From the NCBI GenBank assembly GCA_051382295.1, contig JBBCAW010000003.1, positions 32,001 to 96,000 of the forward strand: a stretch of 64,000 nucleotides of DNA. The letters are read 5' to 3'. Source of the stretch: Bdellovibrionota bacterium FG-1 (GTDB lineage Bacteria > Bdellovibrionota > UBA1018). The position numbers and the translations under genes are program-made. Numbering within the stretch: the first letter of the stretch is position 1; the number at the start of each line of letters is the position of its first letter. Of this stretch, positions 1-64,000 are shown piece by piece. The notes below the pieces were generated by a model. It had not been told where the DNA came from and searched no databases. It was given only the letters and a program-made list of their open reading frames with translations.

Positions 1-13
1 GTGCGCCGACGAG

Positions 14-2248
14 GTGGTTCCCTTTTTGGGAAGGGCCATAGGAGCGATCGAGGTTCGCGGCAATAAGCGCATCGAAAAAGATGCCATTATGGCCAAGGTT
101 GTAACTCAGGTAGGGCAACCTCTTTCAAGTGAATCAGTTCGCACGGATATTCAGAATTTGTTCGGAATGGGATATTTCGATGACATCGAGGTATCCGGCG
201 AATCACCTGACGCGAGCCACGTTAAGTTGATTTACACGGTGCGTGAGCGCCCTGTGATTTCAAAAATCGAGTTTGACGGTAACGAACGAATCGGAACCAG
301 TGACCTTAAAGATGTCACGAAGGTCAAAGAATACTCTATTCTCGATATTAACAAGGTTCGGGAAGATGTCGCTCTTTTGCAGAAACATTACGAGGACAAA
401 GGTTTTTATCTGGCCAAGGTGAGTTTTGAGGTCAAGCCCGGAAAGTCGGGGGAGGTTGACCTCACTTACAAAATTAATGACTATGATAAGGTTCAGATTA
501 AAAAAATCACTTTTCTGAACAATAAATGGTTTTCGGATGATCAACTCAAATCTATTTTTCAGGAAACCAAGGAAGGCGGGCTGCTTTCCGTTTTAAGCAG
601 TGGCGGCAATTTTAAAGAGTCTTCTTTTAAAATGGACTTGCAACGGTTGACCTATTGGTACCTCGATCACGGGTATATCAAATTTCGGTATGAAAATCCG
701 GTGGTGACTATCAGCGATGATAAGCGCTTTTTATTTGTTTCGATCTACGTAGACGAAGGGCAGCAATACAAGATAGGTAATGTTGATTTTGGCGGAGATC
801 TGCTCTTTAGTAAGGATGAGCTTCATGCTGAGTTGACTCTTAAGTCGGAGGATACCTTTAGTATTTCGCGGCGAAATGCAGACATTCAGCGGCTGACCGA
901 AAAATATCAAGATTTAGGTTACGCTTTTGTCAATGTCATCCCAGATCCTAACCCAGCGTTGGTACATGATGATGTTCACACAATGGATCTGGTCTACAAC
1001 TTTGAAAAAGGTAGCCTCGTTCATTTTGGAGAAATCAACATCACGGGTAACAGTAAGACCCATGACAAAGTGATTCGTCGTGAACTGAAAATCCATGAAG
1101 GCGAACTGTTTCATGGTACCAATCTCAGGATTTCGAAGGAAAACGTCGAGCGGCTGGGTTATTTTGCACCGGGAGAGGTGATTTTTAACCAAATTACCCC
1201 CAAGGGCAAGAATGACGTCGTTAATATCGATATTAGTATTAAAGAGCGTTCGACCGGCACGATCACCTTGGGCGCTGGTTATGGCAGTCAAAGTGGTGTC
1301 TTTTTTACAGGAACCGTTTCTGAGATCAATTTTTTAGGTCGCGGACAAACGCTGAGCCTTTCAGCTCAATATTCGGCTAATACCACCCAGCGAAGCGTTA
1401 ATCTTGGGTTTACTGATCCCTATGCCTTTGACACACGCTGGTCGATGGGCGGGGATATCTTTCGAGTGATTTTCCCGATTCCGCAGACTTATTCGACTCG
1501 AAAAATGGGATTTGATTTTAGAGTCGGTTACCCGCTGGCTGAGTACGTTTATGGATATAGTACCTATAAGTTTGAAGGTCTACAGATGTTTGATGTCTAT
1601 CCAGATGTGCCGCAGGCGCGTGTGGATTCCGACTCGGGTATTTTATCAAGCGTCGTATGGAGTATGATTCGGGATAAGCGCAATAACCGATTTGAGACAA
1701 CGGGTGGTAATTACCAGAGCGTTTCCCTCGAAACAGCCGGCTTAGGGGGCGATAAGCACTTTTTGAAGTCGACGCTGAATAACCGTTTTTATACTCGAGT
1801 CGTCGGTGATTTGGTGTTTAGAACGAGTCAAGAAGTCGGTGGGATGACCTCCTTGTCGGATCGCCCTTTGGCTCCTTCTGAGAAATTTTACCTGGGTGGA
1901 CCCAATAACATGAAGGGCTATCAGCTTTTCATGCTTGGGCCCAAAGCCTTTAAACCCGATGGTCGGCCGACCCCTTTGGGGGGGACTTTTGACGCCTTTG
2001 CTTTGGCGGAGTTAGAGTACCCATTGATTCGCGAAGCGGGCCTCAAATGGGTCACTTTTTTCGATGTAGGAAACTGTTGGGATCGCTTTCCTACGGGCGA
2101 CGATCTTGCCCTTCGTACCGACGCGGGTTTCGGGATTCGTTGGTTTTCACCTATCGGCCCATTGCGGTTTGAGTGGGGATTCCCCTTTAATCGAAGGCCG
2201 GATGAAGACGCGATGGTGTTTTCGTTCTTTATCGGTCCGCCGTTTTGA
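14..2248 (+). CDS. bamA: Outer membrane protein assembly factor BamA (5' end probably outside window)
   Basis: POTRA repeats (IEVRGNKRI, ITGNSKTHDKVIRRE), GGPNNMKGY loop-6 variant, WFSPIGPLRFEWGFP and C-terminal Phe; frame open to the window edge; followed by skp-lpxD. Confidence 0.97.
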   Translation: MVPFLGRAIGAIEVRGNKRIEKDAIMAKVVTQVGQPLSSESVRTDIQNLFGMGYFDDIEVSGESPDASHVKLIYTVRERPVISKIEFDGNERIGTSDLKDVTKVKEYSILDINKVREDVALLQKHYEDKGFYLAKVSFEVKPGKSGEVDLTYKINDYDKVQIKKITFLNNKWFSDDQLKSIFQETKEGGLLSVLSSGGNFKESSFKMDLQRLTYWYLDHGYIKFRYENPVVTISDDKRFLFVSIYVDEGQQYKIGNVDFGGDLLFSKDELHAELTLKSEDTFSISRRNADIQRLTEKYQDLGYAFVNVIPDPNPALVHDDVHTMDLVYNFEKGSLVHFGEINITGNSKTHDKVIRRELKIHEGELFHGTNLRISKENVERLGYFAPGEVIFNQITPKGKNDVVNIDISIKERSTGTITLGAGYGSQSGVFFTGTVSEINFLGRGQTLSLSAQYSANTTQRSVNLGFTDPYAFDTRWSMGGDIFRVIFPIPQTYSTRKMGFDFRVGYPLAEYVYGYSTYKFEGLQMFDVYPDVPQARVDSDSGILSSVVWSMIRDKRNNRFETTGGNYQSVSLETAGLGGDKHFLKSTLNNRFYTRVVGDLVFRTSQEVGGMTSLSDRPLAPSEKFYLGGPNNMKGYQLFMLGPKAFKPDGRPTPLGGTFDAFALAELEYPLIREAGLKWVTFFDVGNCWDRFPTGDDLALRTDAGFGIRWFSPIGPLRFEWGFPFNRRPDEDAMVFSFFIGPPF

Positions 2249-2316
2249 TGGATTGTTTTTTTTAGTTTGAGTCATGATGTAAAATCGTTTTTTATTGAGT
2301 CAAGGGAGGCTTAAAA

Positions 2317-2886
2317 ATGGGAATTGGAATGAATCAATATAAGGTTTTGTCTGTGGTTGTTGTACTGCTTTTGGCCTCGCTTGGCGTGTCTGGGTTTCAC
2401 GCTCAGTTGGCCCGGGCGTCTGAAGAATCGGGAGTGAAGATCGCGACTGTCGACATGCAAAAAGCGTTGCAGTCTGTTGAAGCAGGCAAGAAAGCCAAAT
2501 CGCAGCTCGAAAAAGAGTTCAATACTAAGAAGAAGGCACTTCAGTCTGAGGAAGTTGCTATTAAAAAAATGGGCGAGGAATTCAAGAAGCAGGCTGCTGT
2601 GATGAACGAAGACGCTCGCGCCAAAAAGCAGGCTGAAATTCAAGAACGGATTATGCGTTTTCAGGAAACCACAGGTCGTTCGCAGGCTGAAATTCAGCAA
2701 AAAGAACGGGATCTGACGTCACCGATTATCGTCAAGATGCGTGCGATTATTTCAGAAATGGCAAAACAAAAGGGCTATTCAGTGGTTCTTGAGAAGAACG
2801 AAAATACTGTTTTGTTTTCGCTTGAAAAGGATGACCTCACCAGCGAAGTGGTTTCAATCTACAATAAAAAAGCGGATAAGAGCTGA
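2317..2886 (+). CDS. skp: OmpH/Skp periplasmic chaperone
   Basis: Signal peptide, KIATVDMQKAL start, long coiled coil, KGYSVVLEK...DLTSEV; position between bamA and lpxD. Confidence 0.93.
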   Translation: MGIGMNQYKVLSVVVVLLLASLGVSGFHAQLARASEESGVKIATVDMQKALQSVEAGKKAKSQLEKEFNTKKKALQSEEVAIKKMGEEFKKQAAVMNEDARAKKQAEIQERIMRFQETTGRSQAEIQQKERDLTSPIIVKMRAIISEMAKQKGYSVVLEKNENTVLFSLEKDDLTSEVVSIYNKKADKS

Positions 2887-2888
2887 GG

Positions 2889-4022
2889 GTGGCTGTCGCC
2901 TCGTTTGGCGTTTCGGAAATTTGTCGGTGGATCGGGGGCCGAGTAGTCAACGGCGAGCTGCTTGAGGCGGCCCTTGATTCCATTCGTGTTGAATGTGCCG
3001 GTGCGTTAGGAAAATCACAGCCCAACGAGGTGGCTTTCTTTTTTTCGAAAAACTACCAGCAAGAGTTGCCTTCGGCGCGACCCGGAATTTTGGTTACGGG
3101 TGAGGCCTTTGTTGGGCCCTTGCTCGCTTCCGGCTTACCGTGTTTGAAAACTTCAGTCATTGTGGCCTGTCCTGATCCTTATCTTGGGATGGCGTTAATT
3201 TCTGAGAAGTTGGCACGAGGTCTTTCGACGGTCGCCCATCTGGTGGCGGATGCGCTTGATCGAAAGGGGCCACCCGAAGTTCATCCTAGTGCGGTGGTGG
3301 ACTCGAGCGCGGAGCTGGGGCTTGGTGTGAAGGTTGGCGCGCATTCGGTGATCGAAGCGGGGGCTCGCATTGGAGCCGGTTCAGTTATTTATCCAGGATG
3401 TTTTGTCGGGCCCAAGTGTTTGGTGGGTGAATGTTGTGTTTTTTTCCCGAACGTCGTTATTTACGAAGGGAGCCTGATCGGGAACCGGGTGCGAATTCAT
3501 GCGAATTCGACGGTCGGGTCCGATGGCTTTGGCTATGCCGTTCAGGTGGAAAAAACTGTCCAAGGCATTCGGCCGCTTAAGCATCACAAAATCTATCATC
3601 TCGGAAAAGTGGTCATCGGTGATGATGTCGAAATCGGAGCCAATTCCTGCATTGATCGTGGAACCCTATCGGACACGCGGATCGAGCGAGGGGCTAAGAT
3701 CGATAACCAGGTGCATCTGGGACATAATTCGTTTATCGACGAGGGGGCTATTTTGTGTGGAGCGGTCACCTTGGCCGGCCACGCAAGTGTGGGTAAGTTT
3801 GCCTACGTTGGCGGACTGACCGGGGTGACTAATCAGGTTCACATTGGGGATGGGGCCAAAGTAGCGGCGATGACGTTAGTTTCTAAGGATATAGCACCGG
3901 GCCAAACAGCGGTGGGAAATCCCCAGCGTGCTCATCGGGAGCATTTCAGAGTTCATGCCTGGTTGAATAAATTAGCGCTCAAGGGGACGCGTCGGTCCAA
4001 AGAGAGTGAAGACCAAAAATGA
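2889..4022 (+). CDS. lpxD: UDP-3-O-acylglucosamine N-acyltransferase LpxD
   Basis: Hexapeptide repeats, GSDGFGY, IGDDVEIGANSCIDRG, KIDNQVHLGHN. Confidence 0.96.
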   Translation: MAVASFGVSEICRWIGGRVVNGELLEAALDSIRVECAGALGKSQPNEVAFFFSKNYQQELPSARPGILVTGEAFVGPLLASGLPCLKTSVIVACPDPYLGMALISEKLARGLSTVAHLVADALDRKGPPEVHPSAVVDSSAELGLGVKVGAHSVIEAGARIGAGSVIYPGCFVGPKCLVGECCVFFPNVVIYEGSLIGNRVRIHANSTVGSDGFGYAVQVEKTVQGIRPLKHHKIYHLGKVVIGDDVEIGANSCIDRGTLSDTRIERGAKIDNQVHLGHNSFIDEGAILCGAVTLAGHASVGKFAYVGGLTGVTNQVHIGDGAKVAAMTLVSKDIAPGQTAVGNPQRAHREHFRVHAWLNKLALKGTRRSKESEDQK

Positions 4023-4552
4023 CCGAAAATCCGTATTTTTTGACTATTGAGCAAATCCAGAGATTTCTTCCCCATCGGCCCCCTTTTTTATTGGTGGATC
4101 GAATTTTGGGCATTCATCCCACGGGCGATGTGTCAGATATGTCCTCTAAAGGTAAGGTGGGGACTCGGGTCGTGGGGCTCAAGGCGGTTTCTTTTAATGA
4201 ATCCTATTTTCAGGGGCATTTTCCTGGGCACGCTATTTTGCCTGGGGTTTTGCTCTTGGAGACCATGGCTCAAATTTCAAGTTTTTCGTTGTATCCCTAT
4301 CTGAGTAGGCAACCAGACGGGATTGAGACACTCGCCAAGAATTTTCAATGTGTTTTTGTGGGCGTGGATTCGGCGCGGTTTCGCCGTCCGGTCGTTCCGG
4401 GTGATCTTCTGAAGATTGAAACGACTGTGACAAAAACGCGTGGGCGCCTTTGGGTGTTCGAGTGCCATGCTACGGTGGATGGCCAAAGGGTGGCTGAGGC
4501 GGATATTATGGCCAATTTGATTGCCAATTCTGATTTGGAGGGTTCCAAGTGA
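4019..4552 (+). CDS. fabZ: 3-hydroxyacyl-ACP dehydratase FabZ
   Basis: LPHRPPFLLVDRI, FQGHFPG, PGVLLLETMAQ, RFRRPVVPGD. Confidence 0.96.
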   Translation: MTENPYFLTIEQIQRFLPHRPPFLLVDRILGIHPTGDVSDMSSKGKVGTRVVGLKAVSFNESYFQGHFPGHAILPGVLLLETMAQISSFSLYPYLSRQPDGIETLAKNFQCVFVGVDSARFRRPVVPGDLLKIETTVTKTRGRLWVFECHATVDGQRVAEADIMANLIANSDLEGSK

Positions 4553-5322
4553 TTCATCCGACGGCGTTTGTGGACAAAAAGGCTGAGTTGGATTCATCCG
4601 TAGAGGTGGGACCTTTTTGTACCATTGGCCCTCATGTCCGGATCGGTAAAGGGACGCGGCTCGTAAGTCATGTGGTCTTGGATGGGTGGACTGAAATTGG
4701 GCCGGACAATACTATTTTCCCCTTTGCCGTTTTAGGGGCGGTTCCGCAAGATCTTAAATATCGAGGCGAACCCACTCAGTTGGTCATCGGAAGTCGCAAT
4801 GTCATTCGCGAATCCGTGACTATGAATTTGGGAACTGTCGGAGGTGGTGGTCTTACAAAATTGGGCGATGATAACTTGATCATGGCCTATACTCATTTTG
4901 GTCATGACTGCATCGTAGGTAATCATTGCATCGTCGCGAATTACGCAGGTTTAGCGGGTCATGTTATTTTGGGTGATTATGTCACGATTGCGGGCCAAGT
5001 CGGTATTTCGCCTTTTGTGAATATTGGCGATCACGCTTATGTGACCGGGCAAACCGGGGTCGAAAAAGATGTTACGCCTTTCACGATTGTGATGGGGCAG
5101 CGACCGGCCTCGGTTAAGGGGTGTAACATCGTCGGATTGCGCCGAAGGGGTTATTCGGCGGAGATTATTCAAAAGATTAACGAATCGATTAAGCTTTGGC
5201 AGCGTCCAGATGTTCAAAAAGAACAATGCTTACTCGAAATAGAGTCTCAGTACGGTGAGTACAAAGAAATTCATCAATTTGTCTCGTTTATTCGAAAAAG
5301 CGAGATTGGGGTGACTCGGTAA
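4549..5322 (+). CDS. lpxA: Acyl-ACP--UDP-N-acetylglucosamine O-acyltransferase LpxA
   Basis: IHPTA start, PQDLKYRGE, MAYTHFGHDC, NIVGLRRRGY. Confidence 0.96.
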   Translation: MIHPTAFVDKKAELDSSVEVGPFCTIGPHVRIGKGTRLVSHVVLDGWTEIGPDNTIFPFAVLGAVPQDLKYRGEPTQLVIGSRNVIRESVTMNLGTVGGGGLTKLGDDNLIMAYTHFGHDCIVGNHCIVANYAGLAGHVILGDYVTIAGQVGISPFVNIGDHAYVTGQTGVEKDVTPFTIVMGQRPASVKGCNIVGLRRRGYSAEIIQKINESIKLWQRPDVQKEQCLLEIESQYGEYKEIHQFVSFIRKSEIGVTR

Positions 5323-5330
5323 TCATCCAG

Positions 5331-6560
5331 GTGACGAAAGTTCTTATTTCAGCCGCAGAAACATCTTCAGACGCGCATGGGGCGGAGTTACTTCGGGCTC
5401 TTAAGATTCTGGATCCGACGGTCGAGGCCTTTGGAGTGGGGGGGCCTCGACTTCAAGGGGTGGGCTTGCGGACGTGGGTTGATGCACGTGAACTTTTGGC
5501 GATGGGGTTTTTTGAAATTTTTAGTCGATTGCCCCGTATTTTGCGGGCGCTAAAAAAAGTAGGAAAATTAGCCGCTATTGAAAAACCCGATGTTGCCGTG
5601 GTGATTGATTATCCTGATTTTCATTTTAGATTGGCGCGCCGACTGAGGACGCTTGGAATTCCCGTGGTCTACTATATTCCACCTAAGGTTTGGGTTTGGC
5701 GTAAAAACCGGATCAGGATTCTAAAGGAGCAGTTTGCTAAGGTCTTAAGTATTCTGCCTTTTGAGGTCGAATTTTATCAGCGCGAAAAGGTACCGGTTTG
5801 TTATGTGGGCAATCCTTTGGTGGATGAACTTCCGCTTGAAATGACGCGTGAGCAGGCGCGAAACCGTTTGGATCTTTCGTTACAGAAACAAGCTCTAGTC
5901 GTCATGCCCGGAAGTCGTCCCTCGGAAATTAGACGTCATCTGGGTTTGATGCTCGATGCGGCGAAGCAGGCGGCTGTTCAGCTTCGGGTTCGACAGAAAC
6001 TGAAGCCCGACGAACGCCTGGTGGTGTTGATGCCGTTTCCGGTGACCTCGGATATCGAAACGGTTCGAGCTCAAGCGGATGAATGGGTCAAGAAACAAAA
6101 GGACGCAGATCTTTTATTGGATTTGCGGGTTTCACAGGGAGACGCGCACGAGTGTTTAGTGGCTGCAGACGCGGGTTTAATTAAGTCGGGCACCTCAACG
6201 CTGGAAGCTGCACTTCTGAAGTGTCCTCATGTGATTGTTTACAAGCCCAACTGGGTGACTGAGTTCATTTATCGTCACTGGATTCGTTATCCCGGTCCGG
6301 TGGGGCTTTCTAACTTGATTGCGGGGTGGTCCCCTGAAAATCCTTTTCTCATCACCGAGCTGCTTTGTTCGGACGCCACGGTTGAAGCTTTGGCGGTTGA
6401 GGCTTTGGGTCTTTTGTTAGATCCAGAAAAAAAACAACGTCAGCTCGACGGGTTTTCGGCTATTCGGGAGAAAATTCTACCCGCTGGCGGCGAAAGTCCG
6501 AGTGCAATGGCGGCGCGTGAGGTGTTGGGGGTTGCGCGGGCCGGATCAAAGCCATGCTGA
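5331..6560 (+). CDS. lpxB: Lipid-A-disaccharide synthase LpxB
   Basis: IDYPDFH, YYIPPKVWVWR, ILPFE, YVGNPL, PGSRPSE, SGTSTLE. Confidence 0.96.
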   Translation: MTKVLISAAETSSDAHGAELLRALKILDPTVEAFGVGGPRLQGVGLRTWVDARELLAMGFFEIFSRLPRILRALKKVGKLAAIEKPDVAVVIDYPDFHFRLARRLRTLGIPVVYYIPPKVWVWRKNRIRILKEQFAKVLSILPFEVEFYQREKVPVCYVGNPLVDELPLEMTREQARNRLDLSLQKQALVVMPGSRPSEIRRHLGLMLDAAKQAAVQLRVRQKLKPDERLVVLMPFPVTSDIETVRAQADEWVKKQKDADLLLDLRVSQGDAHECLVAADAGLIKSGTSTLEAALLKCPHVIVYKPNWVTEFIYRHWIRYPGPVGLSNLIAGWSPENPFLITELLCSDATVEALAVEALGLLLDPEKKQRQLDGFSAIREKILPAGGESPSAMAAREVLGVARAGSKPC

Positions 6561-7501
6561 AGGGGTTGGTTTCGGCCATTTGGTCCAGTGTGTCGGCTGG
6601 AATGAGGTGGGCTATTCGACATGGCTGGGTAAAACAAGCCCAGCTCCCAGTGAGGGTGATTAGCGTCGGAAATATTCAGGCCGGAGGCGCAGGGAAAACA
6701 CCGCTCGTGGCTGAAATCGCCCGGCAGGCCGAAGCGCGAGGCTTGAAGGTTTGTATTCTTTCGCGCGGATATGGCGGGGAGTGGGAGCGGTCGGGAGGGG
6801 TGATCTTGCCACGGGACGGTCAGGCCGATTTGCCGAGAGCCTCCCAGTGTGGAGATGAGCCAGCCTTGCTTCATGATCTTGTTCCAGGTGCCGTGATAGG
6901 TGTGGGCGCGGATCGGATTCGTCAGTTTGAGCAGGTTCAGGCGAAGTGGGGTCAACCTGATTTAGTACTTCTGGACGATGGGTTTCAGCACTGGAAAATA
7001 AAAAAAGATCTCGAAATCGTCGCGGTGACATCGGCAAAACGGACTGAGGTTTTTTTTCGCGACTGGAGCAGTGCGCTTCGGGATGCCGATTTATTGGTTT
7101 GGACGAAAGGTGAGACGCGTCCAAAGACGCGCCCTGAGGGGGGGGAGCAGGTGAGAGTGCGATACCGAATCGGTCCACCCTCTTCGCGCCAGGAGCAGTT
7201 TTGGTTGGTGACTGGGGTGGCCGATGGTCCATCAGTCGAAGTGTTGGTTCGAGCGGCTGGATTTAATTTGATTCGGCACATTTCGTTTCCGGATCATGCG
7301 CGCTACGCTAAGATAGAAGTCAAAGCCATCATAGACGCAGCAGAGAGAGCAGGGGCTCGCGTATTGGTTACGGGGAAGGATTGGGTCAAGTGGCGAGATC
7401 TTCTGGAGGCGCCAACGTCTTTGCGAGTCCAGGTCCTTGAACCCGAATTGGAATGGTTGGAGGGCAGGGACGCTTGGAATCACCAGTTGTGGGAACGTTA
7501 G
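6554..7501 (+). CDS. lpxK: Tetraacyldisaccharide 4'-kinase LpxK
   Basis: VISVGNIQAGGAGKTP, LSRGYGG, GDEP, LDDGFQH, FPDH. Confidence 0.95.
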   Translation: MLKGLVSAIWSSVSAGMRWAIRHGWVKQAQLPVRVISVGNIQAGGAGKTPLVAEIARQAEARGLKVCILSRGYGGEWERSGGVILPRDGQADLPRASQCGDEPALLHDLVPGAVIGVGADRIRQFEQVQAKWGQPDLVLLDDGFQHWKIKKDLEIVAVTSAKRTEVFFRDWSSALRDADLLVWTKGETRPKTRPEGGEQVRVRYRIGPPSSRQEQFWLVTGVADGPSVEVLVRAAGFNLIRHISFPDHARYAKIEVKAIIDAAERAGARVLVTGKDWVKWRDLLEAPTSLRVQVLEPELEWLEGRDAWNHQLWER

Positions 7502-8430
7502 TTTTATTCTTTTTACGGGCAATCGCGTGGTTTTACTATTTTCAGCCGCGCCAGCTCAAACGACTTTTTGGGCGAGCCTTGGGAAGTTTGCTGAGGCGAC
7601 TCTCCATTCGGGCAAAGATTGTTGAACAGAATCTCCTGTATGCTTTTCCAGACTCGGCACAAAAAAGGGAAGAGCTGTTTCGAGAGTCCTATGTTCATTT
7701 CGGAAATTTGATTTTTGAGGTCTTGCTGCTTTTGGGCCCGATGAAGCGGTTTATTCAAAAGAATGCCGATTTGAGCGGGATTGAGTATTGGCGCGACGCA
7801 AAAAAGCAGGGTAAGGGGGTCATTTTTTTGGCCAGTCACCTAGGTAATTGGGAGGTGATGGCAGCTGCGGGGGCTTTTTTGGGGGGAATAGACCTCTTGA
7901 TGGTGACCAAGCACCTCAAGCCCGAATGGCTTCATCAGGCGATCGAATCCGGCCGTCGAAAACTTGGCGTTGAGGCGACCTATGAGCCTCGGACGCTGAA
8001 GGATGTTCTGAGGCACCTGAAGCGCAACGGGACGATTGGGTTCGTGCTCGATCAATACGCGGGTCCGCCGGTTGGGGTACGCGTGCCGGTGTTTGGGATT
8101 CCCGTCGGTACTTCCACAGCCATAGCAGCACTGGCAAAGCGGACGGGCGCGGTCGTACTTTCGGTGGTCAACTATCGAAGTTTAGATGGACGTTGGAAGG
8201 TCGAGATTGGGCCACCCGTTGAGTGGCAACAGGTTGATCGCCCCCAGCAGGGGGGAATCGCTGAGAATTCGACCTACGAATTGGCGTTAAACACGGCTTC
8301 GTATTCGGCTCGTTTGGAAAAGGATATCTATACTCACCCCGGCCAGTGGCTTTGGACTCATCGGCGTTTTAAAGGGGATTTGCAGCCCCTTCGTCCGGGC
8401 GAATGGTATGAGGGGCGAGCTCGTGCGTGA
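7453..8430 (+). CDS. Lipid A secondary acyltransferase (HtrB/LpxL family); start uncertain
   Basis: HLGNWE, GFVLDQ, PGQWLWTHRRFK motifs; lies in the lipid A operon. Confidence 0.92.
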   Translation: MVGGQGRLESPVVGTLVLFFLRAIAWFYYFQPRQLKRLFGRALGSLLRRLSIRAKIVEQNLLYAFPDSAQKREELFRESYVHFGNLIFEVLLLLGPMKRFIQKNADLSGIEYWRDAKKQGKGVIFLASHLGNWEVMAAAGAFLGGIDLLMVTKHLKPEWLHQAIESGRRKLGVEATYEPRTLKDVLRHLKRNGTIGFVLDQYAGPPVGVRVPVFGIPVGTSTAIAALAKRTGAVVLSVVNYRSLDGRWKVEIGPPVEWQQVDRPQQGGIAENSTYELALNTASYSARLEKDIYTHPGQWLWTHRRFKGDLQPLRPGEWYEGRARA

Positions 8431-8480
8431 TTTACTCTGAAAACCTTGCGCAGAGCTTCCTGATCTCATAATCTAAGTGA

Positions 8481-9533
8481 ATGATTCTTCAGTTCTTCCC
8501 AAGGGTGGGACGGCCTTTTGTGGTGGCGTGCATTTTGGCCGGCGTGGCTGCGGGTTGTGCGCAGGGTACTCTGGGACGGGTGTCTGAAACCGACGATCTT
8601 CCGAAGGATCTATCGAAGGATCTTCAGGACAAATTTCATGTTACCGAAATCGTGGGTGCGGCCACGCCTGGGCCGGTTCCATCTGCAACGCCTGAGGTTT
8701 ATCAAGAACCTAAGGTCGTCAAAAAAAAACACAAAACTTCAAAAAAAACACCGTTGGCCCATGTTTCGCCCGCTCCCTCCGTCGCGGTGACGGTGCCTTT
8801 TGCATTTCCGAACCGTCGTCCCCCCATTGATCCTCTCTGGGTGGGTGAAAAAGCGACCTATGATATTACTTATTTTGGGATGTCGGCGGGGGATTTCACG
8901 CTGGAGCTTTTGCCTTATAAGGCAATCGATGGAAGGAAAGTTTACCACGTCCGTGGCAATGCGGTGAGTTCGAAGGTTTTTAGCCTGCTTTATCGTCTGA
9001 ATGACATGGTGGAGACGTTTATTGATTTTGATGGCTTATTTTCCCATCGTTTTCATATTGTTTTAGATGAAACCAAACAGGCTCGTGATTCGTTAGAGCT
9101 TTATGATGCCCAAAAGAAGCAAACCTTTTATTGGAATCGTTGGAACCATAAAGCTCGAGGTTACTCCGAAACCAAAGAATTTTCGCCGATTGAGCCTTTT
9201 TCGCAGGATAGTCTTTCCGCCCTTTACTATCTGCGCACGCTCCCTTTGGTCGATGGAGGCGTCTATAGTGTTCCCGTTGTTTCCGAGGGAAAAAGTTGGG
9301 AAGCGGTGGTGACCGTAGTTCGTCGCGAAGAAATGCGGACGCCTATGGGACGAGTTCAGTGCATTGTATTAAAACCCGAGACTAAGTATCAAGGAATGCT
9401 CAAAAAACAGGGTGATAGCTATCTGTGGCTGACTGATGATGATCGCCGGGTGGCGGTTCGCTTGGAAGCTAAAGTGCGAATTGGGACTGTCGTATCTAAT
9501 CTGAGGAAATATGAGCCAGGGACGCCCCCGTGA
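8481..9533 (+). CDS. DUF3108-family lipoprotein
   Basis: Lipobox AAGC, GEKATYDITYFG, QDSLSALYYLR, LWLTDDDRR. Confidence 0.75.
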   Translation: MILQFFPRVGRPFVVACILAGVAAGCAQGTLGRVSETDDLPKDLSKDLQDKFHVTEIVGAATPGPVPSATPEVYQEPKVVKKKHKTSKKTPLAHVSPAPSVAVTVPFAFPNRRPPIDPLWVGEKATYDITYFGMSAGDFTLELLPYKAIDGRKVYHVRGNAVSSKVFSLLYRLNDMVETFIDFDGLFSHRFHIVLDETKQARDSLELYDAQKKQTFYWNRWNHKARGYSETKEFSPIEPFSQDSLSALYYLRTLPLVDGGVYSVPVVSEGKSWEAVVTVVRREEMRTPMGRVQCIVLKPETKYQGMLKKQGDSYLWLTDDDRRVAVRLEAKVRIGTVVSNLRKYEPGTPP

Positions 9534-10627
9534 AAAAGACGATCCTGGTTCGTGCCCCCAATTGGATTGGCGATCAGGTGCTGACGTATCCTTTTTTTTA
9601 TTATCTGCGAAAAGCCAATCCTCAGGCCCGCATTGTGGTCGCTTGTGTTGCTTGGGTGGAGGCGATTCAATTTCGTGATTTGGTCGATGACGTTTATGTG
9701 TTGCCACGGTCGATAGGAACGGGTCTCCGGGCACGTTTCGAGGCCGTTGCAGCTGCGGCACGGGAGCTTCGAGCGGAGGTTGCAGGACGAGGAGAGTGGG
9801 ACGAAGCTTATTGTCTTCCTCATTCGTTATCGGCGGCCTGGTTGGTTTTTCGGGCCGGTGCCAAGATCCGGCGCGGCTACGGGACTGACGCTCGAGGAGT
9901 GCTTTTGAAACCCGCAATATCTTGGGAGAAACGAAAATCCACTCATCGCGCCGAGGATTATGTGGGTTTGCTGCCCCCTGAGGCCCAGCCTACTGGGCTG
10001 CCGGTTCGGGGGTTTTGGGGTGTGCCGCCTGAGAATGAATTGGATCCCGGCAGTCGCGGCGAAATGGAGCGGTTCGATGCGCTGGTGGCTTGGCCGGGTG
10101 CGGAGCCGCTTGATCCGCCGTCTGGAGAGTATTGGATTATGGCACCCGGTAGTCAGGCGCCTAGCCGAAGGTGGCCGCTTTCACAATTTGCGGAATTGGC
10201 GAGGCAGGTTTTTTTTTCGACCGGATGGCGAGGCGTGATTGTAGGGGGGCCTGGTGAGGCACCTCTCGCTCGTGAATTGGTTTCAGATCGTTCGTTGGGG
10301 CTATTGGACATGACCGCGCTCGGCAGCGTTGCATCGAATTGGCGATTGTTTGCTGGGGCACGCTTTACGGTGACCAATGATTCGGGGCTCGCTCATGTGG
10401 CCGCCTTGTGCGGCTCTCCTACTCAGGTGGTTTGGGGGGCGGGCGATCCCAAGCGGACTGAACCTCTTGGACCCGGAAAAGTGCGCATTTTGTTTAATCC
10501 CGTGGAATGCTGGCCCTGCGAGCGAAATCAATGCGCGTTGTCTGCTGCCCGTCAGATCGAATGCCTACGAGGCATTCAAGCATCTCAAGTATGGAAGGAG
10601 ATCCAGAGTGGCCTTCGACCTCGGTGA
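9530..10627 (+). CDS. waaF: LPS heptosyltransferase II-like (GT9, WaaF family)
   Basis: ILVRAPNWIGD, RRWP, VTNDSGLAHVAA, C-terminal CxPC...C. Confidence 0.88.
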   Translation: MKKTILVRAPNWIGDQVLTYPFFYYLRKANPQARIVVACVAWVEAIQFRDLVDDVYVLPRSIGTGLRARFEAVAAAARELRAEVAGRGEWDEAYCLPHSLSAAWLVFRAGAKIRRGYGTDARGVLLKPAISWEKRKSTHRAEDYVGLLPPEAQPTGLPVRGFWGVPPENELDPGSRGEMERFDALVAWPGAEPLDPPSGEYWIMAPGSQAPSRRWPLSQFAELARQVFFSTGWRGVIVGGPGEAPLARELVSDRSLGLLDMTALGSVASNWRLFAGARFTVTNDSGLAHVAALCGSPTQVVWGAGDPKRTEPLGPGKVRILFNPVECWPCERNQCALSAARQIECLRGIQASQVWKEIQSGLRPR

Positions 10628-11804
10628 TTCGTCGGTTTTATTGAATTCGCTTCGACCCAGGTTGAATCAGTTGGTCGTTTGCTTATCCCATTCCTGGGGA
10701 GGGTTGGAGCAGGTCGCGGCCAATGATGCGGTGGATGTCGGGGCTTTGGGGATCAAGGTCCATGTGATGGTCCTCGAGGGGAGCCCCATTCACGAAAATC
10801 TTGCACATCGAAAAGAAGTATCGTTAGTGCCGCTGAATTTTAGGCCGCGGAATTATTTTGATTTGCGGATGAGGACCGAGTTGGAACGGTGGTTTTCTCA
10901 AGGTGTTAATTTGATCCATAGTCATCAGACTTCTGTTTTGGGTTCGATTGTACCCTGGCTCTGGGGGCATCCTGAGGTGGCGATGCTTTGCACTCGACAC
11001 ATCATGAGCAATCACAATAAAAAGAATTTTTTCCATCGTGCTATTTATCGTCGGTTGGACGCACTCATGGTGATTAGTCGAAGCGTTAAGCTCAATGTCA
11101 TGGATACTCATCCGATTCGGGAGCGGTTTGTTAAGGTGGTTAATTTGGGGCTCGATTTTGATCGTTTTGATCCTGAAAAGGTCGATTCGGTCGGGGAGCG
11201 GGCCAAGTGGCACGCGGACGATGAAACGGTGGTGATTGGTTTAGTGGGGCGGATTGATCCTGCCAAGGGGCAGGCGACTTTCATCAAAGCTGCCGCGGGA
11301 TTGCTCAAAAGTTTACGGGCCGGTGAAAAGCTCAAATTTGTGATTGTCGGCGAAGAAACTCTCGGCTCCTCGGGTACCTATCTCGAAGAGTTGAAGCGGA
11401 TGCTCAAACAGTTTCGGATGGAAGAACATTTTGTGTTCGTGGGCTATCAAGAAAATATCCCTGAAATCATGAGAGCTTTTGATATTTTTGTGATGCCGTC
11501 GAGACAGGAGGCCTTTGGTCTTGTTGCGATCGAGGCTATGTCAATGGAGTGCCCGATCATTATTTCATCGGGAGGGAGTGCCGAAGAAATCGTGGGCGAG
11601 CGAGCGGATTTCGGACTGACGATACGTCCCGACGATGCCTTTGATTTGCAACGCCAGATTCGCTTTATGTTGGATAATCCGATGAAGCGCATTCAAATGG
11701 GGCAAAAAGCTCGTGAACACGTCAGGCGCAACTATGATCGGCGAGCGCGGCTCCAGCGAACACTCGAGATCTACGAGGCTGCCTTGCGTCGGCGTGGCAA
11801 CTGA
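10608..11804 (+). CDS. GT4 family glycosyltransferase (LPS core related)
   Basis: WGGLE, GRIDPAKG, PSRQEAFGLVAIEAM; GTG start at 10608 after GGAG chosen over the longer ORF-track start. Confidence 0.9.
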   Translation: MAFDLGDSSVLLNSLRPRLNQLVVCLSHSWGGLEQVAANDAVDVGALGIKVHVMVLEGSPIHENLAHRKEVSLVPLNFRPRNYFDLRMRTELERWFSQGVNLIHSHQTSVLGSIVPWLWGHPEVAMLCTRHIMSNHNKKNFFHRAIYRRLDALMVISRSVKLNVMDTHPIRERFVKVVNLGLDFDRFDPEKVDSVGERAKWHADDETVVIGLVGRIDPAKGQATFIKAAAGLLKSLRAGEKLKFVIVGEETLGSSGTYLEELKRMLKQFRMEEHFVFVGYQENIPEIMRAFDIFVMPSRQEAFGLVAIEAMSMECPIIISSGGSAEEIVGERADFGLTIRPDDAFDLQRQIRFMLDNPMKRIQMGQKAREHVRRNYDRRARLQRTLEIYEAALRRRGN

Positions 11805-12379
11805 GGCTTGAGCGCCCGATCAATCCGATTTTTCAAAAAATCGAGTGATCCACGAACTTGTCTGACGGTTTTTTGCATTTCGCCCTGAAGCTCCCTGGCT
11901 CGAAATACTGGATTTCGCAATCTCCAGGCGATTTGATCCGCACGGTTTCGGATCTGCGAATCCAGTTGCGTGGCAAAGCGGCCGAGTCGGGTCGAAGTGG
12001 GTTGTCCATAGGTCTGATCGAGGTATTCGACAATGGCTGCACTTTTATAGAGTTTAATGCCGTGGGTATGGTCGATCAAAAAGGGTACTTGATCCTTGCC
12101 TCCCGCACGGAGCAGTTGTTCGTGTTTGAGGGGAGCATCGTCCGAAACATTGTGGGCAACAAAGTCTAGTCCCAGTTGGGTGAGTCGATTGCGGACGGCA
12201 TGGCTGAATGGGCAGTCTTCTTTTTGATAGAGTTCCAGGGTGGGGGGTTGCCCCCGGGGAGCAGGGCTTTGTGGGGCTCCTGAGGCACTCCTTTGGGCAC
12301 GTCCGGGGCTAGAACTGGGTCTCTTATTCATTTCCTGAGTTCTTTTAATGTAATTGGGACTGTTAGTGAAGGTTTTCAT
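11771..12379 (-). CDS. Glutaredoxin/GST N-terminal domain protein with helical C-terminal extension
   Basis: LELYQKEDCPFS, GGKDQVPFLID, SAAIVEYL. Confidence 0.8.
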   Translation of the reverse strand: MKTFTNSPNYIKRTQEMNKRPSSSPGRAQRSASGAPQSPAPRGQPPTLELYQKEDCPFSHAVRNRLTQLGLDFVAHNVSDDAPLKHEQLLRAGGKDQVPFLIDHTHGIKLYKSAAIVEYLDQTYGQPTSTRLGRFATQLDSQIRNRADQIAWRLRNPVFRARELQGEMQKTVRQVRGSLDFLKNRIDRALKPQLPRRRKAAS

Positions 12380-12475
12380 AAGTCATAACCCGTTGAAGTT
12401 AAATGGTTAAAGTGAAAAATCTGCCCCTGTTTTATGACTCCAAGCAAAATTCACGTGGAGCTTCTGCCGAATGAA

Positions 12476-12491
12476 AGCAAGGGGTGTGCCG
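12476..12491 (-). promoter_or_regulatory. Sigma54 (-24/-12) promoter candidate for the glutaredoxin/GST gene
   Basis: Minus strand CGGCACACCCCTTGCT = GG-N10-GC, close to TGGCACG-N4-TTGCW. Confidence 0.6.
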
Positions 12492-12677
12492 TAGTGGTCC
12501 TAGTGGATGATGGGTGCCGAGCGGCAAAAAAGTGATAAACCTCGTAACGAGGCTTTGACAAAGGGATTTGGGGTATTTATACGTGTACATCTCTTTCTGT
12601 TAAAAACGGTCAGAAACTCAAAATGCCGCATTGCAGCAAAAGTTTCGACCGAGCAGGAAAGTCTGAAAGGTAATTGA

Positions 12678-14489
12678 GTGCAAATGGTAGTCAAGCAAAC
12701 GGGGGAAGAAACCCTCAAAAAGGCTCCTAAGAATCAAAGCTGGATGGATGAATTCGCGTCCGATTTCGGTCCCGAAGAATCCTCCGTGCATGGAGACGAT
12801 CAAGAAGAAAGTTTTGCTGAATTGTTTGAAGCCTCGCAGGCTCAGCAAGAAATTAAAGAAGGCGAAGTGGTTGACGGCACTGTCGTCGCCATCGGGCCAG
12901 AGTACGCTACGATTGATATCGGTTATAAATGTGAAGGTCTCGTACCTCTGCAAGAATTTCGCGACGCTCAAGGCGTGGCTCACGTAGCAGTGGGCGACGT
13001 GGTGAGCGTGTATCTCGAGCGTATGGAGCTCGAAAATGGTTTCATGCTCCTCTCCAAGGACAAGGCAGAAATCATTCGGGCCTGGGACGAAATCTCCCAA
13101 GCCTGCGAAAAAGATCAACTGGTCGAAGGAACTGTCATCGCCAAGGTGAAGGGCGGTTTGTCGGTCGATATCGGTGTTAAGGCTTTCTTGCCTGGCAGCC
13201 AAATCGACACGAAGCCGGTTAAAAACCTGGATAAGTTCTTGGGTAAGAAGCTCAAGTTCAAGATCATCAAGTTCAATAAGAAGCGCGGCAATATCGTGCT
13301 TTCTCGTCGTGCGGTGGTGGCTCAGGAGCGCGAACTTCAACGTGCTGAAACCTTATCCAACCTGCAAGAAGGCATGATTGTCACCGGAACTGTGAAGAAC
13401 ATCACTGAGTACGGCGCTTTCATCGACTTGGGCGGTATGGATGGACTTCTGCATATCACGGACATGAGCTGGGGTCGCATCAAGCACCCAAGTGAATTGT
13501 TTGCGGTGGGCGACGAAGTTAAAGTTAAGGTTCTTAAGTACGATCGTGAAAAGGAACGCGTTTCACTGGGTCTCAAGCAGGCCCAAGCTAATCCTTGGGA
13601 TGATGTCGAGTACAAGTTCCCTGTGGGCGTTAAGGTGAAGGGCAAAGTGGTCAGTCTTAAAGACTACGGCGCTTTTGTGGAACTGGAAGATGGCATTGAA
13701 GGCCTCATCCATGTTTCAGAAATGTCCTGGACTGAACGCGTGAAGCATCCTTCCAAGATCATCAACGTCGGTGATGAAGTGGAATGCAAGGTTCTCGAAG
13801 TTGATCCGAAACAAAAGCGGATCTCTTTGGGACTCAAGCAACTCCAGCAGAATCCTTGGGATGAACTTGAAGTGAAGTTCCCAATCGGTTCCGTGATTGA
13901 AGAAGCTGAAGTCAAGTCGGTGACTGATTTCGGCGTTTTCGTCGACATCGGTATGGGCATTGACGGCTTGATTCATATTAGCGACATCGCTTGGACGAAG
14001 AAATTTGCGCATCCTTCTGAAAAATACAAGAAGGGCGACAAAGTTCGTTGCGTCGTTCTCGGTATCGACAAGCAGAGCGAGAAGTTCTCGCTCGGCGTGA
14101 AGCAGCTTGAGCGCGATCCTTGGGAAAGTATCAAGGCTCGTTATAAGCCTGGTACCGCGATCGAAGGACCTGTGACTAAGCTCACGGACTTCGGTGCATT
14201 TGTCGAAATTGAAGAAGGCGTCGAAGGCTTGGTCTACGTTTCCGAAATCGCAGACCATCGCATTGAGAAGCCAGCCGATGTGCTCAAGGTGGGAGATCAG
14301 GTTCGCGCCGAAATTCTCTCGATTGAGCCTAAGGAACGTCGTATCGGGTTGTCGATCAAGCAATTGGGTCGGACTGAAGAGCGCCAAAACTACGAATCTT
14401 TCGTAGGCGAGCGCGGCAAGAAGACCTCGATGGGCGACATCCTGGGTGAGAAGCTCAAAGCTGCCCTGAGCAAGGGCGAAAAAGAGTAA
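12678..14489 (+). CDS. rpsA: 30S ribosomal protein S1
   Basis: Six S1 repeats (YGAFIDLGGMDGLLHITDMSW, GIEGLIHVSEMSW), codon pattern typical of highly expressed genes; TTGACA at 12555. Confidence 0.98.
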   Translation: MQMVVKQTGEETLKKAPKNQSWMDEFASDFGPEESSVHGDDQEESFAELFEASQAQQEIKEGEVVDGTVVAIGPEYATIDIGYKCEGLVPLQEFRDAQGVAHVAVGDVVSVYLERMELENGFMLLSKDKAEIIRAWDEISQACEKDQLVEGTVIAKVKGGLSVDIGVKAFLPGSQIDTKPVKNLDKFLGKKLKFKIIKFNKKRGNIVLSRRAVVAQERELQRAETLSNLQEGMIVTGTVKNITEYGAFIDLGGMDGLLHITDMSWGRIKHPSELFAVGDEVKVKVLKYDREKERVSLGLKQAQANPWDDVEYKFPVGVKVKGKVVSLKDYGAFVELEDGIEGLIHVSEMSWTERVKHPSKIINVGDEVECKVLEVDPKQKRISLGLKQLQQNPWDELEVKFPIGSVIEEAEVKSVTDFGVFVDIGMGIDGLIHISDIAWTKKFAHPSEKYKKGDKVRCVVLGIDKQSEKFSLGVKQLERDPWESIKARYKPGTAIEGPVTKLTDFGAFVEIEEGVEGLVYVSEIADHRIEKPADVLKVGDQVRAEILSIEPKERRIGLSIKQLGRTEERQNYESFVGERGKKTSMGDILGEKLKAALSKGEKE

Positions 14490-14514
14490 CTCGGTCTTGA
14501 GTATTTGAATTGAT

Positions 14515-14551
14515 AACGCCGCACTCGGGGTTCCTGAGTGCGGCGTTTTTT
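14515..14551 (+). terminator. Intrinsic terminator of rpsA
   Basis: AACGCCGCACTC...GAGTGCGGCGTT hairpin running into a T tract. Confidence 0.9.
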
Positions 14552-14578
14552 ATGCGGTCAGGGGTTTTGCGTTAAATT

Positions 14579-14613
14579 GCCATATTGACTTATGGCGTTA
14601 ATTATGGCATTCT
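14579..14613 (+). promoter_or_regulatory. vapB promoter/operator
   Basis: TTGACT-17 bp-CATTCT; GCCATA/TATGGC inverted repeat flanks the -35, second TATGGC at 14603. Confidence 0.55.
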
Positions 14614-14619
14614 GTAGAT

Positions 14620-14823
14620 ATGTCGCAGGCAAAAAAAATTACCGTTCATGTACCCGAAGAATTGCTCAAGAAAGCGCAGGCCTCAACTCGCCAAGGGATT
14701 ACTGAGACTATTCGGCGAGGCTTGCAACTCGTTGCCGCGAGCGAATCCTATGAGGCGTTGCGGAGCCTGCGTGGGCAGGTGAAATTTTCGATCGATCTGA
14801 ATCGAATCCGAGAGGATCGTTGA
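14620..14823 (+). CDS. VapB-type (RHH-like) antitoxin
   Basis: 67 aa, KKITVHVPEELL; overlaps the PIN gene (TGATG). Confidence 0.8.
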   Translation: MSQAKKITVHVPEELLKKAQASTRQGITETIRRGLQLVAASESYEALRSLRGQVKFSIDLNRIREDR

Positions 14824-15200
14824 TGATCGCCGTGGATACTAGTTCTTTTATCGCCTATTTGGAGGGCGCCGCTGGAAAAGACCTCGAAATTTTGGATGAG
14901 GCGCTCGCAGCCAAGCAGGTGGTTCTTCCGCCCATGGTCTTAACAGAATTATTGAGTGATAGTAGTTTACCGAAAAAGGTCGTTGAATTGTTCAAGACGC
15001 TGCCCCTTCTTGAAATTTCCGAAGGATATTGGGAGCGGTGTGGGATCAGTCGAGCCGCTGTTTTGGCCAAAGGTCATAAAGCCCGAGTCGCGGATGCATT
15101 GATTGCTCAGTCTTGCCTGGATCATGAGGTCGGGCTGCTCACTCGTGACGGCGATTTTCGGGCCTTTGCAACTAGGTGTGGTCTGATTTTGGTTAGGTAG
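14823..15200 (+). CDS. PIN-domain toxin (VapC family)
   Basis: IAVDTS, ELL, ADALIA, LLTRDGDF acidic PIN residues. Confidence 0.92.
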   Translation: MIAVDTSSFIAYLEGAAGKDLEILDEALAAKQVVLPPMVLTELLSDSSLPKKVVELFKTLPLLEISEGYWERCGISRAAVLAKGHKARVADALIAQSCLDHEVGLLTRDGDFRAFATRCGLILVR

Positions 15201-15277
15201 TTTGCGGACGGTCCCTGTGTGCTGCTTTGCGTTGTTTTTTGATAGACACCCAGTCTCCTTTGGCATATTCCTCCGCC

Positions 15278-16168
15278 ATGCTCCGCTTTTTGCTTCTTCT
15301 CGTCTGCGCAATAAGTGCATCCCTCGCCTCGGCCTCTCTTTCTGACGCTGCGCCTTGGGTGATCGGCCATCGAGGCTTGGGGCAAGGGCATGCGCCCGAA
15401 CCCGAAAACAGCGTTTTGGCTCTGAGCGCAGCTTTGCAAATGGGGGCCACGGCGGTCGAGTTTGACGTCCAGCTCACTTCCGATGGTCAAGTGATCTTGG
15501 CTCATGATTCGCGGCTGGAGCGGATCACCGATGGTCAGGGTTGTGTGGCAGAGACTCCCTTTGCTGACATGAAGCAGCTGAGCCTCAAAGATGGCAAGGG
15601 CCGGGTTCATCCTGAGGTGGGCGTAGGGACGTTCACTGAGGCCCTCGAAGTCCTCAAAGCGCAAGACGTGTCGGGCCCCGTGGTTCGATCACGCCCCTTT
15701 ATCGCGGACATTCATATCAAGGTTTATGACTTTTTCCGGGGCGATTATGGGGGTTGGGATAACCATGGCTGCAGGCGTACCGCTTGGGCCGAGTTAACAG
15801 ACAGGGTGTTGGCTCAAACGGCTCAGGCCGGTTTGATGGATCGCGTGATTTTTACTTCCTTTGATCGACGGGTTTTGAATCGAATTCGGGCGGCCTATCC
15901 ACGAGCGAAAGTGGGGCTTTTGACCATGCTCGACTCAAAAGGCGCGATTGAGTTCGCTCACAAGCGCCGTTATAACTTTGTGGCGCTCAATGATTTTCGC
16001 TTTACGCCGGTGCAGGTGAGTCGTGCCCATGAGTCGGGGATTCAGGTGCTGAGCTGGTCCCCTAGTACATTGTCTCAACTCGATTGGGAGCGTGATGCCG
16101 GGGTAGACGGCTGGATCACGGATAATGTACCCGCCGCAATTGACAGGAATCGCTCGACTCAGCCATGA
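15278..16168 (+). CDS. Glycerophosphodiester phosphodiesterase family, signal peptide
   Basis: IGHRG, PENS, VEFDVQLTSDG, HD, GVDGWITD. Confidence 0.92.
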   Translation: MLRFLLLLVCAISASLASASLSDAAPWVIGHRGLGQGHAPEPENSVLALSAALQMGATAVEFDVQLTSDGQVILAHDSRLERITDGQGCVAETPFADMKQLSLKDGKGRVHPEVGVGTFTEALEVLKAQDVSGPVVRSRPFIADIHIKVYDFFRGDYGGWDNHGCRRTAWAELTDRVLAQTAQAGLMDRVIFTSFDRRVLNRIRAAYPRAKVGLLTMLDSKGAIEFAHKRRYNFVALNDFRFTPVQVSRAHESGIQVLSWSPSTLSQLDWERDAGVDGWITDNVPAAIDRNRSTQP

Positions 16169-16177
16169 TGGGGCCCT

Positions 16178-17200
16178 ATGACGGCTCCAGAAAATCGTAA
16201 GTTGCCAAAAAGGTTGAATCCCCTGACATGGGTTCTTGCTCTGTCCTCGGTGTTTTTTATGGTCTTTTTGATTATTTCCGGGGGTATTTACCTTTACCAT
16301 TCGCCGGGGCAGGCCAAAGAAAAACGAAGTTTCCTTTCGGGCGGCGGCGGTCAGGTCGGGATCATCGAGTTGAATGGCGTCATTATGGACTCCAAAAAAA
16401 TTCTCAAAAATCTCGAACATTTCGCGGATGACGACGAGATCAAAGCCGTGGTGCTCCGGTTGAACTCTCCTGGCGGGGCCGTGGCGCCTTCGCAAGAAAT
16501 TTATGAAGCGGTCAAAGCCTATAAAAAGCCGCTCGTGGTTTCTATGTCTTCGGTCGCCGCAAGCGGCGCTTACTACATCGCGATGGGCGCCAAGCGTGTT
16601 TATGCTAATCCCGGCACGATCACGGGCTCGATTGGCGTGATTATGGAGTTCGTCAATCTGCAAAAGCTTTATGAATGGGCCAAGGTTCAGCGCTACTCGA
16701 TCAAAACCGGAAAATTTAAAGATGCGGGCGCTGAATACCGCGAAATGACGACCGAGGAGCGCGAACTCTTGCAAACCATGGTCAACGACGTGCTTTTGCA
16801 ATTCAAAAAAGCCGTCGCGACCGGTCGAAAACTTTCGATGGAAAAGGTCGATGCTATTGCGGATGGTCGCATTTTTTCAGGCGCGCAGGCCAAGGCTCTT
16901 AATCTGGTCGATGAATTGGGCACTTTAGACATGGCGATCGCTGATGCTGCTCGGCAGGCAAAAATTACGGGCAAGCCTCATTCGGTGTATCCCGAGCGCC
17001 GGCGTTCGAGTCGTTTGCTCGAGTTGCTCATGGATGAAGGCGCTCATGATGAATCTGCGGCGGAGTCATCCGTGTCTCCGGTTCGTGGAGTAGTGGCGCA
17101 GCTTGCACGTGCGTTTCTCGGCGAACGTGCCGAACAAGTGACTCGCGAAGCTCTTCCGGAGCCGGGTGTTTATTGGCTTTGGAAAGGGGCCCGCTGGTAA
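16178..17200 (+). CDS. sppA: Signal peptide peptidase SppA (36K type)
   Basis: LRLNSPGG, AASGAYYIA, TITGSIGV, DGRIFSGAQA. Confidence 0.95.
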   Translation: MTAPENRKLPKRLNPLTWVLALSSVFFMVFLIISGGIYLYHSPGQAKEKRSFLSGGGGQVGIIELNGVIMDSKKILKNLEHFADDDEIKAVVLRLNSPGGAVAPSQEIYEAVKAYKKPLVVSMSSVAASGAYYIAMGAKRVYANPGTITGSIGVIMEFVNLQKLYEWAKVQRYSIKTGKFKDAGAEYREMTTEERELLQTMVNDVLLQFKKAVATGRKLSMEKVDAIADGRIFSGAQAKALNLVDELGTLDMAIADAARQAKITGKPHSVYPERRRSSRLLELLMDEGAHDESAAESSVSPVRGVVAQLARAFLGERAEQVTREALPEPGVYWLWKGARW

Positions 17201-18456
17201 TGGGCTATCCAAGAGATCTAGCCGTGCGAGTGCTCACACGGGTTTTGAGCGACCACGAACCATTAGATGAGGCGCTGATTGCGTTAGCGAATGCGGTGCC
17301 TCCATCGGACCGGGCGTGGTTGCAAGAAGTTTGTTCGGGCACGTTGCGATGGCGCGGACGATTGGATCGAGCCGTCGATTCAACCGCCATCAAGAAAAAG
17401 CCTTCAGGCTGGCTGCGGAAGGTTTTGCTCATCGCGGCCTATCAATTGGTCGTGCAGGAGCGGACCTCTCCCGCCGCAGTGGTTAACGAAACGGTCAATG
17501 AAGTGAAACGCAAGGAAGGAGAAGCGCCTGCGAAGTTTGCCAATGCAGCTCTTCGTAAAATCGCCGAGCATGGAGTAGCGTGGCGTGAGCTCAAGTTGAA
17601 AGAAGGGGCCTCAACCCTTGATGGATCGGGTTGGGCAAGTTTGCCCGAATGGCTGTGGAAGCGCCTTTGCGCCACTCGGGGCGAAGAGTGGGCGCGGGCT
17701 TATGCTTTGGCGTCGCTGGATCGTCCAAAGTTGTGGGTTCGCGCAAAAAGTGCCGATTTTAAGGCGGATTGGGCAGTCGTCGGGCCAGTGGTCGGATCTT
17801 TTGAGGTGACTGAAGGCGGAGGGATTACCAGTAAAAGCGGCTTCGCCGAAGGTCATTTTTTTGTGCAGGATATTTCGAGTCAAAAATTGATAGCGGAAAT
17901 CACCGCTCGAATTCAGCAGCAGTGGCCGGAAGGTTTTGCTGAAGGCGCTGTTCGGCGCGCGCTCGATCTTTGCGCGGCTCCCGGTGGAAAAGCCGTCGGT
18001 TTGAGTTGGTCGGGATGGAGTGTGAGTGCGTCTGACCGGGATGCCGCGCGATACGCGCTTTTGCGAAACACGATTGAGCGGGTGGCTCCGGAGATTCAGG
18101 TGATCGAGCGCAATCAAGTGGGTGAGTTGCCTTTGCTGGATTTGGTTTGGGTCGATGCTCCGTGCTCGGGAACTGGGATTTTGCGCCGGCATCCAGATGT
18201 GCGCTGGTTGCGGCAGGAGCGCGAATTGGAAGGCCTCATGCGCGTGCAGCAGGAGCTCTTGGCAGAAGCATGGGACCGAGTGCGACCCGGCGGATTTTTG
18301 GTTTACTCGGTCTGCTCAGTGCTCAAAGAAGAAGGTGAGCAAGCTTTGAAGAAATTTATGGAAGGGCGTCAGGCGCAGAAGCTGGAACAGTGGTTTTTAG
18401 CACCTCAAGAGGCGCCTTATGGGGATGGGTTTTGGGCGGGCTTAATTCAAAAATAA
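17200..18456 (+). CDS. rsmB: RsmB/NOP-family rRNA m5C methyltransferase with N-terminal NusB-like domain
   Basis: FANAALR, VQD, LDLCAAPGGK, VDAPCSGTG, VYSVCS. Confidence 0.88.
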   Translation: MGYPRDLAVRVLTRVLSDHEPLDEALIALANAVPPSDRAWLQEVCSGTLRWRGRLDRAVDSTAIKKKPSGWLRKVLLIAAYQLVVQERTSPAAVVNETVNEVKRKEGEAPAKFANAALRKIAEHGVAWRELKLKEGASTLDGSGWASLPEWLWKRLCATRGEEWARAYALASLDRPKLWVRAKSADFKADWAVVGPVVGSFEVTEGGGITSKSGFAEGHFFVQDISSQKLIAEITARIQQQWPEGFAEGAVRRALDLCAAPGGKAVGLSWSGWSVSASDRDAARYALLRNTIERVAPEIQVIERNQVGELPLLDLVWVDAPCSGTGILRRHPDVRWLRQERELEGLMRVQQELLAEAWDRVRPGGFLVYSVCSVLKEEGEQALKKFMEGRQAQKLEQWFLAPQEAPYGDGFWAGLIQK

Positions 18457-18476
18457 TACGGAATCGGAATTATTTA

Positions 18477-18520
18477 AAATCAGTTATAAATCAAAATGTT
18501 GTATGGTTTATAACTGATTT
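18477..18520. repeat. Perfect 14-bp inverted repeat upstream of the Xre/RES pair
   Basis: AAATCAGTTATAAA-N16-TTTATAACTGATTT. Confidence 0.85.
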
Positions 18521-18588
18521 ATTCACTTTTATGTACGGTTTCGTGACAATGGATCGAAAAAGAGGTATAGTCATTCTTAGGAGGCTCT

Positions 18589-18996
18589 ATGCAGCTTGCT
18601 CGGAAAAGACCTGTGGTACCGATCCACGGTCCAGATGACGGTCTCAAAACCGCGCTCTGTCGGGTGCTTTTTGGCATTGAAGAGACTTGGGGGCTTGATC
18701 AGAATGATTTGGCTGGAATTCTCCATCGTCGTTCAAGCACGATTTCTGACTGGAAGACGAACCAGGCGGTCAGCGTTTCGCCTGTGAACCCATCGCCTAA
18801 CGATACGCAGATTTATGAGTTCATCGAGTTCTTCGATTCGGTGAGTTCTCTTTTTGTGCGGATTGAGGATCAGGTGGGGTGGTTGAAAACGGCTTCGCCT
18901 GATTTCGGCGGAAAGAGTCCGCTTGAGTTGTTGAAGCTCAATAATAAGAACCTATTTGCCCTTCGGGAATGGGTGGATCATCTGGCGCGGCCCTGA
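18589..18996 (+). CDS. Xre/MbcA/ParS-type antitoxin
   Basis: N-terminal HTH (LAGILHRRSSTISDW), C-terminal WL...FGGKSPLELL. Confidence 0.85.
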   Translation: MQLARKRPVVPIHGPDDGLKTALCRVLFGIEETWGLDQNDLAGILHRRSSTISDWKTNQAVSVSPVNPSPNDTQIYEFIEFFDSVSSLFVRIEDQVGWLKTASPDFGGKSPLELLKLNNKNLFALREWVDHLARP

Positions 18997-19001
18997 TTTT
19001 T

Positions 19002-19613
19002 ATGATTTTGTATCGAACCTCAAACCCTAAGCGTCGTCATTCTCTTGCCTTTTTGGTCACGCAGAGACAGCAAACAGCACTTCTTGCCCAGCTTGAGAAG
19101 CAGAGCTGGATTGATGAAGTCTTCAATCGCACCCTCCCTATTCCTGCTCAATACCCAACGCGATTCGGGCCAGCAGGGTTTAATAGAAATGTTTTCTATG
19201 CTTCCGAGCGGCGCGAGACAACTTTTTTTGAGTTTGGGTACGGATTACTTAAGGCTCAATCAGTGATCGGCCGTGGAATTGCGGCGGTCTGTTTTGAGGT
19301 CATGTTTAGGGGGCGGCGAGATCCGGATGATGTGAGTAGTGCGGAAAATTTGGAAGCGATTCTCAACCCTAAAGGCTATCAGGGCGCTCATCAGTGGCTT
19401 CTTGCGTTGTCCGCGATTCCCGAATCGGTTCGGTATCCGTCAGTTCGAGAACCGGGGGGGGATGGGGTGAATCTCGCGATTTATGAGCCTGAGGTGATTG
19501 TGGGGACCAGGGCTCAAATTGAAGATCTGATCCTGACGCCGCAATCGACTGGTTCCGTGGATGTCGAAAGCCTGTCTCGAGGAAGGCTCTCGACGATTGA
19601 TCCGATTCGTTGA
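19002..19613 (+). CDS. RES-domain toxin (NAD+ phosphorylase family)
   Basis: TRF...VFYAS...E, VRYPSVR, GVNLAIY; directly after the Xre-like antitoxin. Confidence 0.85.
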   Translation: MILYRTSNPKRRHSLAFLVTQRQQTALLAQLEKQSWIDEVFNRTLPIPAQYPTRFGPAGFNRNVFYASERRETTFFEFGYGLLKAQSVIGRGIAAVCFEVMFRGRRDPDDVSSAENLEAILNPKGYQGAHQWLLALSAIPESVRYPSVREPGGDGVNLAIYEPEVIVGTRAQIEDLILTPQSTGSVDVESLSRGRLSTIDPIR

Positions 19614-19620
19614 GATTCGG

Positions 19621-19669
19621 GAAGTAAATAAGAAAGAGATCCGGCTGGTCCCCTTGCGGAGACCAGCGG
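19621..19669 (-). terminator. Minus-strand intrinsic terminator candidate
   Basis: Minus strand CCGCTGGTCTCC-GCAA-GGGGACCAGCCGG followed by ATCTCTTTCTTATTT. Confidence 0.65.
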
Positions 19670-19767
19670 TCATTAGGTAGGTAAAATGAGGTATAATAGC
19701 AGAAAATTGTGATCAATCCCTGTCGCCCCAGAATATACGTACCGCAACACACGCACCAGAGATCGTG
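19625..19767 (-). ncRNA. Candidate sigma54-dependent small RNA
   Basis: About 140 nt between a sigma54 motif and a GNRA-loop terminator; no credible ORF fits. Confidence 0.4.
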
Positions 19768-19778
19768 ACACAGTAGTA

Positions 19779-19794
19779 TGCACCGAGCGTGCCA
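19779..19794 (-). promoter_or_regulatory. Sigma54 promoter candidate
   Basis: Minus strand TGGCACGCTCGGTGCA (GG-N10-GC; one mismatch to TGGCACG-N4-TTGCA). Confidence 0.6.
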
Positions 19795-20042
19795 TTCTGA
19801 TTTCAGAAAATACTTTGAAAGAAAAGCCCCTTAAATAGCCGAAAAAGAGCTGGTTTCTGGATTAAGTCCCTGGGTATTGCCTTCTGGAGCGGAAAGTCGG
19901 ACATGGGTCTGTTTTGCCCCATCTGTCTTTGATTCGGTATCATTATGCCTAGCGTCACAAATGAGTTTAAATAAGCCGTGAGAAAATCGCATATTGCACC
20001 GAGTGTCGTATTGCACTTTGAGAATGGTGCAACTTGATACTA

Positions 20043-21305
20043 TTACCGGGATCCCCTGACTTTCACTAAGTCACCACGCCAGAGTTGCTCACTCGGACGG
20101 AGGGGGTGACGGCCTGGATGCTCGGGCTCGCAAATCAGAACAGCCTTCGGGCCAGAATCTCTACCACCGCGGTCAGCGGCCATGGGGTCACTGATGACGC
20201 GTTTCAGGGATGCTTCGGGTTGAGGTGCAGGGTAATCCGGCGTGGCCAGCCAAAGGTAAGAGAATTTCACCCATTGGCGCTCCGAGCTCAATGCTTTGGA
20301 GAAATCTCGAAACCAGTTTCCCGGAATATTTGCGGGCACCGAAAAGTGGCACCAGTCGCGCCCACCCGCAAGGGGGCAGTGGCCTGCGTGTAGGCAGGGT
20401 CCCCAAATTGAGGTCGGGGAGGCGGTCACCACGTCGGTCGAAAAAAGCTGATCGCGGAGCGAGGATAAAAATTGTGAAGGGCGCTTGGCCGCGGGTTCGG
20501 CGAATAAAACACCGCCGCCTTGAGCCTTTTCGCGCAAAAGGGAGCCCCAGAGGTTGAGCCATTTTTCGCTGGCTTGTTGTTTGTGTGGTTCGCCCTCTTC
20601 ATAGGATGCACTGGTGGTGCGTGAAAAAACCGGACCGGCGGCCTCATTGAGAACATGGCCTAATAGAATCAAAGAAGTTGGCTTAGAAAGGTATCTTGAA
20701 GCTTCCCACCAGGGCGCGGTGTGAATTCGAATCGTGACTCGGTCTCGAAGTTTTGGAAATTGGCTTGAGATTTGTTCGGCGAGCGCTTTTCCGTCTTCCA
20801 GAATGGTTCCGTTGGTATCTAGCCAGTCCATTTCAATCGGTGGAAGGGTCTCGCCGGTGGCGAGCTTCGTATTGAGTAAAGTGAGTAATAAAGCAATCGA
20901 TGCTGTTCCGGGGCCGGCGCCTAGATCGGCCACTCGAAGAACCCCGGTTTTTCTCCCGTGTTCGAGGGCGGCCTGAATGGCTTTGGGGTGAAGATGGAAG
21001 ATGGTCAGAAATTTGGCGGCCTGAAGGGGGAGAAAATAAAGCAGATAGCTGGATCGAAATTTGGGGTGCCGAAAATAGGCTGGCAGATGTCGAGGGCGTT
21101 CTTCGGTAAAAAGCTCGGAAAGTTCTTCGATACCCTTGAAAAAGAAGTGCGCGTCTTCTTTGGAGAAAGGTTTGTTTTTCCAGCTTTCTCGGGGGCTGTA
21201 TTGTTTTTTGACGAACGCGGGGATCGCCTCGTCAACTAGCCATAGCCAAGCCGGCGGAAAGATCGGGGGAGGGGTGATGACGCTGGCAGGTTTGATTTTG
21301 ATCAT
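20043..21305 (-). CDS. Rsm22/METTL17-like SAM methyltransferase
   Basis: YLLYFLP, DLGAGPGT, GPCLHAGHCP...DWCHF, KFSYL. Confidence 0.8.
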   Translation of the reverse strand: MIKIKPASVITPPPIFPPAWLWLVDEAIPAFVKKQYSPRESWKNKPFSKEDAHFFFKGIEELSELFTEERPRHLPAYFRHPKFRSSYLLYFLPLQAAKFLTIFHLHPKAIQAALEHGRKTGVLRVADLGAGPGTASIALLLTLLNTKLATGETLPPIEMDWLDTNGTILEDGKALAEQISSQFPKLRDRVTIRIHTAPWWEASRYLSKPTSLILLGHVLNEAAGPVFSRTTSASYEEGEPHKQQASEKWLNLWGSLLREKAQGGGVLFAEPAAKRPSQFLSSLRDQLFSTDVVTASPTSIWGPCLHAGHCPLAGGRDWCHFSVPANIPGNWFRDFSKALSSERQWVKFSYLWLATPDYPAPQPEASLKRVISDPMAADRGGRDSGPKAVLICEPEHPGRHPLRPSEQLWRGDLVKVRGSR

Positions 21306-21415
21306 AGGTAAAACTTCGAAGTCTTTCGGGTTGGCCTTCTGTTATGCTATCCTATGAGCAAGGTCAATCGGAGTATTGCCCCCAGTGTCATTAAGAGGTT
21401 TGTTGGGAGATTCAT

Positions 21416-21916
21416 ATGGATGTGAGCGATCCCAAATCGTTTAAGAAGGCCAAGATTTTTTGGAAAGATAATAGTTCCAGCACATGGGCGTTTATCTGTC
21501 CTCTTTGCGCTACTCAACGCAAGATTCCGTGTCAGCCCCAGCCGACCGCGCGGCATTACGCTCAAATGGCGCTGACGGCGGCCTTTTTTACTCTTTTGAC
21601 TTGGTACTGGTTTTCGTGGAAGGGAATGGTTTCATTTATTCCGTTTTGGATTATTTTTGAGGCTATTTATCGAGGACGGGTGCGTGTGGCGATGCGCTGT
21701 CCTCATTGCGGATTCGACCCCTATCTTTATTTGGTTGATGTTAAGCTGGCGCGTCAAGAAGTCGAGTCGCATTGGCGCAAAAAATTTGCCGATAAAGGTG
21801 TTCCTTATCCTGAAAAACCTAAAGATTCCGGGCCACTGATCCCCCCTTCCCTGGGTAGGTTAGTTGCCTCAAATGTGAAAAAAAGGGATCCTTATAACCG
21901 TCACTTGACACAATGA
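21416..21916 (+). CDS. Hypothetical membrane protein with two CxxC motifs
   Basis: CPLC...hydrophobic hairpin...CPHCGFDP. Confidence 0.7.
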
Positions 21917-21941
21917 CTTGTCCGAAGCTAAGCCTCTAGAC

Positions 21942-22454
21942 ATGTCAGTTAATAAAGTGATTTTGGTGGGGCGGTTGGGGCAGAACCCAGAAGTGAAATA
22001 TACGCCATCGGGCGCTGCCGTTGCTAATTTTAGTGTCGCGACTAACGAGGTCTGGACCGATAAGTCCGGCCAGAAGCAAGAGCGCACAGAATGGCATCGA
22101 GTGGTTGTTTGGGGCAAACTTGCCGAACTCTGTGGGCAGTATCTTGCTAAAGGTCGTCAGGCCTATGTGGAGGGGCGTCTTCAGACCCGCCAGTGGCAAG
22201 ATAAAGATGGGCAGACCAAGTACATGACGGAAGTTCAAGCGCAGACCGTTCAGTTCCTGGGAGCTGGCGCTGGAGTTCGAGATGGAGCTCAAGAAGGTAT
22301 GTCGATGGGTCAGGAGCAAGGCTTTGAAGCTCCTGCCAATGGCGGAGGGGCTTATTCGGCTCGTCCGGTTCCGACACCAGCAGCAAATCGCCCGATGACT
22401 GCGGGCAATCCTCCTGGAGAACCGTCTTTCACTGAAGACGATATTCCATTTTGA
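21942..22454 (+). CDS. ssb: Single-stranded DNA-binding protein
   Basis: [30 protein letters not shown]-terminal DDIPF. Confidence 0.98.
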
Positions 22455-23209
22455 TGCGTATTTTGATTGTTATCCCCACTTATAACGAGATTGATAACCT
22501 TGAGGCGTTGACTCAGGCTATCTTGGCAATCACCCCTGGAGATGTGGATATTCTGGTGGCGGATGATGGCTCGCCGGATGGAACCGGTCAGCTTGCTGAT
22601 GCGATTTCCAAGCAAAATACTCGGGTTCAGGTTCTTCATAGGCCCAAAAAAATGGGTTTAGGGACAGCCTACGTGAACGGATTTAGGTGGGGCATGGCCC
22701 GCAATTATGATGCGTTTATCGAAATGGACGCTGATTTTTCTCATGATCCAAAATACCTACCTAGGATGATCGATCTTCTTCAATCTCATGATGTTGTGAT
22801 TGGATCCCGCTATGTTCCCGGTGGTGGGACGATCAATTGGGGATTGGGACGCAAGTTGCTGAGCCGTGGGGGAAGTATTTATTCGCGTCTGATTTTGGGT
22901 GCATCCCTCCGTGATTTCACCGGGGGTTTTAATGGGTGGCGCCGACCGGTTCTTGAAGCTGTGAATTTAGATACCTTGCAGTCCGGTGGCTATTCCTTTC
23001 AAATTGAACTAAAATATCGCGCTTTCATGAGAAATTTTAGAATCATTGAGTTTCCGATTATTTTTGAGGATCGAAAAGTTGGAAAATCAAAGATGAACCG
23101 CCGCATTGTGCTTGAAGCTTTAGGCCGGGTTTGGGGTTTTCGTTGGCGTTCGATTCAGCAGGGCAACGGAGTCTTGGGCCGTTTGCTCACGAAAATGTCT
23201 GAACATTGA
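22454..23209 (+). CDS. Polyprenol monophosphomannose synthase-like GT2
   Basis: IPTYNE, DDGSPDGT, MDADFSH, GSRY, GYSFQIE. Confidence 0.92.
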   Translation: MRILIVIPTYNEIDNLEALTQAILAITPGDVDILVADDGSPDGTGQLADAISKQNTRVQVLHRPKKMGLGTAYVNGFRWGMARNYDAFIEMDADFSHDPKYLPRMIDLLQSHDVVIGSRYVPGGGTINWGLGRKLLSRGGSIYSRLILGASLRDFTGGFNGWRRPVLEAVNLDTLQSGGYSFQIELKYRAFMRNFRIIEFPIIFEDRKVGKSKMNRRIVLEALGRVWGFRWRSIQQGNGVLGRLLTKMSEH

Positions 23210-23256
23210 TCCAAAACCATTGCCAGTGTTTGGGGCCTACCCTACACTCAGGGTAA

Positions 23257-24162
23257 ATGGTAAACAGGTTTTGTTCATGGCTAGTGATCGGAGCGGTTTG
23301 TGCCTTAGGGAGTGGGCTCTCTTTGAGAGCCTTTGCCGATAAAACAGCCAAGGCAACCACTGCCATTTTGGTCGATAAAAAAACCAGTAACTTGCTTTTG
23401 ACCGAGTATGTTGATGGCGCCTACAAAATCATCAAAACATACCATGCGACTTTGGGGCAGGTGAAGGGCGACAAAGAAGACGAAGGCGACCTGAAAACGC
23501 CCGAAGGTATTTACACATTTAAAGCGCGAATGACGGCGCCTGCTTTGGCTAGAAAATTTGGTTCGTTAGCGTTTTATATGAATTTTCCGAACACGTTTGA
23601 TGAGCTAGCGGGGCACAAAGGTTCCAATATCATGCTTCACGCCACGGATACGCCGGGGCGGCTGAAAAATAATTACGATAGTCTTGGGTGCATCGTGGTG
23701 AATGATCAAGAAATTCACGAAATCGAGCCCCGTGTTCGTGTTGGGCTAACGCCGATTTTGATTTTTACCGAACTGACGGACGTTTATTTGAAGCCCGGAC
23801 AGGATACCGGGCTTAAAGATTTTTTTTATAGTTGGATCAAAAGCTGGGAAGCCAAGGATCTCGAACATTATATTGATCATTATCATTCGGATTTTTCAGC
23901 GAATGGCAAAAACAAGTCCCAATGGAAAGAGTATAAGGCCTCTTTGAATAGCCGTTATGCCACTATCGAAATCAATCCCGAGAGAGTACTCTTCTATCGA
24001 CATCCCAAGTATTCCATGATCACCTTTACTCAAAATTACCGTTCCAAACTGAAACGCGGCGGTTGGGGGCATCGCTCCACAGGCACCAAGATTCTCTATG
24101 TGGCTGAAGAGGCGGGGCATCCGAAGATTATCGCGGAGACTTATACTAATCTGATGTGGTGA
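23257..24162 (+). CDS. L,D-transpeptidase (YkuD) family protein with C-terminal NTF2-like domain (Csd6-like)
   Basis: Signal peptide, GDLKTPEGIY, IMLH...SLGCI catalytic motif, WIKSWE...Y...Y domain. Confidence 0.88.
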   Translation: MVNRFCSWLVIGAVCALGSGLSLRAFADKTAKATTAILVDKKTSNLLLTEYVDGAYKIIKTYHATLGQVKGDKEDEGDLKTPEGIYTFKARMTAPALARKFGSLAFYMNFPNTFDELAGHKGSNIMLHATDTPGRLKNNYDSLGCIVVNDQEIHEIEPRVRVGLTPILIFTELTDVYLKPGQDTGLKDFFYSWIKSWEAKDLEHYIDHYHSDFSANGKNKSQWKEYKASLNSRYATIEINPERVLFYRHPKYSMITFTQNYRSKLKRGGWGHRSTGTKILYVAEEAGHPKIIAETYTNLMW

Positions 24163-24164
24163 AT

Positions 24165-24842
24165 ATGCAATTGCATGATTACATCGCCAAATATGACAGC
24201 TTGGCTTCTGAAGAAGCGCTTTTCAATATTCCTCATCGCAAAGAGTATTTGCTTGAGCAGATCGGGCGGGGCAAGCGGGTGCTCGATATTGGTTGTTTGG
24301 GCGGCCAGCTCTCTCGGTTTATTCTCGAGCAAAATAACGAAGTTTGGGGGATTGAAATCAATCCCATCGCAGCCGCAGTGGCGCTGAAACGGGGAATTCG
24401 AGTCAAGGTCGCGGACGTGGAGGCGGGAATTCCTTTTGACGATGCCTCGTTTGATGTGGTTCATGCGGGCGAGATCTTGGAGCAGATTTACGATACTCGA
24501 CTTTTTTTTGATGAGTGTCACCGTGTTTTGAAGCCGATGGGGATTTTACTTTTTACTACGCCCAATCTCAATAGTCTTGAAAATCGGTTGCGTGTATTGA
24601 CCGGGGGCTATCTGTCGATGGTCGGTGCCTATCCTGAGGATCATTCTGGCAGTCATGTGCGGGTCTTTAATCGTGCCAAAATTGGAGAGCTTTGCCTTCA
24701 AACTGGTTTTGAGCTCACGGATGTCTCGGGCGTATTTGCTTTTGAAAAACGGGCGCGTTGGATTGATCGCTCTCTTAAAATCGCGGCCCGAGTGGCTCCC
24801 TCACTTTCAAAAATGTTGATTTTCAAGGCCCAAAAAAAGTAA
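24165..24842 (+). CDS. Class I SAM-dependent methyltransferase
   Basis: VLDIGCLGG, FDDASFDVV, RVLKPMG, TTPN. Confidence 0.9.
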   Translation: MQLHDYIAKYDSLASEEALFNIPHRKEYLLEQIGRGKRVLDIGCLGGQLSRFILEQNNEVWGIEINPIAAAVALKRGIRVKVADVEAGIPFDDASFDVVHAGEILEQIYDTRLFFDECHRVLKPMGILLFTTPNLNSLENRLRVLTGGYLSMVGAYPEDHSGSHVRVFNRAKIGELCLQTGFELTDVSGVFAFEKRARWIDRSLKIAARVAPSLSKMLIFKAQKK

Positions 24843-26002
24843 TGGACGAGGGTCGATTCAAAAGGACTTGGGAAGTTTTGCGAAGCGGTCTGATAGAAGG
24901 CGTCGCGCCGGGTTTTGTCGCGGGCCTTTGGGACGTGCGCCGGCCCGACGAAATTCAGGTGGCCGCATTGGGGCAACGACGAGTTTTCCCGAGTGAGCTT
25001 GAGGCTCTTCCGATGGAAACAAGCACGATTTTTGACTTGGCCTCTTTGACTAAAATTATGGGGACCGCTACTTTGGCGGCCGTTTTGGTGGATCGGGGCT
25101 GGATCAGTTGGAATACGCCGCTCGATGCGATTTTGGGGGGGCAGGGGGGCCCGTCCTATCGTTCATATCCTGGGGTGACCCTAGGCCATTTGTTGTCGCA
25201 TTCTGCGGGGTTTGTGGCATGGCGGCCGCTTTGGGAGGAATTGCGTGAGCATTTTGCACCGGCGCCCCTCTATGAAATTTCGGTAAAAGACCGTCAAAAG
25301 GCGATGCGCGAGCTGGTTTTTAGAATTCGGCCCGATAGGGGTCCTGGTGAGCAGGTTGTTTATTCGGATATTTCTTTTCTTCTTTTAGGGTTTGCGCTTG
25401 AGGAAGTGACGCAATTGCCGCTGGATGTGGCGATCAAACGATGGGTATGGCAAAGGATGGGGCTTTGCGAGGCTTTTTACAGGAGAGTCACCACCGACGC
25501 GTCAGGATCTCGGCTCGACCGTGTTGCTGCCACCGAGGACAGTGAATGGCGGGGGGGCGTCCTTCAGGGGCAAGTGCATGATGATAACTGTTGGGCCATG
25601 GGCGGTTATGCGGGTCATGCCGGTGCTTTTGGAACGGTTCGAGACGTCTTGCAGTTTGCCAGGGCGTTGTATCCTCGTCCGGGGGTGGCTGGATTTTTGA
25701 GTCCAGAAACGCTCAAGGCTGTTTGGACGCCGATTTCAGAACCTGTGGGGGCTTGCCGAACCTGGGGTTGGGACATGCCTGGTGGCATGCCTACTGGGTC
25801 GGATTCTTCGGTGGGAAAGCTGTTTTCTAGGCGATCTATTGGACATCTTGGGTTCACTGGAACCTCCCTTTGGATTGATCCTGATGCGGGTTTGGCGGTG
25901 ACGTTGCTTTCGAACCGCGTTCACCCCTCTCGGGACAATATTCGGATTAGACTTTTTAGACCGCGCTTTCATGATGCGATTCGAATGGATTTGGGACGCT
26001 AA
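24842..26002 (+). CDS. Serine hydrolase, beta-lactamase (AmpC-like) family
   Basis: FDLASLTK (SxxK), YSD, GQVHDDN, GHAG, GHLGFTGTSLWID, LSNRVHP. Confidence 0.92.
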   Translation: MDEGRFKRTWEVLRSGLIEGVAPGFVAGLWDVRRPDEIQVAALGQRRVFPSELEALPMETSTIFDLASLTKIMGTATLAAVLVDRGWISWNTPLDAILGGQGGPSYRSYPGVTLGHLLSHSAGFVAWRPLWEELREHFAPAPLYEISVKDRQKAMRELVFRIRPDRGPGEQVVYSDISFLLLGFALEEVTQLPLDVAIKRWVWQRMGLCEAFYRRVTTDASGSRLDRVAATEDSEWRGGVLQGQVHDDNCWAMGGYAGHAGAFGTVRDVLQFARALYPRPGVAGFLSPETLKAVWTPISEPVGACRTWGWDMPGGMPTGSDSSVGKLFSRRSIGHLGFTGTSLWIDPDAGLAVTLLSNRVHPSRDNIRIRLFRPRFHDAIRMDLGR

Positions 26003-26021
26003 ACTGTTTAAACTTGAACAG

Positions 26022-27509
26022 ATGCCGACTGCTAACACTTCTCTCCCACAGTTTAATCAGATTAAGCGGGTTCATATTATCGGTGCCTGCGGCACTTTGA
26101 TGGGTGCCTTTGCGGCACATTTAAAGAGGCGAGGAATCGAAGTCACGGGGAGTGATCAGAATGTTTATCCCCCGATGAGCGATGTGCTTCAGAGGGCTGG
26201 CGTTGTATTGAGCAGCGGCTATCGCGCCGAAAACCTCACTAGCGGCGGCGTGCGGCCGGATCTCGTGGTGATTGGAAATGTGATCCGCGCGGATAACCCT
26301 GAGGCTCGGGCTGCGATCGAGGGGGGATTTCCTTACACCTCCCTTCCGGAGGCGATGGAAAAACTCATGCTTGCGGAGACTCGTAATCTTGTGGTTGCCG
26401 GCACCCACGGAAAGACGACGACCTCGAGTATGTTGGCCCATGTTTTAGTCAAGTGTGGAAAAGAACCGAGTTATTTTATCGGCGGCGTTTCGCAGGATTT
26501 ACCGTTTAGTTTTCAGGTGAGTGACCTCAAAAAAGGCCATCCCTTTGTGCTGGAGGGGGATGAGTATGACACCGCATTTTGGGATAAGGTTCCAAAATTT
26601 AATCATTACTTGCCCGATGATGTGATTCTGACCTCCGTCGAGTTTGATCATGCCGATATTTACGCCGATTTACCGGCAGTCGTGCGGGCTTTTGAGGGTC
26701 TCGTGGATCGTATCCGTCCGGGGGGGCTTTTGATTGCTTGTTGCGATTACGCGGAAGTTCGTAATCTCGCTTTCAAGCGGGTGCCTCATACTGGAAACCC
26801 GCTGCGCGTGATTTCTTACGGGAGCGCGGATGCTAAAAATGCCCGTTTTCGTCCCGGCCGGATTTGGGTGGACGGAGAGTTGACTCATTTTGAGGTGATG
26901 GACTGTTCGGCTGGGAAGCCGCGGCTTTGTGATGAATTGATGATCCAGCTTTCCGGGCACCATAATGTGCTCAATGCGCTGTCGGTGTGGATCTTGTGTC
27001 GTGAACAGGGGATTCCGCCCGATGCTTTTAGGGCGGCGCTGGCTTCCTTTAGGGGAGTGAAGAGGCGGCAGGAAGTTCGGGGCGAGATGAATGGCGTGAT
27101 GGTAATGGATGATTTTGCTCATCATCCGACGGCTGTACGGGAAACCCTTCGTGCTCTCCGAATGCGCTATCCAAGTCGAAGATTAGTCGCGGTTTTTGAA
27201 CCGCGAAGCGCGACTTCACGGCGCAAGATTTTTCAGAAAGAATATGGCGTGGCCTTTGGGGAGGCGGATTCGATTTTTATCATGACTCCTTTTGATCAAA
27301 GCCGAATCGCGGCGGATGATCAGTTTTCAAGCGCTCAATTGGTGGATGATCTCAAGGCGGCTGGGAAAACCGCTCTGCTCATGGAATCGGTTGAGCAGGG
27401 GGTATTGGATGTCGCGCGTGACTCCAAAGCTGGGGATTTGGTCGCGGTTCTTTCTAATGGCGGTTTTGGCGGGTTTATTCCAAAGCTCTTGGAAAAATTG
27501 GCGACCTAG
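26022..27509 (+). CDS. mpl: Murein peptide ligase Mpl
   Basis: GSDQNVYPPMS, AGTHGKTTT, EGDEYDTAF, DHADIY, DDFAHHPTA, FEPRSAT, SNGGFGG. Confidence 0.92.
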   Translation: MPTANTSLPQFNQIKRVHIIGACGTLMGAFAAHLKRRGIEVTGSDQNVYPPMSDVLQRAGVVLSSGYRAENLTSGGVRPDLVVIGNVIRADNPEARAAIEGGFPYTSLPEAMEKLMLAETRNLVVAGTHGKTTTSSMLAHVLVKCGKEPSYFIGGVSQDLPFSFQVSDLKKGHPFVLEGDEYDTAFWDKVPKFNHYLPDDVILTSVEFDHADIYADLPAVVRAFEGLVDRIRPGGLLIACCDYAEVRNLAFKRVPHTGNPLRVISYGSADAKNARFRPGRIWVDGELTHFEVMDCSAGKPRLCDELMIQLSGHHNVLNALSVWILCREQGIPPDAFRAALASFRGVKRRQEVRGEMNGVMVMDDFAHHPTAVRETLRALRMRYPSRRLVAVFEPRSATSRRKIFQKEYGVAFGEADSIFIMTPFDQSRIAADDQFSSAQLVDDLKAAGKTALLMESVEQGVLDVARDSKAGDLVAVLSNGGFGGFIPKLLEKLAT

Positions 27510-28204
27510 AGCCTTTTTGTGACAAACACCACGGCGGTATAGTGTTTTTTGAGCATTTGATCCAAAAATCCGGGTAAAAGCTCAACTGCGCTGGCATGAA
27601 TGTCGTGCGTGATGAGAATGCCCTTTTGCCGGGGTTGAGGAGCTTTTTCGTCTCGAAGCAGGGTGGTGAGCGAAATATCGGTCCACAAAAAGTGGGCCAC
27701 GCCCATGTCGAAGACGATTTTGTCGAGGGCGGGGTTATCGCTGAGAAACGGAAACCTAAAAAAGGGCAGGTTACGACCGCCGGTGGCCAATCCAACCGCA
27801 TGGATTCCCTTTTTGATTTCTTCTTCAGCGGCCTTGGGATCGAGGTGGGGCAACGAGGGATGGGAGTAGGTGTGGGTGCCGACGCTATGGCCGCGGTCGA
27901 CGACTTCTTTTGAAATCTTGGGGTGATAATCGGCCATTTCTCCCACTTCGAAGAAGGTCGCCCGAACGCCATAGCGGTCCAGAATATCGAGAATGGGCGG
28001 GGTAAATTGGGCGTTAGGACCGTCATCAAAAGTCAGGGCGATTTCGCCTGGCTTGAGATCTTCACCCGTGATGGCGGCGACGGTGTGGGGATCAATCTCA
28101 TGTTCAATACAGGGAATTTTTTGAGAGGGGGTGGCGTTTGACGGCAGAGAAAAAAGGAAAACCGAGACGCATAGCGTGAAAACCGTCGTGTGAGCTCGAA
28201 TCAT
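27506..28204 (-). CDS. Secreted polysaccharide/peptidoglycan deacetylase (CE4)
   Basis: Signal peptide, LTFDDGP, HTYSH, RFPF, ITHD. Confidence 0.88.
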   Translation of the reverse strand: MIRAHTTVFTLCVSVFLFSLPSNATPSQKIPCIEHEIDPHTVAAITGEDLKPGEIALTFDDGPNAQFTPPILDILDRYGVRATFFEVGEMADYHPKISKEVVDRGHSVGTHTYSHPSLPHLDPKAAEEEIKKGIHAVGLATGGRNLPFFRFPFLSDNPALDKIVFDMGVAHFLWTDISLTTLLRDEKAPQPRQKGILITHDIHASAVELLPGFLDQMLKKHYTAVVFVTKRL

Positions 28205-28435
28205 TCAGCAAAGACTCCCTAAGTTGATGAGTCAAAAAGATAAAGTGCTCAGGGGTGAAAGGCGAGGGGAAATTAAACTGGTCCCTCAGTCTAGGTTTTT
28301 TAGAAGGTAACTTTTTGAAATTTTAGGGAAATATCTGTTTCTGGTTAAAAACTTTGGCTGATTTTAATGATTTTGTTTAAATATCAGTTACTTACACCAT
28401 TTAAGACCTAGGCAAGGGGACCAGCTTTAAAAAGT

Positions 28436-28462
28436 TCAGAAACCCCGTCCATTCTCCGATGA
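28436..28462 (+). promoter_or_regulatory. Sigma28 (FliA)-like promoter candidate for the kinase gene
   Basis: TCAG-N15-TCCGATGA ending 21 bp before the ATG. Confidence 0.45.
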
Positions 28463-28483
28463 GTCTCCTGGAGAGTTTTAGTC

Positions 28484-30625
28484 ATGGGAGACGTGCTCAA
28501 AAAATTCGGTCGGTACTTTCTGCTCGACCATATTGCCCAAGGGGGCATGGCCGAGATTTATCGTGCGCGGCTGGCTGCGGTCGATGGTGCCGGACGTTTA
28601 ATGGTGATTAAGCGTATTCAGGCGGGATTTGGGGCCAATAATGAGTTTTTGCAAATGTTCAAATCCGAAATCAAAGTCACGATGGGCTTTAATCACCCCA
28701 ATATCGTGCAACTTTATGACTTTGGCGAAGAACAAAGTCAGCCGTTTATTGCGATGGAATGGGTGGATGGTCGCAACCTTCGACAAATGATGACTCGTTT
28801 TAGCGAGCTCAAACAGCCGTTTCCGGTAGAGTTAGCGGCCTATATTGCCGAGCAAGCGGCCGCAGGGTTGTATTATGCGCATGGGTTTAAAGACAAGGTA
28901 ACCGGCGCCTCTCTCAGCATTGTTCACCGGGATATTAGTCCGCAAAACATCATTGTGAGCTACGAGGGCGGCGTTAAGGTGATCGATTTCGGGATTGCCA
29001 AAGCAAACACGAATAGTGAAGCCACCCGAGCAGGAGTCATCAAGGGTAAGCCGAGCTACCTTTCACCTGAGCAAATCAGTGGCGATATACTCGATGGGCG
29101 TTGCGATATTTTTGCGTTAGGAATCGTGCTTTGGGAAATGCTTTGTGGGCGAAAACTGTTTCAAGGCGAAAGTGATCTTGCCGTCCTCAAGCAGATTGAG
29201 AGTTGTACCCAGCACGTAAAAGCACCTTCCACTCTTAATCCTAAGGTACCTAAAGAACTCGATTATATTGTTTTGCGTGCTTTGGCTAAGCAACGGGATA
29301 AGCGCTATCAGTCTGGCGAAGAAATGCAGCGCGCGCTTCATAAATTTCTGTACAGCTATTTACCCGAGTTCAATCCGACTGATCTAGCCTATTACGCAAA
29401 GGATTTATTCAAAAACGAGATTGTCGAAGATCGGAAAAAAATTCAGCGACTCAACGACAAGGTCGAGCAGCTTCTTGCTGATGAACTTCCTGACGTCCCG
29501 GCGATTACAAAACCGGCTGAAGAGAATACCACAACCGAAGTGGAGAATGGGGTTACGCGGGCGCAAATTAGAGTACCGACTCCTATCGTCAGTCATGGCA
29601 AGGAGTCAAAAGTTGAGCTCGATGTAGGCGTGGGGTCATCGGTTTATGCGAATTCTTCGCGATCCCAGCTTAATCCTACTCATCAACGCACACTGGGCTC
29701 GACGGGCGTGAGGGCTCCACAGCAGCGACTTTCGACCAAAAAGAATGCGGCCTCTGGCTTGCTTAAACCTCTTGCGGTGGCAGCCGCCGCAGTGGTGGCG
29801 CTGGCGATTTTTGGTCCTGATTTTGGTGTTCAAGTGCCAGTTCTATCGGAGATGTTGAGCCAGTGGATGGGGGCCTCCGAGGATGCTCGTCTCGAGTTAC
29901 AAGGACATGAGCAGGGAGTGGTGGTCGCCGTCAATGGAAAGACGGTGGCAAAGAGCCTTCCGGCTGTGATCAAAAAGGTTCCCGTAGGGACGCCTTTTCG
30001 AGTTACGGTGAGCGGGCCAAATGGGGGCTTTCAACAGGAAATTACACTCAGAAAAGGTGAAAAAAGGGTATTAGAAGTCGCTTTTGCGCCACCTGCCGTA
30101 GCTGCGGCTAGTGCTGTCGGGGTAGACCCCAATCAGGTGGTTCAGGGTAAAAGTATCTTGCTTCGGCTGAATGTGACCCCGGGCGGGGGGGGGGCTTCCG
30201 TGATGCTGAATGGCCGCCCGGTGGATACCTCAAATCCAGCCGTCATTGTGGCTTTGGATGCCCCGCTGGAGTTGGTGGCCGAACGGGGCGGGTACCGCTC
30301 ATTTAAGCGCGAGTTTGTGCTCGAGGCACGGCAAGTGAACGGTTTGAAAGAATGGCTGATGGATGTGCCGATGGAGCCGGTGAGCTTCGGATTCTTAACA
30401 GTGCACAGCACTCCGAGCGCGGATGCCACTATTTTGTTGGATGGCAAACCGTGGGTGCGAAAGACTCCGATTGAGAACGAAAAATTTCCGGTGGGAACTT
30501 ATAGTATTCGCTTGAACAATGATGTGCTCGGGATGGAAAAAACGATCACCGTTCAGATTCAAGAGGGAAAAGCCGTGAATCGCGATGAACATCTCGATCT
30601 CATGCGTGAGCCCGCATCACGCTAA
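28484..30625 (+). CDS. Hanks-type Ser/Thr protein kinase with TM segment and PEGA-like periplasmic region
   Basis: GGMAEIY, VIK, HRDISPQN, DFGIAK, YLSPEQ, DIFALG; hydrophobic helix at about aa 430. Confidence 0.95.
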   Translation: MGDVLKKFGRYFLLDHIAQGGMAEIYRARLAAVDGAGRLMVIKRIQAGFGANNEFLQMFKSEIKVTMGFNHPNIVQLYDFGEEQSQPFIAMEWVDGRNLRQMMTRFSELKQPFPVELAAYIAEQAAAGLYYAHGFKDKVTGASLSIVHRDISPQNIIVSYEGGVKVIDFGIAKANTNSEATRAGVIKGKPSYLSPEQISGDILDGRCDIFALGIVLWEMLCGRKLFQGESDLAVLKQIESCTQHVKAPSTLNPKVPKELDYIVLRALAKQRDKRYQSGEEMQRALHKFLYSYLPEFNPTDLAYYAKDLFKNEIVEDRKKIQRLNDKVEQLLADELPDVPAITKPAEENTTTEVENGVTRAQIRVPTPIVSHGKESKVELDVGVGSSVYANSSRSQLNPTHQRTLGSTGVRAPQQRLSTKKNAASGLLKPLAVAAAAVVALAIFGPDFGVQVPVLSEMLSQWMGASEDARLELQGHEQGVVVAVNGKTVAKSLPAVIKKVPVGTPFRVTVSGPNGGFQQEITLRKGEKRVLEVAFAPPAVAAASAVGVDPNQVVQGKSILLRLNVTPGGGGASVMLNGRPVDTSNPAVIVALDAPLELVAERGGYRSFKREFVLEARQVNGLKEWLMDVPMEPVSFGFLTVHSTPSADATILLDGKPWVRKTPIENEKFPVGTYSIRLNNDVLGMEKTITVQIQEGKAVNRDEHLDLMREPASR

Positions 30626-30628
30626 AGA

Positions 30629-31306
30629 CTATTTCTCGTACTTATATCCCACGCCATAAATCGAAATGACGTGTCTGGTGAGGGGCGGAATCTTTCGGCG
30701 TAAAGCACGAATGTGCACATCGATCGTGCGGTCGTTGGTTTGTCCGGAGTCTTCGTGCCAGACGTCCTTGAGGATTTCTTCGCGTGAAACCACGGATCCC
30801 GCCTTGGCGGCCAAACACCGAAGAATATCGAATTCAGTCAGCGTGAGTTGGGCTTTCTTTCCGGCAAAAAGGACTTCGCGGCTGGCTGGGTCGATTTTAA
30901 GGTCACCGATTTGAATGGGCTGTGAGACGGGCTCAGCATTTTTTCGGAGGCGGGCATGAATGCGCGCCTTGAGTTCTTTGAAGTCAAAGGGCTTAGGGAT
31001 ATAGTCGTCGGCCCCTTGCGTTAATCCTTGAGTGATGTCAGGGACGCTGTTTTTAGCCGAAAGGAAAATGATCGGAATCCGTTTGGTTTTATCGTCCTTC
31101 TTTAAAAGGCTACAAGCATCATAGCCGCTTAAGATCGGAAGCATGATATCCAATAAAATCAGATCCGGGGCTTTGTTTCGTGCGTATTCAATCCCGATGA
31201 CGGCGTTTTCAGCGGTGATGATCTCGAATTCTTTGTTGAGCATCGCTTCAAGAAACCGTCGGGTATCAGCATTATCTTCGATGACGAGGATGCGAGGTTT
31301 TTCCAT
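30629..31306 (-). CDS. OmpR/PhoB-family response regulator
   Basis: ILVIED, LLDIMLP, GADDYIPKPF, LTLTEF, RTIDVHI, YGVGY. Confidence 0.96.
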   Translation of the reverse strand: MEKPRILVIEDNADTRRFLEAMLNKEFEIITAENAVIGIEYARNKAPDLILLDIMLPILSGYDACSLLKKDDKTKRIPIIFLSAKNSVPDITQGLTQGADDYIPKPFDFKELKARIHARLRKNAEPVSQPIQIGDLKIDPASREVLFAGKKAQLTLTEFDILRCLAAKAGSVVSREEILKDVWHEDSGQTNDRTIDVHIRALRRKIPPLTRHVISIYGVGYKYEK

Positions 31307-31351
31307 AACTTTGTAAAAAAAGTATAACACAGCTAAATTCGGTCCTCAACA

Positions 31352-31522
31352 GGGGCTCCCGGTAAAAGGTATCGGGGTCGTCCTTCCCCCTTTGCAGCAC
31401 TTCCTATGCTGCAAGTGCCCTTTTGGGCACTCGGGCTTCTCGAACAATCCTGTTCTCGAAGGGACTCCGCGCGAAGAGCGCATCCTGCGCGCGCGGATCC
31501 CCTCACTTTTACCGGGAGCCCC
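31352..31522. repeat. Structured non-coding repeat element, copy A
   Basis: Perfect 17-bp terminal IR GGGGCTCCCGGTAAAAG enclosing several hairpins; core shared with 52859-52955. Confidence 0.9.
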
Positions 31523-31662
31523 CATGTGGGTTCGGGACCAAGAAGTCTTGAATTGATGCGTCAAGTTTCTAGCGCCTTGTTCGGTTGCTTATCTTAATTT
31601 GGGTGGGGGTGGGGCGCTGGAACAGCGTCGATTGGGTGGGGTATCTAAAATAAATAGCCACT

Positions 31663-32022
31663 TCAGGTGAAGAGTCTTCTTGCTCCCGCGAGAGCTTCGT
31701 ACAATTTATCAGACGGCATTGCTCCCAATGGTGTGAGAGTCTGAAACTCCCTTTCCGGGAGCGCGAACAGTTGATGCGTCTCTAAGATGCTGTCGTGATG
31801 AAGCCATGGGCAATCTCGCTTGGCCAGCGGAATGGAGTGGCCAAGGACCAAGGAAACAGGCTTGCCATTCTGATGGTTGCGACTTCGAATGATTGCGACC
31901 ATGACAAATAGATCATTCGCCGCACCTTGGGGTGGGGCCGACAAGACTACGCAGCGATGCGTGTTTTGCGAATGGGGCGGAAGAATCGTTTTCGGAAAGT
32001 AGACGTCCCCTCTGGTCGGCAT
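31663..32022 (-). CDS. Divergent PemK/MazF-like toxin
   Basis: RGDVYF...HRCVVLS, DSILETHQL; downstream of a small RHH-like gene. Confidence 0.7.
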   Translation of the reverse strand: MPTRGDVYFPKTILPPHSQNTHRCVVLSAPPQGAANDLFVMVAIIRSRNHQNGKPVSLVLGHSIPLAKRDCPWLHHDSILETHQLFALPEREFQTLTPLGAMPSDKLYEALAGARRLFT

Positions 32023-32028
32023 CTGTTC

Positions 32029-32295
32029 TTAAGCTCCGGCGGCTTTCTTGAAAGCGTTGAGTGATTGCTTGGCCAAAGCGTCATGAACGTCTTTGTCTAA
32101 CGGCTCAGCCTGTTTCAATCTTTCACCATACAGGGCCATCGCTCCAGCGCGGAGTAGGTCGGCGGCAACTGCGGCCTCAACGCCTCCGTACTTGGGATCA
32201 TATTTGACCAACCAAGAAAACAGGTCGCGGACTTCTTCGGGAACCATGACGTTGACTCGCTTGCTGGTGTCTGTCTTTAGCTTCCTGGCTTGCAT
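32029..32295 (-). CDS. Putative antitoxin (RHH-like N-terminus)
   Basis: 88 aa, KRVNVMVPEEV; 6 bp upstream of the PemK-like gene. Confidence 0.6.
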   Translation of the reverse strand: MQARKLKTDTSKRVNVMVPEEVRDLFSWLVKYDPKYGGVEAAVAADLLRAGAMALYGERLKQAEPLDKDVHDALAKQSLNAFKKAAGA

Positions 32296-32389
32296 AGGTG
32301 CCTCATGTATTACTGTATCGACATGTGAGTCTATTATCAACACATATTTTAACACTAAAAATAACACACAAAACTGAACACCCGCCATC

Positions 32390-32479
32390 TTGAAATCGCA
32401 ATTTGCGATATCAAGTTCGGGATGGGGTGGTCGTCGAGTCCCGCCACTGGCTTTTACTGAACAAGGGGTCGCTATGCTT
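32390..32479 (+). pseudogene. ORF6N-domain gene fragment
   Basis: Translates as LKSQFAISSSGWGGRRVPPLAFTEQGVAML, the ORF6N signature; no start and no C-terminal part. Confidence 0.8.
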
Positions 32480-32482
32480 TGC

Positions 32483-33223
32483 TCATCCTGATCTGGGGGC
32501 CTCTAAACAGAAAAAATCGACGGTGTAGCAGTGGGCCCCTTCTTCTGGTGAAGCTTTCACAACTGCACGAACTTCTTCAATGGCCCTGACAAGGATGGAT
32601 TTTACTTTGGTTTCGTCCCCCTTGGAGATGGTGACTGCCGAAGAATAATGAAGATCCTCAGGTTTTTGAGCTTCCAACGAGGTAATGGCGCGAACCCTCC
32701 AGTTGGTATGGTGCTTTGAAATCATCGGAGAGTCCTTACCCAAATGGATGCTGACTGAGCCCACCTCGTATTGGCCCTGTTTTTCAAGGGCCAGCCCGAC
32801 TGAGGTCAAAAAAAGAAGAACGTCGGATACGGTTTTTATCGAAAGCCCAAAGTACTGGGCTAGCGCCTTCTTGGTCTGAAGCTGTTTCATCGAAAGTACA
32901 ACATGAATGGCAGGGTAGTACCATGCGCTATAATAGACACCTTGGTCTTGTATGCTGAGCGTTCTCTTGAAATCAGGGCGATTTTTTAGATTAAGGTGAC
33001 TTTCTATGGATTGGTCAATCTGGTCTTCGGTCAGTTGTCTCAAAGTGGGCGTGCCCGCTCGCGCGAGCTGAATGAGTTGTAAGAAAAAAATCACCTCCTC
33101 CCGATGGTGCCCGATAAATCGTGAAATCCTCTCTCCCTGTTCCAGACTGAGATGCGCATTCCCCTTGAGGACCTGCGTGATGTAAGTCGTATTACAGCCT
33201 GCCTCGGTTGCAAATTTGAATTT
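32483..33223 (-). pseudogene. 5'-truncated TIGR02147/DUF4423-family regulator
   Basis: Frame extends upstream of the ORF-track start to KFKFATEAGCNTTYITQVLKGNAHLSLEQ (HTH), then hits a stop; YYSAWYYPAIH, HHTNWR, DLHYS. Confidence 0.8.
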
Positions 33224-33395
33224 TTATCCTAACAGCCCGGCGCGCGAGTTCCGAGTCCACATAGGCTGCGGTGATCTTATCTCGAGCGCTGGGTTTGAGC
33301 GGCAGACGGGAGAAAGGAAGGCTGAGGACCCCTTTTTCAGTACCGATATCGAGGGTCTTTTTCCTTTGATTGATCGATACGACTTGAAGTTTCAT
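33192..33395 (-). pseudogene. Probably 3'-truncated antitoxin partner of the DUF4160 gene
   Basis: Last 12 codons run out of frame into the TIGR02147 remnant; ATGA-coupled to the DUF4160 gene. Confidence 0.55.
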
Positions 33396-33586
33396 AATTT
33401 GCCTTCCTTTACCAGTTCTTCGATCAGCTTCAAGATGCGCTTGTTAACAGCACCGCTCATCAGCACTCCATCTTGCAGATTCCATTTGGCGATTTCCTTG
33501 CCGTCTCGAAAGACGTGGACATGCCGGGGATCGTGATCTCCCTTATAGGTGATGAAAACGTAACCGCCGCGCCTGATCTTGCCCAT
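33392..33586 (-). CDS. DUF4160-family small protein (HicA-like toxin candidate)
   Basis: 64 aa, GDHDPRHVHV motif. Confidence 0.8.
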   Translation of the reverse strand: MGKIRRGGYVFITYKGDHDPRHVHVFRDGKEIAKWNLQDGVLMSGAVNKRILKLIEELVKEGKL

Positions 33587-33595
33587 GTTTCCTGT

Positions 33596-33623
33596 TAGAT
33601 ATTACCTTATAAGGTAATATCTA
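33596..33623. promoter_or_regulatory. Perfect 28-bp palindrome, likely operator of the DUF4160 operon
   Basis: TAGATATTACCTTA-TAAGGTAATATCTA, immediately downstream of a minus-strand TTGACT. Confidence 0.75.
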
Positions 33624-33681
33624 GTCAAGCGTCAGAAGTCGCATAAGCGTTGGTCATAAAAGCCTATGGCTGTGGTGTTTT

Positions 33682-34218
33682 CTATTCCCCAGAAAAAAGG
33701 GTTTCGATGGTATTCATGGGGAGATAGAGGGAGCTGGGTTGATCGAGGCGCGAAATAAAACCGTATTTTTTGTAAAATGCCTCGGCTCTTTCATTCTTTG
33801 CGTCCACCAAAATGAGCGCGCAGCCAATCTCAGTTTTCGCAAGCTGGGTTATCCGTTGCAACCCGTGCAATAGTAGTGTTTCTCCGAGACCTTTTCCTTG
33901 GGCCTTGATGTCTACGGCAAGTCTGGCAATGAGAGCTGCGGGAATAGGATACTTAGGAAATTTACGACTCAGTTTTTCCGGAATTGAATCGTGCCGAAGT
34001 TGCGCCATCGATAACGTATAGAAACCTGCCACCTGGGTGGCACTGCCAGGAAAAGTTGCTACGAAGGTGCGACTTACGTTCACCCTCGCATTTCGGTTTG
34101 CCGACTCTTTCAGAAACTTATTCAGGGGATCGACTCCACAGTTAAAGCTATCGCGGTCATGGTGATGTCCCAAAAGGGAGATATTCCACTTAAGCACAGG
34201 AACCTGGTCCTCATTCAT
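33682..34218 (-). CDS. GNAT-family toxin (AtaT/TacT-like)
   Basis: HDRDSFNCG...LN.FL, GFYTL, PAALIARLAVD...QGKGLG, VDAKNE.A..FY.KYGF. Confidence 0.92.
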   Translation of the reverse strand: MNEDQVPVLKWNISLLGHHHDRDSFNCGVDPLNKFLKESANRNARVNVSRTFVATFPGSATQVAGFYTLSMAQLRHDSIPEKLSRKFPKYPIPAALIARLAVDIKAQGKGLGETLLLHGLQRITQLAKTEIGCALILVDAKNERAEAFYKKYGFISRLDQPSSLYLPMNTIETLFSGE

Positions 34219-34502
34219 CTGCTGTAATTTTTTTGAAACCGCGCAGCAGCGGCCTTTAAACGGGCGTTCGGTTTTGGCGGCTGATCGAGCGTTCCGATCA
34301 TTGCGTTCCATGCTTGAACGGATACCTGAATTTGCTCTCGTTCAATGAGAATGTTCTTTGCCATCTCATAGGCGTTTGAGGCCACGAAATCGCTCATGGT
34401 GATTCCGATGAGGTCGGCTGCACGCTGAATGGTCTTCTTGACCTCGGGGGTGGTTCTGAAGTCGATGCGTGTTTCAATTTTTTTTGCAGTTGTTCGGCTC
34501 AT
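34215..34502 (-). CDS. DUF1778 (RHH) antitoxin
   Basis: RIDFR...IQRAA.L.G..MSDFV, LDQPPKPNARL; ATGA overlap with the GNAT gene. Confidence 0.92.
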   Translation of the reverse strand: MSRTTAKKIETRIDFRTTPEVKKTIQRAADLIGITMSDFVASNAYEMAKNILIEREQIQVSVQAWNAMIGTLDQPPKPNARLKAAAARFQKNYSR

Positions 34503-34599
34503 AGAACCCTTTCCTCTTAAGGCCTTCAATTGAGAATAGCATTTTGTACGGCAATCTGCCACACATTTAATTTTGCTCTGGATTCAGGTATTTACGCCC

Positions 34600-35283
34600 T
34601 CAAGCAGCCCTTCGAAAATGAGATGTCACAAATTCTTCAGTAATTTCATCTTCGATAGCACCCCAAGTGGGATGGGCTTGCAGAAAAACTTTGACCAACT
34701 GGGTGTCAAATTGACGGCCTGCAAAGGTCTTGAGTTCTTTATAGGCAATGTCCACATCGAGGCCCTTGCGATAGGGGCGGGTGGTGGTCATGGCATCGTA
34801 GGTATCGGCGATCAAAATGATTCGTGCCGTGAGGGGAATGCGCTCCCCTCGTATCCCGTTGGGATAACCCGCGCCGTCAATGCGCTCATGGTGGTGCCGG
34901 ATTCCTGGGATTGTTGCTCGAAAAAAAGGAATGACCGACAAAGGATTGACGATATCGGCGCTTTTGACTGGATGAGCCCGCATGATGGCTTCTTCTGCTT
35001 CCGTAAGCCGTCCTGGTTTAAAAAGAACCGAATCAGGAATGCCGAGCTTTCCTAAGTCGTGGAACATGCTGGAGTACTCGATAACTTTTTGCTCTCTCTC
35101 GGAGAGTCCCGCCGCCGCCGCAAGTCTTTGGGAGTTGCGGGCCACTCGTCGGCAGTGCCCATAAGTATAGGGATCGCGCTCTTTTAGGGCTTGAAGAAGC
35201 GATTGAGCGACCGCAATAGCCCAATCCGGGATTTCGATTTGGGCAGAAGGGGGCGACGCAAGAGTGAGCTTAGGCTTAGCCAT
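34600..35283 (-). CDS. Stand-alone HD-GYP cyclic dinucleotide phosphodiesterase
   Basis: RDPYTYGH, HDLGK, HHERIDGAGYP, IADTYDAMT..RPY. Confidence 0.94.
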   Translation of the reverse strand: MAKPKLTLASPPSAQIEIPDWAIAVAQSLLQALKERDPYTYGHCRRVARNSQRLAAAAGLSEREQKVIEYSSMFHDLGKLGIPDSVLFKPGRLTEAEEAIMRAHPVKSADIVNPLSVIPFFRATIPGIRHHHERIDGAGYPNGIRGERIPLTARIILIADTYDAMTTTRPYRKGLDVDIAYKELKTFAGRQFDTQLVKVFLQAHPTWGAIEDEITEEFVTSHFRRAA

Positions 35284-35292
35284 CTTTTGGTC

Positions 35293-35372
35293 TTTTCGGA
35301 TGTTTTTATCCAGACTTGAGAAAACACTACGCTTGAGTCTTGGCTTGAGAAAATCATGAGGGTTGCCGATAG
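35293..35372. promoter_or_regulatory. Divergent sigma28-like promoter candidates
   Basis: Minus TCAA-N15-TCCGAAAA (35293-35319); plus TGAG-N15-GCCGATAG (35346-35372). Confidence 0.45.
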
Positions 35373-35378
35373 GAACTC

Positions 35379-36470
35379 ATGATCATGGATCGACGGCTCA
35401 TCGCCGCGCTGACGCTGCTCTGTTTAGTGAGTTTGCCGGCTTGGGCCAGGCAGGATTCGCTTCCGGGTTCCCGCTATACTTCAGCTCGAGCGGCCGGTAT
35501 GGCCGACGCCTTTTTACCTTTGGGCGATGATGGACCTTCCGCGCTTTTTTATAATCCCGCAGCGGTTGGAAAAATTCGAGCTACGCAAGGCTCAATGAGT
35601 ATCGGGTTTAATGCCAACGGCGGATTTGTGGATCATATGGGCACGAATTCGTATAAAAGTTATAGTTTGAGTTCTTCTTTTCCTACGCTTCAGGCCAACC
35701 CCAATGCCCCACAAGGGCTGGGTTTTTCGCTTCTTCCAAGTTTTTTTGGAAAAGGTTTTGCCATTGGTCTCTTGACCCAAACCGAGGTCTTTGCCTCGAG
35801 CGATGCGGCTGGAAACGTTCGATATCTGAGTTCCTTCCAGTTGATTCCCGCGGTGGCGTTTGGTGTGAGATTAGCGGGCGGTATCGTACGTATGGGATAT
35901 AGCTTGCAGTGGGTTAATGAATCCGTCGGAGATATTTCTGCCCCTTCAGGCACAGATCCTCTCGGTTATAACCAGCTGCTTCCGCAGGGGTCTGGTTTAT
36001 CCCATAATTTTGGTTTCGCGCTGACGTTGCCGATTGCCTATCTCCCTTCTGTCAATGCGGTAGCTCGCAACATTATGGGCACGACCTATTCGATGGCTTC
36101 CATTTTGCCCATGAGTCAAAATTCGCCCGGAGCCCCCGCGACTGAGGTGATGACCCTAGATACCTCCTTCAGCATTCAACCCAAGGTTGATGCCGGCGTG
36201 AATATGAATTTAGTGGGCGAGTATCGCGATGCCACCAATACCTCACAAATGGCTATTTTAGGCCATCTTGCACTGGGTGGTGAACTAATTTTCAGGGATT
36301 TTTTGTCGCTGCGAGGAGGGTATGGCAGCGGTTATCCGGCGGCGGGTTTCGGTTTTAAGGTCAAAAAGGGTCAATTGGCATTCAGCTGGTACAGCGTTGA
36401 GTTGGGGCAATCGTATCATGAGCTGCGTGATATTCGGTACATGTTGCAATTTCAAGTGAGGGCATTCTGA
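35379..36470 (+). CDS. Putative outer-membrane beta-barrel protein (FadL/PorV/TraF-like plug motif)
   Basis: Signal peptide, GMADAF...DD..SALFYNPA, amphipathic strands, C-terminal Phe. Confidence 0.7.
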   Translation: MIMDRRLIAALTLLCLVSLPAWARQDSLPGSRYTSARAAGMADAFLPLGDDGPSALFYNPAAVGKIRATQGSMSIGFNANGGFVDHMGTNSYKSYSLSSSFPTLQANPNAPQGLGFSLLPSFFGKGFAIGLLTQTEVFASSDAAGNVRYLSSFQLIPAVAFGVRLAGGIVRMGYSLQWVNESVGDISAPSGTDPLGYNQLLPQGSGLSHNFGFALTLPIAYLPSVNAVARNIMGTTYSMASILPMSQNSPGAPATEVMTLDTSFSIQPKVDAGVNMNLVGEYRDATNTSQMAILGHLALGGELIFRDFLSLRGGYGSGYPAAGFGFKVKKGQLAFSWYSVELGQSYHELRDIRYMLQFQVRAF

Positions 36471-36471
36471 A

Positions 36472-37674
36472 ATGGGAGCTGAGCAAAAGCCGTCGAAAAG
36501 TGCGGTACAAGATCTGGGTTTTCGCGTGTGTGTCCTATCACCGAGTGGTGCGCGCGCGAGTCAGTTGGCCGCTGAGTTGACTCAGGCGTTGGGTGGGTGC
36601 TTGGAGATTCCCATCGAAGCCCAAGCTGCGGGCTCTCGTGACTGGAAAACCGGAACTCAAGGGTACGCACTGTTTATTGATTCTTCGTCTTTTCATGGAC
36701 CGAGCGGTTTGGACTCTGCTCTTGGAGCGGTCAATCCTCAGTTGGATGGCGTCTATCTTATTGTGAATGAAGACGATCCCGTGCCGCCCTCTTGGGTGGA
36801 TGGAAAAGTAGATGACGTTCTTGTTTACCCCTTTCGTTCTCTGGAAGTGCTTTCTAAACTTCGACATTACCAAACTCTGCTCGATTCGCGCGAGACGTTC
36901 GTGTTGGCGGACTCTTACGCGCGGCTGCTTGAGCGATTTGAGGGGGATCTAGAGTTAGCGCGAAAACTCCAGAAATCAAAGCTTCCGATTCGCTTTCCTC
37001 ACGTGCGCGGCTTTGATGTCAATAGTCGTTATTTGGCTGGCGAGCGTCCTGGGGGCGATTATATCGACCTGGCTGAAGCTCGTGATGGACAACAGATCTC
37101 TTTGCTTTTGACCGACGCGTCGAGCTATCGACTTTCAAGCGCGGTATTGGAGGCCGTCACGAGTGTTCTTTCTGGTCTTACTATTCAGGAGTCTCGGTCT
37201 TGCGTGACGACTGCGCGGTTGTTTCGTGATGGCATTTTGGCTTCCCTCAGCGACAAGGATCAAGTTTCGATGTTCTATGGCTCCTTGGGGCGAAAAGATC
37301 TGTGCTTGCGGTATGTGAATTTAGGGGCTGGTCATGCTTTTTACGCACCGGCCGCAAAACCCTTTTATGAACTCGCGCACCATGGAAGCCCCATCGTGCG
37401 GGCGCAAAGTGTGCGAACTGAAAAAGAAGATGAAGTGATCCTTGAACCGCAAGGACGCTTAGCGCTGATATCAGATGGTTTTGTCGGAGCTTTGGGGGGG
37501 GCGCAGGCGGTATTAGGGGTTTTGAATCGTTTTCGCGGGGCTGAAGCCAAAGATTCCATAAATGAGTTGGTCTTTCGGGTCAAAGCGATCCTTTCGAATC
37601 CGGATGATCTTCCGGCACAGGATTGTACAGTCGCGGTCTTTGACGTGGACGCAAAGCTACTCCGGCTCGCCTAG
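36472..37674 (+). CDS. SpoIIE/PP2C-type phosphatase-domain protein with degenerate receiver-like N-terminus
   Basis: DLELARKLQ, GGDY, LLTD, YVNLG, SDG, QDCT. Confidence 0.8.
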   Translation: MGAEQKPSKSAVQDLGFRVCVLSPSGARASQLAAELTQALGGCLEIPIEAQAAGSRDWKTGTQGYALFIDSSSFHGPSGLDSALGAVNPQLDGVYLIVNEDDPVPPSWVDGKVDDVLVYPFRSLEVLSKLRHYQTLLDSRETFVLADSYARLLERFEGDLELARKLQKSKLPIRFPHVRGFDVNSRYLAGERPGGDYIDLAEARDGQQISLLLTDASSYRLSSAVLEAVTSVLSGLTIQESRSCVTTARLFRDGILASLSDKDQVSMFYGSLGRKDLCLRYVNLGAGHAFYAPAAKPFYELAHHGSPIVRAQSVRTEKEDEVILEPQGRLALISDGFVGALGGAQAVLGVLNRFRGAEAKDSINELVFRVKAILSNPDDLPAQDCTVAVFDVDAKLLRLA

Positions 37675-38504
37675 TCCGCTAGGCCGTTTTGGCGGGCCAC
37701 AGATTCGATGAGTTCCTTGGCGTCTGGCGAACTTGGATTTTCATGAAGAGAATTAAAAATTTCTTCGCGCAATTTTGGGTCGGATTCGAGTCCAAAATAA
37801 GTTTCTAAAAGTTGTGCGGGATAGGAAGTCGTAAATACGGACTGCCCTGAAGCGTCTTGCGCGGGAGCACGATTGGCATTTTTACGAAGTTCGCCGCGGA
37901 TTTCGCCCAAGATAATTTCCTTGGCGGGTTCCGTGTGCACGCCCTCCTTGTTGGCAAGGTGTGAAGTCAGATTGAGCAATTCATGGCGTTCATAGGACCA
38001 ATCCGTAGGGATAGTGTTCAGTACATCTTGAATGGCCTGCAGACTCTCCGTTGGTTTCCTTTCCAAAAGTTCAAGTTGCTGGGCCGCAAAGGTCACATCG
38101 AGAGCGTCCTCGCGTGTTCCATGTTGATCTAAAATAAGGAGCTTTTTCAGGCTCTGTCCTTCGTTTGAGGATGGAAAGTAGGCATCGACTTGTCGTTCAA
38201 AGTCACCGAACCCGCGAGCCTCGGCGTGATCGGCCCACGTGGGGGTCGAAGGAAGCATGGGCGACGCAGGGGTGATTTTTGGGGCGGTGGCCGGTGTTTG
38301 AGCCAGTTGTTGAATCAGGGGAGCGCCCTCGGTTTCGAGATACCGGGCCACCTCGCGAATCGTGGCTTGGTTCTGGGCTTCGACCCTGGGTGGGTCTCCA
38401 AAGCGCAGCCAAAAAAACACGATCAGGGTTCCGCCGAGTAGAAAACTCAGCAGCATAGCGGCGGGGCGGGGAGATGTCTGAGACTGAATCCGTGCAGATC
38501 GCAT
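37671..38504 (-). CDS. Hypothetical membrane-anchored helical protein
   Basis: Long ORF with N-terminal TM helix; start moved to ATG 38504 because the upstream part is AT-rich and promoter-like. Confidence 0.65.
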   Translation of the reverse strand: MRSARIQSQTSPRPAAMLLSFLLGGTLIVFFWLRFGDPPRVEAQNQATIREVARYLETEGAPLIQQLAQTPATAPKITPASPMLPSTPTWADHAEARGFGDFERQVDAYFPSSNEGQSLKKLLILDQHGTREDALDVTFAAQQLELLERKPTESLQAIQDVLNTIPTDWSYERHELLNLTSHLANKEGVHTEPAKEIILGEIRGELRKNANRAPAQDASGQSVFTTSYPAQLLETYFGLESDPKLREEIFNSLHENPSSPDAKELIESVARQNGLAD

Positions 38505-38647
38505 GCGATGACTACATCGGAATAAGTTTGAATAAACTTGATGTAAATATGTCCAATATGTATTAAAAATGCGTAAAAACAAGGAGTTATAAAAAGACTT
38601 TTATTGTCAGGTAATATCCCTTAGAATGAGCTCTCGGGGGAAAAATC

Positions 38648-39550
38648 ATGAGAAATTTAATCGTTGGTTTGAGTATTGGCTTGAGTCTTGGTTTGGCGGG
38701 GTGCCTCGGTAAACCTGACACGGTTCAGGCTCCGAATGCGGACACGGCAGCCGCTCAAGGTGCTTTGGCGATTTCGGCAGGGGAAGGTGGAGCCGCTGGT
38801 GCTCAGGGGGGTGGCGCTGGTGCCGCTGCGGGTGATGCGGTAGCCGTTGAGGGGAAGATCATCACTATTTCTGGATTTCATCCTCCTGGGGTCTCTGGAA
38901 TCAATTTGGATTTAGTCGGCGCTAATCAAGCCTCAACGGTTTTGTTTAACGCGTTGAGTTTGGCGAGCGCCCAAAAAAGGCTAGATCCCCAATTGGGTGA
39001 TAAAACCGAAGTTCATTTGGTAGTGCTAAGAAGTTCAGCTAGCGCTGAAATAACCCATGTTTTTAAGTTTTCGGATTTTAAATCACTGATGAATAGCCAA
39101 TTACCATTGGGAGTGGCTTATGTTTCAGCGGAGGGTGAAGCAGTTCAGGTGGTAGGCCTCCCTGTGGGGTTACCTGTGATGCTAGGTGTACCCAATCTGA
39201 ACGGTATTTCAGCATCGGTAACGAATAGTGGTGGGTTAGTGATTTTTGGTGGGATGAATCCACAAACTAAGGCTCCTCTGTCGGATTTGATGGTGTTTGA
39301 TAAAAAAGGTGCAGCAATCAAACCTACTCCTATAGCGCTGAACATGGGATCATCGGTCGTGGCGCTTTCGGTGATCCATTCGCAAAAACCGTGTCCCTTG
39401 ATGGAGGGTTGGACGGTGGTACAAATAAAAGACAGAGTCGGGGGATTCAGTTACAAGGCTTATGATTTAAGCAGCCCAGTGGTGCCAACCAAAAATATTT
39501 CGGTGACTCTGTCTTTACTTAAGAGCGGAGGTATTTGTACCCATTTTTGA
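38648..39550 (+). CDS. Hypothetical lipoprotein (paralog 1)
   Basis: Lipobox LAGC; shares signal region and LDPQLGDKT with the next gene. Confidence 0.8.
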   Translation: MRNLIVGLSIGLSLGLAGCLGKPDTVQAPNADTAAAQGALAISAGEGGAAGAQGGGAGAAAGDAVAVEGKIITISGFHPPGVSGINLDLVGANQASTVLFNALSLASAQKRLDPQLGDKTEVHLVVLRSSASAEITHVFKFSDFKSLMNSQLPLGVAYVSAEGEAVQVVGLPVGLPVMLGVPNLNGISASVTNSGGLVIFGGMNPQTKAPLSDLMVFDKKGAAIKPTPIALNMGSSVVALSVIHSQKPCPLMEGWTVVQIKDRVGGFSYKAYDLSSPVVPTKNISVTLSLLKSGGICTHF

Positions 39551-39592
39551 CTGCTTTAATAGGGTGAGTGTAACTTTTCCGGGGGGAAAATC

Positions 39593-40474
39593 ATGAAAAA
39601 TCTAATCGTTGGTATGGGTATTGGCTTGAGTTTTGTTTTGGCGGGTTGTTCGGGCAAGTCTAGCACAGTCGAGGCTCCTCATGCGGATCCGGCGGCGGTG
39701 CAAGTTGAAATGAAGATCGGTGGGGGAGGTGAAGCGGGCAGCGCTTCTGACGCCGCTGCCAGAAAAGTCACGGCGTTTCATGCATGGACTGTGCCTTCGA
39801 TGAATGAAAAAATTCTCAACCCTCACCAGTCTTCTATCATTTTCTTTGATCTTGCCGTTGTAAAATCAGTCAAGTTGGATCCGCAGTTAGGTGACAAGAC
39901 GCCCATTGATTTGGTTGCCGTTGAGTCGCTGGACGGTTATCCCGCAGTCACTCATAGTTTTACGTACGCGGATTTTAAGCCTCTTTTTTCGAGCATGATG
40001 CCGGTCGGCGCGGCCTTTCTCACTGCGAGTGGGGCCAAAAAATTAATGGCCATAGATCGGTATTCAGGACAATACGGGAATATGGTGACCAATGCTGTTT
40101 TGGCGGCCGTTACCAACGATGACGGTTTGGTGGTTTATGGAGCTTTTGATTCGCACAAGAAGGATGTAAAGTTTTCATTACTGGTTTACGATAGTGATGG
40201 TAAAAAGGTGGGGCAAGACATAGCCTTTTCGGGAACTGGCGGAAGCGTGCAAGGTCTTGCGGTGATTCATATGGTTGGCCCATTGCCGCGGTATAATCTC
40301 AATGGCTGGGTGATTGTGCAACAGGCAGGATTACCGAATGCCAAGCCACACGCACCATCTAATCCCGTCTTTCAAGCTATTAAACTCTATGGAGTTGGAT
40401 TGCCGATGCTGCTTCCTTTGACGGCGACTCAAGTCGGCAATGGTACCCTTCCCACGGTTCCACAAGGCATTTAA
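39593..40474 (+). CDS. Hypothetical lipoprotein (paralog 2)
   Basis: Lipobox LAGC; LDPQLGDKT. Confidence 0.8.
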   Translation: MKNLIVGMGIGLSFVLAGCSGKSSTVEAPHADPAAVQVEMKIGGGGEAGSASDAAARKVTAFHAWTVPSMNEKILNPHQSSIIFFDLAVVKSVKLDPQLGDKTPIDLVAVESLDGYPAVTHSFTYADFKPLFSSMMPVGAAFLTASGAKKLMAIDRYSGQYGNMVTNAVLAAVTNDDGLVVYGAFDSHKKDVKFSLLVYDSDGKKVGQDIAFSGTGGSVQGLAVIHMVGPLPRYNLNGWVIVQQAGLPNAKPHAPSNPVFQAIKLYGVGLPMLLPLTATQVGNGTLPTVPQGI

Positions 40475-40476
40475 TC

Positions 40477-41628
40477 TCACCCCAGCCCTTGCTTCAGGTC
40501 CTCAATTAAATCCTGCACGTCTTCAATGCCGCAACTCACGCGAATGAGGTTGTCGTGAATGCCCAGTTCTCGGCGGGTTTCGGCAGGAATGCTTGCATGG
40601 GTCATAATCGCGGGATGTTCGATGAGGGATTCCACTCCGCCGAGGCTTTCGGCGAGAGTGAAGATCTTGACCCTTTCGAGAAAGGTCCGTGCCTCAGCAA
40701 GGCCGCCCTTCATAAAAAAAGTGATCATGCCGCCAAAGCCCGACATTTGTTTTTTGGCGAGCGCATGTTGCGGGTGGGATTCGAGTCCAGGGTAGACGAC
40801 GCGCTCGATCTTCGGATGCTTTTCAAGATAATGCGCAATTTCCATCGCGTTTTTCGCGTGTCGATCCATCCGGACATGTAAGGTTTTGAGCCCGCGCATC
40901 ACCAAAAAACAATCCTGCGGCCCTGGAACCGCACCGATCGCGTTCTGGATGAACTTGAGTTGTTCGTAAAGATCTGGACGACTCGTGGCCAAAACTCCGC
41001 CCACCACATCACTATGCCCATTCATGTATTTCGTTACACTGTGAACCACAATGTCCGCGCCGAGATTGAGCGGCTTTTGAAAATAGCTGCTCATGAAAGT
41101 ATTATCGACCACCGAAACCGCCCCTTTGCGTTTGGCGAGCGCGGTGAGGGCTTGAATGTCGAGGACCTTGAGCATTGGATTTGTGGGGGTTTCCATCCAA
41201 AAAAGGCGCGTATTGGGGCGAAACGCCGCTTCCGTTTTAGCTAAGTCCGAGCAGTCGACAAAGCTGAACTGGATTCCCATTTTCGTGAATACTTTGTCGA
41301 AAATACGAAAAGTCCCACCGTAAACATCGTCACAACAAACAACGTGATCCCCGCTCTTCAGTAGATGCAAAATCGCATCCGAGGTGGCAAGACCCGACGA
41401 AAAAGCCAAAGCATGCTTCGCGTTTTCAAGGGCCGCGACACAGGCCTGATAGGCCGTGCGGGTCGGATTGTCCGTGCGCGAGTACTCATAACCGCGGTGT
41501 TTTCCGGGAGATTCTTGCGCATAGGTGCTGGTTTGATAAATCGGGGTCATCACCGCGCCCGTTTGAGGGTCGGGGTGTTGACCTGCGTGGATAGCGAGCG
41601 TGCCAAAACCGTGTTTTTGCTCAGTCAT
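40477..41628 (-). CDS. Cystathionine gamma-lyase/synthase (Cys/Met PLP family)
   Basis: PIYQTST, YEYSR, DDVYGGT, ETPTNP, HSVTKY, AESLGGVESL. Confidence 0.95.
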   Translation of the reverse strand: MTEQKHGFGTLAIHAGQHPDPQTGAVMTPIYQTSTYAQESPGKHRGYEYSRTDNPTRTAYQACVAALENAKHALAFSSGLATSDAILHLLKSGDHVVCCDDVYGGTFRIFDKVFTKMGIQFSFVDCSDLAKTEAAFRPNTRLFWMETPTNPMLKVLDIQALTALAKRKGAVSVVDNTFMSSYFQKPLNLGADIVVHSVTKYMNGHSDVVGGVLATSRPDLYEQLKFIQNAIGAVPGPQDCFLVMRGLKTLHVRMDRHAKNAMEIAHYLEKHPKIERVVYPGLESHPQHALAKKQMSGFGGMITFFMKGGLAEARTFLERVKIFTLAESLGGVESLIEHPAIMTHASIPAETRRELGIHDNLIRVSCGIEDVQDLIEDLKQGLG

Positions 41629-41631
41629 GAG

Positions 41632-43047
41632 TTAGGTCCTATGTCCGAAGTAATTCAAGAGATCGATTTTGGTGATGATACCCAGGATTTTTCCGTGCTG
41701 ATGGGGATCGTTGACCAGTGGCATCTTGCCTGAGGTCACCAACCTGGACACTTTTTCGATCGGGTCGTCTGGGGTGACAAACTCCACCGATGAATCCACG
41801 AGAGATTCGATCGTTTCCGTGGGTTTGGTTCGTCCCTGGTAAAGGGCGTTCAGGATTGCACCCTCCGTGGCCACGCCTTTGATCCAACCCGCAGAATCGG
41901 CAACAGGGACTTGGCTGATTCCCTTGGAACTCATCAGTTCGATCACCGCAGAGACTTTGTCGGTTTGCTTGGCCATAATGACAGGCTTTGTCCCGTCGGG
42001 GTGCATGGCGCGAAGCAGGTCGCCTACCGTTCCCATGGATGGCTTGTCGAGGAAGCCGGCTTCTCGCATCCAGTCATCATTGAAGACTTTGGACATGTAA
42101 CGATTGCCACTGTCCGGAAGGACGATGAGGATGTTTTTGCCTTTAATCTTGTCGCCTTGCTCTTTCGCCCACTTGAGGGCGCCCACCACGGCGGAGCCCG
42201 AAGAAATCCCGCAATACAGGCCTTCTTTTGTGAGTAACTCGCGCGTCATCAAAAAAGATTCTTTGTCTTCGACACGGGCGATGTCGTCTAAGACGGAAAA
42301 GTCGTAATTTTTGGGAATGAAGTCTTCGCCAATGCCTTCAATTTTATAGGTCTTAGGCAAGGACTGCATTTTTCCGGTTTTGAAGTAATCGAAAACAATT
42401 GAACCCACCGGGTCGATGGCGACGACCTGGACGGAGGGCTTTTTTTCTTTGAGGTATTTGCCTACGCCACAAACGGTACCGCCGGTTCCAATTCCAGCAA
42501 TAAAGGCATCAATTTCGGGCATCTGCTCTAAAATTTCAGGGCCGGTCGTGCGGTAATGGCATTCGCGGTTCGACAGATTGTCGTATTGATTCATGTACAT
42601 GGCATTGGGTGTTTCTCGCGCCAGACGGCGTGACACTTGATAATAACTGCGCGGATCATCGGCCTCAACCGCCGTAGGGGTAACCACCACCTTGGCTCCG
42701 AAGGCACGGAGGTTCTGAATTTTTTCGTTCGACATTTTATCGGGCAGCACAAAAATACAGCGGTAACCCTTAATTGCCGCCGCAATAGCGAGACCGACTC
42801 CCGTGTTGCCGCTGGTCCCTTCGACAATCGTACCGCCTGGTTTAAGTGTGCCGTTTTTTTCAGCGTCATCAATCATCCACCAGCCGATTCGATCTTTGAT
42901 CGAGCCTCCCGGATTCATGAATTCGAGTTTGGCGTAAAAATTAGCCTGGAGTCCTTGCGTCACTCGGTTGAGTTTGACGATAGGGGTGTTGCCAATCGCT
43001 TGAATGACATTTTCTTTGAGCAGAGAAGTAGTTTTTGCCGACATCAT
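41632..43047 (-). CDS. Cystathionine beta-synthase with C-terminal CBS domains
   Basis: KLEFMNPGGSIKDR, TSGNTG, GTGGT, IEGIG, PDSG.RYMSK.FND.WM, CBS pair. Confidence 0.95.
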   Translation of the reverse strand: MMSAKTTSLLKENVIQAIGNTPIVKLNRVTQGLQANFYAKLEFMNPGGSIKDRIGWWMIDDAEKNGTLKPGGTIVEGTSGNTGVGLAIAAAIKGYRCIFVLPDKMSNEKIQNLRAFGAKVVVTPTAVEADDPRSYYQVSRRLARETPNAMYMNQYDNLSNRECHYRTTGPEILEQMPEIDAFIAGIGTGGTVCGVGKYLKEKKPSVQVVAIDPVGSIVFDYFKTGKMQSLPKTYKIEGIGEDFIPKNYDFSVLDDIARVEDKESFLMTRELLTKEGLYCGISSGSAVVGALKWAKEQGDKIKGKNILIVLPDSGNRYMSKVFNDDWMREAGFLDKPSMGTVGDLLRAMHPDGTKPVIMAKQTDKVSAVIELMSSKGISQVPVADSAGWIKGVATEGAILNALYQGRTKPTETIESLVDSSVEFVTPDDPIEKVSRLVTSGKMPLVNDPHQHGKILGIITKIDLLNYFGHRT

Positions 43048-43097
43048 TTCTTAGTAACATCGAATTTCCGCAGGCTGAAACCGTTATTTTCGTTGGG

Positions 43098-43985
43098 CTA
43101 CCATTTTACGCGCTGATCTTCTGACACGCCTGGTAAATTCTGGATCCGGATTTCTGGGTTAGGAAGAGAGGGATGTCGAATAGTACCGCTGAAAATGCCG
43201 GTCAGCTGAGCAAAACGGCTACTGGCAACGATGAGATCACGGTCTTCGCGATGGATGCTCTTGGGGGTAAAGGTGAGGTTCAGTGATCGATCCTGAGTTT
43301 TGATTTTCCAGGCTGCAGTCGGCGAATTTCGCGCAAAATGAAAACTGACCGGGCTAAGCGGATACAGCTGTCCTCCCAACCAAAGCGTGTTTTCACGACT
43401 CTCGCCGAGGTGATTTCCTTCGGCCAGATTGAAAGCAATAAATCCGTGCTCCGCGGTGTTACCGAGGGCAAAGCTCCAGCGCCAATCGGTTACTTTTGGA
43501 AGGTGGCCCGAAGTGAAGTCCATTCCTGCGAGCGCCGAGTGGAGGGGATAGGTTTGGCCGTGGCAAAGGATCGTGCCTTCAACTCGAAGCGGAGAGGTTT
43601 TTTGGGTCAAAGTAAGGGTGTTTGTCTCTGGTCTTGCCGCGACACAAACAGAACGCGTTTGCGGGTCTTCGAAAAGCTGGGCCTTGATTTTCAGGTCTGG
43701 GCTTTCAAGGAGATAGTCGAAATGATCGGAGGTTTCGGATCGACTGAGTTCGATGTTGAGGGAGTGGCGTCGAAACCAGGCGTGCGCACCTTGAGTGGGG
43801 CGTGAGTTGATTTGAACCATCCAACGTGAAACACCTAGACAAGAACCATCCGCGAGAACTTTGCCGGTTTTTAGGTTGGCGAGGTGGTAAAAAGCAGTAC
43901 CCGCAAGGCCCGTATCGACAATGGCCGAGGAAAAAAACAGGTCGCCCGCCGAAATACAAAGGTATTGCCAACGTTTTTCAAACAT
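43098..43985 (-). CDS. DUF2804-like protein
   Basis: KRWQY, DFTSG...T.WRW, ENTLWL, LTFTP, GIFSG, GVSEDQ..KW. Confidence 0.7.
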   Translation of the reverse strand: MFEKRWQYLCISAGDLFFSSAIVDTGLAGTAFYHLANLKTGKVLADGSCLGVSRWMVQINSRPTQGAHAWFRRHSLNIELSRSETSDHFDYLLESPDLKIKAQLFEDPQTRSVCVAARPETNTLTLTQKTSPLRVEGTILCHGQTYPLHSALAGMDFTSGHLPKVTDWRWSFALGNTAEHGFIAFNLAEGNHLGESRENTLWLGGQLYPLSPVSFHFARNSPTAAWKIKTQDRSLNLTFTPKSIHREDRDLIVASSRFAQLTGIFSGTIRHPSLPNPEIRIQNLPGVSEDQRVKW

Positions 43986-43997
43986 CGTGAATGCGCC

Positions 43998-45155
43998 TCA
44001 ATGAGGCACAAATACCATAGTCTGATAACCCCGGCGATCGAGTTCATCCAAAAATTTTGGGAGCACAATGGTGGTTTGTTCTTGAATGTCATGGAACAAG
44101 ATAATGCCTCCTTTTTCGCGGTTGAGCTCATGGAGCACGTTTTGGTAGAGTTCCACTGGATTGCGAAGTTTCCAATCGCTTGAGTCCATATTCCAAAGGA
44201 AATTCGTGATGTTTTGGGTCTTGAGGTAATCCACTAAGGCGTGGGATTTGCCACCGAATGGAAAGCGAAAAAAGGGAATAGAAACTCCGGAGGCGTCTTC
44301 GACCGCTTTTTTGCCCTTCTGGATGTTGGCCTCGGCATCCGGAAGCACCATTTGGGCGAGGTTGGGATGATCCCAGCTATGCGATCCCACAATATGGCCT
44401 TCGGCGACTTCTTGGGCGGAGAGTTGCGGGAATTTTTTGGCCATTTGGCCTACTGAAAAAAAGGTCACACGAACGCCGTGGTCTTTGAGTGCCTGCAAAA
44501 TCTTTGCAGTGCGGGTGGGATGAGGGCCGTCATCAATGGTGATCGCGACTTGCCCTTCTTTGAGATATCCTTCGCTGCGCAGACCGTAGAGCGTTTCGCC
44601 TTTGCTGGTGTCGACATGGATTTCGTCAGTCGGAGGGTGGGGCTTAAGGGCGAGATCTGGGGTGCCGTCAGGAAGTTGGGGACGGAGGCTGGTCATCTCT
44701 TGGAGTGCGAGATGGTTAGAAAGTTGGATCTTGCCCACCCGCCAAAAGGCCTGAATTTGGGCGGAGAGGGGCCGCGCGCAAGGCATGAGTTTGGCGTTTT
44801 CGGGCCGACTGAGTTCATCTTCGAAAAGGGCAACGTCCGAGTCTCCGAGGGAGGTGAGCGCCCGACAAAGGGCTTGCCAGGCGATCGGAGAGTTTTGATC
44901 GCGTACATTGGTAAAGACGTCTTCGGGGGTGTTGCCGCTGAGATGCCAATCTTTATAATGTCTCGCTTTGGCATTCGTAGCGATGGACTGTAAAACGTCC
45001 GATCGGATCTGGGTATCATAGCCGGTGATGCCTTGTGGCTGATCGACCGCGTTTTTGGCGATGCCGGTTTGGGCACCGATACCCGCCACGGTGCCAAGAA
45101 GGAGAAGGGAGGTGACGATTTTAGAACCCTGAGATTGGTTTTTTGGCTTACGCAT
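43998..45155 (-). CDS. Secreted polysaccharide/peptidoglycan deacetylase (CE4) with N-terminal extra domain
   Basis: Signal peptide, TIDDGP, HSWDH, RFPFG, DSSDW, LFHD. Confidence 0.92.
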   Translation of the reverse strand: MRKPKNQSQGSKIVTSLLLLGTVAGIGAQTGIAKNAVDQPQGITGYDTQIRSDVLQSIATNAKARHYKDWHLSGNTPEDVFTNVRDQNSPIAWQALCRALTSLGDSDVALFEDELSRPENAKLMPCARPLSAQIQAFWRVGKIQLSNHLALQEMTSLRPQLPDGTPDLALKPHPPTDEIHVDTSKGETLYGLRSEGYLKEGQVAITIDDGPHPTRTAKILQALKDHGVRVTFFSVGQMAKKFPQLSAQEVAEGHIVGSHSWDHPNLAQMVLPDAEANIQKGKKAVEDASGVSIPFFRFPFGGKSHALVDYLKTQNITNFLWNMDSSDWKLRNPVELYQNVLHELNREKGGIILFHDIQEQTTIVLPKFLDELDRRGYQTMVFVPH

Positions 45156-45276
45156 AGTGGGCGAATATTATATTACTAAACTTAAAGTGTCAAGTATTTG
45201 GAAAGGTTATATAAATCAGTCACTTAGTGTTTATCCACGGGCCGGGTGGGCAAATTGTCAAATGATCACTAGAAAG

Positions 45277-45290
45277 TTGAACAGAATCAA
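45277..45290. promoter_or_regulatory. FNR-like box upstream of actA
   Basis: TTGAA-CAGA-ATCAA, one mismatch to TTGAT-N4-ATCAA. Confidence 0.35.
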
Positions 45291-45330
45291 GCTATCAATG
45301 TTCGGTCCAAACAAAAAATAGGTACTTCCC

Positions 45331-45921
45331 ATGCTTTACATCTCTGAGCCGCAAAAGAAGTTGGGCATTGTTCTGTCTGTCATCGTCGCGGTGATAGCGA
45401 TGGCTGGCCTTTCTACCTACTATCCAAGCGCATCGAACCAGGGCTATTCACCCGAACAGCCGATGCCTTTCAGTCATAAAATTCACGCTGGAGTGAATAA
45501 AATTCCATGCTTGTATTGTCATTCTGGGGCTGAGAAATCCAAACACGCCTTAATCCCGTCGATGAATGTCTGTATGAATTGCCATACGGTTGTTAAGACT
45601 GACAGTCCATGGGTTCGGGAGATCCAAAAGCATTATAAGGACGGAACGCCCATTGAATGGGTACGTGTTCATGAGTTACCAGATTATGTTTATTTTCCGC
45701 ACAAACGGCACGTTGCACGAGGCGTCGCTTGCGAGGTTTGTCACGGACCTGTTCAAGACATGGATCAGGTCTATCAAGCCTCTGCGTTAACCATGGGATG
45801 GTGTATGGAATGTCACCGCGGTCAAACGACGCCCAAGCAAGTTTTGCAGAATATTTATCCTTTAATGATGGAACCGCAAGGACCGGTGGCGCCAGTCAAT
45901 TGCAACACCTGTCACAATTAA
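45331..45921 (+). CDS. actA: Alternative complex III subunit A, pentahaem cytochrome c
   Basis: Five CxxCH motifs, QPMPFSHKIH, MGWCMECH. Confidence 0.93.
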   Translation: MLYISEPQKKLGIVLSVIVAVIAMAGLSTYYPSASNQGYSPEQPMPFSHKIHAGVNKIPCLYCHSGAEKSKHALIPSMNVCMNCHTVVKTDSPWVREIQKHYKDGTPIEWVRVHELPDYVYFPHKRHVARGVACEVCHGPVQDMDQVYQASALTMGWCMECHRGQTTPKQVLQNIYPLMMEPQGPVAPVNCNTCHN

Positions 45922-45946
45922 TTCACAGCCAAAAGTCAAACGTACG

Positions 45947-48900
45947 GTGAGAGAACTCATGGATCTATCTTTGCCTGATTCAAATCAAAAGAACCAAAAT
46001 CTCGAAACGCAGGATTTTATTCCCCCGCGGCACTGGATCGGTCCCGAACAGCTCGATCCTAGTTATTGGGCGGATGCTAAAACGCAGGAAAAACGAGGAC
46101 AGGAATTTTTTGAAAAGCCCGTTGAGCTGATTGAAACACTGGATCGTCTCGATCAGGGCGGTATTGCAAGGCGGGATTTTTTAACCGTCATGGGTGCCAG
46201 TATGGCTTTGGCATCGACGGCTTGCGCTCGTCGTCCTGTACATAAGATCATTCCCTATGTCGTTAAGCCCGAGGAAATTACCCCGGGTGTGGCCAATCAC
46301 TATGCGACCACTTGTCAAGAATGTTCAGTGGGCTGCGGCATAGTTGCCAAGAATCGCGAGGGTCGACCCATTAAGCTCGAAGGCAATACCGAGCACCCTG
46401 TGAATGAGGGCGCTCTTTGTGCCCGCGGTCAGGCCTCGCTTTTGAATCTTTACGATCCCGATCGCCTTCGTAATCCTCTTCGGCGCTCGAGGCTGGCTCC
46501 TCTTTCGAATCAAGAAATCTCTTGGGCGGATGCGGATAAAAACGTGGTGAGTAAGCTCAAGGCTGTCGTCGCAAGTGGCGGACGAGTGCGGATCCTTTCG
46601 GGGCCGATTCAGAGCGAGTCCACGCATCGGTTGATTCGTGATTTTCTGTCGGGTTTTCGCTCGGGCGAGTTAGTCGAGTGGGAGCCGCTAGCCCAGGACG
46701 ATATCGTGGAGGCTCAAGAAATTTCTTACGGGACGACCGTTCTTCCTCATTATCGTTTCGATCAAGCTCAATTGGTTGTTTCTTTTGGGGCTGATTTTTT
46801 GGGAACTTGGGGCTCTCCGGTTGAACACGCTCGTGCGTGGCGGAAGACGCGCAAGTTGGACGTCAAAGCGGGCGTTCATCAAAAATTTAGCAAGTTAGTG
46901 GTTTTTGAGCCGACCTTCACGATCACGGGCGGAGCCGCTGACCAGCGGATTGCGATTCGGCCGGGTGATGAGCTGAAGCTCGCCCTCGCGCTTGCTCATG
47001 AACTCGTGATTGTACAGAAGCGTTCGGCATGGGCCGGAGACGCTGCGGTGATGTCATTACTTTCTGGCTATCAGCCCGCTGTTGTGGCCCATGAAGTAGG
47101 AGTGGATGTTCATGTTCTTCAGGCATTGGCTGAGGACCTCTGGAAAAATCGCGCAAAAAGCCTAGTGGTGGGGGGCGGGATTGCTTCTCGAACCGCAGGC
47201 GTATTAGGTCTCCACGTAGCGGTTAACTTGTTGAACTCAGTTCTTGAAAACGAAGGCGTCACGGTGGATGGGACGGCACGAAGCTCGACCTATCGTGCGA
47301 ATTTTGCGGCGTTTAATAAGCTGATTCAGGAAATGAAAAGTGGAGCGGTCGATGTTTTGATCGTTTACCGCAGCAATCCTGCGTTTACTTTGCCTCGCGG
47401 CGCGATGGGATTGGGTGAAGCCTTCGCCCGAGTGCCGTTGGTGATTTCGATTTCGGATCGTGAAGACGAGACGGCGATGTTATCGGATTGGGTCCTTCCA
47501 GATCATCATTATCTAGAAAACTGGGGTGATTCTCATCCGCGTAATGGGGTTTATAGTCTACAGCAGCCGGTGATTGCGCCCCTTTATTCAACCCGATCTT
47601 TTCAGGACTCGTTGATGGTCTGGGCTAAAGGAGCGGGACTAAAAGTCAGCGCACTATTCATGACTTCGACGGATTGGCATGGCTACCTCATGGGCAATTG
47701 GCGTGAAACCCTTTATCGTCAAAGTGGCAGCAAGGCGACGTTTGAGCGGTTTTGGGAAGGTTCGCTTCGTGTCGGCGTGTTGAATCTGTCTCACGGTAGC
47801 CATTCTAGTCCACGTAGCTTTAGAGGGAACTCGCTTGGGCAGCTTCCTCGCTACCAGGCACAAAATGCTCCGGAAGGGCAATTCTTTTTGTCCCTCTATC
47901 CTAAAGTTTCGATGAGTGACGGCCGGAGCGCAAATAATGCGTGGCTGCAAGAAATGCCAGATCCGGTGTCGGCCATTACCTGGGATAATTATCTGAACGT
48001 TTCTCCAGAGCTGGGCAAAAAAGTCGGTTTGAAAGAAGATGACGTCGTTGAGGTGAGTTCGGCGGATGTGAAAGTTCAGCTCCCGGTCCATATTCAGCCG
48101 GGGATGCATCCTTTCGTGGTGAGTGTCGCTATTGGTTATGGCCGTCGGGCGGCGGGCAAAGTGGGGAATGAAGCCGGCGTGGACGTGATTCCGTTTGCGC
48201 GTGTTGAAGGGAGTCGGTTGGCCTTTTCGGGGCATCATGTGAGTCTGCGTAAGACCGCGCGGATGTATCGATTAGCCTCGACGCAATGGCATACCGCCAC
48301 CGAAAATCGGCCGATCATCAACGATATTACGCTTTCTGAGTTTATCAAAAACCCGGGCGAATCCAATGAAACGGATCCCGAGTTGCGAATGAAGACAGTT
48401 CCAAGCATTTGGCCTTCCCATGAGTACAAGGGGCATCGCTGGGGTATGGCGATCGACCTGACCGCTTGCAACGGTTGTGGTGCTTGCGTGATTGGTTGCC
48501 AGGCTGAAAACAATATTCCGGTGGTGGGACGCGAGCAGGTGCGGAATAGCCGGCAAATGCACTGGATTCGCATCGATCGTTATTACTCGGGCCCGGCAGA
48601 TAAGCCCGAGATTGTTTTTCAACCGATGCTTTGTCAGCAATGTGAAAACGCTCCCTGTGAAACGGTTTGCCCGGTTTTGGCGACGGTCCATGACGACGAA
48701 GGCCTAAATGTTCAGGTGTATAATCGTTGCGTGGGAACTCGTTATTGCCAAAATAATTGTCCTTATAAGGTTCGTCGTTTTAACTTCTTTGATCATTGGA
48801 AGTCTTACGAGGGCGCGATGAACATGGTTTGGAATCCCGACGTGACGGTGCGTTCCCGGGGAATCATGGAAAAATGTACTTTCTGTGTTCAGCGTATTCG

Positions 48901-49144
48901 CGACGGCAAGGATAAAGCTAAGGATGCCGGCGAGAAGGTTTCGGACGGGATGGTTTTAACGGCTTGCCAGCAGACTTGTCCGGCTCAAGCCATCGTGTTT
49001 GGTGATTTGAATGATCCCACTAGCCGCGTATCTCAGTTACGGAAGGATCCGCGAGCTTACCGTGTTCTTGAGACCTTGAATACGAAGCCGATGGTTTCGT
49101 ACATGACTAAGGTTCGCAATAAAGAAGGTGAACAGCATGGCTAG
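45947..49144 (+). CDS. actB: Alternative complex III subunit B (TAT-exported molybdopterin-oxidoreductase-like domain plus Fe-S domain)
   Basis: RRDFL TAT motif, [20 protein letters not shown], Fe-S Cys clusters, RCVGTRYC. Confidence 0.95.
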
Positions 49145-50531
49145 TACTGCAGCAGTCATGGGAAATACCCCCGAGATCCTGGTTACCGGTGGAAAAACAG
49201 CCGTCGACGTGAACGATGACGTCGCTCATCCGGTTGAACATTTTCCGACCGATCGTTGGTGGGCCTGTATGGGGGTGGCGCTCTTTGCCCTGAGCATTTG
49301 GGCTTTTTCGGTTGGGTCGTTTGTGCTCAATGGTCAAGGGCTTTTGGGACTCCAGCAGCCCAATGGGTGGGGCACGGATATCACGAACTTCGTGTTCTGG
49401 GTGGGGATCGGTCATGCTGGTACGTTAATTTCAGCGATTCTGTTCTTATTTCGCCAAAAATGGCGTACGGCCATTAACCGGTCTGCTGAAGCCATGACGA
49501 TTTTTGCGGTGATCACGGCCTTGTCTTTTCCTTTGCTTCATACGGGCCGCCCTTGGTACGCGGCTTTTTGGCTTTTACCTTTGCCCAATCAACGGCATCT
49601 TTGGGTGAATTTTCGATCCCCTCTGGTGTGGGACGTTTTTGCCGTTTCGACCTATTTTACGGTATCGTCCGTTTTTTGGTTTGTAGGTTTGATCCCAGAC
49701 GTAGCGGCGATTCGTGATCGGGCAAAGAGCCCAATCCGAAAACTGATTTACACGATTCTTTCTTTGGGTTGGCGTGGGTCGAATAGGGGCTGGAGCCATT
49801 ACGAAATGGCTTACATGATCCTCGCGGGTCTTTCGACGCCCCTCGTCCTTTCCGTGCATACCATTGTGTCCTTTGACTTTGCGGTCGCTCAGGTGCCGGG
49901 GTGGCATACGACCATTTTTCCGCCTTACTTTGTAGCGGGCGCAATTTTTTCGGGTTTTGCAATGGTGTTGACGCTCTTGGTGATTATGCGTGAAGTGTTT
50001 AACTTTAAGCATTACATCACGATGAATCACCTTGAAAAGATGTGTAAAATCATCATGGCGACCGGCATGATGGTCGGTTATGCTTATGCCTGCGAGTTTT
50101 TCATCGCTTGGTATAGCGGGGGAGCCTACGAGCGGTTTGTGTTTGTGAATCGGGCTTTTGGTCCTTACTGGTGGGCTTATTGGATCATGGTTTCTTGCAA
50201 TGTGATTTTCCCCCAGATTTTTTGGGTTCGAAAATTCCGCCGAAGCATTCCGGTGATGTTCGTGATTTCGCTGCTGGTGAATATCGGGATGTGGTTTGAA
50301 CGTTATGTGATTACGGTCACGTCGCTTCATCGAGACTTTTTGCCATCGAGTTGGCGTTATTACGCCCCGACTTGGTATGACTGGGGTTGGACGTTCGGAA
50401 GTTTTGGCTTGTTTTTCAGCTTTTTTCTGCTGTTTGTTCGCTTCCTTCCGGCGATTGCCATGGCGGAAGTGAAAAACGTTTTGCCTGAAGGCAATTCTGT
50501 TGGAAAGGAGCCTGCTCATGGCCACACCTAA
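49137..50531 (+). CDS. actC: Alternative complex III subunit C (NrfD/PsrC family)
   Basis: [42 protein letters not shown]. Confidence 0.96.
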
Positions 50532-51081
50532 GTCGACTCAACCCGAGCTCTCTGGCGTGATTGGTTTTTTTGATGATCCGCACGCTTTGATCGAGGCCAC
50601 TCAAAAAGTCCGAGAAGCGCGGTATGAAAAGTTTGACGCTTTTACTCCTTATCCGGTGCATGGTTTGGATTATGCCCAAGGGTTGAAGCGTTCGCCCTTG
50701 CCATTTGTGACGCTTGGAGCGGGACTCACGGGTTTTGGTTTAGCTTTTGTCTTGCAATACTGGACTTCGGCGGTGGATTGGCCCTTGATCGTGGGGGGCA
50801 AGCCGTTTCATTCGTGGCCTGCTTTTGTGCCGATTTATTTTGAGTTGACGGTGTTGTTTGCGGCACTTTCGACCGTCGCGGCGATGTTTATTTTTAACGG
50901 TTTGCCTAATTTGAAACGCCGCATTTTTGATGCGAGCTTGACCTGCGACCGCTTTGCACTCGTGATTGAGGCCGCATCTGGTGCGGAATTTAAAGCGTTT
51001 TCGGAGTCTGAGGCAACTGAATTTTTGAAGAAGGTGGGCGCCCAGGAAGTTCGTAGCGTTTACACCGAAGGATGGTTTTGA
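50518..51081 (+). CDS. actD: Alternative complex III subunit D (DUF3341)
   Basis: [22 protein letters not shown]. Confidence 0.94.
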
Positions 51082-51639
51082 ATGGCGAACCTAAAATACA
51101 TGGCTTTCGTGGCTGTATGGTTGGGTTTGGCTCTAGGGCTGGCGGGCTGTAAGCATAGCCAACCGAACGTCATCTACATGCCGGATATGGTTTATTCGCC
51201 GGCGCTCAAGGCTCAGCAAGAAGGGGCGATGAGCATGCCCGTCAAAGGGACGGTTTCTCGTGAGTTTCAGGCTTATGCTTATACGGACGTCGAGACTGCG
51301 GGACGAGAGTTGATTAATCCTTTGCCTCCGACTCCCTCAGTTTTGAGGCGTGGGCAGGCGATGTTCAACATTTATTGTATTGTTTGTCATGGTCCCCAAG
51401 GTGAGGGCGATGGGACGATCGTCCCAAAGTTTCCGCGCCCTCCTTCCTTGCAATCGGATAAAATTCGCGGTTATCCAGATGGAAGCATTTATCACGTGAT
51501 GTCCATGGGCCAAAATCTGATGCCCAGCTATGCGTCCCAAGTTTCTTCGGGCGATCGATGGGCTATTATTTGGTATGTTCGTGCGTTACAGCGCGCTAAG
51601 CGCCCTACGGCGGATGACCTTAAAGCGGCTGGTCTATAA
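51082..51639 (+). CDS. actE: Alternative complex III subunit E, monohaem cytochrome c lipoprotein
   Basis: LAGC lipobox, YMPDM, CIVCH, MPSYA, DRWAI. Confidence 0.93.
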   Translation: MANLKYMAFVAVWLGLALGLAGCKHSQPNVIYMPDMVYSPALKAQQEGAMSMPVKGTVSREFQAYAYTDVETAGRELINPLPPTPSVLRRGQAMFNIYCIVCHGPQGEGDGTIVPKFPRPPSLQSDKIRGYPDGSIYHVMSMGQNLMPSYASQVSSGDRWAIIWYVRALQRAKRPTADDLKAAGL

Positions 51640-51666
51640 TGAAGAAGGGCTGAGGAAAGTATTCTT

Positions 51667-52857
51667 ATGGAACACACAAAAATTCGGGACCCGGGCGCTT
51701 TTCAGGTTTCAGCGGGCGCAAAAGTAGGTTTTCTCTTTTTGGCTGCCCTGGGAATCGGTACTTTCATATTTGGACTTTCAACCGATCCTAGTCGTGTTTG
51801 GGCGGCTTTTTTGCATAATCACTTTTATTTCATGTGTCTGGGCCTGGGCGGTTTGTTCTTTGCGGCCCTTCAGTGGATGACGGGGGCGATGTGGAGCGCG
51901 CCGGTTCGGCGGGTGAGCGAGGCCTTTACTGCTTATCTTCCGTTTGCCCTGGTCACGATGGGGATCCTTTATTTTGGGATCCATCATCTCTATCTGTGGA
52001 GTCATGCCGAGCATGTTAAAGGCGACCTTGTGCTCGAAGGAAAGGCGGGGTGGTTAAGTCCGGTCTTCTTTATTCTTCGGGATGTAGGGGCGGTCGCGCT
52101 TTGGTGGTTCTTTGCTCGTAAGATGGTGGGACATTCGATTGCTCAGGACACCGATGGGGCGATTAAACACACCTTGGCCAATCGCAAATGGGCCCCTGTT
52201 TTTACGGCCCTTTTTGCGATTACGTTCACGATGGTTTCGTACGATTTGCTCATGTCGTTGGATCCTCATTGGTTCAGTACGATGTACGGGGTTTATTGCT
52301 TTGCTGGCCTGTTTTATTCGAATTTGGCTCTGACTTGTATTGTTTCGATTTATTTGGTCAAGCAGGGAAAACTCAAGGGCATCGTCAATGACAATCACTT
52401 GCATGACTTAGGTAAGTTCATGTTCGCGATCTCGACCTTTTGGGCCTATATCGGATTTTCGCAGTTCATGCTGATTTGGTACGCCAATTTGCCCGAGGAA
52501 ACCGAATACTTCATGCGTCGCATGGTCGATGGATGGTTTTATGTGTCGGTATTTTTGCTGGTGGGCAAATTTGTGATGCCCTTTTTTCTATTGCTGTCTC
52601 GCGATTCCAAGCGCAGTTCAAAAACGCTGGTTTTTGTGGGTTGCTGGATGCTTTTTGCGCAATGGGTGGATGTGATGTGGTTGGTACAACCTGAGTTTTT
52701 TAAAGAGGGTCCCCGTTTTGGCCTGCTGGAGTTGGGGATGTTCCTGGGCTTTGCAGGAGTGTTTTTGTTCTTAGTGACTCGCTTCTTGGGGCGTCACTCG
52801 GTCGTTGCGATCGGGGATCCAAGATTGGAAGAGTCGGTTTTTCATCATCACCAGTAA
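51667..52857 (+). CDS. actF: Alternative complex III subunit F
   Basis: Polytopic membrane protein, MSLDPHWFST, HDLGK, SQFMLIWYANLPEE. Confidence 0.94.
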   Translation: MEHTKIRDPGAFQVSAGAKVGFLFLAALGIGTFIFGLSTDPSRVWAAFLHNHFYFMCLGLGGLFFAALQWMTGAMWSAPVRRVSEAFTAYLPFALVTMGILYFGIHHLYLWSHAEHVKGDLVLEGKAGWLSPVFFILRDVGAVALWWFFARKMVGHSIAQDTDGAIKHTLANRKWAPVFTALFAITFTMVSYDLLMSLDPHWFSTMYGVYCFAGLFYSNLALTCIVSIYLVKQGKLKGIVNDNHLHDLGKFMFAISTFWAYIGFSQFMLIWYANLPEETEYFMRRMVDGWFYVSVFLLVGKFVMPFFLLLSRDSKRSSKTLVFVGCWMLFAQWVDVMWLVQPEFFKEGPRFGLLELGMFLGFAGVFLFLVTRFLGRHSVVAIGDPRLEESVFHHHQ

Positions 52858-52858
52858 T

Positions 52859-52955
52859 CGAAATTAAAAAACTGTGCCGGGGTCGTCCATCCCTGGACTC
52901 CGCGCGAAAACGCGCTTCCTGCGCGCGCGGATCCCCTCACAGTTTTTTAATTTCG
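52859..52955. repeat. Structured non-coding repeat element, copy B
   Basis: Perfect 18-bp terminal IR CGAAATTAAAAAACTGTG; core shared with 31352-31522. Confidence 0.9.
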
Positions 52956-53117
52956 CTCTCGTGGGGACAGGGGGGGCGGGGCGGTAGATTTGCCGCCGCA
53001 GCGGCGGTGGGTTTTGAAAATGGTCTACTAGACTGTGATTTCCGACTTAAATAATCAAATAGCTCGTACCTGCATGAGTGATTTAGATTGATCTGGATCA
53101 GTCTATTTCGCTTGATG

Positions 53118-53354
53118 TTACGCCGCTTTTTTTAACCCTTCCAATCCTTCAACTATCAGTTTACGCATAATGGTCTGGTATGGAATACCCATTTTGAGGG
53201 CGATGGCCTTTAGTTCAGTAATGACGTCCTCTGGAAGATTAACGCTGGTCGGGTACTTCTTCGCAGTCTTGTGTTTGCTATAAGCCTTCTTGATAGTCTT
53301 GGCGTTGAAACTGACTTTAGAATAGCCTTTTTCATTCTTTACATAGTTCGGCAT
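53118..53354 (-). CDS. CopG/BrnA-like antitoxin
   Basis: TSVNLPEDVI..LK..A...GIPYQT. Confidence 0.85.
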   Translation of the reverse strand: MPNYVKNEKGYSKVSFNAKTIKKAYSKHKTAKKYPTSVNLPEDVITELKAIALKMGIPYQTIMRKLIVEGLEGLKKAA

Positions 53355-53676
53355 AAAATCTCCGTTCCTTTTTGTTCATCTTGCGGATGTGGATGATCCG
53401 AATCCCCGCTCCGCGCATCGTAAAACACACGAACACCGGTTTGAGTCCATCAGTGAGGCCAAGGACGCCGTATCGAGGTTCCGTAACTCTTGGTGTAAGT
53501 TGTTCGCCCAGGACCCGTATCGCTTCGATTTGTTCAAATACTGACTCGGCCTCCTCACGGGTAATTCCGTGCTTTTTGAGGTTCTTGGTACGATTCCCCA
53601 AGTCCCAATCGAAAGCAAAATCCGACTGATTGTCAAACCAATCGACCAGCCACTGAATGAAACGAAACGTCGCCAT
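53332..53676 (-). CDS. BrnT (DUF497) toxin
   Basis: FDWD.GN..KNLKKHGI...EAE.VF, EPR, FTMR...IRII..R.M...ER..Y. Confidence 0.9.
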   Translation of the reverse strand: MATFRFIQWLVDWFDNQSDFAFDWDLGNRTKNLKKHGITREEAESVFEQIEAIRVLGEQLTPRVTEPRYGVLGLTDGLKPVFVCFTMRGAGIRIIHIRKMNKKERRFYAELCKE

Positions 53677-53789
53677 AACTGGATACACTATATTACACTA
53701 TGATTCACTATGTCAACAGTGCGAAACGGCGGGCCAGGAGGCCGGTCATTCATCGATCTCGGCAGTGCTAGGTGAACTCGCAGCCGGAA

Positions 53790-53819
53790 ATATCAAAAAC
53801 CGCGCGCGGGTTTTGATAT
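53790..53819. terminator. Hairpin, possible terminator of the minus-strand remnant
   Basis: ATATCAAAA...TTTTGATAT stem with a GC cap, 3 bp past the 53823 stop. Confidence 0.45.
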
Positions 53820-53822
53820 GAC

Positions 53823-54130
53823 TCAAAACCCAAAAACTCCGCCAACTGTGAGCGAAGTCGCGCTAAACTCGCCTTGTCCTTCGTCAAAGACTAAGTGGAT
53901 CCAGGCTAAGTCGGCGGTTACCCCGATCGATCTCATGATTTGAAAGTGAATGAAACGATAAGGTATCCGAAACCGGGGAGAACTTGAAGTATCCCGAAGC
54001 CGAATCTCCGTTCTTAAAAAGCCTCCGTACTGTCGGAAAGATCTGTGGGCCAACCATATGTTGAAATCCTAGGACCTCAGGACTGACAAACATTGTGGTG
54101 TAATAAATCCCAGCCTGGATGCTCACTCGC
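53823..54130 (-). pseudogene. Frameshifted 3' remnant of a beta-barrel-like protein
   Basis: Two overlapping ORFs with amphipathic strands join near 53930; ends SLTVGGVFGF. Confidence 0.5.
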
Positions 54131-54213
54131 CAGTGGGTATTACGCTAACCCCGCGCGTGCCCTGGTTTTTTCCTGCGCTCTTCCTTTTTCATCACATGAT
54201 TCGGGACCAGTTT

Positions 54214-54420
54214 TTAAAGTCTGAACCAATCCAAACTGATTGCCGCGACGATTTCTTCCTTGGAGTCGCGGAGAATGGGCTCGGCTTTGGTCAGGGTTTC
54301 GAGCAGCATTTCGCGAATTCGCATAAAGTCAGGCTCTGAGAGGGCTAATGCGCCCGAGTAATGGAGATCGGATTTGGCGGGAAGATCGAGCGCAGCGATT
54401 GCCTTCATGCGCCAGTTGTT
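54214..54420 (-). pseudogene. C-terminal fragment of a TIGR02147/DUF4423-family gene
   Basis: NWRMKAI...DLHYS..LALS..D...IRE.L...DWF, homologous to the end of 32483-33223. Confidence 0.8.
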
Positions 54421-54535
54421 TGGTTATGCCTCACCATGGAAATAGTGGTTTATTTGGCATGAACTATATAACATATTGTTTTTAATTAATATTATTACGT
54501 ATTTACATAGTAAAAATATGTAGTATCATAGAGAT

Positions 54536-55069
54536 ATGTTAAAGGATGTTTTCGAAAAAGCAAAACGAAAGGCAAAGCTTCTTCAAAAGCTTCGGCAGGA
54601 TCCCCGTTATTTGAAGACCATTGGAAAGCTAAAGCGTGAAGGGCTGCTGGATGTCCGCGACATCCCGAAATATCGAGGACAGGTTTTCTTAAAAGATGCA
54701 ATCTGGGCGGCTCAGCTTGAGCCACGAATTTTTGAGCTGCTTCCGGCCATTATTACGAGGCGGCCCAGCCTATTCGTGTTTTTTGACCTTCCTCCGGACC
54801 TTAAACAGGTGACCCAAGAACTTAAAGCTGGACACGCCCATTCTCCCTATCAAGGGATTTCGCCCGAAAAATACCAGCACTGGCTGTCGTTTGTTGGACG
54901 AACGAACAGCCGGCCTAAAATCATGAAGTCATTTCGATTGAGCCAAGAAGATCTCGCACTCTTACGCCGCCTCACCGACGAGACAGCACTCACCCAAACC
55001 GAAGTTTTACAAATCGCACTCAGGGATTTTGCAAAAGGTAAAATCACCGATTCCAAGGAATCTTGGTAA
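54536..55069 (+). CDS. Hypothetical protein with C-terminal RHH-like segment
   Basis: 177 aa ORF; KSFRLSQED..LL..L......TEVL..AL. Confidence 0.7.
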   Translation: MLKDVFEKAKRKAKLLQKLRQDPRYLKTIGKLKREGLLDVRDIPKYRGQVFLKDAIWAAQLEPRIFELLPAIITRRPSLFVFFDLPPDLKQVTQELKAGHAHSPYQGISPEKYQHWLSFVGRTNSRPKIMKSFRLSQEDLALLRRLTDETALTQTEVLQIALRDFAKGKITDSKESW

Positions 55070-55404
55070 AGTCACTTGGCGGGTCAGCGATTGATGCTGT
55101 GATGGGTGCGAGGTAATCAGTAATTTTGACCAACACCGACGTCGACGCTCATTCTTCGAGCCAATGGGATTTACTGCCGCGGGAAGGCAGTTGATGCAAC
55201 TCTTCGCCGTGAATTAAAAAATCGAGAACACTCGCTTTCAACTGCAATGCCGCGGGACCTGGTGGTTTGACCTTTAAAATCATTGGACAATGACTGATCC
55301 CTGAGTCATCTATCCCCAGATTTTGTCTGTTGCCAAAATTTGTCAACACTTTAGTGACAATGTTATTGCGCAATGCGTTGTAATACCATATAAGTGCCCT
55401 CGTT

Positions 55405-56205
55405 ATGAGTCACCAGATGGCCGTTCAAAAATTACTGCAGGCGCGAATGCTTGAGGCGAAGGCTAAGAACCCTTCCTTCTCCCTTCGTGCCTTTGCGGGA
55501 AAGATTGGGATTAGTCCGGCGATGGTGTCTCGGGTGCTTTCTGGCGAAAGACAAGCTTCGCGAAAACTGATTCAGAAAATCATGAACGCCCTGATGCTCG
55601 ATCCCGAGGAGCGCGCGGCAGTTTTGGCCCGCTTTCCGGCCTCCAAAAAACGGCGGGATCTTCGACAGGTGGATGCGGTTGACCCTAGCTACCTGCAACT
55701 GACGGCGGATCATTTTCGGATGATCTCGGAGTGGCACTACTTTGCGATTTTGTCGTTGTTCAAGACCAAGAATTTTAAGAGCGAACCAGCTTGGATTGCG
55801 GCTCGATTAGGACTGAATCTCAGTACGGTCACTCAATCTTTGGAGCGCCTGAAGCGATTGGAGCTGATTTGTGAAACGAAAGATGGGGGGCTTCAGCGAA
55901 ACTCGTCGAGGTTTCAGACGACGGATGACGTGGTGGATCTCTCGATTCGTAAGGCCCATTTTGAAACGTTGGAGCTGGCGCGCAAGTCGCTCGAATCTGA
56001 TCCAGTCGAAAGACGAGATTTTACGAGCCTGACGCTGGCTTTTCCCTCGGAGCGAATGGGAGAGGCCAAGGCGCTGATCCGAAAATTTCAAGACGAGTTT
56101 GACTCGACATTTGAGGCCAATAGCGGTCCGAAGGACGAAGTCTACCGACTCTGGACGAGTCTTTTTCCATTAACGAAAGAAAATCAAAAGAAGGAGAACA
56201 TATGA
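55405..56205 (+). CDS. TIGR02147/DUF4423-family protein with N-terminal HTH
   Basis: KNPSFSLRAFA..IGISPA..SRVLSGER, ISEWHYFAIL, WIA.RLG, RDFTS.T, VYRL...LFPL. Confidence 0.9.
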   Translation: MSHQMAVQKLLQARMLEAKAKNPSFSLRAFAGKIGISPAMVSRVLSGERQASRKLIQKIMNALMLDPEERAAVLARFPASKKRRDLRQVDAVDPSYLQLTADHFRMISEWHYFAILSLFKTKNFKSEPAWIAARLGLNLSTVTQSLERLKRLELICETKDGGLQRNSSRFQTTDDVVDLSIRKAHFETLELARKSLESDPVERRDFTSLTLAFPSERMGEAKALIRKFQDEFDSTFEANSGPKDEVYRLWTSLFPLTKENQKKENI

Positions 56206-57242
56206 AAATAGGAATTAGAGGCTTGATGAAAGGCCTGGCGCTAGCGATCACGACGGTGGCGGTAGCAACGGGCGTCACGGCGGGCGAGAGAATTGGAAAC
56301 GGTGGAGTGGGTGTGGTTTGTCGCAATCCTCAAGGCCGTATTGTCGGAACGCCAGAGATGCTGGATGTCTTTGAGGCCGGAAATCAGTATCATCTGAATT
56401 TTGATAAAAGTCCCGGAATTAGCGTGGATATGCGGGTTAATTTGGCGCAGCTTCAGATGACCTCGAATCAAAAGTTCTTGTCGGATTTTCAAACTGAACT
56501 TGCCAGGGTTCGTTCCAAAATTACCTTCTTGAACCGCGGGATCGGTCTGGAGCCCACGAACGATGCTTTTCCGGTGATCAATAAAAGGGGCTGCAAATTT
56601 GAGCAGGTCGCTAACTACTCTAATGATGGCAACATCTATGTGGACAAAGAAATCTTTGACCGTCTCGATGGAGTGAATCAGGCGGCGCTTTACGTTCACG
56701 AAACAGTGTACGCGATCGCCCGCCACGAGGTGGGCGAGACGAGTTCGATTCGCTCGCGGAGGCTCACGGGCCAAGTATTGGCAAACAATTCGGACTCGGG
56801 CGTGATTCGCGAGTTGATGGCGCAGTTGAGTACGCCGCCGGCGCCCGTGGCGCCACCGAAGCCGCAAAGACCTATTGATAAAATTGTAAATGGCGCAACC
56901 TATGTTGATATGGGTCAAGAATATTGCGCGTTACATATCGAAAAAAATGCAAATACCGAGTTGGTAATAACGTTCATAGGCGATCCAAGAGGTAATAGGC
57001 AATGCAGTGGGGCAGGCGAAACTTGGATTTATGTTTGTACTGAGAAGGGGGTTTGTAGATCGTTAGGAGGGATCTTACAGGGTATGCAGAGTTTTGTTGA
57101 CGGATCCCATGATCTTACGGGATGGCGAAAGGTGATGGAATTTAAAATTATTGACGATGGCTCACTCTTGCAAAGGTCTTTCTACATGAAAGATGAGCGT
57201 GAAATTGAAGTTACTTCATGGGAAAAGTATATTTATTATTGA
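56202..57242 (+). CDS. Secreted GNGG-motif protein, two-domain
   Basis: Signal peptide then GERIGNGG.GVVC, C..EQ.A, AALYVHE, Pro-rich linker, Cys-containing C-terminal domain. Confidence 0.8.
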   Translation: MKIGIRGLMKGLALAITTVAVATGVTAGERIGNGGVGVVCRNPQGRIVGTPEMLDVFEAGNQYHLNFDKSPGISVDMRVNLAQLQMTSNQKFLSDFQTELARVRSKITFLNRGIGLEPTNDAFPVINKRGCKFEQVANYSNDGNIYVDKEIFDRLDGVNQAALYVHETVYAIARHEVGETSSIRSRRLTGQVLANNSDSGVIRELMAQLSTPPAPVAPPKPQRPIDKIVNGATYVDMGQEYCALHIEKNANTELVITFIGDPRGNRQCSGAGETWIYVCTEKGVCRSLGGILQGMQSFVDGSHDLTGWRKVMEFKIIDDGSLLQRSFYMKDEREIEVTSWEKYIYY

Positions 57243-57326
57243 TTTGTTTTTTGCCTTCCCGTGCCCAGCAGTCGCTGTGATTTGACAGCAACTTCAATGC
57301 GCAAATGACTATAAAGGAGTGAATTT

Positions 57327-58331
57327 ATGAAATACTTTTTCGTTGGAATGGCTTTAGTGGTTGGAAGTGTCTCCGTCGGTGTGACTGCTCCCGTCCGTGC
57401 GGACGACGGCCCCACGGTAGCCGAAGTGACTCGTAGTCCGTCTTTTGATTTGCTGGTCCAGGAATTTAAAAACGTAACCATCTCCGAAGTACAAGTGCGC
57501 GATCATGATCGGTATGGAAATCCGGCGACGGGCGTGACGAGTGCCAGCATTGAGTTTAATATGTTGGTCATTCCTCGTGGTTGTAATACGAGCTACTACC
57601 GTGACGAAATCTTGGCTCGAATTCAGGGTCACGAATCCTTCCGGGATGTGAATCCAATCATGAAGGTTGATTTTGGGTTGATCGATGAAATCGGTGTCCT
57701 CTCCACTTGTGTGGGGTTGCCGCCACGGCCCGCACATCTTAAACTAGACTTGCTCAATGGGATCGATGCTACCTTTGGGCAGGATCGGGTATTTACCTTT
57801 CAATTCGACGGACCCGCAAACGCGCTCACGCATCATTTAGAACAGTGGATTGTACGGGTGAATGTGAACCAAGCTACTGGAAAAATAGAGGTAGCCCCGA
57901 TTGTTCGCAAAAACGACGAGCCTGTGATTCCGGCTGCATATATTCAAAACGTTCAGTGCGACACTCTTGATCGGCGTCTTTTTGTTGGAGTGCCCTCTGA
58001 CAAAGACCGACTTAACCTCGTGATCACCAAGGTCGCGGGTGACGTTGCGGACGGCAAAAACTACTCCGTGGCCATTGAAGGCACGAGTAAATCCATTTTT
58101 GGCCCTGATTCAGGCCCGCAACAGCTTAAACTCATTGCTAATCCTCATCCACCGAAAATGAGGGAACCCACCTTGCTTTCCCTGATTGATCCTTCAAGGA
58201 GTCCTATCCTCGAAGCGCAGCTCGATACGCGTAACTTGGGGTGGAAGGTCAATCGCCCTTTTTCATTGGAATTTAAGTCGGGAGAAAAGGTGTTTTTGGC
58301 CTCTTGCACCGTGACGGATATGGCGCAGTAG
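57327..58331 (+). CDS. Secreted hypothetical protein
   Basis: AAGGAG RBS, signal peptide ending VRA, 334 aa. Confidence 0.8.
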   Translation: MKYFFVGMALVVGSVSVGVTAPVRADDGPTVAEVTRSPSFDLLVQEFKNVTISEVQVRDHDRYGNPATGVTSASIEFNMLVIPRGCNTSYYRDEILARIQGHESFRDVNPIMKVDFGLIDEIGVLSTCVGLPPRPAHLKLDLLNGIDATFGQDRVFTFQFDGPANALTHHLEQWIVRVNVNQATGKIEVAPIVRKNDEPVIPAAYIQNVQCDTLDRRLFVGVPSDKDRLNLVITKVAGDVADGKNYSVAIEGTSKSIFGPDSGPQQLKLIANPHPPKMREPTLLSLIDPSRSPILEAQLDTRNLGWKVNRPFSLEFKSGEKVFLASCTVTDMAQ

Positions 58332-58379
58332 GCGTATTGGCCCTGGACCCGGGGCAAAAAACCCACTGAAAAAAAAGGG

Positions 58380-58736
58380 CTAAAGCCCGAGAATAATCCG
58401 CACGCGGCTCTCGGTGTCCGCCATCGTTTGTCGTGAAACGACGCCAATGCGCTTAATAAATCGATCGTTCGACATGGAACGCAGATCCTCGCACTTGATA
58501 AAGCTATCGTTTTTCAGGCCGCCTTCGGGGGGCTTCACGCCGACATGGGTCGGCCATCCGCGATGGGTGGACGTGATCGGTATTCCGATAACCAGATCAA
58601 GCGGTCCGTGGTTGAACGGATCAACAGAGAGAACCAGGCATGGCCTTACGCCCGCTTGCTCGCGGCCCTTGGTAGGATTGAAATCGACCAGCCAAATTTC
58701 ACCGCGCGAAGGCGCTTGAACTTGAGGGGGGGTCAT
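58380..58736 (-). CDS. PemK/MazF toxin
   Basis: RGEIWLVDFNP..GREQAG.RPCLVLS...FN, PITS, DS.IKCE.LRS. Confidence 0.94.
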   Translation of the reverse strand: MTPPQVQAPSRGEIWLVDFNPTKGREQAGVRPCLVLSVDPFNHGPLDLVIGIPITSTHRGWPTHVGVKPPEGGLKNDSFIKCEDLRSMSNDRFIKRIGVVSRQTMADTESRVRIILGL

Positions 58737-58981
58737 TTCTTGTCGTCCGATTCATCAGAAAGGGCGCCTTCCCAAAGCTTTCGCTCGGCAAGTTCTTCTT
58801 CCCAAGCCTTCGGATTCGACTTCACAGCTAAAACCTGGCTGTTCAGCTCCTCGAAGAACTTCGCTCGCCGGTAATTTTCGACCGCTTCGTCTAGGACGAG
58901 CTGCATCGGCTTGCCGGTCTTTTCGGAAAGCTGCTTGAGCGTGTCGTGTGTCGGTTGACTGATTTTTGCGGTAACGGCCAT
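58733..58981 (-). CDS. RHH-like antitoxin
   Basis: 82 aa, ATGA overlap with the PemK gene, acidic C-terminus. Confidence 0.85.
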   Translation of the reverse strand: MAVTAKISQPTHDTLKQLSEKTGKPMQLVLDEAVENYRRAKFFEELNSQVLAVKSNPKAWEEELAERKLWEGALSDESDDKK

Positions 58982-59083
58982 AAATCACCTCAATTCAAGT
59001 GTATCAATTGGTATACTAGTTTGTCCACCTAAAACTATATTTCATGGTATACTTGAAGCCATTGAGTTTTTTCTACATCAGTT

Positions 59084-59162
59084 ATCTCCGTAGTATATGC
59101 GGCGATTAAACTCGCGTTTGCGGAGAATCGGCGCCATAATCTCCGTATGTTTTGCGGAGATT
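59084..59162. repeat. Repeated TCTCCG...TGCGG(A/C)GA palindromes upstream of the fic gene
   Basis: Imperfect palindromes at 59084-59106 and 59138-59162 plus a half-site at 59119. Confidence 0.65.
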
Positions 59163-59169
59163 ATGGCCG

Positions 59170-60270
59170 GTGAAATACATCCATGAACTCAAAAACTGGC
59201 CCGATTTTCAATGGGATCAGGAGCGTTTAGCGCCGCTCCTCGCTGCTGTCCGCCTTCGGCAAGGTCGACTGATTGGCCGGATGGAGGGGCTCGGGTTTAA
59301 GCTTCGGGCGGAGGCGGTTCTTCAGACTCTGACCGAAGATGTGCTGAAGTCGAGTGAAATTGAGGGCGAGAATCTCGATCGTCTTCAAGTACGGTCTTCG
59401 CTGGCGCGACGACTTGGGTTGGACGTAGGAGCGACCGCGAAGGCCGACCGAAACGTCGAAGGCGTCGTCGAGATGATGTTAGATGCCACCCAAAACCACG
59501 CAGCGCCACTGGGGGTGGATCGACTTTTTGGTTGGCACTGCGCGCTTTTTCCGACGGGTCGAAGCGGAATGTCTAAAATTCGCGTGGGTGACTGGCGAGA
59601 TGACAGTGCTGGGCCGATGCAGGTGGTGTCCGGTCCGCTTGGGAGGGAAAAGATTCATTTTCAGGCGCCTGAGGCGACTCGTTTAACAGTGGAGATGCGC
59701 GCTTTTATCGCGTGGCTGGATAGTAAAAAGTCCATAGACCCGGTTCTGAAGGCCGGGGTAGCCCATCTTTGGTTTGTGACTCTTCATCCTTGTGATGATG
59801 GAAATGGCCGCATTGCGCGCGCGATTACGGATTTGGCGCTGGCGCGTTCGGAGGATAGTCCGCAGCGTTTTTACAGTATGTCGGCGCAAATTTGTTTAGA
59901 ACGAAAAGCCTATTACGATATTTTGGAAACGACCCAGAGAGGTTCTTTGGATATTACGGCTTGGCTGGAATGGTTTTTGGGTTGTTTGGAACGCGCGTTT
60001 CACGGCGCCGAAGGGATCCTTGAGGCGGTGCTGCGGAAGGCGCGTTTCTGGGAGGCACATCGAGAGATTTCTTTAAATGATCGGCAGCGAAAAATAGTGA
60101 ATCGCCTCTTGGATGGGTTTTTTGGAAAGCTGACCTCTTCCAAGTGGGCAGTTTTGTGTAAGTGTTCGCAAGATACCGCGTCTCGTGACATCAGTGAACT
60201 TCTGGATCGCGGGGTTTTGATTAAAAACCCCGGCAGCGGGCGCAGTACGAGTTATTCGTTGGTGGCTTGA
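59170..60270 (+). CDS. Fic-family protein with N-terminal DUF4172 and C-terminal HTH
   Basis: WPDF.WD, SSEIEGE, HPCDDGNGRIAR, DTASRDI, GRSTSY. Confidence 0.94.
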   Translation: MKYIHELKNWPDFQWDQERLAPLLAAVRLRQGRLIGRMEGLGFKLRAEAVLQTLTEDVLKSSEIEGENLDRLQVRSSLARRLGLDVGATAKADRNVEGVVEMMLDATQNHAAPLGVDRLFGWHCALFPTGRSGMSKIRVGDWRDDSAGPMQVVSGPLGREKIHFQAPEATRLTVEMRAFIAWLDSKKSIDPVLKAGVAHLWFVTLHPCDDGNGRIARAITDLALARSEDSPQRFYSMSAQICLERKAYYDILETTQRGSLDITAWLEWFLGCLERAFHGAEGILEAVLRKARFWEAHREISLNDRQRKIVNRLLDGFFGKLTSSKWAVLCKCSQDTASRDISELLDRGVLIKNPGSGRSTSYSLVA

Positions 60271-60281
60271 TTTCTCAGAAG

Positions 60282-62399
60282 CTACCGCCCTCGGAGTTTG
60301 TCGAGTTGGGGAATCGGTGGACCCTCATCGAATTCGGGTGCGAGGCGTCTCAATAACTTTTCTGCATCCGCGAGGGGTCTTGCGATTCGATCGTCCAAAG
60401 ACTCGATGATTTGGCGAAGCTCTGCCGCTTTAATGCGCAGCGATTCAGGTATTCCGGAAGATGGCCTGAGCTCGTACTCGATGCGTCTCATGGCTTTATA
60501 GGCCTGGGCGCGCCAACTCATGAGTCCCTCACGAAATCTCTTGGTGTCGGCTTTGTTTTTCTCGAATACTGAGCGGCTCAAACTTTGATTCCAGGTTTCG
60601 ACCTCGCCGGTAGCTGCCAATAACTCATCGATGCATCTACTCATATAATCCTGAGAACGTTTGTCTTGAATTGCAAGGTTCACGGCGCGTTTTAGCTCAG
60701 AAGCGCGGAGATTAATGCGGATGATGGGACTCCGTTCGTTTCGTTCAATCGTATCCACATATTGGCGGATATGTAAAAACTCGTGTTGAGCAAGGTCCAT
60801 GTCGAGGCCGTCGGGCAGGTAGACCTTTGCGATGTAATGCCCTGAGCCTGGTGGTTCTTGTTGAGGTTCGTTGGCATTGGATGCGAGGGCTAATCCTCCG
60901 CGGCCGGTGTTTGCATGGTCTTCGGCCACGACACGGGCGGCTTCTTCGCCGTTGATCACTTCAACCGAGATACGGATACCTTTGTCCTTGAGTCGCTTTG
61001 AGGCATCCTCGGCGTAGCGTTTTGTGCCTTCTAGCATTTTGAGGTAGGTGGGCTGCGCTTTTGGATCATTCCAAGGGGTCGACCACTGGAGTCGTTCGGG
61101 CTTGATCGCTTTCGGCTTAGAAGGTCTTGCGATAGAGGGGGACAATAGCCGCTCCTCCTCTTGTTTAAGCCGCTCAATAAACTCGGGACCAAGTCGAGCT
61201 ACCGCATTGGCGCCGATGGGGCCACCATGGAGCATGGCTTTTACGGCTTGGATGATTTCGAGGTTCGTAATGAAATTTTCTCGATTGGGCAAAAATCTAA
61301 ATAAGCGCCAAATGGCATTAGCATTGCCTTGAGTCAGTCTCATGAGAGTCTCTAAAGCGTCATCCGTAATTCTCGCTCCGGTACCTAATGTTTTGGTTTC
61401 AAAAACATCACGTACAAATTGTGGAGTGAGTGGTTTCATTTCAAACCAATCTATTTCTCTTTCTTTTGGAGATAGCCTTTTAAACGTCTCTTTTACCGTT
61501 TTTTTCATTTTAGATACGGGAAGAAGATCCTCACCTGGGAAATTAAAATCGTTCAGGGCGAACGATTTTTTTACTATATATACCGGTGAAATCAAGATAA
61601 TGCGCAGTTCGTTTTGTTTAAGTAACTCACGAAGGAGGTCTCTCGTAGCTTTGTGTTCATGAAAATAGACTTCATCAATGATCAATACCGGAGTTTTTGT
61701 CGGATTAGCCTCTTTGGTGATTTTTACAAAACGAGCAATGATTTGTTGATAATCGAGATCATTCGGAATTGTATCATGAGGGAGCCAGAGCTTATCTAGA
61801 AGCGCGAAACGAAATTCCTCATTGAGGTCTTTAGGATCCAGCGAGTAGCGTTCTTGGCCCTCTTTTGTAGTGCCTTTAAAATGACTGCTCATGTCTTGAA
61901 TTTGTTTCATTGAGATAAAATAGGGAGCGATCGAGGGATCTTCCTCTTTTAATTCGGCGATGGCTTCAAATACCATCGTGGTTTTGCCTACTCCTCCGGC
62001 GTCGACGATAGCGGTAATTCCGGGGCGATTCGCTACTTTTTGAATATGTTTTTTGAATAGTCTTAAATTAGTGGGGTCGAAGAATGCATTGTTACGAGTG
62101 GATAGACCCCAAATGATCATGGGCACATCGAAACGCCAGTACCAGCCCATATTTGGTTTTGTCCGAATAGGTGTCACCCCCTTTTGAGGGTCAACTTTTA
62201 CGTCTTCGGCGACAATCGCAACAATAGGGCGCGTCGCTTGAAAGTCCTCCTTGAGGGGGGTGCTCATGGACTCCGCTACTCCAATCATGAGTGCTCTCAG
62301 AATTTGATCCAAGCACCGCAGTGGTTTTGGCGCGTCGGCCGCAAAGGCAGCTGGCGTCGCGAGGAGGAGTAGAAATAGTAAAAGGAGAACGCGGGTCAT
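60282..62399 (-). CDS. Signal-peptide-bearing protein with P-loop NTPase domain and HExxH motif
   Basis: MTRVLLLLFLLLLATPAAFA, Walker A AGGVGKT, Walker B VLIIDE, later HEFLH. Confidence 0.75.
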   Translation of the reverse strand: MTRVLLLLFLLLLATPAAFAADAPKPLRCLDQILRALMIGVAESMSTPLKEDFQATRPIVAIVAEDVKVDPQKGVTPIRTKPNMGWYWRFDVPMIIWGLSTRNNAFFDPTNLRLFKKHIQKVANRPGITAIVDAGGVGKTTMVFEAIAELKEEDPSIAPYFISMKQIQDMSSHFKGTTKEGQERYSLDPKDLNEEFRFALLDKLWLPHDTIPNDLDYQQIIARFVKITKEANPTKTPVLIIDEVYFHEHKATRDLLRELLKQNELRIILISPVYIVKKSFALNDFNFPGEDLLPVSKMKKTVKETFKRLSPKEREIDWFEMKPLTPQFVRDVFETKTLGTGARITDDALETLMRLTQGNANAIWRLFRFLPNRENFITNLEIIQAVKAMLHGGPIGANAVARLGPEFIERLKQEEERLLSPSIARPSKPKAIKPERLQWSTPWNDPKAQPTYLKMLEGTKRYAEDASKRLKDKGIRISVEVINGEEAARVVAEDHANTGRGGLALASNANEPQQEPPGSGHYIAKVYLPDGLDMDLAQHEFLHIRQYVDTIERNERSPIIRINLRASELKRAVNLAIQDKRSQDYMSRCIDELLAATGEVETWNQSLSRSVFEKNKADTKRFREGLMSWRAQAYKAMRRIEYELRPSSGIPESLRIKAAELRQIIESLDDRIARPLADAEKLLRRLAPEFDEGPPIPQLDKLRGR

Positions 62400-62408
62400 C
62401 TCCCTGTA

Positions 62409-62435
62409 GAATCGGTCGTTTGGCAGGGATTCTTA
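62409..62435 (-). promoter_or_regulatory. Sigma28-like promoter candidate
   Basis: TAAG-N15-ACCGATTC ending 9 bp before the ATG at 62399. Confidence 0.5.
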
Positions 62436-62543
62436 ATGAGTTTGTTTTTTGACGGTCCTCAGACTCTCGTTGGAATGGGATTGCTTGCCGCGTTGATCCG
62501 GCGTACAAATAAGCGCGAGTTTAACCCCGTTGGATAAAAAATT

Positions 62544-63395
62544 ATGGAACTTCACGCTAAGAACCCTCAATACCCACTTTTGGCGCTAACGGCTCTAGCG
62601 GTGCTTACAGTCACCGTTGCCCAGGCTGGTTCAAACCTGAAAGATCCTTGGGTCTCGACGCCTGAGCTTGTGTCGCATGGCAAGGCGCTTTTTCAGGCTC
62701 AATGCGCAGCCTGCCACGGTCCGGAAGGCAAGGGGAACGGCCCTGCTGCGGCGGTTTTAAACCCGCCGCCTCGTAATTTTTCGGTGACGACCGGATGGAA
62801 GAATGGTCGCAAGGTCAGTATGATTTTTAAGACTCTCAAAGAGGGGCTTCCGGGTTCGGCCATGGCGTCCTTTGGAACTTTGCCCGCTGATGACCGTTGG
62901 GCTTTGACTCACTATGTGATTTCACTTAACCCGACTGCACCCGAGCAAGATGCCCCGGAGGATTTCAAAAAGGCCGGAGTGGATACCAGTGGCAACGGCG
63001 TTGAAGCCATCGAAAAGTCAATTTCGGTGGATCTTGCGATCGAACGAATTTCAACCCCTGAAACCGAGAGTGGGGCTCATCTCTATCAGCCGTTGAGTGT
63101 GGAAATGGATGAACAAATGGGCGGCGGGGCGCGAGTTTACTCGAGCCGCTGTGTTCAGTGTCATGGTCTGAAGGGTGAGGGTGGAATCAAAGTGAAAAAT
63201 CTGGGCGTCATTCCCGTGGCATTTGTGACGACTCATCCTTTTTCCTCGGATAAAACAATGGTCACGCAAGAAGCTTTTGATCACGTCGTCATTCAGGGGT
63301 TTTCGGGTGACCTCATGCCGGGTAATGGGCAGTTGAGCGGGGGTGAACTTCATGAGCTCTATTTATTTGTGAAGAGCCTGCCGAACGGTCGTTAA
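62544..63395 (+). CDS. Dihaem cytochrome c
   Basis: Signal peptide, CAACH and CVQCH, PPPRNF, GSAMASF. Confidence 0.92.
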   Translation: MELHAKNPQYPLLALTALAVLTVTVAQAGSNLKDPWVSTPELVSHGKALFQAQCAACHGPEGKGNGPAAAVLNPPPRNFSVTTGWKNGRKVSMIFKTLKEGLPGSAMASFGTLPADDRWALTHYVISLNPTAPEQDAPEDFKKAGVDTSGNGVEAIEKSISVDLAIERISTPETESGAHLYQPLSVEMDEQMGGGARVYSSRCVQCHGLKGEGGIKVKNLGVIPVAFVTTHPFSSDKTMVTQEAFDHVVIQGFSGDLMPGNGQLSGGELHELYLFVKSLPNGR

Positions 63396-64000
63396 CTCCG
63401 GCATACCGATGAGCCGAGTGGTGAGGGGCAGCACGGCCCCCTGGGTTTGGCTTCGAGCAACTCCGACGTAAAGAGCGGCATTCATGAGGCTTAAATGCAC
63501 GGCGGCACTTGGAAAGTTGCCGGTCGTTTCGTGAGTTTCAAGATTAATTTGCTCTCCAAAAAGACCTAATGGCGTGGAGTAGGTGCATAGTTCGGCGAGT
63601 CGGTCGCTGGCTTCTTCGACTCTTCCCGAGAGAGCGAGACAGGAGATGAATAAGAAACTTGTCACGAGCTGGGCGCTATCCGTTTCAGATTGCCCGTCAG
63701 CATTGCGAAAATGTTGAAGGATGACGCCATCGGAGAGGTTTTGTTGAAGCGTGTTGAGCGTGTTTTGGACGCGGATGTCATCAAAGGGCAAAAAGCCGAT
63801 CAACGGAATCTGAAGGACGGAAGCGTCTAGGTCACGTTTACCGAAGGCCGAAGTAAACGTCAGAAGTTGGGAATCATATGCTTGTTGGCAAATGGTTTGG
63901 CGCAGAATTTGGCGTTCAGTGTTCCATCGTGCTGGCGCCTCTTGTTGGAGTTGGGCGGCCAGCGAGATTCCTCGGTCCAGTGCGGCCCAGCACATGATCT
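63363..64000 (-). CDS. Glycoside hydrolase family 15, C-terminal part (runs off the window)
   Basis: MCWAALDR, LDAS.L, LGLFGEQI, GNFP.A..HL. Confidence 0.9.
   Translation of the reverse strand, partial: IMCWAALDRGISLAAQLQQEAPARWNTERQILRQTICQQAYDSQLLTFTSAFGKRDLDASVLQIPLIGFLPFDDIRVQNTLNTLQQNLSDGVILQHFRNADGQSETDSAQLVTSFLFISCLALSGRVEEASDRLAELCTYSTPLGLFGEQINLETHETTGNFPSAAVHLSLMNAALYVGVARSQTQGAVLPLTTRLIGMPELTTVRQALHK

Follow-up and report, generated by a model that had tools for sequence, protein, structure and literature searches.

A dispersed two-hairpin repeat of Bdellovibrionota, very probably kin to TwoAYGGAY, with one stem arm that in relatives is an inverted copy of host DNA

The DNA analysed here, called the window, is a stretch of 64,000 nucleotides from the genome of Bdellovibrionota bacterium FG-1 (G000 in the coordinates given below), and it contains two copies, A and B, of a non-coding hairpin element. 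Copy A lies beside the promoter of a response-regulator gene, while copy B lies where an alternative complex III operon (45331-52857) ends, with a BrnT-family toxin-antitoxin ORF (53332-53688) after both. At the gathering cut-off, Rfam gave 0 matches across the window. Perfect inverted repeats of at least 17 bp with a spacer of at most 200 nt were found in the window at copies A and B only, and 0 were found in each of 30 Markov shuffles. The features are the following, R1 being a covariance model built from 33 short-form copies:

31352..31522, minus strand: copy A, long form, read on the GGA strand (R1 match of 94.5 bits at G000:C3:63347-63532; fold z-score -9.3 on the minus strand and -9.1 on the plus strand)
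31506..31522, minus strand: 5' arm of the basal stem of copy A, type 1 (20 of 36 copies)
31352..31368, minus strand: 3' arm of the basal stem of copy A, ending 2 nt from the host -35 box
31369..31377, minus strand: 3' side of a tandem-GA internal loop (tandem GA from the alignment) and a 4-bp junction helix, with its partner at 31499-31505 (covariation helix 2)
31466..31497, minus strand: hairpin 1, with a 7-bp stem, a U-rich bulge, a 4-bp stem and the loop AGGAU at 31482-31486 (covariation helices 3-4)
31380..31465, minus strand: hairpin 2, with a 4-bp stem (31380-31383/31462-31465) and GGA retained at 31385-31387 (covariation helix 5)
31388..31461, minus strand: three-hairpin module of 74 nt that adjoins the loop GGA on its 5' side (found 7 times in the genome, of which 5 are in this family and 2 in a sibling family)
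31523..31545, minus strand: conserved foot CCCAC (31526-31530) with short C-rich repeats, 5' of copy A (foot in 34 of 35 copies checked)
31321..31349, minus strand: host sigma-70-type promoter consensus outside the element, -35 at 31344-31349 and -10 at 31321-31326 (consensus score 15)
31304..31306, minus strand: ATG of the response-regulator gene (assigned by gene family) behind the promoter neighbouring copy A
52859..52955, minus strand: copy B, short form, with loops AGGAA and AGGGAU (R1, 115.7 bits)
52956..52975, minus strand: foot CCCAC (52961-52965) and C-rich tail of copy B

The arms of copy A form the perfect 17-bp outer inverted repeat reported in the earlier note on this DNA, and those of copy B (52859-52875 and 52939-52955) are likewise perfect. 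The core blocks common to both (31373/52878 and 31462-31506/52895-52940) were also found as reported, with 3 differences (2 substitutions and 1 insertion), as were the minus-strand loops of copy A, UAGGAAG, (A)GGAU and AGGAU. The outer stems of A and B do differ in sequence, but they are not unique to each copy in the genome: the A arm type is common to 20 of the 36 copies examined, and arms are therefore inherited in this genome. Nor has the small hairpin of B been replaced in A, since its 4-bp stem and GGA are kept and the 74-nt module is inserted in its loop. The promoter consensus by copy A has a score reached or approached (at least 14) in 0.8% of intergenic control windows and, as the copy ends 2 nt from the -35 box, it lies upstream of the promoter and outside its leader. 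In copy B, a single nucleotide separates the end of the 3' arm from the stop codon (52855-52857) of a converging gene.

The reading of the element as modular, structured and dispersed was supported. An HMM of the core found 38 places, and the R1 scan gave 44 matches with conserved pairing, copy A among them. These comprise short copies, 3 long ones like A, 4 whose head is a variant, and others that are deleted or partial; the two at contig ends (C30/C76) probably represent the same locus. On the GGA strand the foot CCCAC precedes a basal stem some 17 bp long, after which come the tandem-GA internal loop, a 4-bp helix and the head, made up of hairpin 1 (U-rich bulge, AGGAN loop) and hairpin 2 (ANGGAN loop). 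The element is, in short, a conserved head, namely a three-way junction with two C-(N)N[GC]GAN-G hairpins, on a basal stem. In the alignment 92.9% of the cells pair and 22 of the 37 pairs have changed on both sides, values as high being obtained in 0 of 500 shuffles, and slid controls pairing at 39-53%. Moreover, the mismatches in the 16 bp below the internal loop of 36 copies are G-U in 20 cases and A-C in 4 when read on the GGA strand, an excess which fixes this as the strand of the element; the bias may reflect either RNA-level selection or strand-biased deamination. As evidence of selection, the outer-stem covariation counts for less than the earlier note assumed, because templated copying from arm to arm also yields it. 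This is a warning for stems of this kind in general, whose covariation may come from copying and not from selection on RNA structure.

The modules are also exchanged. In the family of copy A the 74-nt insert lies in the hairpin 2 loop, and in the sibling family it lies in the hairpin 1 loop, in both cases immediately 5' of the GGA and with 1 or 2 bases replaced. Such a constant position in two families points to the hairpin loop as an exact point of insertion or recombination, which the insert marks to the nucleotide. Compensatory changes and a GGA-to-CGA loop swap distinguish the two versions of the module, and the insert brings two more GGA loops. The sibling family has about 10 copies with the same two-loop head architecture on a stem of 26-29 bp, 2 of which carry the insert module of copy A:

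G000:C5:6098-6213, C38:58920-59048, C39:27315-27431, C41:1314-1431 and C85:10920-11045: sibling-family copies, first part
G000:C5:95985-96105, C23:69945-70135, C8:33108-33325 and the C89 ends: sibling-family copies, second part

Several other repeats accompany these families. Divergent doublets joined by a conserved spacer module of about 110 nt were seen at G000:C22:63055-63168, C3:107230-107332 and C5:113693-113813, and fragments of the same spacer module lie 5' of several singlets. Minisatellites with units of 9-16 nt and up to about 10 copies are found 5' of the elements at G000:C30:33788, C12:150057, C9:34957 and C56:22578; C-rich 5-6-mers and minisatellites were seen 5' of many copies. 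Orphan feet, considered as target sites, gave 73 scores in total, 6 of them non-coding, and the two convincing ones were both head-deleted copies. The genome harbours further dispersed families as well: dyad arrays with a 51-bp period (G000:C3:125034-125272 and 26 more regions), and hairpin repeats of about 40 nt (G000:C53:35133-35174 and 22 more), about 145 nt (G000:C137:28529-28673 and 4 more) and about 150 nt (G000:C112:12236-12404 and 6 more).

Among the 74 other genomes of the taxonomic family, R1 matched 15, and R2, a covariance model rebuilt from 54 hits, matched 31, with 1-26 copies each; in a phylum sample R2 matched 13 of 150 genomes, including five from outside the order. For its source genomes R2 is partly circular, and these counts are lower bounds (47-48 candidates scored per genome, 23 in the phylum sample). 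An exact core-motif scan gave 1 locus in GTDB, in a record of Bdellovibrionota, 0 in metagenomes, 0 in plasmids and, in viral contigs, 2 chance matches in one scan and 0 in another. A second metagenome scan gave 24 loci, of which 9 score on R2; 6 of these 9 are 99.9-100% identical to known copies, and none of the nine was counted as independent. BLAST of copy B against 40 relatives returned two weak matches, both unrelated on inspection. Given the relatedness among copies and among genomes, p-values obtained from these sets overstate significance.

The earlier note matched the element to no named family. Its architecture is that of TwoAYGGAY (RF01731), though A and B fall short of the Rfam cut-off and, even at E 10, have no match to RF01731. 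The same model gives 24-27 bits on the sibling family (gathering cut-off 43), and in relatives it matches the same loci as R1, on the same strand, at 42.0, 34.3 and 28.7 bits. Kinship with TwoAYGGAY is very probable and, since A and B lack a match and the best relative reaches 42.0 bits against a cut-off of 43, the element would be a divergent Bdellovibrionota branch lying outside formal membership. The architecture is thereby extended to Bdellovibrionota, below the Rfam cut-off.

The copies have a fixed polarity towards host features and occupy lineage-specific sites. From our own gene calls in G000 (4146 ORFs), what lies on the 3' side of 43 copies is a converging gene in 19 cases, a diverging gene in 23 and a contig end in 1. 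The ends of all 19 converging genes fall at most 5 nt from the model end or lie in the element itself; RNase P RNA is one of them, copy G000:C12:176403-176525 beginning directly at its 3' end. A sigma-70 consensus starts within 15 nt for 13 of the 23 diverging genes and for 0 of the 19 converging ones, the intergenic control being 11%. On the 5' side the copies usually lie at least 100 nt from any gene, with short repeats present, and orientation in G000 is unrelated to the GC-skew strand (23/43). In the relatives, where 2 of 126 copies were dropped for failed arm alignment and ORFs of at least 100 aa were called mechanically, the remaining 124 copies have a converging 3' neighbour in 87 of 117 cases, at a median of -4 nt from the arm end, and in 25 of 30 genomes the gap on the 3' side is smaller than that on the 5' side. 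Of 59 genes neighbouring the 3' side in the relatives, just 1 can clearly be equated with a 3' neighbour in G000. As side observations, the RNase P RNA gene mentioned has a long insertion relative to the Rfam model, and at G000:C56:22578, C3:124832, C30:16697, C39:54466 and C12:150057 a converging ORF extends over 18-44 nt of the element and terminates within it, as though its original stop had been lost.

What these relatives add is the origin of the arms. Their arms have a median of 48 bp, with at least 40 bp in 78 of 126 copies, at least 80 bp in 23 of 126 and up to about 170 bp; they are mostly unique to each copy and pair best near the head. Seventeen loci bear a tRNA, and in 15 of them, from 8 genomes and with 7 amino-acid types, it lies 3' of the element and points towards it; the arm alignment there extends into the 3' end of the tRNA by 3-43 nt, the exact runs being 18, 17, 14 and 13 nt. 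In relatives the 5' arm thus repeats, in inverted form, the host DNA that lies 3' of the element, and the tRNA ends are proof that one of the arms was copied from the host. As the 5' arm contains inverted host sequence, templated synthesis is required, and templated copying of the arm is almost certain. Compared with about 1% of gene ends being tRNAs (49 against 4146 ORFs in G000), the 15 of 124 loci represent an excess, six coming from one genome and none from G000. Duplication of an integrase att site as the source of the tRNA fragments was ruled out, the fragments being inverted and not direct. At three tRNA-Arg loci (L079, L081 and L148) with near-identical 3' halves, the element is present in three genera with a different arm in each, representing either an old copy or a hot spot.

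The direction of copying is less constrained. Twelve converging 5' ORFs also overlap an arm, many of them between convergent genes, and because of these the reverse copying, with 5' ORFs as the source, may also have occurred. Leading-strand template switching could have set the direction of copying by the tRNAs of the relatives, since the skew test applies to G000 only. In G000 itself flank copying is barely visible, with one clear extension of 11 bp (C78) and 3 of 36 copies overall against a 5% null, which is no excess.

Evidence of movement comes from a named 1.9-kb record (L025), which is 94-97% identical to contig C21 of G000 on both sides of a variable stretch and carries the element where C21 has only 8 nt and the foot. 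The comparison shows an occupied and a hairpin-less site, that is, a gain or a loss with its direction unset; the rest of the L025 genome is only about 70% alike to the window genes and the contig may be misplaced, the site comparison standing nonetheless. The earlier note's suggestion of a non-autonomous mobile element was borne out in part: the element is probably non-autonomous, but a mobilising enzyme was not found. Among the Y1, IS110 and RT families, no enzyme was linked to it. None of the 9 Y1 genes of G000 has an element within 1.5 kb, and 1 of 30 Y1 loci in the relatives does, at about 80 nt; IS110 was found in 0 of 5 genomes. The exceptional locus (L137:1168-1962, on G083:C19) has a degenerate element upstream of a divergent, RAYT-like Y1 gene, whose family reaches up to 19 copies per genome in the taxonomic family with no evident flanking repeat elsewhere; with the same query, the element-bearing genomes G068, G069, G070, G075, G066, G058, G005 and G054 were without that Y1 family.

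Taken together, the best explanation, which we hold to be reasonably probable, is a non-autonomous, REP-like dispersed repeat of a TwoAYGGAY branch whose stem is made or extended by fold-back synthesis. In this mechanism, hairpin-primed DNA synthesis would keep the stem perfect and lengthen it: at the hairpin foot, a 3' end would form on the anti-GGA strand, snap back and be extended along the host flank, growth possibly being halted by selection at gene ends. In G000 the short-armed form may have come to abut stop codons and -35 boxes via targeted insertion or one-sided deletion. The loops would most likely be recognition sites for a trans-acting factor, probably a single-strand nuclease, with CsrA binding as a possible side effect. 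Whether the 3' end is made by an element-directed nick or by generic replication slips is evenly balanced in our judgement, and an HUH/Y1 single-strand nuclease is our best guess for the enzyme, albeit a tentative one. A bolder version, which we consider unlikely, is a non-coding replicator, in which a dedicated nuclease would read the A[GC]GAN loops and nick the foot, the 3' end would copy the flank, insertion would amount to an inverted target duplication, and the loop site would take up modules shared between sibling families. If true, it would account for the unconserved basal stem, the doublets and the copy-number swings of TwoAYGGAY generally.

An explanation of comparably low probability is the dispersed CsrA sponge put forward in the earlier note, in which RNA would be transcribed from the GGA strand, its hairpins would titrate CsrA and the long stem would protect it. 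The loops are in its favour, with GGA in loop 1 of 34 of 36 copies in G000 (AGGAN in 32 of 36) and in loop 2 of 31 of 32 parsed (mostly AGGGAU, AAGGAU or AAGGAA), and with at least one GGA loop in 94 of 97 parsed copies of the relatives (26 more being unparsed); the two GGA loops of the insert, the G-U bias on the GGA strand and the presence of csrA agree with it too. A Bdellovibrio CsrA has been described as active on a GGA leader, removal of GGA abolishing regulation for the CsrAs tested, some of which tolerate GAA (PMC13443453), and the identical proposal has been made for TwoAYGGAY (PMC4333381). Nevertheless, 32 of the 194 loops in the 97 parsed copies are ACGAN, and 3 copies have no GGA loop. 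So specific a G-to-C alternative suggests another reader of the loop, and its recurrence does not fit a pure CsrA sponge; natural ACGAN loops can, in turn, serve to separate CsrA binding from recognition by another factor. In addition, csrA is present in 38 of 38 complete family genomes, so that its co-occurrence with the element is uninformative, and in G000 it lies between flgL-like and fliW-like ORFs (names from translations). No U-run, as of an intrinsic terminator, was seen by eye after the stem on either strand, and polarity and flank copying stay unexplained by titration.

Somewhat less probable still is a host-tolerated, REP-like 3'-end hairpin acting on the anti-GGA strand, which would stabilise or process transcripts behind stops and tRNAs, with arms arising from generic template switching and selection. 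The converging 3' neighbours of the relatives and their position at the arm end are as expected from it. Furthermore, tRNA genes usually follow the direction of replication, which could yield one-way copying. REPs have also been described near or overlapping coding regions (PMC3733652). Against this, 23 of 42 copies in G000 face a promoter and not a gene end, the conserved loops and G-U wobbles are on the opposite strand, orientation is independent of skew, and no route of spread is offered.

Spread through RNA, in which a read-through transcript would fold back and prime a host reverse transcriptase, the cDNA hairpin then integrating, is improbable. Its geometry equals the observed flank copy, there is a strong excess at RNA 3' ends (the 15 tRNAs and RNase P RNA), and RT domains occur in 4 of 5 element-rich genomes; however, none was found in the fifth (G061, 25 copies, 83% complete) or among the 78 3'-side neighbours scanned with Pfam (of 116 3'-side ORFs), and copies abutting -35 boxes are not explained. 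Finally, an ordinary MITE moved by a DDE transposase is highly improbable: two copies in one relative (L075 and L086, on C27 and C72 of G060) share an identical 202-nt sequence with 8-bp direct repeats, and their terminal repeat is found again, with 1 mismatch, ahead of an IS1595-type zinc-ribbon ORF, but in G000 this model is refuted, with a target duplication of at least 7 nt in 1 of 36 copies (null 4%) and arm ends that differ across copies, and it holds only for the G060 pair, as a secondary capture. In that pair IS1595-type ends enclose the head, and the MITE was perhaps made when an IS end was copied into the opposite arm.

TwoAYGGAY, a widespread structured repeat, was described in PMC2864571 and extended in a September 2026 preprint (10.64898/2026.09.22.753630); it already carries Csr-sponge and mobile-element proposals (10.64898/2026.09.22.753630; PMC4333381), the preprint leaving the link between mobility and regulation unresolved, and the present branch supplies testable handles on function and spread. 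The main text of the preprint makes no mention of Bdellovibrio, template switching or RAYT, although its supplement on elongated basal stems may bear on the matter; titles and abstracts gave no prior description of this branch or of flank copying in TwoAYGGAY, and the TwoAYGGAY literature found describes, in the parts covered, neither polarity nor flank copying nor recurrent ACGAN loops. TwoAYGGAY and the present element share a pair of successive GGA-loop hairpins that stand on one basal stem of low conservation, as well as tandem GA, tens of copies in intergenic DNA and variants with extra GGA hairpins. In Pseudomonadota, TwoAYGGAY has an extension made up of three further hairpins and a pseudoknot. 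A TwoAYGGAY seed row has an ACGAG loop (PMC2864571), comparable to the ACGAN loops found here. Divergent doublets, known for TwoAYGGAY in Pseudomonas, occur here too, with 3 in G000 and, in the relatives, 9 divergent, 4 tandem and 0 convergent pairs (a hand count). Unlike TwoAYGGAY, loop 1 is here mostly a pentaloop, hairpin 1 has a bulge and the tandem GA is in the basal stem; AYGGAY is not the rule for both loops in G000, and AUGGAU was found in 15 and 21 of the 97 relatives' loops.

With regard to regulatory RNAs, the CsrB/RsmX/Y/Z sRNAs (Rfam clan CL00106) have hairpin loops CAGGANG and CANGGANG, similar to the loops here. Unlike them, the element has 2-4 sites per copy, is dispersed, shows ACGAN variants and lacks a terminator U-run, and the Rfam rsmX model gives it 13.4 bits against a cut-off of 56.

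The comparison with REPs and MITEs proposed at the outset placed the G000 copies with neither REP/REPIN nor DDE-type MITEs. REP/REPIN sequences (PMC3733652) are likewise intergenic palindromic repeats, found as singlets and doublets and by stop codons, with a GTGG/GTAG-type tetranucleotide at one foot. Unlike them, the element is much larger and branched, and its GTGG is 3' of the hairpin on its strand; REPs have GTAG/GTGG directly 5' of a short palindrome, whereas no conserved palindrome was seen by eye after the GTGG in the tails. As for the arms, template switching is a documented route to perfect inverted repeats (PMC5941160), and its quasi-palindrome form is, as here, a templated process that perfects the arms. 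That process corrects short arms (below 20 bp, in E. coli; PMC5941160), whereas those found here reach 170 bp, are always attached to the same head and, unlike quasi-palindromes, take in host gene ends on one side.
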